A stretch of DNA of 29,743 nt from the IMG/VR virus record IMGVR_UViG_3300031938_000019, positions 1 through 29,743 of that record. One strand, given 5' to 3'. Below the pieces are notes generated by a model. That model did not search any database, was not told where the DNA came from, and saw nothing but the letters and a program-made list of their open reading frames with translations. Source of the DNA: a virus. Taxonomy: Duplodnaviria > Caudoviricetes. The position numbers and the translations under genes were made by a program. Every line of letters begins with the position of its first letter. Within the stretch, counting starts at the first letter, position 1. Of the stretch, positions 1 through 29,743 are shown in pieces.

Positions 1-7
1 CTCCCCC

Positions 8-328
8 ATGAGCGACGTGCCGCAGTGGACCTTGGCCGACCGGCTGAGGAAGATCCGCCGCGATCGACACCTCACCCAGGAGCAGATCGCCCGCGAGCTA
101 GGCATCAAGGGAGTCACGTGGTCCGCGTGGGAAGCCGGTCGCACCCGGCCGCATGACGTGGTCGAGCTGGCCGGGCTGATCGAGCAGCGGTTCGGCGTGC
201 CGGCGGCCTGGACGCTCGGCGTGCTGAACCAGTCGACTCCCGCGCCGCGCAAGGCCGTGGACAACGGCACGGTCCAGTGGGGGCGCCGTCAGAGTGACTA
301 CATGAGCGCGCGCATGGCGACGGCCTAG
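8..328 (+). CDS. XRE-family HTH protein, probable immunity repressor
   Basis: PQWTLADRLRKIRRDRHLTQEQIARELGIKGVTWSAWEAGRTRP is a canonical HTH_XRE; oriented opposite to virion genes. Confidence 0.85.
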   Translation: MSDVPQWTLADRLRKIRRDRHLTQEQIARELGIKGVTWSAWEAGRTRPHDVVELAGLIEQRFGVPAAWTLGVLNQSTPAPRKAVDNGTVQWGRRQSDYMSARMATA

Positions 329-363
329 ACCCCTAGCTTCCGCCCGTAACCCCGGCGGACGAG

Positions 364-398
364 CGGCCCCCGCCTCCCTGACGAGGTGGGGGCCGTTT
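364..398 (+). terminator. Intrinsic terminator after repressor
   Basis: 13-bp stem CGGCCCCCGCCTC/GAGGTGGGGGCCG (one G-U) followed by TTT. Confidence 0.7.
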
Positions 399-418
399 CG
401 CGTGCCCGGAAACTTCTT

Positions 419-464
419 CCGTAGCGCGCTTGACACTATCCCCGTAGCGCGCTACATTTCTCCC
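419..464 (+). promoter_or_regulatory. SigA-type promoter with two overlapping operator copies; leaderless
   Basis: TTGACA 430-435, 17 nt, TACATT 453-458, ATG at 465; palindrome GTAGCGCGCTAC 444-455 and near-copy GTAGCGCGCTTG 421-432. Confidence 0.85.
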
Positions 465-686
465 ATGACCACGACGCAGAGCATCGAGACCGCCCGCACC
501 GCCAAGGCCGCCGCAGTCGCAGCGCTCGCCAAGGCCGCCCCCCGCACCAAGAAGGCCGCTCTCCTCGCCGTCGAGGACGCCGACATGAACCTGAACATCG
601 CCATCCGCCAGCACGAGCAGGCCGTGCGCGCCGCCAACCCCACCGCCACCGAGGCTGAGATTCAGCAGATCGTGCGGGCCGCCTGA
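465..686 (+). CDS. Hypothetical Ala-rich helical protein (73 aa)
   Basis: ATG 6 nt after -10 box; GC3-rich codons; TGATG coupling to next gene. Confidence 0.8.
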   Translation: MTTTQSIETARTAKAAAVAALAKAAPRTKKAALLAVEDADMNLNIAIRQHEQAVRAANPTATEAEIQQIVRAA

Positions 687-868
687 TGGCCACGCAGGCG
701 ACCGCGGACCTGCTGCGGCACTACCGCGAGATGGTGAAGACGACGGAGCGGCAGCTCGCCCGCGACATCCATGAGGACATCGCGGCCGGGAAGCCGGTCA
801 CGCAGATTGCCAAGGACGCCGGCCTCAGCCGGGAGCGCATCTACCAGATCAGGGACGGACGACGATGA
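686..868 (+). CDS. Small HTH DNA-binding protein
   Basis: GKPVTQIAKDAGLSRERIYQI HTH motif. Confidence 0.85.
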   Translation: MATQATADLLRHYREMVKTTERQLARDIHEDIAAGKPVTQIAKDAGLSRERIYQIRDGRR

Positions 869-1035
869 GCGACAAGAAGCCCAACGCGGGCGAGGAGCTG
901 GACGCGATCATGCGCGACCTGGACGCGACGACGAAGGCGTGGGCCGCTGCCGGGCACGAGTACGACGGCCCGGAGGCTGAGGCGCGCGAGGCCGTGTTCG
1001 CCCGTCTCAAGGCGTGGAACAAGGCGCGGTCGTGA
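865..1035 (+). CDS. Hypothetical protein (56 aa, MSDKKPNAGEELDAIM...AWNKARS), not in ORF track
   Basis: ATGA overlap upstream, GTGA overlap downstream, GC3-rich codons. Confidence 0.75.
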   Translation: MSDKKPNAGEELDAIMRDLDATTKAWAAAGHEYDGPEAEAREAVFARLKAWNKARS

Positions 1036-1316
1036 AGCCGCATCCCGAGCTGCCGGACCCGGGCAACGGGCGCCGCTGGGGCTGGGAGCAGATCGCCACG
1101 AACCCGATGCGACCGCGGTCGAAGACGTGGTTCGCAACGCTGTTCTCCCGACAGGGGCACGTGCTCGGCTACATCGGCGAATACCCGGAGTACGGGTGGA
1201 GCGGCACGATCAAGACCAGGCGCAAGACGGTAGGCGCTGGCCTCGTGCCGGGCGCGTGGGGCTCGGCCGAGGTCGCCGCCGAGATGCTGCTCCGACGACT
1301 CAGGGACAAGCGATGA
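1032..1316 (+). CDS. Hypothetical Trp/Gly-rich protein
   Basis: GTG start in GTGA overlap; ATGA overlap with next gene. Confidence 0.7.
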   Translation: MKPHPELPDPGNGRRWGWEQIATNPMRPRSKTWFATLFSRQGHVLGYIGEYPEYGWSGTIKTRRKTVGAGLVPGAWGSAEVAAEMLLRRLRDKR

Positions 1317-1564
1317 CCGAGCTGACGTTCTGCCACGAGGGGGAGTCGCGGCCGGTTGAGGTCGGCACTCCGGTGTACGACAGTGACGGTCAACTGGTCG
1401 CCCGTGTGACCGCCGTTGACCCGGACGGCACGATCACGATCGGCGCTCCCTCAACGTGGTGCGCGTGCGGGCACGTCGAGGACGACCACGACCCCGACGA
1501 CGGCTGTGGCGCGTGCGCTATGGCGATGGTCGGCCCGTGCCACACCTTCCGGCCGCAGTCGTGA
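1313..1564 (+). CDS. Hypothetical protein with C-terminal Cys/His cluster
   Basis: MTELTFCHEG...CACGHVEDDH...CGAC...C; 4-nt overlaps both sides. Confidence 0.7.
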   Translation: MTELTFCHEGESRPVEVGTPVYDSDGQLVARVTAVDPDGTITIGAPSTWCACGHVEDDHDPDDGCGACAMAMVGPCHTFRPQS

Positions 1565-1761
1565 GCGACGTCCGCCCGTGGTACGCCTGCACGGGCGACC
1601 CGTGCACCTGCCCTAAGCCGGTGTCGATCGACTACCGGGTGGCGAAGCTCGAGCGCATCCGGGAGTTCGTGGACGGCTTCGCGGAGCGCGGTGGGGGCAA
1701 GGTGTCGGCCACCGACGAGTTGTGGATCATGTCGATCCGCCGACTGTTGGACGAGCCGTGA
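1561..1761 (+). CDS. Hypothetical protein (66 aa)
   Basis: VSDVRPWYACTGDPCTCPKP...; GTGA overlaps both sides. Confidence 0.65.
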   Translation: MSDVRPWYACTGDPCTCPKPVSIDYRVAKLERIREFVDGFAERGGGKVSATDELWIMSIRRLLDEP

Positions 1762-1910
1762 GCGGCTGCTACACGTGCGGCGGTGGCATGGGCAGGCACG
1801 ACCCGATCGCGCACGACCAAGGGGAACCCTGCGAGCACGAGTGGATTGAGCAGGGCGGCCCGGGTGACGAGTGGCGCGAGTGCGACCTCTGCGGGCTGAT
1901 CGAGGACTGA
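1758..1910 (+). CDS. Small Cys/His-rich (Zn-finger-like) protein (50 aa)
   Basis: CYTC...H...H; CEHEW...ECDLCG; GTGA overlap. Confidence 0.65.
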   Translation: MSGCYTCGGGMGRHDPIAHDQGEPCEHEWIEQGGPGDEWRECDLCGLIED

Positions 1911-1957
1911 TCTAGCCACGGCGCGTCGCCCCTGACCCGGCGGCCCGCCGTGGTAGA
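1911..1957 (+). terminator. Long hairpin immediately after operon stop (possible terminator/boundary)
   Basis: TCTA(G)CCACGGCG...CGCCGTGGTAGA with inner GTCGCC/GGCGGC; no U-tract. Confidence 0.4.
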
Positions 1958-1969
1958 CAACCCCTTAGA

Positions 1970-2490
1970 CAGCGCTGAGGCCGGACCCGTGTAGGAGCGG
2001 AATCCGGCCTCCCCGAAAGGGAGCGGCGCTGGCGGAGGGCGAGTCACACCGCGCGGCTACTGCTGTTCGGGCGCACCACGAGTGTGCCTCATGTTGCTGC
2101 GATTGTCAGCACGAACCTCCGCACCGGGCGTCCCAGGGGCAGCCGTCCAAGGTTCTGGTCCTCCTCCGACTTGTCACCGGAGGTCGCCCGTCAGATGGGC
2201 AACTCAGACGTCTGCGCTTGACGAGGGCGTCGCGCGGGCTGGCGTACAGCGGTTGGGTTCCGGGTCTTCCGTGCTCACCTACTGGTGCACGTTGCTCTTG
2301 GCCTACGGCGGGTGACCGCGCGGGTTCGTTGCCTTGATGCCTCGGAGCGGAGCGGAGAGGCGGCAAGGCGCCGCTGGGGGTCCGGGGCGCGCGTGCGCCC
2401 TGGGTAGAAAGAAGGCACGCGCGGAGCGCGTACCTCAGGGGGAGCGCTGGCAGCGATGTTCGCACGCGGGTCTGACAGTTTCAGATCGCG
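1970..2490 (+). ncRNA. Putative large structured ncRNA or structured replication origin, family unknown
   Basis: No credible ORF; more than a dozen consecutive or nested helices, GAAA tetraloop, G-U pairs on + strand. Confidence 0.55.
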
Positions 2491-2502
2491 GCGCGTCCTG
2501 TG

Positions 2503-2538
2503 TTGCGTTTGTAGCACGCACTGTCATACAGTCAGGCC
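2503..2538 (+). promoter_or_regulatory. Leaderless promoter with inverted-repeat operator for RHH gene
   Basis: TTGCGT 2503-2508, 18 nt, TACAGT 2527-2532, ATG 2539; ACTGT-CAT-ACAGT 2520-2532 overlaps -10. Confidence 0.65.
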
Positions 2539-2706
2539 ATGCCAGAGACGCCAGCCCGGTCGATCCGGATCCCCGATGAGGTGTGGATTCCCGCCCTCGA
2601 CACAGCACTGAGACGGGGCGAGAAGGTCCCGCAGATCGTCACGGAAGCCCTCCGCCGCTACGTGAAGCGGCACATGTCAGACCTGCCTGCTAAGGAGCAA
2701 TCGTGA
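2539..2706 (+). CDS. Ribbon-helix-helix DNA-binding protein (55 aa), not in ORF track
   Basis: MPETPARSIRIPDEVWIPALDTALRRGEKVPQIVTEALRRYVKRH fits the RHH (CopG/Arc-like) pattern. Confidence 0.85.
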   Translation: MPETPARSIRIPDEVWIPALDTALRRGEKVPQIVTEALRRYVKRHMSDLPAKEQS

Positions 2707-2903
2707 CCACCGGAGAGATCGCCAACCCCTACACGATCCGGTGCCCGCTCCGCCACTGCGAGGCAGCCACCGTCGTCGTGCGGAACGCGCAGGCGCCGAC
2801 CGTAGCCGAGAACGCGGCCTACCTCGCACACCTCGCCACCCACCGAGACAAGTTCTTCGAGCTGTACGTGATGGCAAAGGTCGCCTCTGAGGGCGCACGG
2901 TGA
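2703..2903 (+). CDS. Hypothetical protein, possible C2H2-like Zn site
   Basis: AAGGAG RBS, GTGA overlap; CPLRHC...HLATH. Confidence 0.7.
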   Translation: MTTGEIANPYTIRCPLRHCEAATVVVRNAQAPTVAENAAYLAHLATHRDKFFELYVMAKVASEGAR

Positions 2904-3181
2904 CCGCCAGCCAGCGAGCCCGCACGTTCGACCTGCCGCCGTCGGTGGTCGACCACCTCACCCCCGCCGACCGCACGTGGCTGTGGCTCCCGTCGCTGCC
3001 GCTGTCCGCGCACGACGAGCTGAACGCCCGCGACCAGCTCGACGCCTGGGACGCGCTCGCCGGCCGTCTGCTGCGGGGCGCCATGTTCGGTGACGGTGGG
3101 CGCGGGCTGCGGAAGTGTGCCGAGGCGGTGGCTGCGGTCGCTGAGGACCTGAACGTGTACCTGGACGGGCCAAGGCTGTAG
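2900..3181 (+). CDS. Hypothetical protein (93 aa)
   Basis: GTGA overlap; ends just before terminator. Confidence 0.7.
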   Translation: MTASQRARTFDLPPSVVDHLTPADRTWLWLPSLPLSAHDELNARDQLDAWDALAGRLLRGAMFGDGGRGLRKCAEAVAAVAEDLNVYLDGPRL

Positions 3182-3185
3182 AACG

Positions 3186-3227
3186 CAGAAAGGCGCCCCA
3201 CCCGCCCGGTGTGGGCAGGTGGGGCGC
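3186..3227 (-). terminator. Terminator between convergent operons
   Basis: GCGCCCCACC...GGTGGGGCGC stem (3193-3227) followed on minus strand by CTTTCTG. Confidence 0.75.
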
Positions 3228-3258
3228 TGGCGGTGCGGGGTGTGGTCGAGTCGCCGCC

Positions 3259-5112
3259 TTAGAAGCCCAACAGCAGGGGCAGGCGGAACTGAGACGCCGT
3301 CACCGAGGGGGTGGTGGACGGCAGTGGATGCTGACTGGACCCCTGGTAACTCTGAGCCGCAAACAGCGTGCCGGCGGGACCACTGAGGCCGGTGAAGGCG
3401 GCGGTCGTGTTGTCGCACGACATCGCAAGGAAGTCTCCCGGCTCCACGGTGACGGTCTGCCCGAGGGAGATGTCCGCGGTGCCGACCGCCGGGCAAGCCA
3501 CGGTTGCCGCAGCCAGTTGCGTCCCGGGGACGGCGGCCAGTCCGTTGCCGGACCGGCGGTAGACGCCCACCGAGATGTTCCCGGACGAAGTGGTCACGGC
3601 GAGCCGGATGCTGCTGACAGTGCCACCGCTCAACGCCCTAACGTAGCGGGCATCGTTGGCCGCACCCCAGGCGACGGCCAAGGTGGGGGTGTTGAGCGCC
3701 GTCGTGACGAAGCCGAACTGCAGCGCGTCGCGGTGGACGTGTGCGGCCTGGTCGACCCAGTTCGTGCCGTCGTAGACGAACTGGTATTCGGTGCGGCTGT
3801 TGGGGGTGACATTGATCGGACGGGTGGTGATGAACGCCGAGTTGAAGGTCACCTGCCGTCCGCCGGTGGCGTCCTGGATGAGATCCAGGGCCAGCCGCTG
3901 CCCGACGTGCTGCTCGATGGGCTTGCTGATCGCCACGTCCCCGGTGAGCGTCATCCGCTGGACGCCGCCGAGGTATGCGTTCGGTGTCCAGGATGCCGTG
4001 TACGTGTTGAGGTGCAGCCCGTTCGCGTTGCCGATCTGGATGTCGTTGTCCACGGCACTCTGCGCGGTGGGCGACAGGCGGGCGAGGCGGTGGCTCGCCG
4101 CAGTGAGGATTATCCGGTTCCCGGTGATACCGCTCGTACTGGTGCCCGAGAAGGAGATGGCCCATGCCTGATCGGGGCTGCCGCTGACGCTGCGGTCCAT
4201 CGCGGTGCCGATCACCGTGTTGTTGCTGGCGTTGTTGCCGAAGAAGAAGCCGGCCTTGTCCAGCCCGGTGGTGGCGTGCAGCCGGTTGTTCGAGTCGGCG
4301 GTGCATCCGGCGAGGGTGTTGAGGTTCGACGTGATGGCGAAGCCGCTGCCGTAGTTGTCCTGCGCCTCACAGCCGGCCAGCTCCGTGCGGTCGGCGTTGA
4401 TCGAGAACCCGTTGGCCCCAGTGTAGTCCAGTCGCCCGCTGTACCAGGTCTTGCACCCGATGAACTGGTTGTTCGACGAGTTGACCTGGATGCCGTCGAG
4501 CCCGTTGTCGCCGGCCACACAGGCGGTGTACCGGCTGTCCGGACAGTTGACGTTGAAGCCCCGGCCGTCGTTGAGCCAGCAGTAGATGTTGGTCAGGTGG
4601 TTCTCGCCGCGGCCACTGATGTAGAAGCCGTCGGTGAGAAACCCCGTGATGTAGAGGTCGAGGAAGCGGTGGTTCGGGTCGTGCTGCCCTAGCGTGTTGG
4701 CGCCGAACTGCGCGGAGGCGTCGGTGCTGCCGACGTAGCGGATCCCGGAACTGCTGCCGGTCTGGTTGGCCTTGTTGCCGTCGAGGGTGAGGAAGCGGAG
4801 TGCAGTCTCCCCGACGGTGAGCGAGTCGAGCACGAACATGTCCGTGTTCGTGCTGGCCTTTAGGGTGAGCCGGGAGTGTCGGCCGACCCCTTCGACGGTG
4901 ACCCGGGACTTCATCCGCAACTGGCCGACGACGTACTGGCCGGCGGGGACAAACACGATCCCGCCGCCGAAGCCCTGGCCGTTGGGACGGTTCGACGCAG
5001 CCGCGTCGATCGCCGCCTGGAAAGCGGCGGTGTCGTTCGTGGCGCCGTCCCCGACCGCGCCGAACTGGCGAACATCGAAGCTCGCTCGCGGCTGGGTAGC
5101 CCACTTGCTCAT
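3259..5112 (-). CDS. Tailspike/depolymerase-like protein with right-handed beta-helix
   Basis: FDVRQFGAVGDGATNDTAAFQAAIDAA and IVFVPAGQY (pectate-lyase-3-like N-terminus); Asn/Gly/Cys ladder repeats; QDATGGRQVTF...YDGTNW fibre-type domain. Confidence 0.85.
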   Translation of the reverse strand: MSKWATQPRASFDVRQFGAVGDGATNDTAAFQAAIDAAASNRPNGQGFGGGIVFVPAGQYVVGQLRMKSRVTVEGVGRHSRLTLKASTNTDMFVLDSLTVGETALRFLTLDGNKANQTGSSSGIRYVGSTDASAQFGANTLGQHDPNHRFLDLYITGFLTDGFYISGRGENHLTNIYCWLNDGRGFNVNCPDSRYTACVAGDNGLDGIQVNSSNNQFIGCKTWYSGRLDYTGANGFSINADRTELAGCEAQDNYGSGFAITSNLNTLAGCTADSNNRLHATTGLDKAGFFFGNNASNNTVIGTAMDRSVSGSPDQAWAISFSGTSTSGITGNRIILTAASHRLARLSPTAQSAVDNDIQIGNANGLHLNTYTASWTPNAYLGGVQRMTLTGDVAISKPIEQHVGQRLALDLIQDATGGRQVTFNSAFITTRPINVTPNSRTEYQFVYDGTNWVDQAAHVHRDALQFGFVTTALNTPTLAVAWGAANDARYVRALSGGTVSSIRLAVTTSSGNISVGVYRRSGNGLAAVPGTQLAAATVACPAVGTADISLGQTVTVEPGDFLAMSCDNTTAAFTGLSGPAGTLFAAQSYQGSSQHPLPSTTPSVTASQFRLPLLLGF

Positions 5113-5672
5113 GGGGCGACTACGACATAGTGCATGGATCCGCTGAGGGCCAGTGATGCGGCGGCGACGCTGGCCGGCAGGTCGTTCTGGCCGGAGAGGG
5201 CTGCCGCCTTGCGGGGCGAGACGGCCAGCTCGGCGCCGCTGGTGAACCCTGTGCCAGCGAAGGATGGCGCGGTCGCCGCGGTGACCACGATGATCCCAAG
5301 GGCGTACCGCTGACCGGCGACCTTCTGGTACGGGGTGGTGACCGACCGGGTGTAGGCCGTGTTGACCGCCGCGAACAGGGTGGTGTCGTTGGCGGTGGAG
5401 GCAACCAGCGTCAGGGCACCGTCGGCCGCGACGGAGTACAGCCCGACCCGGCAGACGGTGGGCGTTGCGGCGGCCGCCGTGGACCCGGTCGCCAGGCGGA
5501 TCTGGTTGACCGTCTCGGTCTTCCGGGCGATGAAGTAGGTGAACCGCATCTGCCCGGAGACGACGGGGTAGCTGCCTTCCGCCGAGGTGCGGGGCAGGGT
5601 GGACTCACCCACGTCGAGCGCGTCGGGGTCGGTGTAGGTGGCTGCGGCGAACTGTCGCACCATGTCTGTCAC
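5109..5672 (-). CDS. Putative virion/fibre accessory beta-sandwich protein
   Basis: Thr/Ala-rich beta composition; coupled; resembles tailspike C-terminus. Confidence 0.65.
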   Translation of the reverse strand: MTDMVRQFAAATYTDPDALDVGESTLPRTSAEGSYPVVSGQMRFTYFIARKTETVNQIRLATGSTAAAATPTVCRVGLYSVAADGALTLVASTANDTTLFAAVNTAYTRSVTTPYQKVAGQRYALGIIVVTAATAPSFAGTGFTSGAELAVSPRKAAALSGQNDLPASVAAASLALSGSMHYVVVAP

Positions 5673-5953
5673 CAGCCCCGGACGGCGACCTTCGGCGTGC
5701 CCGCCGAGATCAGCTTGATGGTGGCGAGTTCCGGCCCGTAGGGCTGCAGGGAGACTGCGCCGATTGCTGCCGGGAGTACGACGGTGCCGTTGCCAGCGAC
5801 GGTCGGCGTGGCGCCGTTGACGGTGAAGTAGACGGCTGCGGTGCCGTCCACGCTTACGACCTCGACGTTGTCGTAGTCGGCGTCCAGCGTGACCGTGCTG
5901 ACCGTGTTGGCTACCAACGTGACGTGCCTGCTGTCACCTTCGGGCTTGGGCAT
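5669..5953 (-). CDS. Small beta-rich hypothetical virion protein
   Basis: GAGG RBS, coupled, Val/Thr-rich. Confidence 0.65.
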   Translation of the reverse strand: MPKPEGDSRHVTLVANTVSTVTLDADYDNVEVVSVDGTAAVYFTVNGATPTVAGNGTVVLPAAIGAVSLQPYGPELATIKLISAGTPKVAVRGW

Positions 5954-5964
5954 CTGGGTTCCTC

Positions 5965-6219
5965 TCAGGCTTTGGCGGTGACGTAGAGGGTCACGTCGAG
6001 GGTGTTGTCGGAGTTGACGGGATCGACCGATCCGATCCAGATGACCGGCGTGCTTCCGACCGGAGGCCGGGCACGGTTGGCGTCGGAGCCGTGCACCACG
6101 ATCACGCCGCCCGATTGCGCTGCGGCGATCCCGGCTTCCATGTAGTTGAGCCGTGCCGCCGTGATCGGGGTACCGCCACTAGCGTTGTCGGCCCATGTCT
6201 GCGGGGTGTACGCCTCCAC
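5965..6219 (-). CDS. Small fibre-associated protein
   Basis: YTPQTW...TPITAARLNYMEAGI fibre N-terminal motif; RP..VIWIGSVDPVN motif. Confidence 0.7.
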   Translation of the reverse strand: MEAYTPQTWADNASGGTPITAARLNYMEAGIAAAQSGGVIVVHGSDANRARPPVGSTPVIWIGSVDPVNSDNTLDVTLYVTAKA

Positions 6220-6222
6220 CGG

Positions 6223-6399
6223 CTACTCCTCGGGTGTCAGTTCGCGGATGCGGTCGGCCTGCCAGGCGACTGTCTGCTCGAGGCCGGCGATGGTGGCGAG
6301 CAGCTTCGGGCGCTCGTCGAGGGCGTCGGCGCCCGCTTGTGCGGCCCGGACGATCAGCGGCGCGTTGAGGGAGCGGAGCAGGTCGGCGTGCTGGCTCAC
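6223..6399 (-). CDS. Hypothetical protein (58 aa, VSQHADLLRSL...RIRELTPEE), not in ORF track
   Basis: GTGA overlap with holin stop; fills gap exactly. Confidence 0.6.
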   Translation of the reverse strand: MSQHADLLRSLNAPLIVRAAQAGADALDERPKLLATIAGLEQTVAWQADRIRELTPEE

Positions 6400-6647
6400 A
6401 GGGCGGTGTGACGCCCCGCAGGCTCGACGACGTCCGTTGCTGAGGCGGTGCCGCTGTTGCCCAGCCGCAGCGACAGCAGCGAGGTCAGGAACGAGATCAC
6501 GGTGGCGAGTGCGGCGACGGACAGTGCGCGGCTCCAGTCCACGGACAGCAGGTCGGACACGCCCTGCACGGTGAGGACGGCGAGCAGGGCTTGAGCGAAG
6601 GTCTTCACGGCACGCTCGGCGGCGTCGATCCAGAACTGCTTGGTCAC
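6396..6647 (-). CDS. Holin, r1t-like
   Basis: KQFWIDAAERAVKTFAQALLA...VDW...AALATVISFLTSL; AAGGAG RBS. Confidence 0.9.
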   Translation of the reverse strand: MTKQFWIDAAERAVKTFAQALLAVLTVQGVSDLLSVDWSRALSVAALATVISFLTSLLSLRLGNSGTASATDVVEPAGRHTAL

Positions 6648-6964
6648 GGGTTCTCCTTCGGGTGGCGGGCCCGCCAGCGGCGGCACAGGCGGCGATACAG
6701 CCGCCCGGTCGGGTGGTAGAGCACGGCGAACAGCAGGAACGTCATCGCCGTACACAGGTAGACGTTGCGGCTACCGCCGGGCAGGTGCTGGCGGTAGATC
6801 TCCCAGGTGCCGTAGGTGACCGCGGCGTTGAGCACGACGATCCCCAGCCAGGCGAGTTGGTTCTCCGGCTTGTAGGTCAGCCAGCGGCGCCACTGGAATC
6901 CGCCGACGATGGCGACCAGCAGGCCGACGACGATCACGTAGATGCGCAGTGTCTCAACGGTCAC
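6644..6964 (-). CDS. Membrane protein (about 3 TM, Arg-rich C-tail)
   Basis: Three hydrophobic stretches; in lysis cassette. Confidence 0.7.
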   Translation of the reverse strand: MTVETLRIYVIVVGLLVAIVGGFQWRRWLTYKPENQLAWLGIVVLNAAVTYGTWEIYRQHLPGGSRNVYLCTAMTFLLFAVLYHPTGRLYRRLCRRWRARHPKENP

Positions 6965-7307
6965 CGCCGAGCCCCTTCGTGAGCTGGACCGGGAACGGGG
7001 GCGGGGGCGGAGGTTTGCCCTCCGCGATGTGATACCGAAGCGAGAGGATGTAGTCCGACGCGAGGCGGAACAGGCCCTCGGCGTTCTCCAGGCGGGTCTC
7101 GAGCCGCTGCTGCCGGTCCTCGAACTTCTGCGCCACCGCCGCGAAGTTCACGCGGTCGGCTGCCCGCTCCTCCTGCAGTTGATCGATGATCGTCTGCGTG
7201 TCGGAGGTCTTGTTCGCCTTCTTCGCGTTGCGCTGCACCAACCAAACACCGAGCAAGCCGAACGCGGGCGTGACGATCATGGCGACCGTCTGGCCCAGCC
7301 CGCTCAT
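6954..7307 (-). CDS. Single-TM coiled-coil protein with Pro-rich C-terminus (lysis accessory)
   Basis: N-terminal TM, QLQEER...RLETRLE heptads, GKPPPPPPFP; ATGA overlap. Confidence 0.75.
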   Translation of the reverse strand: MSGLGQTVAMIVTPAFGLLGVWLVQRNAKKANKTSDTQTIIDQLQEERAADRVNFAAVAQKFEDRQQRLETRLENAEGLFRLASDYILSLRYHIAEGKPPPPPPFPVQLTKGLGGDR

Positions 7308-7738
7308 TTGTGGATGCGGCGCGGCGGATTCACGCAGCGGCCGAGGGAGATGAGGACGGCTGCGAGGCTTGCCCAGGCGACGGCTGTAGTCCAATCTCGG
7401 GTCCAGATACCCTCGGTGACGCCGAGCATCAGCCAATAGACGGCGTAGATGCCGCCCCACAGGCAGATGACGCCGACCGCCGGGGCGAGTTCGATGTGCC
7501 GCTGCGGCGGGGTGAGTGCCTTGACGATGGAGTAGGCGCCGGCGCCGAGCCAAAGGAGCGCCCAGCCTCGCACCGGAACCCCTTGGTTGATCCAGGCCAG
7601 CGGCGGTCGGAGTTCGTCCGGGGTGGTGCACATGTAGGCGATGCCCTGCACGGTTAGAGCGACGCCGAGAAGAAGTAGGCCGGTGCCCCAGGGGCCGCCG
7701 GTTCCGATGAAGTGCTGCTTGTGCGCGTTCGTTGGCAC
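7304..7738 (-). CDS. Membrane protein (about 4 TM), holin-like
   Basis: Four hydrophobic segments; directly downstream of endolysin. Confidence 0.75.
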   Translation of the reverse strand: MPTNAHKQHFIGTGGPWGTGLLLLGVALTVQGIAYMCTTPDELRPPLAWINQGVPVRGWALLWLGAGAYSIVKALTPPQRHIELAPAVGVICLWGGIYAVYWLMLGVTEGIWTRDWTTAVAWASLAAVLISLGRCVNPPRRIHK

Positions 7739-7764
7739 CGACTGGTCCCCCGTGGACGGTGCGG

Positions 7765-8589
7765 TCAGCTTGCGGCGTCGGCGAACACCCGCCGCACCGC
7801 AGCCTCAACGTCCTCCGCGCTGATGCCCTTGGCCTCACCGATCGCGGCGATCACCGACGGCGCCAGCGCGGCGGCGAGGGCGGACTCGTCGATGTCACCG
7901 GAGGCGGCCACCGCGGCGGCGAGCTTCCGCAGCTCGGCCAGGGAGGTGCTGACGATGTTGTGGATGTCCTGCACTCCACCGTTGGCGCGACGCATCAGTA
8001 CGTTCTCGATGCGGGCGAGCTGGGCGGCCTGTTCTCCGGTCATGTCATCGTCCTCTGAATCGGGGTTGGCGAGCACGGCGGCGACGTTCGAGCGCATCGC
8101 GCTCATCGGCCACCCGTTGATGTCGACCTTGCGATCAGGCGCCCACTCCGAGTGGCCGCAGCACATGTCGGGACCGAAGCCGCCCAGGTAGCAGTACGCG
8201 GCGTTCACGCGGGGGTAGGCAGCGCGCTGAGCCTCGGTCCAGTCAACGCCGTCCGCGGCCTCAGCTTCGGTGCCGAACACCATCGAGTTGCCGACCAGGC
8301 CACGCCAGCCACCGACGCCAGCGTGGTTCGCCTTGCCCGCCGCCGTGACTACGGCAATCCCGTCGCGGTCGAGGTAGACGTTCGCCAGCGGGCCGGGCAG
8401 TCCAGGGCGACCGTTGAGGACGACGTTCAGCGACGGCCGGGTGGTGCTGTTGCGCGGGCCGGCGGTCCAGTGCGAGACGGAACCGCGCGGGGAGAAGGTC
8501 GAGGAGCCGCGAGTCTCCCAGCCGGGCACCAGTTCGACCCGCAGGCCGAAGCGAGCCAGGGCGGCAGGCAATCCGAGCTGGTACGGCAT
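7765..8589 (-). CDS. Endolysin, Amidase_2-type N-acetylmuramoyl-L-alanine amidase
   Basis: VPGWETRG, SHWTAG, ANHAG, GTEAE, CGHSEWAPDRKVD motifs; start at TGATG overlap. Confidence 0.9.
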   Translation of the reverse strand: MPYQLGLPAALARFGLRVELVPGWETRGSSTFSPRGSVSHWTAGPRNSTTRPSLNVVLNGRPGLPGPLANVYLDRDGIAVVTAAGKANHAGVGGWRGLVGNSMVFGTEAEAADGVDWTEAQRAAYPRVNAAYCYLGGFGPDMCCGHSEWAPDRKVDINGWPMSAMRSNVAAVLANPDSEDDDMTGEQAAQLARIENVLMRRANGGVQDIHNIVSTSLAELRKLAAAVAASGDIDESALAAALAPSVIAAIGEAKGISAEDVEAAVRRVFADAAS

Positions 8590-8711
8590 CAGAGATCCCC
8601 GGCCGGGTCGTAGGGCACCGTGCGCGGCTCGTCCTCGGGCGGGGTGGCGGCGTCGGCCATGCGACCGTCGCGTTCCCGGTTCCAGTCGAGGTGGTCGTCG
8701 GGGGCGGTCAC
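8589..8711 (-). CDS. Small acidic protein (40 aa), not in ORF track
   Basis: VTAPDDHLDWNRERDG...YDPAGDL; GTGA and TGATG overlaps at both ends. Confidence 0.55.
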   Translation of the reverse strand: MTAPDDHLDWNRERDGRMADAATPPEDEPRTVPYDPAGDL

Positions 8712-9454
8712 AGGATCGCCGTCCAGTGCAGGGCGACGGCCAGAGTCGAGGCCACCGGGTTTCCGCCGCGCTCACGGATCCGCCAACTGAACCCGGTGGC
8801 CGTCACGTCGGTGAGGTTGACCATCGCGTCCACGTTCTGCCCGTCGGTGATCTCGACCGTGAGCTGCACCGACCGGGGCACTGCGGTGAACGCCGTCGGG
8901 AAGCTGGTGGTCCCAGTGCGGTTGTTCGACCCCGACGCGATCGACGTGGTCACGTTGTCGGCCTGCAGGAACACGGGCGGCGCGGACTCGCTCAGCCACA
9001 CCCGCTCGTCGACCACGCCGCTGAGCGCCGTGCCCGAGTTGGTGGGGACGAGGAAGGAGAACAGTGGCAGGTCGAACGTCGTGGAGTTGCGGGTGATGTC
9101 GGGGGCGACGGGGGTGGCGGCTGCCGTGCCCTGGATGACGACCGGCTTCACGTCGTGTGTGGCGGTGGAGCGGCGCAAAACGATCCGGTCCCTGCGGAAC
9201 AGCGTCGAGTTGGTGTTCGGCGCGACGGCCACCGCCGTCGTCGGGGCGCTGCGGGAGTAGCCAGCGCCGCCGACGTTGGCGTTGCCGACCGCCAGAGTGA
9301 TCGTCAGCCCCGATGTCGCCCAGGCCAGCGGGCCGAGGGTGGCCGCGTTCTGCGGGCCGCCGATGACACCCGAGGGTATGGCGGACGGCAGGTGGCGGTA
9401 CCACTCGACCTCGGCCCAGGGGCTGCCGTCGAACGGGCCCGAAACGTCAGGCAT
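8708..9454 (-). CDS. Minor tail protein with C-terminal H-lectin/gp53-like domain
   Basis: GPFDG, RRDRIVLR, DLPL baseplate motifs; SFPTAFTAVP...VTATGF. Confidence 0.8.
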   Translation of the reverse strand: MPDVSGPFDGSPWAEVEWYRHLPSAIPSGVIGGPQNAATLGPLAWATSGLTITLAVGNANVGGAGYSRSAPTTAVAVAPNTNSTLFRRDRIVLRRSTATHDVKPVVIQGTAAATPVAPDITRNSTTFDLPLFSFLVPTNSGTALSGVVDERVWLSESAPPVFLQADNVTTSIASGSNNRTGTTSFPTAFTAVPRSVQLTVEITDGQNVDAMVNLTDVTATGFSWRIRERGGNPVASTLAVALHWTAIL

Positions 9455-9460
9455 GGTTGC

Positions 9461-11467
9461 TCACTTCCTCTTGATGCTGGCGAGCTGGGCGCCAACGGTG
9501 GCGAGCTGTCGCTGCGTCGGGGTGGGCAGCACGGCCTTCGCGTCGTAGGAGCCGATCGCGGGGCGGATGGTCTCGGCGCCTTCGTCGTTGACCTCGAGGA
9601 AGATCTCGCGGATGACGTCGGACACCACCGCCGGCTTCGACTCGCCGGGCAGCCCCACGTAGACGGTCACCTTGTCGCCGAGGCGCCAGTCGGTGCCGTA
9701 GGTGGCGGCGTCGGAGTCGGTGAGCGTCACCGTTACCGACACGGTCGGTTCGGCCTCGGCGAGTGCGTCGGCCGCTGCGTCGGTGAGATCGGCGGCCACG
9801 GGGGTGTCGCGGCGGTCGATGTAGGACCACCGCTGCCGCCGCCACTGCAACGCCAACGGATCGGCCGTGGTCGCCTGCCGCCGCATCCGTGCGTGCAGGT
9901 CGCCCTGGCCGGCGGCCAGCGCGTGCGTGATCGACGGCGCCGACTCCGAATACTCGAACCCGACGAGGTTGGACAGGTCCGCGGAGAACACCGCCGAGCC
10001 GGCCAGGTTGCGGGGCGCGGTGATGTCGGCCCGCAGCGAGCCCGGCGACGCCGTCATCCGCAGGCCGAGGTTCGCCCCCGACGTGACCGAGATGACCTGC
10101 AGCGTGCCGAGTGCGCTGCCTTCGCTGTCGAACAGCGCTGACCACTTCCGCGACTTACCGAGCCCCGGGTCGTCGCCGAGCACGAGGCCGGTGACCTGCC
10201 GGTCGGCGCGGGCCGTGGGGCCCGCCTGATCGGAGATGAGCTTCCGCATGGCCGAGGACGCCAGACCGCTGTACGTCCAGTAGTCGTTGACCACCTGATC
10301 GTCGGCGGCCCGCAGTGGGTCGGGGAACACCAGCCGGTCGGCCAGGTGGACCTCGTCGCCCTCGCAGTCGATCTGGATGACGGCCCGGCCGGACTCCTGC
10401 GACCACGTCAACTGGCGGTGCGTGACCAGCCCGGTGAACTCCTGCCGGCCGTCCCGCCAGAGCGTGACGCCCATGCCGGGGCCGAGTGCCGCCCACCGTT
10501 CGGCGGTGTAGTCGGTGGAGACGACGGCCTTGCCGACGCCGAGGTGGCGGACCACGATCTGCGCGGCCAGGATCGGCAGCGCAACTGTGGGCGCGTAGTC
10601 GACGCCACGGGCGAACATCGTCCACTCGTGGAACTTCCGCAGCACCGAGGGAGGAGGCACGGGAATCCCGTAGGTCGCCGCCGTAAGCGTCCCCGTGCCA
10701 GTGAAGCCGACTGCGAGGGTGTTGTTGTTCGGTGTGACCGTCGCGGTGAGCGAGCTGGCACCCGGGTAGACGGCGCCCGGGAACAGGGTCGATGGGTCGG
10801 GGTAGACCGCGTCGGAGAACGAGACGGCGATGGTGGCCGGCGCGGAGCCGATCGGCCCAACCCAGGCGCTGTCGTTGTCCTCGACCGCATCCAGGATGAC
10901 CGTCGTCTGCTGGGCGGTGACGATGCCGAGCGCGTGCTGGTCGACGGCACCGGCGGTGAAGGTGCGGGTACCGGTGTCGTAGCTGGCGGTCGTACCGTGC
11001 AGGTTCGCGCCGTAGAACAGGCGCACCTGCTGCACGTTGGCGGGCAGATCGAGGCGCCACTCGACGCGCACCCACTGGCCCACCGGGATGGTGCCGTTGG
11101 GCGCGGAGAAGACGTTCGTGCCGCCGTTGAACACGACCAGGGAGCCGCCGCCCTGCATCCGCAGGCTCGCACGGGTCGCACCCCCGCCGCGCGCCTGCGC
11201 GAACGTGAACACCGATGAAGGCGCCGTCGGGAGGTACATGTAGAAGCGGCGGTATAACACGGACTGCGCGCCCGCGTAGTTGATCCGCAGATCCCGAGCG
11301 GCCGACGTCGCGGGGGCGACCTGCGCGGCGACCACGCCGCCCAGCGGCACAACCGTGGCGTCGGTGTAGGTGATGTCGGCGGAGACGGTCGAGAAGCCGG
11401 AATCGACGGCCGTGACAGCAGAGCCGTTGGAACCACCCTCGAACGACCCGACGAACAGCGTCGCCAT
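9461..11467 (-). CDS. Minor tail (Tal/Gp37-like hub) protein with N-terminal ConA/LamG-like domain
   Basis: C-terminal AGQGD...YIDRRD...YGTDWRLGDKVTV; N-terminal IPVGQWVRVEW jelly-roll signature. Confidence 0.8.
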   Translation of the reverse strand: MATLFVGSFEGGSNGSAVTAVDSGFSTVSADITYTDATVVPLGGVVAAQVAPATSAARDLRINYAGAQSVLYRRFYMYLPTAPSSVFTFAQARGGGATRASLRMQGGGSLVVFNGGTNVFSAPNGTIPVGQWVRVEWRLDLPANVQQVRLFYGANLHGTTASYDTGTRTFTAGAVDQHALGIVTAQQTTVILDAVEDNDSAWVGPIGSAPATIAVSFSDAVYPDPSTLFPGAVYPGASSLTATVTPNNNTLAVGFTGTGTLTAATYGIPVPPPSVLRKFHEWTMFARGVDYAPTVALPILAAQIVVRHLGVGKAVVSTDYTAERWAALGPGMGVTLWRDGRQEFTGLVTHRQLTWSQESGRAVIQIDCEGDEVHLADRLVFPDPLRAADDQVVNDYWTYSGLASSAMRKLISDQAGPTARADRQVTGLVLGDDPGLGKSRKWSALFDSEGSALGTLQVISVTSGANLGLRMTASPGSLRADITAPRNLAGSAVFSADLSNLVGFEYSESAPSITHALAAGQGDLHARMRRQATTADPLALQWRRQRWSYIDRRDTPVAADLTDAAADALAEAEPTVSVTVTLTDSDAATYGTDWRLGDKVTVYVGLPGESKPAVVSDVIREIFLEVNDEGAETIRPAIGSYDAKAVLPTPTQRQLATVGAQLASIKRK

Positions 11468-11471
11468 AGGG

Positions 11472-11804
11472 TCAGCTCTGGCTGTAGGTGAGGGTGACGC
11501 TCACAGAGCCCGTGGAGGTGGCAGCCCCAGCCGACTTGTCGAGGAACGTGCCGCCCGACGGGGCGGTCCACAGCCCGACGTGGGTGATCGCCAGTCCGGC
11601 CGCCGTGGTCACGATCGCCGAGCCGGTCACCTGCCCGTCGGTCGGACCCGGAATCCAGGTGATAACGGCGCGCGAGTAGCCGCCGCCGGACACCTCGCTG
11701 GCGCCCGTGGTGCCAGGGTCGGCGGTGTGCAGCGAGACGTACGCGGCGGCCTCGCTGTAGGCGACCGCCAGGTTCTCCCGCTGAGTCGTCGTTGCGATAG
11801 CCAC
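11472..11804 (-). CDS. Minor tail/fibre protein (110 aa)
   Basis: YVSLHTADPGTTGASEVSGGGYSR...ITHVGLWTAPSGGTFL motif. Confidence 0.8.
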   Translation of the reverse strand: MAIATTTQRENLAVAYSEAAAYVSLHTADPGTTGASEVSGGGYSRAVITWIPGPTDGQVTGSAIVTTAAGLAITHVGLWTAPSGGTFLDKSAGAATSTGSVSVTLTYSQS

Positions 11805-11817
11805 CTAGACCGCCCTC

Positions 11818-12693
11818 TCAGATTCCTGCGTAGCGCGGGCGGTATGCCCCGATGATGCGTGAAGCGGAAGTGGCCCCCACCAACTGTGCAGACACCCGGT
11901 TAACGCCCTCGATCAGCGGCCACAGCGCGGGGTCAGACGCCAGCGCCGGCATCAGGTTCGTGCCGTCACCGCGCCGGATCGTCTGAAAGCCGGGGCGGGT
12001 GTCGATCAGCATCGACTCGCCCGCCGCCAGCGAAGCGTTGATCTGGATCTGCCGGCCGGTCGTCTGGTTCTCCAGCAGCAGCGACGAACCCGGGCCAACC
12101 ACCGTCCACTGCGGGAATGTCGGCGCGTCCGTGTCCGACAGGTCGACGGTGAACATGCCCTGCACCGACGACGCGGAGGGCTCCAGCGGGAAGATGGGGA
12201 AGAAGTTCGACGGCGCGTCGAGCGCGAAGGCGACCGACCGGGCCTCGCCCAGCCACCACGGTGACGGGGCGTAGAACTTGAGCGCCGCCTTCCACCAACT
12301 GCCCGCGAGGGTGGTGTCGCCGGACTCGTCGCCCTGCAGGCCGTCGGTGCAGTAGCAGTCGAGCGTCCGCGTCTCGCCCTCCGGGGTCGAGTAGCTGAGC
12401 AGACCCGACCCGGCCTTGGGGCGCATCGCGTGCACCAGCCCCCGGATCCTCGTCCGCAGCTCCGACTCGCCGTCGGCCTTGACGAGCAGTCCGAGGGTGA
12501 TCTCATTGCCCACCGCGCGGACGTTGCTGACGTTCTCGCCGTCCAGACCGGCGTACCGATCCGTCACCATTTCGTATGTGACGGAACGCAGGCCGCGCGT
12601 GCCGTTGGAGAGCACGCGGTAGCCAGCGCCCTCGTCGGTGAAGTCGAGGACGGTGGCCCCGTCAGCCGACGTCCACGTGATCCGGTCAGCCAT
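11818..12693 (-). CDS. Distal tail protein (Dit)
   Basis: Directly after TMP; FYAPSPWW, PQWTVVGPG, LWPLIEGVN. Confidence 0.85.
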   Translation of the reverse strand: MADRITWTSADGATVLDFTDEGAGYRVLSNGTRGLRSVTYEMVTDRYAGLDGENVSNVRAVGNEITLGLLVKADGESELRTRIRGLVHAMRPKAGSGLLSYSTPEGETRTLDCYCTDGLQGDESGDTTLAGSWWKAALKFYAPSPWWLGEARSVAFALDAPSNFFPIFPLEPSASSVQGMFTVDLSDTDAPTFPQWTVVGPGSSLLLENQTTGRQIQINASLAAGESMLIDTRPGFQTIRRGDGTNLMPALASDPALWPLIEGVNRVSAQLVGATSASRIIGAYRPRYAGI

Positions 12694-15600
12694 GCAGGAA
12701 CTCCAGATCCCGCTGCACGTCCCGCACCTTCGTTGCGATCACGCGGGCGTTCGACTCCGGCGCCGAGATGTTGATGACCTGCGACCGCGACTCGTTGCGC
12801 ACCACAGACCCTCCCCATCCGCTGCTGCCGGAGAACTCCCGGGACCGCATGTTCTGCTCACGCGGCACGACCCGCTCGCCCTGGTGTAGATAGGCCAGGC
12901 CGTCCTGCGGAACGAAGGGTGTCCCCGTCTTGTAGGAGGCGATGTGCGCGTGGTTGTAGTGCCCCGGCGCCATGAAGATCGTCTGGAAGCCAGCCGCCCG
13001 AGCCGCCGCAACCAACGGCGCCAACTCGTGCTGCTCCGCAGAGGACGTCCCCGCGCGGGTGTTGACGTCGATCGCTCTGCCTGAGTAGTGCTTCGAGCCG
13101 CGAACGTGCGCGCCAGGAGTGACGCCACCGAACGCGGGGTGCTCGGAGACGCGAGCGCCCATCGACTGCAGCCACCGGCCGAACCCGACCAGCGCTCCAG
13201 AGCCCAGCGTCGCCCTGCCGCTGTAACCCACGCCATCGGCGGGCTCGGCGTTCTTCATTGCGGACGCGACCGAAGCCATAGCCGCCTGAAGATGGGTGTC
13301 GTCGAACGAGACCGCGACCTGGGCTGGCGCGTACAGCGCTTCTCGGTGGTCGTTCGGATTGCCCTTCCAGCCAGCCGCGATAAGCCGGTTCCGCTCCTCC
13401 CATGAGATGTTGTTAGCGAGGACGTAACCGCCGTCCGCGTAGCCAGGCATCCCGACCAGCGAGCCGACAGCGCCAGGGCCGCCCAGGGCATTGACCCGGT
13501 GCTGCGGGACGACGAACTCGCCCGCGTGGACGATGCCGGCGGGCTGGTACTTGTGCCCCGCGCCCGTGTAGCCGCCCTCGGCGAACTCCTGCAAGCCGCC
13601 CTGCGGGTTGATGATGAACCGGCCGGCGGCCTTGACCTTGACCTCGACGGTCTTGCCGTGCAGGTTGTCGATCCCGCGCTGGGTGGCCGCGATCTTGTCG
13701 TTCGCCGCCTTCGTGTCGGCGTCGATCTTCGTCTGCCGCTCGGACGGGATGCCGAGGATCTGATTCGCAAGGTCCTTAGCGGCAGACTCGCTGATGCCCA
13801 TCTGCTGCGCGGACTTGATGAAGCTGGCGCGCAGCTCAGCGTCCTTGGCGCGCACCTTGTCAGTGCTGGCGCCCTGGTTGATCAGGGTGGCGATCAGGTC
13901 GTTTCCCGAGTCGCGGACGTTCAGCAGCACGTCGGCCGCCTTACGGCCAGCCTCCGACTGCAGGTTCAGCTTCCCGGACCCGTCGAGGACGTGGCCGTTC
14001 AGGTCCTTGACCGCGTCCTTGGCGTCCGCCACGGCCGACTGGAACGCCGATTCCACCTGGATCATGGAGACGTTGGCGCCGGTCAGGATGTCTAGCGAGA
14101 GCTTGAAGCTGTCGACGGCCTGCTTGGCGTCGTCGACGGAACTCTTGGCCTCGTCCATCGCCTTGCTGACGGCAACGGTCGCCTTGGTCGGCGTGGTGCC
14201 GAATTCCATCGAGTAGAAGTTCTGGAACAGGCGGTTGACTTCACTGACAGAGCCGGTCAGGTCGATGTTGTACTTGCTGGCGAGCGACAGCACTGCATCG
14301 CTGGTCATGCCGAACCGCTCAGCGAGAGCCCCCGCGCCGATGTCCACCTTGAGTTGTGCCGCCTCCGCCCGGTCCAGGGCGGCCTGGTACACGTCGAGCG
14401 AGTCGGCAACTCCCTGGTCGGTGAAGGGGCCCGACCAAAGCTTGTCCCAGATGCTGCGGTTCTCTATCTCGCCGCGGAGGTCAGTGACCTTGGACTTGAG
14501 CTGATCGATGGTGCCGTTGATGGCGTCGACCTGGGCACTGCCGCGCGCATCCGCGACCGCATCCCACATGCCGCGAACCTCGTCGCGGGCGTCTGAGGCG
14601 GCGGTAGCGAAGTCGATGATCCCGGTGATGGCGTAAGCGATTCCCGCCACGGCAGCAAGAGGCGCAGCGGTGGTCAGCAGGCTCATCAATGCGATCCGCG
14701 CAGTGCCAGCCGCGATCCCGAAGGCGGTGGTGGCGCCCGTAGCCATGCCCATCGACGTGACGGTGCTGACGATCCCGACAGCCACACGGGAGAACAGCGC
14801 GCCAAGTGGGCCGCGCAGGGCGACCCACCCGGCCATCGCCGCGAGGGCCACCTTGACCGGCCCGGGGAGGTCGGCGAACGCGCCCACGGCCCAGTTGACG
14901 CCATCGACGAGGCCGCCCAGCATCTGCACCAGATCGCGCAGCGGGCCTTGCGCGCCACTGCCGAGACTGATCATCAGCGTGTCGAAGGAGCCGCCCAGCC
15001 GCTCGAGGTCGCCCGAGAGGTTGTCGTTCAACGCCGCAGCCTGCTTCGCGGCGTAGCCCTGGTCGTTGACCTTGCTCGTCCAGTCGGCAATGCCCGCCGC
15101 GCCCTCCTTGTAGAGGACGTTCGCGGCGCGCACAGCATCCGAGCCGAAGATGGTGGCGAGGGCGCTATTCCGCTGCTCCTCGGTGAGCCCGCTGAGGTGG
15201 GCCTGCAACTGGCCGGCCATCTCGGAGACGCCGAGCATGTTGCCCTGGGCGTCGTACATGTTCAGGCCGAGGTCGGACATCAGCTCGGCGGCCTTGCCGC
15301 TCGGAGCCTGCAGCGCCTGCAGCATCGTCTTGAACGACGTGCCCGCATCCGAGCCGATGAGGCCGGCGGAGGCGAAGGCGGACAGAGTGCCCGTCGTCTC
15401 CTCGATCGACAGGCCGGCGGCGCTGGCGATCAGGCCCGACTGGTTCAGCGCGGCGCCGAGGTCGCCGACGGAGCCCATCGCCTTACCGGCGCCAGCGGCG
15501 AGCAGGTCTGCGACGTGGGGGAGCTGTGCACCGGACAGGCTGAACTGAGTCATCGCCACGCTGGCGATACCGGCCGCGTCCGCCACGTCGAGCTGGCCGG

Positions 15601-16030
15601 CAGCGGCGAGAGACAGTGCGCCCTTGAGGCCGCCGCCCATGATGTCCTTCGCCGAGACGCCGGCCTTCGCCATCTCAGTGATGGCGCCAGCCGCCTCGGT
15701 GGCGCTGTACTGCGTGTCCGCGCCGGCCCTCATGGCCGCTTCGCGCAAGTCGCCCAGAGTCCCGGCCGTGGCGCCCGTCGCGGCACCCACCGCCGACATG
15801 GACTTCTCGAACTCCATCGACTTCGAGATCGCCATCCCGAGGCCAGCGACAACCGCGGCGCCCATGACGAGGGCGCCCTTGCTGGCGAGGTCAAACCCGC
15901 CCTGCGCCTTCTTCGTGCTCGCCGACGACGTCTCGCCGAGGCGCAGCGTCGCCCCAGCGGCCTTGTTCATTCCGCCGACGTACTGGCCGACATTGGCGAC
16001 AAGGTTGACGGATACAGTGCGGGTTGCCAC
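12686..16030 (-). CDS. Tape measure protein (TP901-type core) with C-terminal putative Zn peptidase
   Basis: 1114 aa Ala-rich; YSATEAA, GSDAGTSFKTML, IFGSDAVRAA; SKHYSGRAID...HYNHAH. Confidence 0.95.
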   Translation of the reverse strand: MATRTVSVNLVANVGQYVGGMNKAAGATLRLGETSSASTKKAQGGFDLASKGALVMGAAVVAGLGMAISKSMEFEKSMSAVGAATGATAGTLGDLREAAMRAGADTQYSATEAAGAITEMAKAGVSAKDIMGGGLKGALSLAAAGQLDVADAAGIASVAMTQFSLSGAQLPHVADLLAAGAGKAMGSVGDLGAALNQSGLIASAAGLSIEETTGTLSAFASAGLIGSDAGTSFKTMLQALQAPSGKAAELMSDLGLNMYDAQGNMLGVSEMAGQLQAHLSGLTEEQRNSALATIFGSDAVRAANVLYKEGAAGIADWTSKVNDQGYAAKQAAALNDNLSGDLERLGGSFDTLMISLGSGAQGPLRDLVQMLGGLVDGVNWAVGAFADLPGPVKVALAAMAGWVALRGPLGALFSRVAVGIVSTVTSMGMATGATTAFGIAAGTARIALMSLLTTAAPLAAVAGIAYAITGIIDFATAASDARDEVRGMWDAVADARGSAQVDAINGTIDQLKSKVTDLRGEIENRSIWDKLWSGPFTDQGVADSLDVYQAALDRAEAAQLKVDIGAGALAERFGMTSDAVLSLASKYNIDLTGSVSEVNRLFQNFYSMEFGTTPTKATVAVSKAMDEAKSSVDDAKQAVDSFKLSLDILTGANVSMIQVESAFQSAVADAKDAVKDLNGHVLDGSGKLNLQSEAGRKAADVLLNVRDSGNDLIATLINQGASTDKVRAKDAELRASFIKSAQQMGISESAAKDLANQILGIPSERQTKIDADTKAANDKIAATQRGIDNLHGKTVEVKVKAAGRFIINPQGGLQEFAEGGYTGAGHKYQPAGIVHAGEFVVPQHRVNALGGPGAVGSLVGMPGYADGGYVLANNISWEERNRLIAAGWKGNPNDHREALYAPAQVAVSFDDTHLQAAMASVASAMKNAEPADGVGYSGRATLGSGALVGFGRWLQSMGARVSEHPAFGGVTPGAHVRGSKHYSGRAIDVNTRAGTSSAEQHELAPLVAAARAAGFQTIFMAPGHYNHAHIASYKTGTPFVPQDGLAYLHQGERVVPREQNMRSREFSGSSGWGGSVVRNESRSQVINISAPESNARVIATKVRDVQRDLEFLHG

Positions 16031-16099
16031 AAATCCCCCGCTCTGTCGTCAGAAGTTGATTGGTCACAAGCGGGGCGAAACGCGATACCGTGCCCGGCT

Positions 16100-16408
16100 A
16101 TGCACAGCAAACGACTCGCCGCAGCATCCCTAGCCGTCTTCGCATTGGCCGGGTGTGGAGGCAGTGGCGGCGAAGGCGGCGCTTACCGTGCGTGCGAACG
16201 GGCCGTCGAGTCGCAGCTCAAGTCGCCGTCGACCGCCGACTTTCCTGGCGCGACTGGCGCGACCATTACCAGCAGCGGTGACACCTACAAGGTGTCCGGC
16301 ACCGTCGACTCGCAGAACGGATTCGGCGCAATGGTCCGGTCAGGTTTCTCCTGCGAGCTACGCGAGGTCGACGACAATTGGAAACTAGTCAACGTCTCCG
16401 TCGCCTAA
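16100..16408 (+). CDS. Lipoprotein, antisense within tail operon
   Basis: Signal peptide with lipobox LAGC; LKSPSTADF...VDSQNGFGAMVRSGFSC. Confidence 0.85.
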   Translation: MHSKRLAAASLAVFALAGCGGSGGEGGAYRACERAVESQLKSPSTADFPGATGATITSSGDTYKVSGTVDSQNGFGAMVRSGFSCELREVDDNWKLVNVSVA

Positions 16409-16804
16409 CCCCAGTCCGGCCAGCAGGTCGGGCTCCACCGTCTTACGGAATCGCGCGGCCATCTGAACGGCCGTCCGCGTCGCGTCGTCCCGCTTCTCGT
16501 CTACCGCCGCCCGATGCGCGGCGAGGGCGTAGGTCGCGTGACACTGTTCTTCCTCGGCCTCGAAAGCGAACTGGTAGTCCGGGTCGCGGCACCAGACCTT
16601 CGGTAGCCCGCAGGAGGGGCAGGTGTCGGCCTCCTCCTCCGCGAGCGCCACCGCCGCATCAGTGTCCGCGTCGAGGAACAGGGGTTCACCGGGCGGCGGA
16701 GTAGGACGCCCGGTGAACACCGAATGGGGAACCCCGTAGGCGCGCGCCTGCTCTAGTTCGAGCCGGAACCGGCGATCAGTTCGGAGGCGCGCACGGAGAA
16801 AGGG
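16385..16804 (-). CDS. Tail assembly chaperone, post-frameshift (-1) segment
   Basis: Open -1 frame from slippery site; CPSCG and CHA motifs; between TAC and TMP. Confidence 0.8.
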   Translation of the reverse strand, partial: PFLRARLRTDRRFRLELEQARAYGVPHSVFTGRPTPPPGEPLFLDADTDAAVALAEEEADTCPSCGLPKVWCRDPDYQFAFEAEEEQCHATYALAAHRAAVDEKRDDATRTAVQMAARFRKTVEPDLLAGLGLGDGDVD

Positions 16805-17274
16805 ACCGTCGTGCTCCCCGTAGACGCCAGCCACGCGGCGCCCACCATTTGATCAGCGTGTCCGCGGGACACCTGCTCGAGCAGCTCGTCGGCCTGCGCC
16901 TCGGTCATCGTCGGCTCGACCGCCGACGCCGCGAGCAGCGCGCCCGCGCCGGCCTCGACGTCCCAGGCCATGTTCGAGCCCTCGGGAGCGGGGAAGCGAT
17001 CCGTGATCCGCTTGAGCGTGTTTTTGCCCAGGCCGCGGAACTTGAAGGTGATCTCAGCGTCGCGCATCTCGGCTTCGAGATCGTGGATGCGCTGCGCCAC
17101 CTCGCGCCGCTCGCCGCCGCCGGACAGAGAGTTGTTGCCCAGCGCCTCACGGTTGAGGAAGTCGAGGCGCGCGGTCAGGTCATCGTGCTCGGCCTGCAGG
17201 TCACCGCGCAGACAGATAGCAACAGACCGAACCGGGACCTTGATCTTGCCGAGAACGTCTTCGATCGATGGCAC
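16753..17274 (-). CDS. Tail assembly chaperone
   Basis: After major tail gene; GTG 17274 has AGGAG 5 nt upstream (alternative start 17280). Confidence 0.85.
   Translation of the reverse strand: MPSIEDVLGKIKVPVRSVAICLRGDLQAEHDDLTARLDFLNREALGNNSLSGGGERREVAQRIHDLEAEMRDAEITFKFRGLGKNTLKRITDRFPAPEGSNMAWDVEAGAGALLAASAVEPTMTEAQADELLEQVSRGHADQMVGAAWLASTGSTTVPFSVRASELIAGSGSN
16798..16804 (-). other. Programmed -1 frameshift site C CCT TTC
   Basis: X XXY YYZ heptamer in correct phase (GTC CCT TTC to CCC TTT CTC). Confidence 0.8.
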
Positions 17275-17283
17275 TGGCACTCC

Positions 17284-17344
17284 TGGCTGGAAGTTGGCTG
17301 GATGGCTGGAGACGGAGGGCGGTCCAGCCAGGCCGCCCTCCGTC
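17284..17344 (-). promoter_or_regulatory. Hairpin plus triple repeat (possible pseudoknot) in chaperone leader
   Basis: 12-bp stem with loop TGGCTGGA, followed by three TCCAGCCA copies. Confidence 0.55.
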
Positions 17345-17351
17345 GTCTAGA

Positions 17352-17852
17352 TCAGGCTGCGACAACCGCCGGGTCGTCGAACCCGCGCGGGGTGCCGGTC
17401 GAACCGAGCTGAACCGTCACCGTCTGGATGGTGTTGGGCGCCGGGACGTCCGGGTTCGGCCGGCCGCACTGCGACGGGTAGACCTCGACCTTCTGGGCAG
17501 CCGCGAAGGCCAGCCCGGAGTCGAGGCCGCGGCGCACCACGAGGTAGCCGACCGCACGGAAGGACAGGGCGTCGCGGACGGCATCGGTCGTGCCGGCTGC
17601 GCCCGCCTTGTACTTGAGCGTCGTGGTCACCTTCGACCGGCCGACCTGCTCGGTGTCGTACGTCGAAGCCAGCGCCGAGTTGTCGATCATGCTCGTGTCG
17701 AACGAGATGTTCAGCCCGTCCGGCGTCAGCCGGCTCTCGAGCGCGACGCCCGCGGTCAGCTCGGCCACCGTGGGGGCGCCGAGGTTGGCGATGATGGGAA
17801 CCCAGGAGGCGCGGAGGTTCCCATCCAGCAGCATGTCAGCGATGTTGGGCAC
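17352..17852 (-). CDS. Major tail (tube) protein
   Basis: APTVAELTAG, GYLVVRRG, QKVEVYP motifs of actinophage tail tube proteins. Confidence 0.9.
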   Translation of the reverse strand: MPNIADMLLDGNLRASWVPIIANLGAPTVAELTAGVALESRLTPDGLNISFDTSMIDNSALASTYDTEQVGRSKVTTTLKYKAGAAGTTDAVRDALSFRAVGYLVVRRGLDSGLAFAAAQKVEVYPSQCGRPNPDVPAPNTIQTVTVQLGSTGTPRGFDDPAVVAA

Positions 17853-17853
17853 T

Positions 17854-18015
17854 TCACTTCTCCTGGTTCGTGGCGTCGGCGGTGGCCTTGCTGTTCACTC
17901 GGCCGTCGGAGGTCAGGACGAGGTAGCCCTGGTTGACGAAGAACGGGACGGCCGCCTTCGGCTTCTGGATCTCCTGCCCCTCGGGGCTTCGGAGGGTCAC
18001 GCGATCGTCGGCCAC
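17854..18015 (-). CDS. Hypothetical protein (53 aa), not in ORF track
   Basis: VADDRVTLRSPEGQEIQKPKAAVPFFVNQGY...; AAAGGGG RBS. Confidence 0.65.
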   Translation of the reverse strand: MADDRVTLRSPEGQEIQKPKAAVPFFVNQGYLVLTSDGRVNSKATADATNQEK

Positions 18016-18045
18016 AGCGGGCCCCTTTCGTGTCGCTTGGGGTGA

Positions 18046-18067
18046 CCACCCCGGGGCCCCGGGGTGG
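18046..18067. repeat. Perfect 22-bp palindrome
   Basis: CCACCCCGGGG|CCCCGGGGTGG, intergenic. Confidence 0.9.
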
Positions 18068-18085
18068 ACGTTAGAAATGGCTGGT

Positions 18086-18490
18086 TCAGGCGAGCGAGGT
18101 TGCGAAGCGCCACTCGCTGACCACGTCGAACAGCGGCGGGTCGGCGTCGTCGTCGCGCTGCAACGGCAGGGACGTCAACTGCTCGGGCATCGACAGCAGC
18201 CGGTCGCCGATCGTCTGACCGCGCAGGTCGAGAACGGCGGCGGTGAGCTTCTGAGAGGCGAAGCGGGCCGCGTCCGGCGTCTGTCCGTAGCAGTGGAACG
18301 TGCCGACGACGGAGAAGCCGTCACGGGACGCCAGTGAGCTGTCCTCCACCCGGCCACCGTCGAAGAAAGCCACGATGTAGCGGGTCGTCGCCGTGGCCGG
18401 CTTCTTGCCGTCACCGAACGCCACGCCGGCAGCCTCAACCGCCGCCTTGAGCGCCGACACGAGCGGCTGCACCGCCACGGCCAGCGTCAC
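18086..18490 (-). CDS. Tail terminator-like protein
   Basis: Position before tail tube; QRDDDADPPLF motif. Confidence 0.75.
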   Translation of the reverse strand: MTLAVAVQPLVSALKAAVEAAGVAFGDGKKPATATTRYIVAFFDGGRVEDSSLASRDGFSVVGTFHCYGQTPDAARFASQKLTAAVLDLRGQTIGDRLLSMPEQLTSLPLQRDDDADPPLFDVVSEWRFATSLA

Positions 18491-18873
18491 AGCAGGTGCT
18501 CCGCGATCCGTGCGATGGCATCCTCGAAGCGGGGCTCCTCGGCGTCAAGCGCCCGCCCAAGGTCGCGGTGCGGCGGGGAGTGGTCGCCACCGCCGCCGTA
18601 CTCGAGCAGGTTGCCCAGTGCGCCGCCGCGCTTACCCTTGTCGTAGCCGATCTCGGCCTCGACGACCGGGGAGCCGAAACGCTCGCCGTAGTTCGTGTCG
18701 TAAGTGATCGCGTCGCCAGCGTGGGCGTTGTGGACCGGCGCCGACTGGCGGACGTTCTTGCGCGCCTCGGTCTTGATGCGCTGCGCGCTCTGCTGCACCG
18801 CCACGCGGGAGCCTGCGGCAGCCTTGAGGCCGGACGCGACGAGCGCGGCAGCCAGCGTCTCGGGGGTATCCAT
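18487..18873 (-). CDS. HK97 gp10-like neck/tail completion protein
   Basis: AITYD...AEIGYDK...LGNLLEYG...PH..L..AL. Confidence 0.8.
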   Translation of the reverse strand: MDTPETLAAALVASGLKAAAGSRVAVQQSAQRIKTEARKNVRQSAPVHNAHAGDAITYDTNYGERFGSPVVEAEIGYDKGKRGGALGNLLEYGGGGDHSPPHRDLGRALDAEEPRFEDAIARIAEHLL

Positions 18874-19262
18874 CACGACACCTCCGTGCACGCCAGCCGT
18901 CGGGCGGTGATGTCGTCGCCGCGGGCCACCTTGCGGATCTCCACCGTGATACCGACCAGCGCCGGATCACGGGACTCCGTGACCGTCAGGCGCTGCCCCT
19001 CGATCACCGAATCGACCGCGAACGGGATCGACACGAGGTAGTCGAAGATGAAGACTTCCTCGCCACCGACGGCCATCGCTGAGGCTTGGGTGTCGGCCGG
19101 CCGGACGCGGCACGGGCCGAACCACACCGTCTCCTGCGCCTCGGTCACCTCACCCGTGGCCGGGTCGGTGATCGGCTCGCCGGGGGTGAACACGGTGCAG
19201 GTCGAGGTCATCATCGACTCGGCCATCGCGCGGCCCATCGCGGCGACCTGAGCGACGTTCAC
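18873..19262 (-). CDS. Head-to-tail stopper (DUF6093-like)
   Basis: MTSTCTV...DPATG...VWFGPCRV...TARRL. Confidence 0.8.
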   Translation of the reverse strand: MNVAQVAAMGRAMAESMMTSTCTVFTPGEPITDPATGEVTEAQETVWFGPCRVRPADTQASAMAVGGEEVFIFDYLVSIPFAVDSVIEGQRLTVTESRDPALVGITVEIRKVARGDDITARRLACTEVS

Positions 19263-19723
19263 AGGTTCTCGTACAGCGGCAGGTTCATCGTCAGCACCGC
19301 ACCGCACGAGCAGTACAGGGCGCCGAACCGCAGAGCACAGATGTCGGCGTGCTGCTCCAGCGAGACGCCCACGGTGTCCACCGCGAACGCACCCGAAGGC
19401 CCATCCGTCTTGCACAGGGCCTGCAGCTCCTCGACCTCCGACGGCCAGAACAGCGTCCGCCGCTGCTGCCGGTTGTCGAACGAGAAGGAGGCGTCATCCA
19501 CAGACGCCGTCTGCAGCGCCCCCGAGCCGGCCTCATGCCAGCGCAGGACGACGCCGCGCAGAATCCCCTTGGCGGCCTCAGCGTGCGCGAAGTCGGCCTC
19601 GAGGATGCAGGGCGCGACCCGGGCCGCGCGTGCCGTGACGTCGGCGATCATCGCTTCCGCCTTCGCCGCGGGAATCTCGGCGAACGGTGCGAGGTCGTCA
19701 GTCGTCAGCGACACGGCGGCCAC
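19259..19723 (-). CDS. Head-to-tail adaptor
   Basis: After capsid; ARVAPCI, LFWPSEVEELQALC. Confidence 0.8.
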   Translation of the reverse strand: MAAVSLTTDDLAPFAEIPAAKAEAMIADVTARAARVAPCILEADFAHAEAAKGILRGVVLRWHEAGSGALQTASVDDASFSFDNRQQRRTLFWPSEVEELQALCKTDGPSGAFAVDTVGVSLEQHADICALRFGALYCSCGAVLTMNLPLYENL

Positions 19724-19734
19724 GGGTCACTCCC

Positions 19735-19869
19735 TCACTTGCTGTTGGACTTGGCCGGAGCCGACTTCGCCGCAGCCTTCTTCTCGTCGGCCTTGAAGTC
19801 CGAGGAGAGGAGGACAGCCGTCTCATCCGAGGCGTTGATCACGACGCCCCGGTAAACGAAGCGCGCCAT
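19735..19869 (-). CDS. Small basic protein after capsid (44 aa), not in ORF track
   Basis: MARFVYRGVVINAS...KSNSK; TGATG overlap. Confidence 0.65.
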   Translation of the reverse strand: MARFVYRGVVINASDETAVLLSSDFKADEKKAAAKSAPAKSNSK

Positions 19870-20756
19870 CACACGTTGTCGACGAGCTTCGCAAAAGCCG
19901 TCAGATCCATGAGGGCCCAGCCGTAGACGACCTCCGCCCGCAGCGCGATCTGGTTCTTGCGCTTGAGGTCGCCCTGGCCGTCCGGGTCACCGAACTCGAT
20001 CTTCTGGATGGGGATGTTGCGCTGAACGCCCCACCGGATCGTCGAGAAGTCGCCGATGATGCCGCGCACCTTGGTGTCCGTGGCCTCCGGGGTGGCGGAG
20101 ACGGTGGACGACACCGAGGCGTTCAGGCCCTCGAACTGGGTGATGTTCGTGCCGAAGCCCAGGTCCGGGTACTTCTTGCGACCGTCGGAGTAGCGGGCCG
20201 TAGCCAGCGTCCAGGCGTACTTCGGGTCGAGGGCGATGCCGTTGGGGATGAACCCGTTGGCGATGACCAGACCCGCAGCAGCCTCGACCTCGGTGTCAGC
20301 CGAACCGGCGACCTCGACCGAGGAGGTGGTGTCGGTGACGTTGTCCGTCAGGCCGGAGATGGCCGTGCCGGTCAGCGGGTTGATCGCGTGGTACACGCCC
20401 AGGTCGAGGGCGCGGGCCAGCGCGTTGCCGCAGGCGTCACCGACGGTCTGCAGGACACCGATCTGGTAGTCCTCGTCCGCCCACTGGACCTCCTCGTTGA
20501 AGCGCAGGGTGACCTGCACCTTCTTCGGGGTGATCGTCTTGGTGCCGAAGCCGACGGACGACGACGCCTTGTCGGCGCCTTCCCCGACGTACTCGGCGCG
20601 GGGCCGGGTGTTGAACGTCATCACGGTCACGTCACCGAACTGCATCGGCTCCGAGCCGGAGAGCTGAGCGACAGTCGAGCCGGTGGCGGCCTTCTGCCAC
20701 ATCCCGGCGGCGATGTTCTTGGGGAGGGTGATCCCCGAGGTGGCAAGAACGGCCAC
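19869..20756 (-). CDS. Major capsid protein (HK97 fold)
   Basis: AEYVGEG, GDFS, NQIALRAEVVYGW...AFAKL. Confidence 0.95.
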   Translation of the reverse strand: MAVLATSGITLPKNIAAGMWQKAATGSTVAQLSGSEPMQFGDVTVMTFNTRPRAEYVGEGADKASSSVGFGTKTITPKKVQVTLRFNEEVQWADEDYQIGVLQTVGDACGNALARALDLGVYHAINPLTGTAISGLTDNVTDTTSSVEVAGSADTEVEAAAGLVIANGFIPNGIALDPKYAWTLATARYSDGRKKYPDLGFGTNITQFEGLNASVSSTVSATPEATDTKVRGIIGDFSTIRWGVQRNIPIQKIEFGDPDGQGDLKRKNQIALRAEVVYGWALMDLTAFAKLVDNV

Positions 20757-20773
20757 GGCCGTCTCCTATCTGG

Positions 20774-21244
20774 TCAGGAGGCGAACAGCGAGCGGGCGAC
20801 GTCGCGCTCGTCGTTGTTCACCGAGGGGGAGGACGTGCCCTCGCGGGGCACGTGGTTGCCTTGCTTCTTGGGTGCAGCGACCAAGGCCAGTAGGGCGTCG
20901 GCGTCGGTGGACAGCTCGTCCTCGGTGGCGCCGCGGAGCCGATCGACCAGTTCCGCCGGCAGGCCCTTGGAGATGGCGACCTTCTGGCGGAGCGTGGTCT
21001 GCTCGAACTCGGCGAGCCGGGCGAGGGCGTCGTTCGCTGTCTTCTGCGCCTTCTCCAGCTCGGAGAGGTTCGCGGCCTCGAGTTCCGCCAGCCGCTGTGC
21101 GGCGGTGGCGTTCTCCTTGGCGCGCTTCTCCTGCTCCCGCGCCTTCTGCTTCCAGAAGTCGACCGTCTCGGTCGGCTTCGGCTGCTGGTCGGGGGCGGGC
21201 TCCTGGGCGTCCGTTGCGGTCGCGTCAGGGGTTGGCTCGGTCAT
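20774..21244 (-). CDS. Capsid scaffolding protein
   Basis: Acidic Pro/Thr N-terminus, WKQKAREQEKRAKEN, LSELEKA, LRGATEDEL. Confidence 0.9.
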   Translation of the reverse strand: MTEPTPDATATDAQEPAPDQQPKPTETVDFWKQKAREQEKRAKENATAAQRLAELEAANLSELEKAQKTANDALARLAEFEQTTLRQKVAISKGLPAELVDRLRGATEDELSTDADALLALVAAPKKQGNHVPREGTSSPSVNNDERDVARSLFAS

Positions 21245-21251
21245 GCGGGGC

Positions 21252-21283
21252 TCCCGTTGCGGGAAGTCCGGTCCCGTTGCGGG
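21252..21283 (-). repeat. Twin CCCGCAACGGGA hairpin repeats in scaffold leader
   Basis: 12-nt direct repeats at 21252-21263 and 21272-21283. Confidence 0.8.
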
Positions 21284-21293
21284 TCCGGGGGGT

Positions 21294-22004
21294 CTAGTGG
21301 CCGTCCGTGCCCTCGCGGAGGGCGGACAGGATCGCCTTCGGCCGGCCGCTGTCGGCCGCCTGGCGGGCGTTGATGTAGGTCTGCAGCAGCGCGTCCGGGT
21401 CGTAGCCGTCCGGGTAGGCGTCGCCAGCCCACATCGGGGTCGGGGTGCAGTCGCAGTCGCCGTGGTACTTGCGGCCCTTGCCGGCCGACTCCGCTGACCG
21501 ATAGACGGCGCCGCGTGAAGCCAGGACGAGGCAGAAGGCGCAGGTCTTGCCGACCGGCACCCGGGCCCAGCGAGCCTTCGCCGGATCGCGCCCCGAACTG
21601 TGCGCGATCGTGTCTCTGCCCGGCTGCAGCGCCAGCTCGTCGGTGACCTGCGACAGGCGCCCGATCGCGGCGTCGGCGTCCGTGTTGCCGAACAGTGGGT
21701 CGATCGCCCACCGCGCCCGCGAACGGACCACATCAGCGTCGACCGGCTCGGCCATCTCCGCGACGAACCCGCCGGCCACGCCAGCCTGCTCCCGCAGCGA
21801 GTCGTAGAAGTCGGCCGCCGTAGCCGCCGCGATCTCCCCGTACTGCGCCACCAGCAGCGGCAGGAACTCCTCGAGCGCCGCCCGGACCCTCAGTGGGTCA
21901 GTCGGGTCCAGCTGCCGCCAGAGCCGTTCGAGGTCCCTCAGAGCCAGCGTGCGGATGCCACGGTTCGCCTGAGCGAAAGCCTCGACCTCAGCCCTCGACG
22001 GCAT
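21294..22004 (-). CDS. MuF-like minor head morphogenesis protein
   Basis: WARVP..KTCAFCLVLASRG...YHGDCDC; between portal and scaffold. Confidence 0.85.
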   Translation of the reverse strand: MPSRAEVEAFAQANRGIRTLALRDLERLWRQLDPTDPLRVRAALEEFLPLLVAQYGEIAAATAADFYDSLREQAGVAGGFVAEMAEPVDADVVRSRARWAIDPLFGNTDADAAIGRLSQVTDELALQPGRDTIAHSSGRDPAKARWARVPVGKTCAFCLVLASRGAVYRSAESAGKGRKYHGDCDCTPTPMWAGDAYPDGYDPDALLQTYINARQAADSGRPKAILSALREGTDGH

Positions 22005-23406
22005 CGGGCACCGGCACTGGCACTGACTGGGCCGCAGCCTGCGTCAGCGTCACCAGCGTCGCCCGAGCCTGCGCCCGGCGACGGTCGGCCATCGCCCGGC
22101 GAACCTGCTGCTCACCCAGCCCCAGCAGCTCTAGCCCGACCTCGGTTTCGGCCAGCCACGGGATCGCCGCCAACTGCTTCATGCCAGCGTCGGCCTCAGC
22201 AGCGCGAGAAAGGAAGCGCGGATTACGCCACTGCGGCTCGATCGAACCCCACTCAGCGGGGATCGCATCGAAGCCGTTCTGAATCGCCAGCGCCCGCGTG
22301 ACCGTGCGCCGGATCGGCACCGACCAGTCGTCGTTAGCGCCCTCAGCCTCAGCGATCAGCTCATGCTGCGAGGCGTCGTAAGCCTCGGCGCTGGTCGGGT
22401 TCGCCATGTCCGTGATCGCCGTTGCCGAGTCCGGCAGCGACGCCTCACGGGCGACCGCCTTGGCGAGGAAGTTCAGGTGCGCTAGGTGTGGCGTCGGGTC
22501 CTCGGCCGAGAACTGCTTGATGTCGGCGCGCGGGTTCTCGGCGTCGTCGTCGTCCGGGATGCCGAACACGCGACCCATGACGATCTGCCAGGACTGCTTC
22601 GGGCTGCCGTCCGCGTTCTTGAAGATCGACTCGTCGGCGCCGAGCATCACCAGCTTGGTGATCGCGTAGATGTCCATGTGCGCCTCGAGCCGCACCAGGG
22701 CGCGCATCGCCTGGTCGGTCCACGACATGACCGGCCGGGTGATCCGCGACGAACCCAGGCGCCGCGACGACCGGGGCTTGTAGATCAGCGCGTCAGCGGG
22801 AACGCCCCACGGATGCTCGGTGCGCTCGGCCGACCAACGGCCGGCGCCCTTCTCGGCGGTGATCGTCACGCCGTCGAGGTACAACGCCAGGCCGTTCGGG
22901 TCGCCGTTCTCGTCCCGCGAAGTGATCGACAGCAGGTTGTCGAGCCGACGGGCCCGGTTGTTCCACTGCCCGGTCGCGTTCAGGGCGTCCTTGGCGTGCA
23001 CCAGCGCCATCGGCTCGTCATCGACGCCGCGGGTCGTGATGAGGAACGACACCCCATGCAGCAGCGAGTCCGTGCGCCCCTGAGCCAGCTCGGACAGCAG
23101 GAAGTTGCTGTCGGCCAGCTCCTGCATCCCCAGCGACCCGAGGTCGCCCTCGGGCCACACGAAGCGGTCCACCTTCGACCGGCGGGCCAGCGCATCGACA
23201 GCCTTCGCCGGCCACCCCAGCACGAGGGCCAGCTTCTGGTACTGCGCGGGAACGGTGGTCCCGACCTGCCGCACCATGCGCTTGCTGTCGTAGTAGGCCG
23301 ACCGGACAAGGTTGCGCTGCGTCTTGCCGTTCAGGTCATCGAGCAACAGTCCGAGTGTGCGATTCTCGTCGTCCGAGACGCCGGGAAGGGTGATCTTGTC
23401 TGTCAC
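21988..23406 (-). CDS. Portal protein (SPP1 gp6-like)
   Basis: LGWPAKAVD, GSSRITRPV, NPTSAEA; follows TerL with GTGA overlap. Confidence 0.9.
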   Translation of the reverse strand: MTDKITLPGVSDDENRTLGLLLDDLNGKTQRNLVRSAYYDSKRMVRQVGTTVPAQYQKLALVLGWPAKAVDALARRSKVDRFVWPEGDLGSLGMQELADSNFLLSELAQGRTDSLLHGVSFLITTRGVDDEPMALVHAKDALNATGQWNNRARRLDNLLSITSRDENGDPNGLALYLDGVTITAEKGAGRWSAERTEHPWGVPADALIYKPRSSRRLGSSRITRPVMSWTDQAMRALVRLEAHMDIYAITKLVMLGADESIFKNADGSPKQSWQIVMGRVFGIPDDDDAENPRADIKQFSAEDPTPHLAHLNFLAKAVAREASLPDSATAITDMANPTSAEAYDASQHELIAEAEGANDDWSVPIRRTVTRALAIQNGFDAIPAEWGSIEPQWRNPRFLSRAAEADAGMKQLAAIPWLAETEVGLELLGLGEQQVRRAMADRRRAQARATLVTLTQAAAQSVPVPVPDAVEG

Positions 23407-24860
23407 AGGATCACTGCCACCCTTCGTTCGCCGACTGCACGACCACGCCCCCGACCGGGACGCTTGACTGCTGACGCCTGCGCCCCCCAAAGGGCGAGCG
23501 TGCAGGCCACCAGCGCCGTGATGTCCAGCGCCGAGTTCTTGCGGTTCCAGGCCCAGGCGTCCTGTAGGGGACGCTTCCGGGCAGCTCCGAGCGCCGCGTT
23601 CAACTGCGGCTGGTCGATGTGGTGCAGCCAGCCCTCGACCGCACCGTCAAAGAACGACCCGCACGCCTGCGCCATCTCGCGCGGGCCGGTCGTCGTCACC
23701 TTGATCTTCCTCTTCGACAACTCGTCGATCAGCGACGCGGCCGGAGAGGCACCGTCGATGACCACGGCGCGGATCGCGTTCGCCTCACAGCGGCGGACGA
23801 TGTGCTGCAGCAGCCAGCCGACGCCGTTGCGCTGCTCGTCGAGTTCGATGTGCCACTCACCGTCCGGGCGCTGGCCGGCGAAAGCCACCGACGACACCGA
23901 ACGGTCCGGGCTCACGTCAACGGCAAGGGCGAAACGATCCGTGGCGACAGAGGTCTCGTCGGCGCAGTCGAACCACGCCCCAGACGAGATGACACGATCC
24001 GACCCGGCCTCTTCCCACATGCCGAGCCGTTCACGGGCGAAGCCGTCGTCAGAGAACCGCGCACGCTCACCCTCGATCACGTCGAACTGCAGCCGCGTGC
24101 CCAGCGCCGGGTTCGCCGAGTGCCAGTTCCGCTGGTCGTCGAGGTCCAAGGCGTCGCCCGGCTCACACGACCACTCATGCCAGGCCAGCCGCTTCGACTT
24201 GCCCTCAAGCGCCTCAGCCCGCACGCGGGTGAACACCTCGCCGTTGGCCTTCGGGCCGGGCGGCGTCCCCGTGAAGATCCACTGCGGATTCCCGGACGGA
24301 GCAGCCGAGGTGGTCGGCATCAACGCCTCGAGGGCGTCCTCCGACATCTCCTGCGCCTCGTCCATCACCAGCACGTCGACCGTGAAGCCACGGCCGGAGT
24401 TCTTAGAGCGGGCCACCAGTTCGACGGAGCCGCCGTTCTTGAGAATCACGGCCTCCTGGCCGTTCACCCGGCGAATGTCGGTCACAAGCTCGTTCAGCTC
24501 CGGGTACAGCGCGCCCGGGTCGTTGGCCTGCTGGCCGAAGAAGTGCATCAGCCGGCGGAAGTGCTTCTGTGCCGTCTTCACCTCGTGCGCCGTGTGCAGG
24601 ATCCGCTCACCGCGGCCCACCATGCCGAACAGCTCACGCACCTCGAGCAGCGCGTTCTTGCCGTTCTGCCTGGGAACGCTCAACCCGCAGGTGAGGCTTG
24701 TCCATTGGCCCTTCGACTCGGCCAGCCAGTCATCGAGCACGAACCGCTGCCAGTCGTCCGGCGCCAACCCGTACTCGCCGGCCAGATCGGCAGCCAGATC
24801 CCCGAAGGTCTTCGAGCGCCTAGGGGCGACGTGAACCCGAGGAGGCTGCCGAACGCTCAC
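23403..24860 (-). CDS. terL: Terminase large subunit
   Basis: Walker A VPRQNGKN, Walker B VLVMDEAQ, GTPP, SANPALG, FARERLG, DITALVA. Confidence 0.95.
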   Translation of the reverse strand: MSVRQPPRVHVAPRRSKTFGDLAADLAGEYGLAPDDWQRFVLDDWLAESKGQWTSLTCGLSVPRQNGKNALLEVRELFGMVGRGERILHTAHEVKTAQKHFRRLMHFFGQQANDPGALYPELNELVTDIRRVNGQEAVILKNGGSVELVARSKNSGRGFTVDVLVMDEAQEMSEDALEALMPTTSAAPSGNPQWIFTGTPPGPKANGEVFTRVRAEALEGKSKRLAWHEWSCEPGDALDLDDQRNWHSANPALGTRLQFDVIEGERARFSDDGFARERLGMWEEAGSDRVISSGAWFDCADETSVATDRFALAVDVSPDRSVSSVAFAGQRPDGEWHIELDEQRNGVGWLLQHIVRRCEANAIRAVVIDGASPAASLIDELSKRKIKVTTTGPREMAQACGSFFDGAVEGWLHHIDQPQLNAALGAARKRPLQDAWAWNRKNSALDITALVACTLALWGAQASAVKRPGRGRGRAVGERRVAVIL

Positions 24861-25080
24861 GCAGCTTCTCCTCGAATCGGCTCAGACCAGTCTTCGGCGC
24901 CTCGACCTTGACCCCGCCGCCGAGTTCGTCGATCTGCGCCAGCACATCCATCAGCCGCTGCGACAGGGAAGCCACATCGCGCATCGACGTGCACTCGTCC
25001 AGATCGGCCGCCAGACGCTCCCTGAGCGCCCGCAGAGCCGTAATCCGGTCCCCGGTAGCCGCTGCCTCAGACAGGCTCAC
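24820..25080 (-). CDS. terS: Terminase small subunit
   Basis: Helical 86 aa with ALRALRERLAADLD...RDVASLSQRL; GGGAGG RBS; directly before TerL. Confidence 0.75.
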   Translation of the reverse strand: MSLSEAAATGDRITALRALRERLAADLDECTSMRDVASLSQRLMDVLAQIDELGGGVKVEAPKTGLSRFEEKLRERSAASSGSRRP

Positions 25081-25600
25081 AGCGGGCCTCCCAGCGACGA
25101 CCAGTAACAGCGATGAACCGAGCCCGCGAGTAGAACTCGACGCCCGGTCGCTTGGTGCCAGGGCGCTCGGGGGCACGAACAAAGGCGTGCAGTCCGTCGC
25201 CGGACATGCTCACCTCGATGTAAAACGAGCTGAGGCGCCGCAGCACCTCGGCAGCTTCCGCCCCAACCAGTCGCCCATCAGCCAGGCAGTGGTCGAAGTC
25301 GTAGCAGGCCAGTCCGCCACCGAGCATCACGCCCAACCCGTTGCCGACGGTCGAACGCTTCACCTTGGCGAAGGTTGACCAGCTCTCCGGGTCCGTCGAG
25401 GACGCCGGGGCGCCTGTCGTGGTGATCGGCCGCTTGCCGTCCCGACGGGTCCAGCGATCCAGTTGCCGCATCTCGGCCGGGATCGTCTCGCGGTCGCGCG
25501 CCCGGTGTGCAGCGACCCGGCAGCGCGTCGAGCAGTACGTGGGGATGCGGCCACGCGCCGGCATCCGCATCGTCTCGCCGCAGGGGCAGGTCAGGAGCAC
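25067..25600 (-). CDS. Stand-alone AEP primase-polymerase domain with N-terminal Zn motif
   Basis: CPC...YCSTRC; IPAEM..W, STDPESWSTF, YDFDHC, EVSMSGDGLH, VEFYS..RFIAVTG. Confidence 0.85.
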   Translation of the reverse strand: MLLTCPCGETMRMPARGRIPTYCSTRCRVAAHRARDRETIPAEMRQLDRWTRRDGKRPITTTGAPASSTDPESWSTFAKVKRSTVGNGLGVMLGGGLACYDFDHCLADGRLVGAEAAEVLRRLSSFYIEVSMSGDGLHAFVRAPERPGTKRPGVEFYSRARFIAVTGRRWEARCEPV

Positions 25601-25859
25601 TCGGCCAGTCTAGCGCAGTTGTAACGATAAGACGGTCTGACCTGCACGATTCCTCGTGTTCAGCAATCCTCCGGCCAGGAGGCCACCGGAGCGGCCCGCC
25701 TAGCTGGCGACCTGCTCTCAGGGCTTGCAGTCCCTCCGAGAGCGCCTCAGGGCAACCACGGAGCCGCCCTCGATGTGGCAAGGGGTTCGGGAGGGGGATT
25801 GGTCCTAGCCGGTGAGGTAACCAGACGCGCGGGGCACGGGGGCGTCCCCCACCCCTTCG
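25601..25859. other. Probable packaging/genome-end (cos-like) region
   Basis: Non-coding gap between HNH and the terminase cassette with G/C runs; exact cut site not identifiable. Confidence 0.4.
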
Positions 25860-26123
25860 TCAGTCGAGCGAACCGGACCGCCGAACGATCGGCGCGAAGT
25901 CACGGTCACCCTTGATCAAGTTGCACCGCTTACCCCGGCTGTTCGGCACGTTGGTATGTGCCGGCCGAAGGTTGCTCGGGTGCTCAGTGCCGCCCTTTAT
26001 GAGTGGCACCACATGGTCAACACCATCGGCACCGTGCTCGCCGCAGATGTGGCAGACGTCGGAGGCGCGGAGGATGCGGGCGTTGCGTTCGGCTCGGGCT
26101 CGACCGCGGATGCGCTCGGTCAT
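25860..26123 (-). CDS. HNH endonuclease (terminase-associated type)
   Basis: CHICG...VDHVVPLIKGG...NLRPAH...CNLIKG. Confidence 0.9.
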   Translation of the reverse strand: MTERIRGRARAERNARILRASDVCHICGEHGADGVDHVVPLIKGGTEHPSNLRPAHTNVPNSRGKRCNLIKGDRDFAPIVRRSGSLD

Positions 26124-26302
26124 CAGCGCGCCGCGTACCTGCGCTCGAGCAGCCGGTTGACCCGCGCCTCGGCGTACACCGCAGCCCGTTGCGTGTCTGC
26201 GTTGGGCGAGTGGTCGAAGTCCTGCCGCGCGTCGAGCAGTTCGAGCCACGCCTCAGCGATGTCCTTGTCGATGCCAGCGAGGGGCGTCAGCGTCTCAGCC
26301 AT
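26123..26302 (-). CDS. Hypothetical protein (59 aa), not in ORF track
   Basis: MAETLTPLAGIDKDIAEAW...RRYAAR; GAGGGG RBS; TGATG coupling to HNH. Confidence 0.7.
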   Translation of the reverse strand: MAETLTPLAGIDKDIAEAWLELLDARQDFDHSPNADTQRAAVYAEARVNRLLERRYAAR

Positions 26303-26399
26303 GTCGTCCCCTCACCACGCTCACGACGGCACCGAGCAGGGCGCCGATCAGGTAGCAGATTGCGACGAAGCGTGCGGCCTCACGGTGGGCGTACGACAT
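26295..26399 (-). CDS. Small single-TM peptide (34 aa)
   Basis: MSYAHREAARFVAICYLIGALLGAVVSVVRGRHG; GGGAG RBS. Confidence 0.5.
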   Translation of the reverse strand: MSYAHREAARFVAICYLIGALLGAVVSVVRGRHG

Positions 26400-26528
26400 C
26401 GCCGCTCCCCGCTTCAACAGGTTTAGCGCGGTTTATCGCCAGGAGGTAAATCCCGGAGATCGGTGCCGGGCCAGCCGTCCCATCACGCACGCACCAGGCG
26501 TCGGCCAAGGGACGGGCCGTGGAATGCG

Positions 26529-26561
26529 CGAGAGCCCCGACCGATTGGGCCGGGGCTCTCG
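26529..26561 (-). terminator. Strong hairpin in presumed late leader
   Basis: CGAGAGCCCCG/CGGGGCTCTCG 11-bp stem; weak U-tract. Confidence 0.5.
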
Positions 26562-26623
26562 TCTGAACTTGGGGTCGCCTCGTCAGCGACACCTCGCATA
26601 CTCAGGCATCAGGTCACCCTCTG

Positions 26624-27352
26624 TCAACTAGCACGCACATCGTGTCGCGCCGTGTCGTCTCGCAGCACGTCGAGCAGATCACCGAGACGCAACCGCTTGA
26701 CCCCATCGTGCGATGGGCGTACTGCGATGCGCTTGCGGTCGAGGTAGTTGCGGATCCGCTGGTGCCCGACCTTGATGCCGCCGACCTCGCCGACGTACTG
26801 CGACGCCTCGCGCGGGGTGACGATCATGTCGGCAGCCCGCAGCAGCAGCCACGCCCGACGCTCGGCCACGTTGTGGGTGACCTCGCACTGTGTGCACGTG
26901 GCCTGATGTGCACCGGCTCGAGCCCACACCTCGGCATGGCAGGTGAGGCCGTCCTCCTCGTACATGCACTGGCCGAGGTACTCGCGCTCCTGCATCCGGT
27001 CGATGGCCCGGTACGCAGCCCGGACCACATGCCCGATGCCGGTCACGATCTCGGCCGCCTTCGGGTGCCGGCGGATGGCGGTGATGTCGTCGCCCCACAG
27101 CGCCAGCTCGACCAGCAGGGAGTCGCGGACGGCGACCACGCCCCAGTTGATGGGCGACTTCTCGTGCGCGCTTCCCTTGCCTGCCTTGCCGCCAGTCGCC
27201 ACCCTTGCCTGCTTGCTGACCGCGACGTTGAGCTGGTCGATGAGCTGAGGCACGGCGGCGAGCATCGTCTCGACGGCGGCGGTGTCGTCGTGGCAGAGCA
27301 GCCCCTCGGGCTGGTGGCATCCGCAGGACGGGCAGATCATCGCGCTACTCAC
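26624..27352 (-). CDS. Zn-ribbon plus C-terminal HTH protein, probable late transcription regulator
   Basis: CPSC, LLCHDD, C..C/CTQC ribbons; VTPREAS...HQRIRNYLDRKRI...LRLGDLL; last gene before late operon (alternative start 27340). Confidence 0.7.
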   Translation of the reverse strand: MSSAMICPSCGCHQPEGLLCHDDTAAVETMLAAVPQLIDQLNVAVSKQARVATGGKAGKGSAHEKSPINWGVVAVRDSLLVELALWGDDITAIRRHPKAAEIVTGIGHVVRAAYRAIDRMQEREYLGQCMYEEDGLTCHAEVWARAGAHQATCTQCEVTHNVAERRAWLLLRAADMIVTPREASQYVGEVGGIKVGHQRIRNYLDRKRIAVRPSHDGVKRLRLGDLLDVLRDDTARHDVRAS

Positions 27353-27515
27353 TGTTCGGTCCCCGTTCGGTAGCGAAACGCACGTACTTGACCTGATCCA
27401 AATCCTTTGGATCGGTAGGCCAATACACGGGCAGCCCACGCTTGACCCGGTCGAGGATCTGCTGCACGTCACGGGGAGGCCAGCCCACGTGGTAGTGCGT
27501 GCGCTCGTCGCTCAC
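27345..27515 (-). CDS. Hypothetical protein (56 aa)
   Basis: GTGA overlap with protease stop; fills gap. Confidence 0.5.
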   Translation of the reverse strand: MSDERTHYHVGWPPRDVQQILDRVKRGLPVYWPTDPKDLDQVKYVRFATERGPNSE

Positions 27516-28186
27516 GCCTTGCGCCCGACCGGAACGGCCGCCTCGCCACCGGACTGGAACAGGATCGAGTCGAGGTCGGCTGGCGTGATGTAGCCGTTTC
27601 CGTTGGCGCCGTAGGACTTCGACCAGGAGTTGCGCCAGCGGTAGAACGGGCCCGCTCCTCGGTAGTTCGGCGAGTATCCGGTGATGACGAGGCAGTGGCC
27701 GCCGACGACATCCCCGGCCACGTTCACGCCACCGTAGCTGTCCGTGTCGTACATCCCCGAGCGCCATTCCACGCCGATGACGACGGGCCCGGTCTGCAGC
27801 GCGGCCCGCAGCTCCGAGAGATTGAACGCCCAGTTGAAGCCGCTGATCCAGCCGCGCTCGCGGGCGACCAACATGCCGGCCCGGACGCTGGTGCCGTTCT
27901 CGCGGGACACACCCTCGAACTCGTCGATCTGGGCGCAGCGGTCGAACACCGCCACGGCGAGCTGGTGGCCCGCCTCGGCGTTGGCGACCCGCCCACGAAC
28001 GGGGGAGGCGAGGTATTCACCGACGACTCCGTGGCCGACACAGGTCCCTTCTTGCCCCTGATCGAGAACCGTTCCGCCGGTCCACCAAATTGCCTGCTGG
28101 GTCAGATCGGCACCAGGGGCGGCCACCCGGTACTGCTTATTGCGCGGGTCAAGCCTTGGCACATAGTCGAGGATTCGGTTCGGCAT
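27512..28186 (-). CDS. Papain-like cysteine peptidase (C1-like)
   Basis: DQGQEGTCVG (Q, C), GGHCLVITGY (H), RNSW (N). Confidence 0.9.
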   Translation of the reverse strand: MPNRILDYVPRLDPRNKQYRVAAPGADLTQQAIWWTGGTVLDQGQEGTCVGHGVVGEYLASPVRGRVANAEAGHQLAVAVFDRCAQIDEFEGVSRENGTSVRAGMLVARERGWISGFNWAFNLSELRAALQTGPVVIGVEWRSGMYDTDSYGGVNVAGDVVGGHCLVITGYSPNYRGAGPFYRWRNSWSKSYGANGNGYITPADLDSILFQSGGEAAVPVGRKA

Positions 28187-28227
28187 GTCGCACCTTTTCT
28201 GTCGTACCGGCGTAGTAATTTACTGGT

Positions 28228-28779
28228 GTGCCTAGTGGACGGCGAGCAACGCCGAAGCAAATGACGTGCGGGGACTGTGGCAAGGAATTCGAGACGTGGG
28301 CGAACCAGCCCGAGCGCTATTGCTCTCCTTCCTGCAAGGGGCGAGCGGCCAGGTTGAGGCGGCCGAAGGACTACAAGAAGACGCAGGACAAGATCTGCCC
28401 ACAATGCGGCGAGGCGTTTCGCGGACAACCGTCCTCCACCTACTGCAGCCGGTCATGCGTTTCCGTCGGGTCGTGGGCCAACGGGCGCCGCAAGGCGCGC
28501 CCCAAGACGCACGATCGGGTCAACTACCGACTGGTGAAGGACTACGGCATCACGCGGGCCGAATACGACGACATGCTTGAGGCTCAGGGCGGAGGATGTG
28601 CAATCTGCGGAGCCCCGATGCGCGACTCGACCCGTATGCGGCTGTGCGTCGACCACTGCCACAACACCGGCAAAGTGCGCGGCCTGTTGTGCGGGCACTG
28701 CAATCGAGGGCTCGGCTCGTTCGGTGACTCCCTCGCAATGCTGGACAAGGCGCGCGCCTACCTGCTGGCCTACCAGTAG
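28228..28779 (+). CDS. Endonuclease VII-family HNH nuclease with tandem N-terminal Zn fingers
   Basis: YGIT..EY..ML..Q.G.CAIC, VDHCH.TGKVRGLLC..CN.GLG.F.D; two CxxC...YCSxxC units. Confidence 0.9.
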   Translation: MPSGRRATPKQMTCGDCGKEFETWANQPERYCSPSCKGRAARLRRPKDYKKTQDKICPQCGEAFRGQPSSTYCSRSCVSVGSWANGRRKARPKTHDRVNYRLVKDYGITRAEYDDMLEAQGGGCAICGAPMRDSTRMRLCVDHCHNTGKVRGLLCGHCNRGLGSFGDSLAMLDKARAYLLAYQ

Positions 28780-28796
28780 GCCCCGGGCTGCTCGCA

Positions 28797-29204
28797 TCAT
28801 TTCCCCCGCACATAGGCCGGCCAACCGGCACCGCCATTGCCTTCGGTCATGAGCCACTGGCTAGCCGAGTTCCCGTCGGCGTCGAGCAGGTCGCCCATGA
28901 GTCGGTCCCAGCCGCCGCTTTCGAAGCAGACGACGCGCAGCGGGGCGGTGCGCTCGAAGATCCACGCGGCCAGGTCGTCGTGCGCCTGCTTGTAGCCCGC
29001 CTCGCCCCGCTCTGGCGTGTCGACCCACGTCAGCCGGATGGGCACGCCGCGCGGGTCTTCGTCGGTGATCCGGTAGGTGCGCCCGTCGAGTTCGATCACC
29101 CGGGAGCGCCGCAGTCGCACGGTGTCTCCGTCCGTGACGCTGACGACGGTCTCCACTCGCCACTCGGTTCCTTCGTGCGGGCTCCACGCCACGTCAGACC
29201 CCAT
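28797..29204 (-). CDS. Thermonuclease (SNase-like) protein
   Basis: VTDGDTV, IRLTWVDTPE, DRLMGDL. Confidence 0.85.
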   Translation of the reverse strand: MGSDVAWSPHEGTEWRVETVVSVTDGDTVRLRRSRVIELDGRTYRITDEDPRGVPIRLTWVDTPERGEAGYKQAHDDLAAWIFERTAPLRVVCFESGGWDRLMGDLLDADGNSASQWLMTEGNGGAGWPAYVRGK

Positions 29205-29433
29205 CGCCAGCCCCCCCAGCCTCGCCCTGACGCTCTGTCGCTGCCGGATCGCTATCCGTGGACCCCCTGGCTACTCCGAGGGTTAGACGGAGGGTTGGGC
29301 ACGGGTTCCGCGCGCCGTCCTCGTAGCAGTAGCCCTCATCCAAGACGGAGTGGAGCGCCGCCACCCGCGCGACCACCGCCCGCAGCGCAGCCACCTCGGC
29401 CCGCAGGTCGCTCACGTACTGATTCGGGCTCAT
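29194..29433 (-). CDS. Hypothetical protein (79 aa)
   Basis: RVAALH...C..D...PCPTLR motif; ATGA overlap. Confidence 0.65.
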   Translation of the reverse strand: MSPNQYVSDLRAEVAALRAVVARVAALHSVLDEGYCYEDGARNPCPTLRLTLGVARGSTDSDPAATERQGEAGGAGDGV

Positions 29434-29741
29434 GCCGCGCTCCTCCGCTTGTGTTGCACTTCGATCCGCACCCGTCCGGTGCAGGCCATGTCGATCGCCT
29501 CGGTCTTGTCTGCGGCCTGCATCCATCGCACGAGCCGGTGGACGGTGGTCTGCACGTTGCTGACGCTCATGTCCAGCTCGGCGCCGATCTGCTTGTAGCG
29601 GTGCCCGGCCTTGAGGTGTTCGAGCACGACCGCCTCCCGTGGCGACAGGGTGACGATCCGAACGCCGTCTGCGGTGGTGCGCGGCCCGGTCGCTGCGGGC
29701 TTCGGTGGGGCGTCTCGGCGGGCCAGTCGCGCCTCGAGCTG
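29430..29741 (-). CDS. LuxR-type HTH regulator (5' truncated by window)
   Basis: LSPREAVVLEHLKAGHRYKQIGAELDMSVSNVQTTVHRL; frame open to window edge. Confidence 0.8.
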   Translation of the reverse strand, partial: QLEARLARRDAPPKPAATGPRTTADGVRIVTLSPREAVVLEHLKAGHRYKQIGAELDMSVSNVQTTVHRLVRWMQAADKTEAIDMACTGRVRIEVQHKRRSAA

Positions 29742-29743
29742 CC

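Follow-up and report, generated by a model that had tools for sequence, protein, structure and literature searches.

A two-hairpin, tRNA-like core shared by a non-coding element of a temperate phage and RNA-based prophage origins

Genomic setting

The sequence analysed here comes from a soil phage: a linear IMG/VR record, 29,743 bp long and an estimated 65% complete, the whole of which we call the window (record G000). Its minus strand carries terminase, portal, head, tail and lysis genes, reaching down to position 3259, where a tail spike gene lies (3259-5112, minus strand). A sister record (G001), near-identical to the window, reaches about 9.3 kb further left. There it encodes a MerR/Cro-like protein, whose gene diverges from that of the repressor (8-328), together with exonuclease VIII, a methylase and a replication initiation protein. 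This is the usual temperate layout, where the integrase is expected between the repressor gene and the last of the tail genes. Here the stretch between them has been sequenced completely, and it contains a promoter candidate, seven small genes, a non-coding element, an Arc-like gene and two further small genes (Table 1). G+C content and homologues point to an actinobacterial host.

Profile searches of the window record and G001 gave no match to tyrosine integrase (PF00589), serine resolvase (PF00239) or ParA (AAA_31), while 14/14, 12/14 and 14/14 control genomes, respectively, were positive. The far ends of the two records do not overlap, so a stretch of the lytic arm, between G001 position 1 and window position 29743, lies outside the ~39 kb to which the absence of integrase and ParA applies. 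The promoter candidate at 430-458 was the sole match of a promoter scan of positions 1-3400 (10/12 positions; shuffles 0.1±0.3). Within the same cassette we observed a terminator-like hairpin after the repressor (364-395) and a second small HTH gene (686-868, + strand). The Arc-like gene may encode a copy-number regulator or an autoregulator, and the palindrome over the -10 of its likely promoter (2521-2533) is a putative operator.

Elsewhere in the window, a stand-alone Prim-Pol domain protein of 177 aa is encoded directly upstream of the small terminase gene (25067-25600, minus strand) and a papain-like cysteine peptidase gene lies in the lytic arm (27512-28186, minus strand). One small phage has multiple genes for endonucleases, among them endonuclease VII and HNH types (L386:4087-4881, 6581-7249, 8692-9060; window 25860-26249).

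Table 1. Features in and around the non-coding element; positions refer to the window unless another record is named.
Feature	Position	Strand	Basis or remark
Immunity-repressor-like HTH gene	8-328	+	phrog_2328, E 9.7e-13
MerR/Cro-like gene, divergent from repressor	just left of window; L002:136-411	-	PF00376
Sigma-70-type promoter candidate	430-458	+	precedes small-gene run 465-1910 leading into element
Possible extended -10-like motif, last base off consensus	1950-1958	+	~10 nt before first helix; read from sequence
5' domain: helix 1970-77/2024-31 around hairpin 1978-2010 and a GAAA-capped mini hairpin	1966-2036	+	z -3.8
Variable insert, three hairpins	2037-2150	+	replaced or skipped in some relatives
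Family core: 7-nt-loop hairpin (loop 2170-2176, anticodon-arm-like), short linker, 4-bp hairpin 2186-2200 with 7-nt T-loop-like loop	2163-2203	+	HMM, covariation
Third hairpin 2207-2231 plus conserved block 2235-2266, common to 1.2-kb circle L130	2207-2266	+	alignment A4; metagenome pattern match
Variable arm, conserved middle 2333-2374, hairpin 2382-2403	2267-2401	+	X13, X5 comparison
Purine-rich segment with hairpin 2417-31	2398-2455	+	resembles second cluster A origin block, not significantly (HMM E 5.4, rank 2 in window)
3' hairpins; weak terminator-like site 2487-2502	2470-2502	+	pair probability 0.92
Likely leaderless promoter of next gene, palindrome 2521-2533 over its -10	2504-2533	+	read from sequence
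Arc-like ribbon-helix-helix gene	2539-2706	+	phrog_6506, E 3.8e-8
Inverted repeat I19, 15-nt arms, 93% complementary	3193-3227		ends rightward cassette, meets convergent tail genes

Folding and conservation

An earlier note on this DNA had described the region as its largest gene-free gap and as non-coding, and both descriptions hold: the gap between called genes (1911-2538) measures 628 bp against 354 for the next largest, windows starting at 1876-2476 have negative codon log-odds in each of the six frames, and relatives carry non-triplet indels (1 and 2 nt) in the element. The helices it had listed were also found where claimed (14/14 pairs checked). Its claim that the element is almost fully base-paired does not survive comparison with chance, the paired fraction being 0.705 against 0.70±0.02 in 30 shuffles. 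Folded against shuffles, as the note had proposed for both strands, the whole region did not stand out on the + strand (z -1.46; 7/100 shuffles equally good) and did so only to a degree on the - strand (z -2.52; 2/100). G-U pairs, which had been taken as a sign of selection on the + strand, number 25 against 26.8±4.9 in shuffles, a chance-level count because that strand is G/T-rich. Locally, only the 5' domain stands out: z fell below -4 on the + strand in just two of 35 sliding 120-nt windows, 1900-2019 (z -4.5) and 1940-2059 (z -4.4). Validated prophage origins gave z of -3.3, -1.9 and -3.6 in the same test, and a modest z is therefore compatible with function.

Individual helices fared differently. 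Those at 2163-83 and 2186-2200 are backed by covariation across the family described below, and that at 2207-31 by a hairpin of different sequence at the equivalent place in the circle L130. For the junction at 1970-2031 the placement of the helices was borne out, and the changes listed in relatives are confined to a loop (1990-1997). Helix 2231-37/2316-22 has a pair probability of 0.00 and is broken on one side in an X13 relative (changes at 2318, 2320 and 2321; none listed in 2231-37); in helix 2331-36/2364-69 the X13 change at 2332 removes one pair. We also dropped a possible long-range pairing between the 5' end and 2260-66, because X13 keeps 2260-66 although it differs before 1946. At E<=5 the Rfam search called for by the note returned no match in the region, and ARAGORN found 0 tRNA genes in the window. 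The motif at 1950-1958 is a candidate for the element's own promoter and is absent from the promoter-scan calls for 1-3400. The terminator scan found 3 sites against 1.4±1.0 by chance.

Contigs from four soil runs keep 1938/1946-2036 (in X5, X6 and X13 contigs) and 2138/2151-2437, and the part between is sometimes replaced or skipped: position 2036 is joined to 2138 in X5 and X6, and to 2151 with 111 other letters between in X13. Hairpin 2382-2403 has a compensatory change in X5 (2388/2397). An X13 contig (record 1) spans 2151-2435. Its listed changes, 30 in all, leave 2151-2266, 2333-2374 and 2402-2435 untouched; 18 substitutions and four indels among them fall in 2267-2332, and the counts rest on 23 of its 25 substitutions listed. 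Its core, 2163-2203, is unchanged. In a second X13 contig the stem at 2163-2183 is fully paired and bears a different 7-nt loop.

This pattern bears on the plainest explanation, that the element is no more than a spacer, decayed or carried along passively, and owes its hairpins to 69% G+C. Folding, paired fraction and G-U count, all at shuffle level, are what such a spacer would give. The block 2151-2266, with 0 changes in 116 nt against 30 in the other 169 nt of this one relative (p about 2e-7 for a uniform spread), and the family covariation of the core are not, and they make this explanation highly improbable. It is largely refuted for the core, and it may hold for 2037-2150 and 2267-2332.

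The conserved core

The real signal of the element is a core of ~45 nt (2163-2203), rather than overall pairing. BLAST of the element against phages gave short pieces only, of 25-37 nt, two of which turned out to be this core: weak matches at 2167-2207 to mycobacteriophage Refuge, ~290 bp upstream of parA on the reverse strand, and to an intergenic gap of Gordonia phage Coeur. In a full-length HMM of 8 origins, 2167-2203 ranked first in the window (E 0.005), and in a core HMM of 10 origin-type sequences, built without Refuge or the window, it scored E 7.2e-5, the next match having 0.68; these E-values are optimistic because the training sets came from a chain begun with a window hit, three of the 10 core rows deriving from a window-derived pattern and the others from BLAST seeded by a window hit. 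The three other conserved origin blocks (blocks 2-4) had no significant match in the window, the best within the element being E 5.4.

Compensatory changes were seen in 17 of 44 predicted pairs among the 10 origin-type sequences, both core stems included. A hand-picked alignment of 51 rows, chosen for having the hairpin and with the second stem fixed by the search pattern in all but five, had 91.7% of cells paired and 89 two-sided changes against 30.7±3.8 in shuffles. A 17-nt pattern retrieved 120 viral loci from ~80% of the collection scanned, in 98 unique contexts, 67 of which have a 7-nt-loop hairpin directly upstream (19.2±3.7 in 200 shuffles, maximum 31). An extended -10 motif lies 25-85 nt upstream in 31/67 contexts with the hairpin, in 6/31 without it and in 70/3350 background windows, many of the viral copies starting ~35-80 nt after the promoter motif. 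The family is RNA-like in both respects, the upstream hairpin and the enrichment of the -10 motif.

The core resembles part of a tRNA, with a 5-bp stem, a 7-nt loop starting C-U (C in 44/51 and U in 35/51 rows), a short linker and a second stem with a U-N-N-R-A loop, which we take to be akin to a T loop. Unlike in tRNA, the position equivalent to 37 is mostly C (37/51 rows), the second stem has 4 bp, and no acceptor stem or CCA was found; a cloverleaf with acceptor stem, a purine at 37 and a canonical T loop are thus not features of the core. Rfam had no relevant match in 20 loci carrying it.

Searches beyond these loci returned little. A degenerate core pattern is present in 71/301 bacterial genomes (a tally that includes one unpublished genome, which supports none of the conclusions here), and these copies are probably chance matches: 30 such loci scored at most 27 bits, against at least 41 for most true copies (31 for Coeur). 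No core-model match appeared among 150 candidates scored in each of five bacterial genomes, and none of 115 genome matches had the exact core pattern. Exact patterns run against viral contigs hit the sister record only. Eight metagenome matches comprised the phage itself (two), one homologue (L130) and five chance matches, and a pattern for the 5'-domain hairpin gave 121 loci, none homologous. Searches for homologues of the Arc-like protein and the repressor yielded no independent locus bearing the element.

Relation to cluster A prophage origins

The cluster A mycobacteriophages with parABS, such as Alma, LadyBird, Gladiator and RedRock, have a non-RepA origin, a Rep-less non-coding region of ~600 bp; fragments of this size suffice for replication, and deletion of 26463-26959 in Alma or 25900-26299 in LadyBird abolishes stable lysogeny (PMC7157519). 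The core lies at 26739-26791 in Alma and 26195-26247 in LadyBird, inside both deletions and on the strand reported to be transcribed (PMC7157519). The Refuge region matches 157 phage records, Alma, LadyBird and Gladiator among them. As far as the available part of PMC7157519 goes, no structure or conserved motif is given for RNA-based prophage origins. No relative of the Alma origin was found among plasmids. Near full-length relatives of the cluster A origin RNA occur outside parABS phages, in Daredevil (L376:2449-2860), L278, L307 and L365, the Daredevil copy between an HNH gene and the terminase genes.

The window element is like these origins in being a non-coding region of similar size (~600 bp) in the integrase slot of a temperate actinophage, in having the two-hairpin core, which points the same way as the reported RNA, and in belonging to a temperate phage for which no integrase was found in G000 and G001. 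It differs in that homology is restricted to ~40-50 nt, in the absence of the parABS that flanks the published non-RepA origins, and in lying in another phage architecture with its own lytic initiator. The Arc-like protein gave no BLASTP alignment with Alma ParB, and no short repeat array was found near its gene. Since whole-length similarity and parABS were looked for and neither was found, we set the element apart from the cluster A origin family.

The element occupies the integrase slot and carries the core of RNA origins, and therefore likely makes an RNA for plasmid-like copying. We propose that it is an RNA-primed origin through which this temperate phage persists as a plasmid rather than integrating, and we give this reading a probability of about one half. 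The earlier note had also arrived at an RNA-based origin; the core common to cluster A origins and a slot empty of integrase argue for it, while the reasons that the note itself had given, pairing and G-U bias, are at chance level. Transcription of the + strand, from about 1966 or by read-through from the 430-458 promoter, would yield an RNA of ~500-550 nt whose core would fold into an L-shaped tRNA-like unit. No RNA run was listed among 24 runs carrying the sequence, which counts neither for nor against transcription. By analogy with ColE1, the RNA might form an R-loop, its 3' end being processed by host enzymes and extended by host polymerase. The neighbouring Arc-like protein could control copy number, and lytic replication would proceed through the separate initiator protein in the left arm.

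The RNA II/RNA I replicon of ColE1 has a folded primer RNA of ~550 nt, hairpins with 7-nt tRNA-like loops and an adjacent gene for a small regulatory protein, and the element, as an RNA of ~550 nt proposed to act as primer, is like it on each of these points. The likeness does not extend to sequence, and the link to ColE1 suggested earlier found no backing in this respect: the region matched no Rfam family, RNA I/RNA II included (E<=5), and BLAST of the element against plasmids gave nothing beyond 65-nt chance pieces.

An RNA-primed origin is the reading that covers the slot and its missing integrase, the homology with origins that have been tested, and the circle with a single gene described below. 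Against it stand the shortness of the homology to validated origins (~40-50 nt), the absence of parABS, and the occurrence of the core in an integrating phage, at the right ends of A4 phages and near terminase genes. The functional origin of Et2Brutus, moreover, is without the core. That origin (L375) shares only the parA-proximal ~170 bp with the others, and because of this and the missing core it is probably a second, unrelated RNA origin.

Other occurrences of the core

A right-end non-coding region is common to 158 mycobacteriophage records of the Peaches/Kampy type, and in Kampy the core itself lies within it at 50704-50756 (L419:905-957), upstream of gene 88, where read coverage of the lytic transcriptome is reported to be highest (PMC4626039). 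The A4-type right-end region has the same core as prophage origins of other subclusters (L419, L253, L280, L284, L290, L316). Like the element, the right-end (Pleft) RNA of cluster A phages is ~500 nt long and non-coding; it is abundant (A4 Kampy, PMC4626039; L5 and D29, PMC5712189), and the A4 copies carry the core downstream of an early promoter. Unlike the element, it is a lytic RNA at the genome end. Part of the L5 right-end RNA could not be deleted (PMC5712189); this RNA has no match to the core model.

Coeur is an integrating phage that carries the core. It measures 16 kb, and the part of it examined contains no annotated replication gene. At 14981-15361 (L250:4950-5330) it has the core and further origin-like motifs overlapping annotated gene 23, a gene call that may be spurious. 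Among the viral loci retrieved by the 17-nt pattern, a large subfamily (L254, L297, L312, L321, L323 and others) consists of a promoter, the core, further hairpins and a C/A-rich tract, has a short conserved motif ~190-220 nt downstream and mostly points away from terminase genes.

The same core is thus present in contexts other than prophage origins, and a stand-alone phage ncRNA is therefore the main alternative. Such an RNA would be abundant, have no origin role here and work in trans, either in lysogeny or early in infection; its core might conceivably be a portable unit that aids folding or stability or serves as a decoy, for instance against host tRNA nucleases, or be a processing signal. 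The lytic coverage over the Kampy core, the position of many viral copies shortly after a promoter motif and near terminase genes, and the coexistence of integrase and core in Coeur all agree with it, and the short homology, the absent parABS and the integrating and lytic contexts favour a portable module. It leaves unexplained, however, the integrase missing from its slot and the circle L130, and the origins are the only core-bearing regions that have been genetically tested (PMC7157519). The C at the position equivalent to 37 also means that the first loop is not a true anticodon loop. We regard this alternative as possible but less likely; it would merge with the proposed origin if the copies in integrating and lytic contexts are lytic origins.

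The copy closest to window 2163-2266 that we found belongs to L130 (1-1275), a unit of 1,206 bp whose terminal repeat measures 69 nt and whose single ORF has ~222 aa. All seven homologues of its protein (7/7) lie on contigs of 1.15-1.4 kb (P0001-P0007), and no Rep gene is evident in L130 or this family. The protein has a predicted fold with pLDDT 78 and matches 11 unnamed viral-database entries; no PDB fold match was obtained, and the Atlas leads are weak.

Presence in so small a circle would also suit a signal acting as DNA, with hairpins in single-stranded DNA serving as a priming site or lagging-strand origin, or in packaging. A terminase gene lies within 2.5 kb at 25/36 hand-picked core loci (81 ORFs scanned, some loci near-duplicates), the stems fold on either strand, and the excess of G-U over A-C pairs in the first helix of the family is weak (15 against 8). 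The near-fixed distance of the promoter motif upstream speaks for RNA instead, as do the transcripts reported over the core-bearing regions of Alma and LadyBird (PMC7157519) and Kampy (PMC4626039), and, within the record of this phage, more than 20 kb separate the element from the terminase genes. We therefore consider a DNA-level signal unlikely.

In put-like antitermination or attenuation, a leader RNA modifies RNA polymerase. The element could be such a cis-acting leader for downstream genes, and a promoter indeed precedes the core, with co-directional genes ahead of it, in A4 phages and at many viral loci. The cluster A origin RNA, by contrast, runs opposite to all flanking genes, and in the window just three short genes lie downstream, with a likely promoter of their own, which makes a leader function very unlikely.

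Significance

That RNA provides origin function in cluster A is already known. For the structural core, its spread and the version without parABS we found no description in the literature, including the available parts of bioRxiv 2025.11.21.689395, PMC10986025, bioRxiv 143420, PMC7000223 and bioRxiv 2025.08.03.668216; the 10,006-candidate catalogue of PMC10690425 was covered in part (six supplementary files without a match), so the core may be catalogued there.

The existing Alma and LadyBird plasmids allow direct mutation of the covarying 45-nt core, which lies within both published deletions. The core also links RNA origins with the very abundant and so far unexplained ncRNA region of lytic infection, with elements near terminase genes in uncultured phages, and with very small circles bearing a single gene. 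Tentatively, the core may define an undescribed, widespread class of RNA-primed origins, comprising those of plasmid-state prophages without parABS, the cluster A origins, lytic origins near packaging sites in many tailed phages and Rep-less circles of ~1.2 kb. Were this so, the workings of such origins could be approached through structure for the first time, and the abundant right-end ncRNA of A4 phages would gain a function. If the window element replicates, RNA origins are not confined to cluster A and do not need parABS; protein-free vector origins for actinobacteria might then be built from them.
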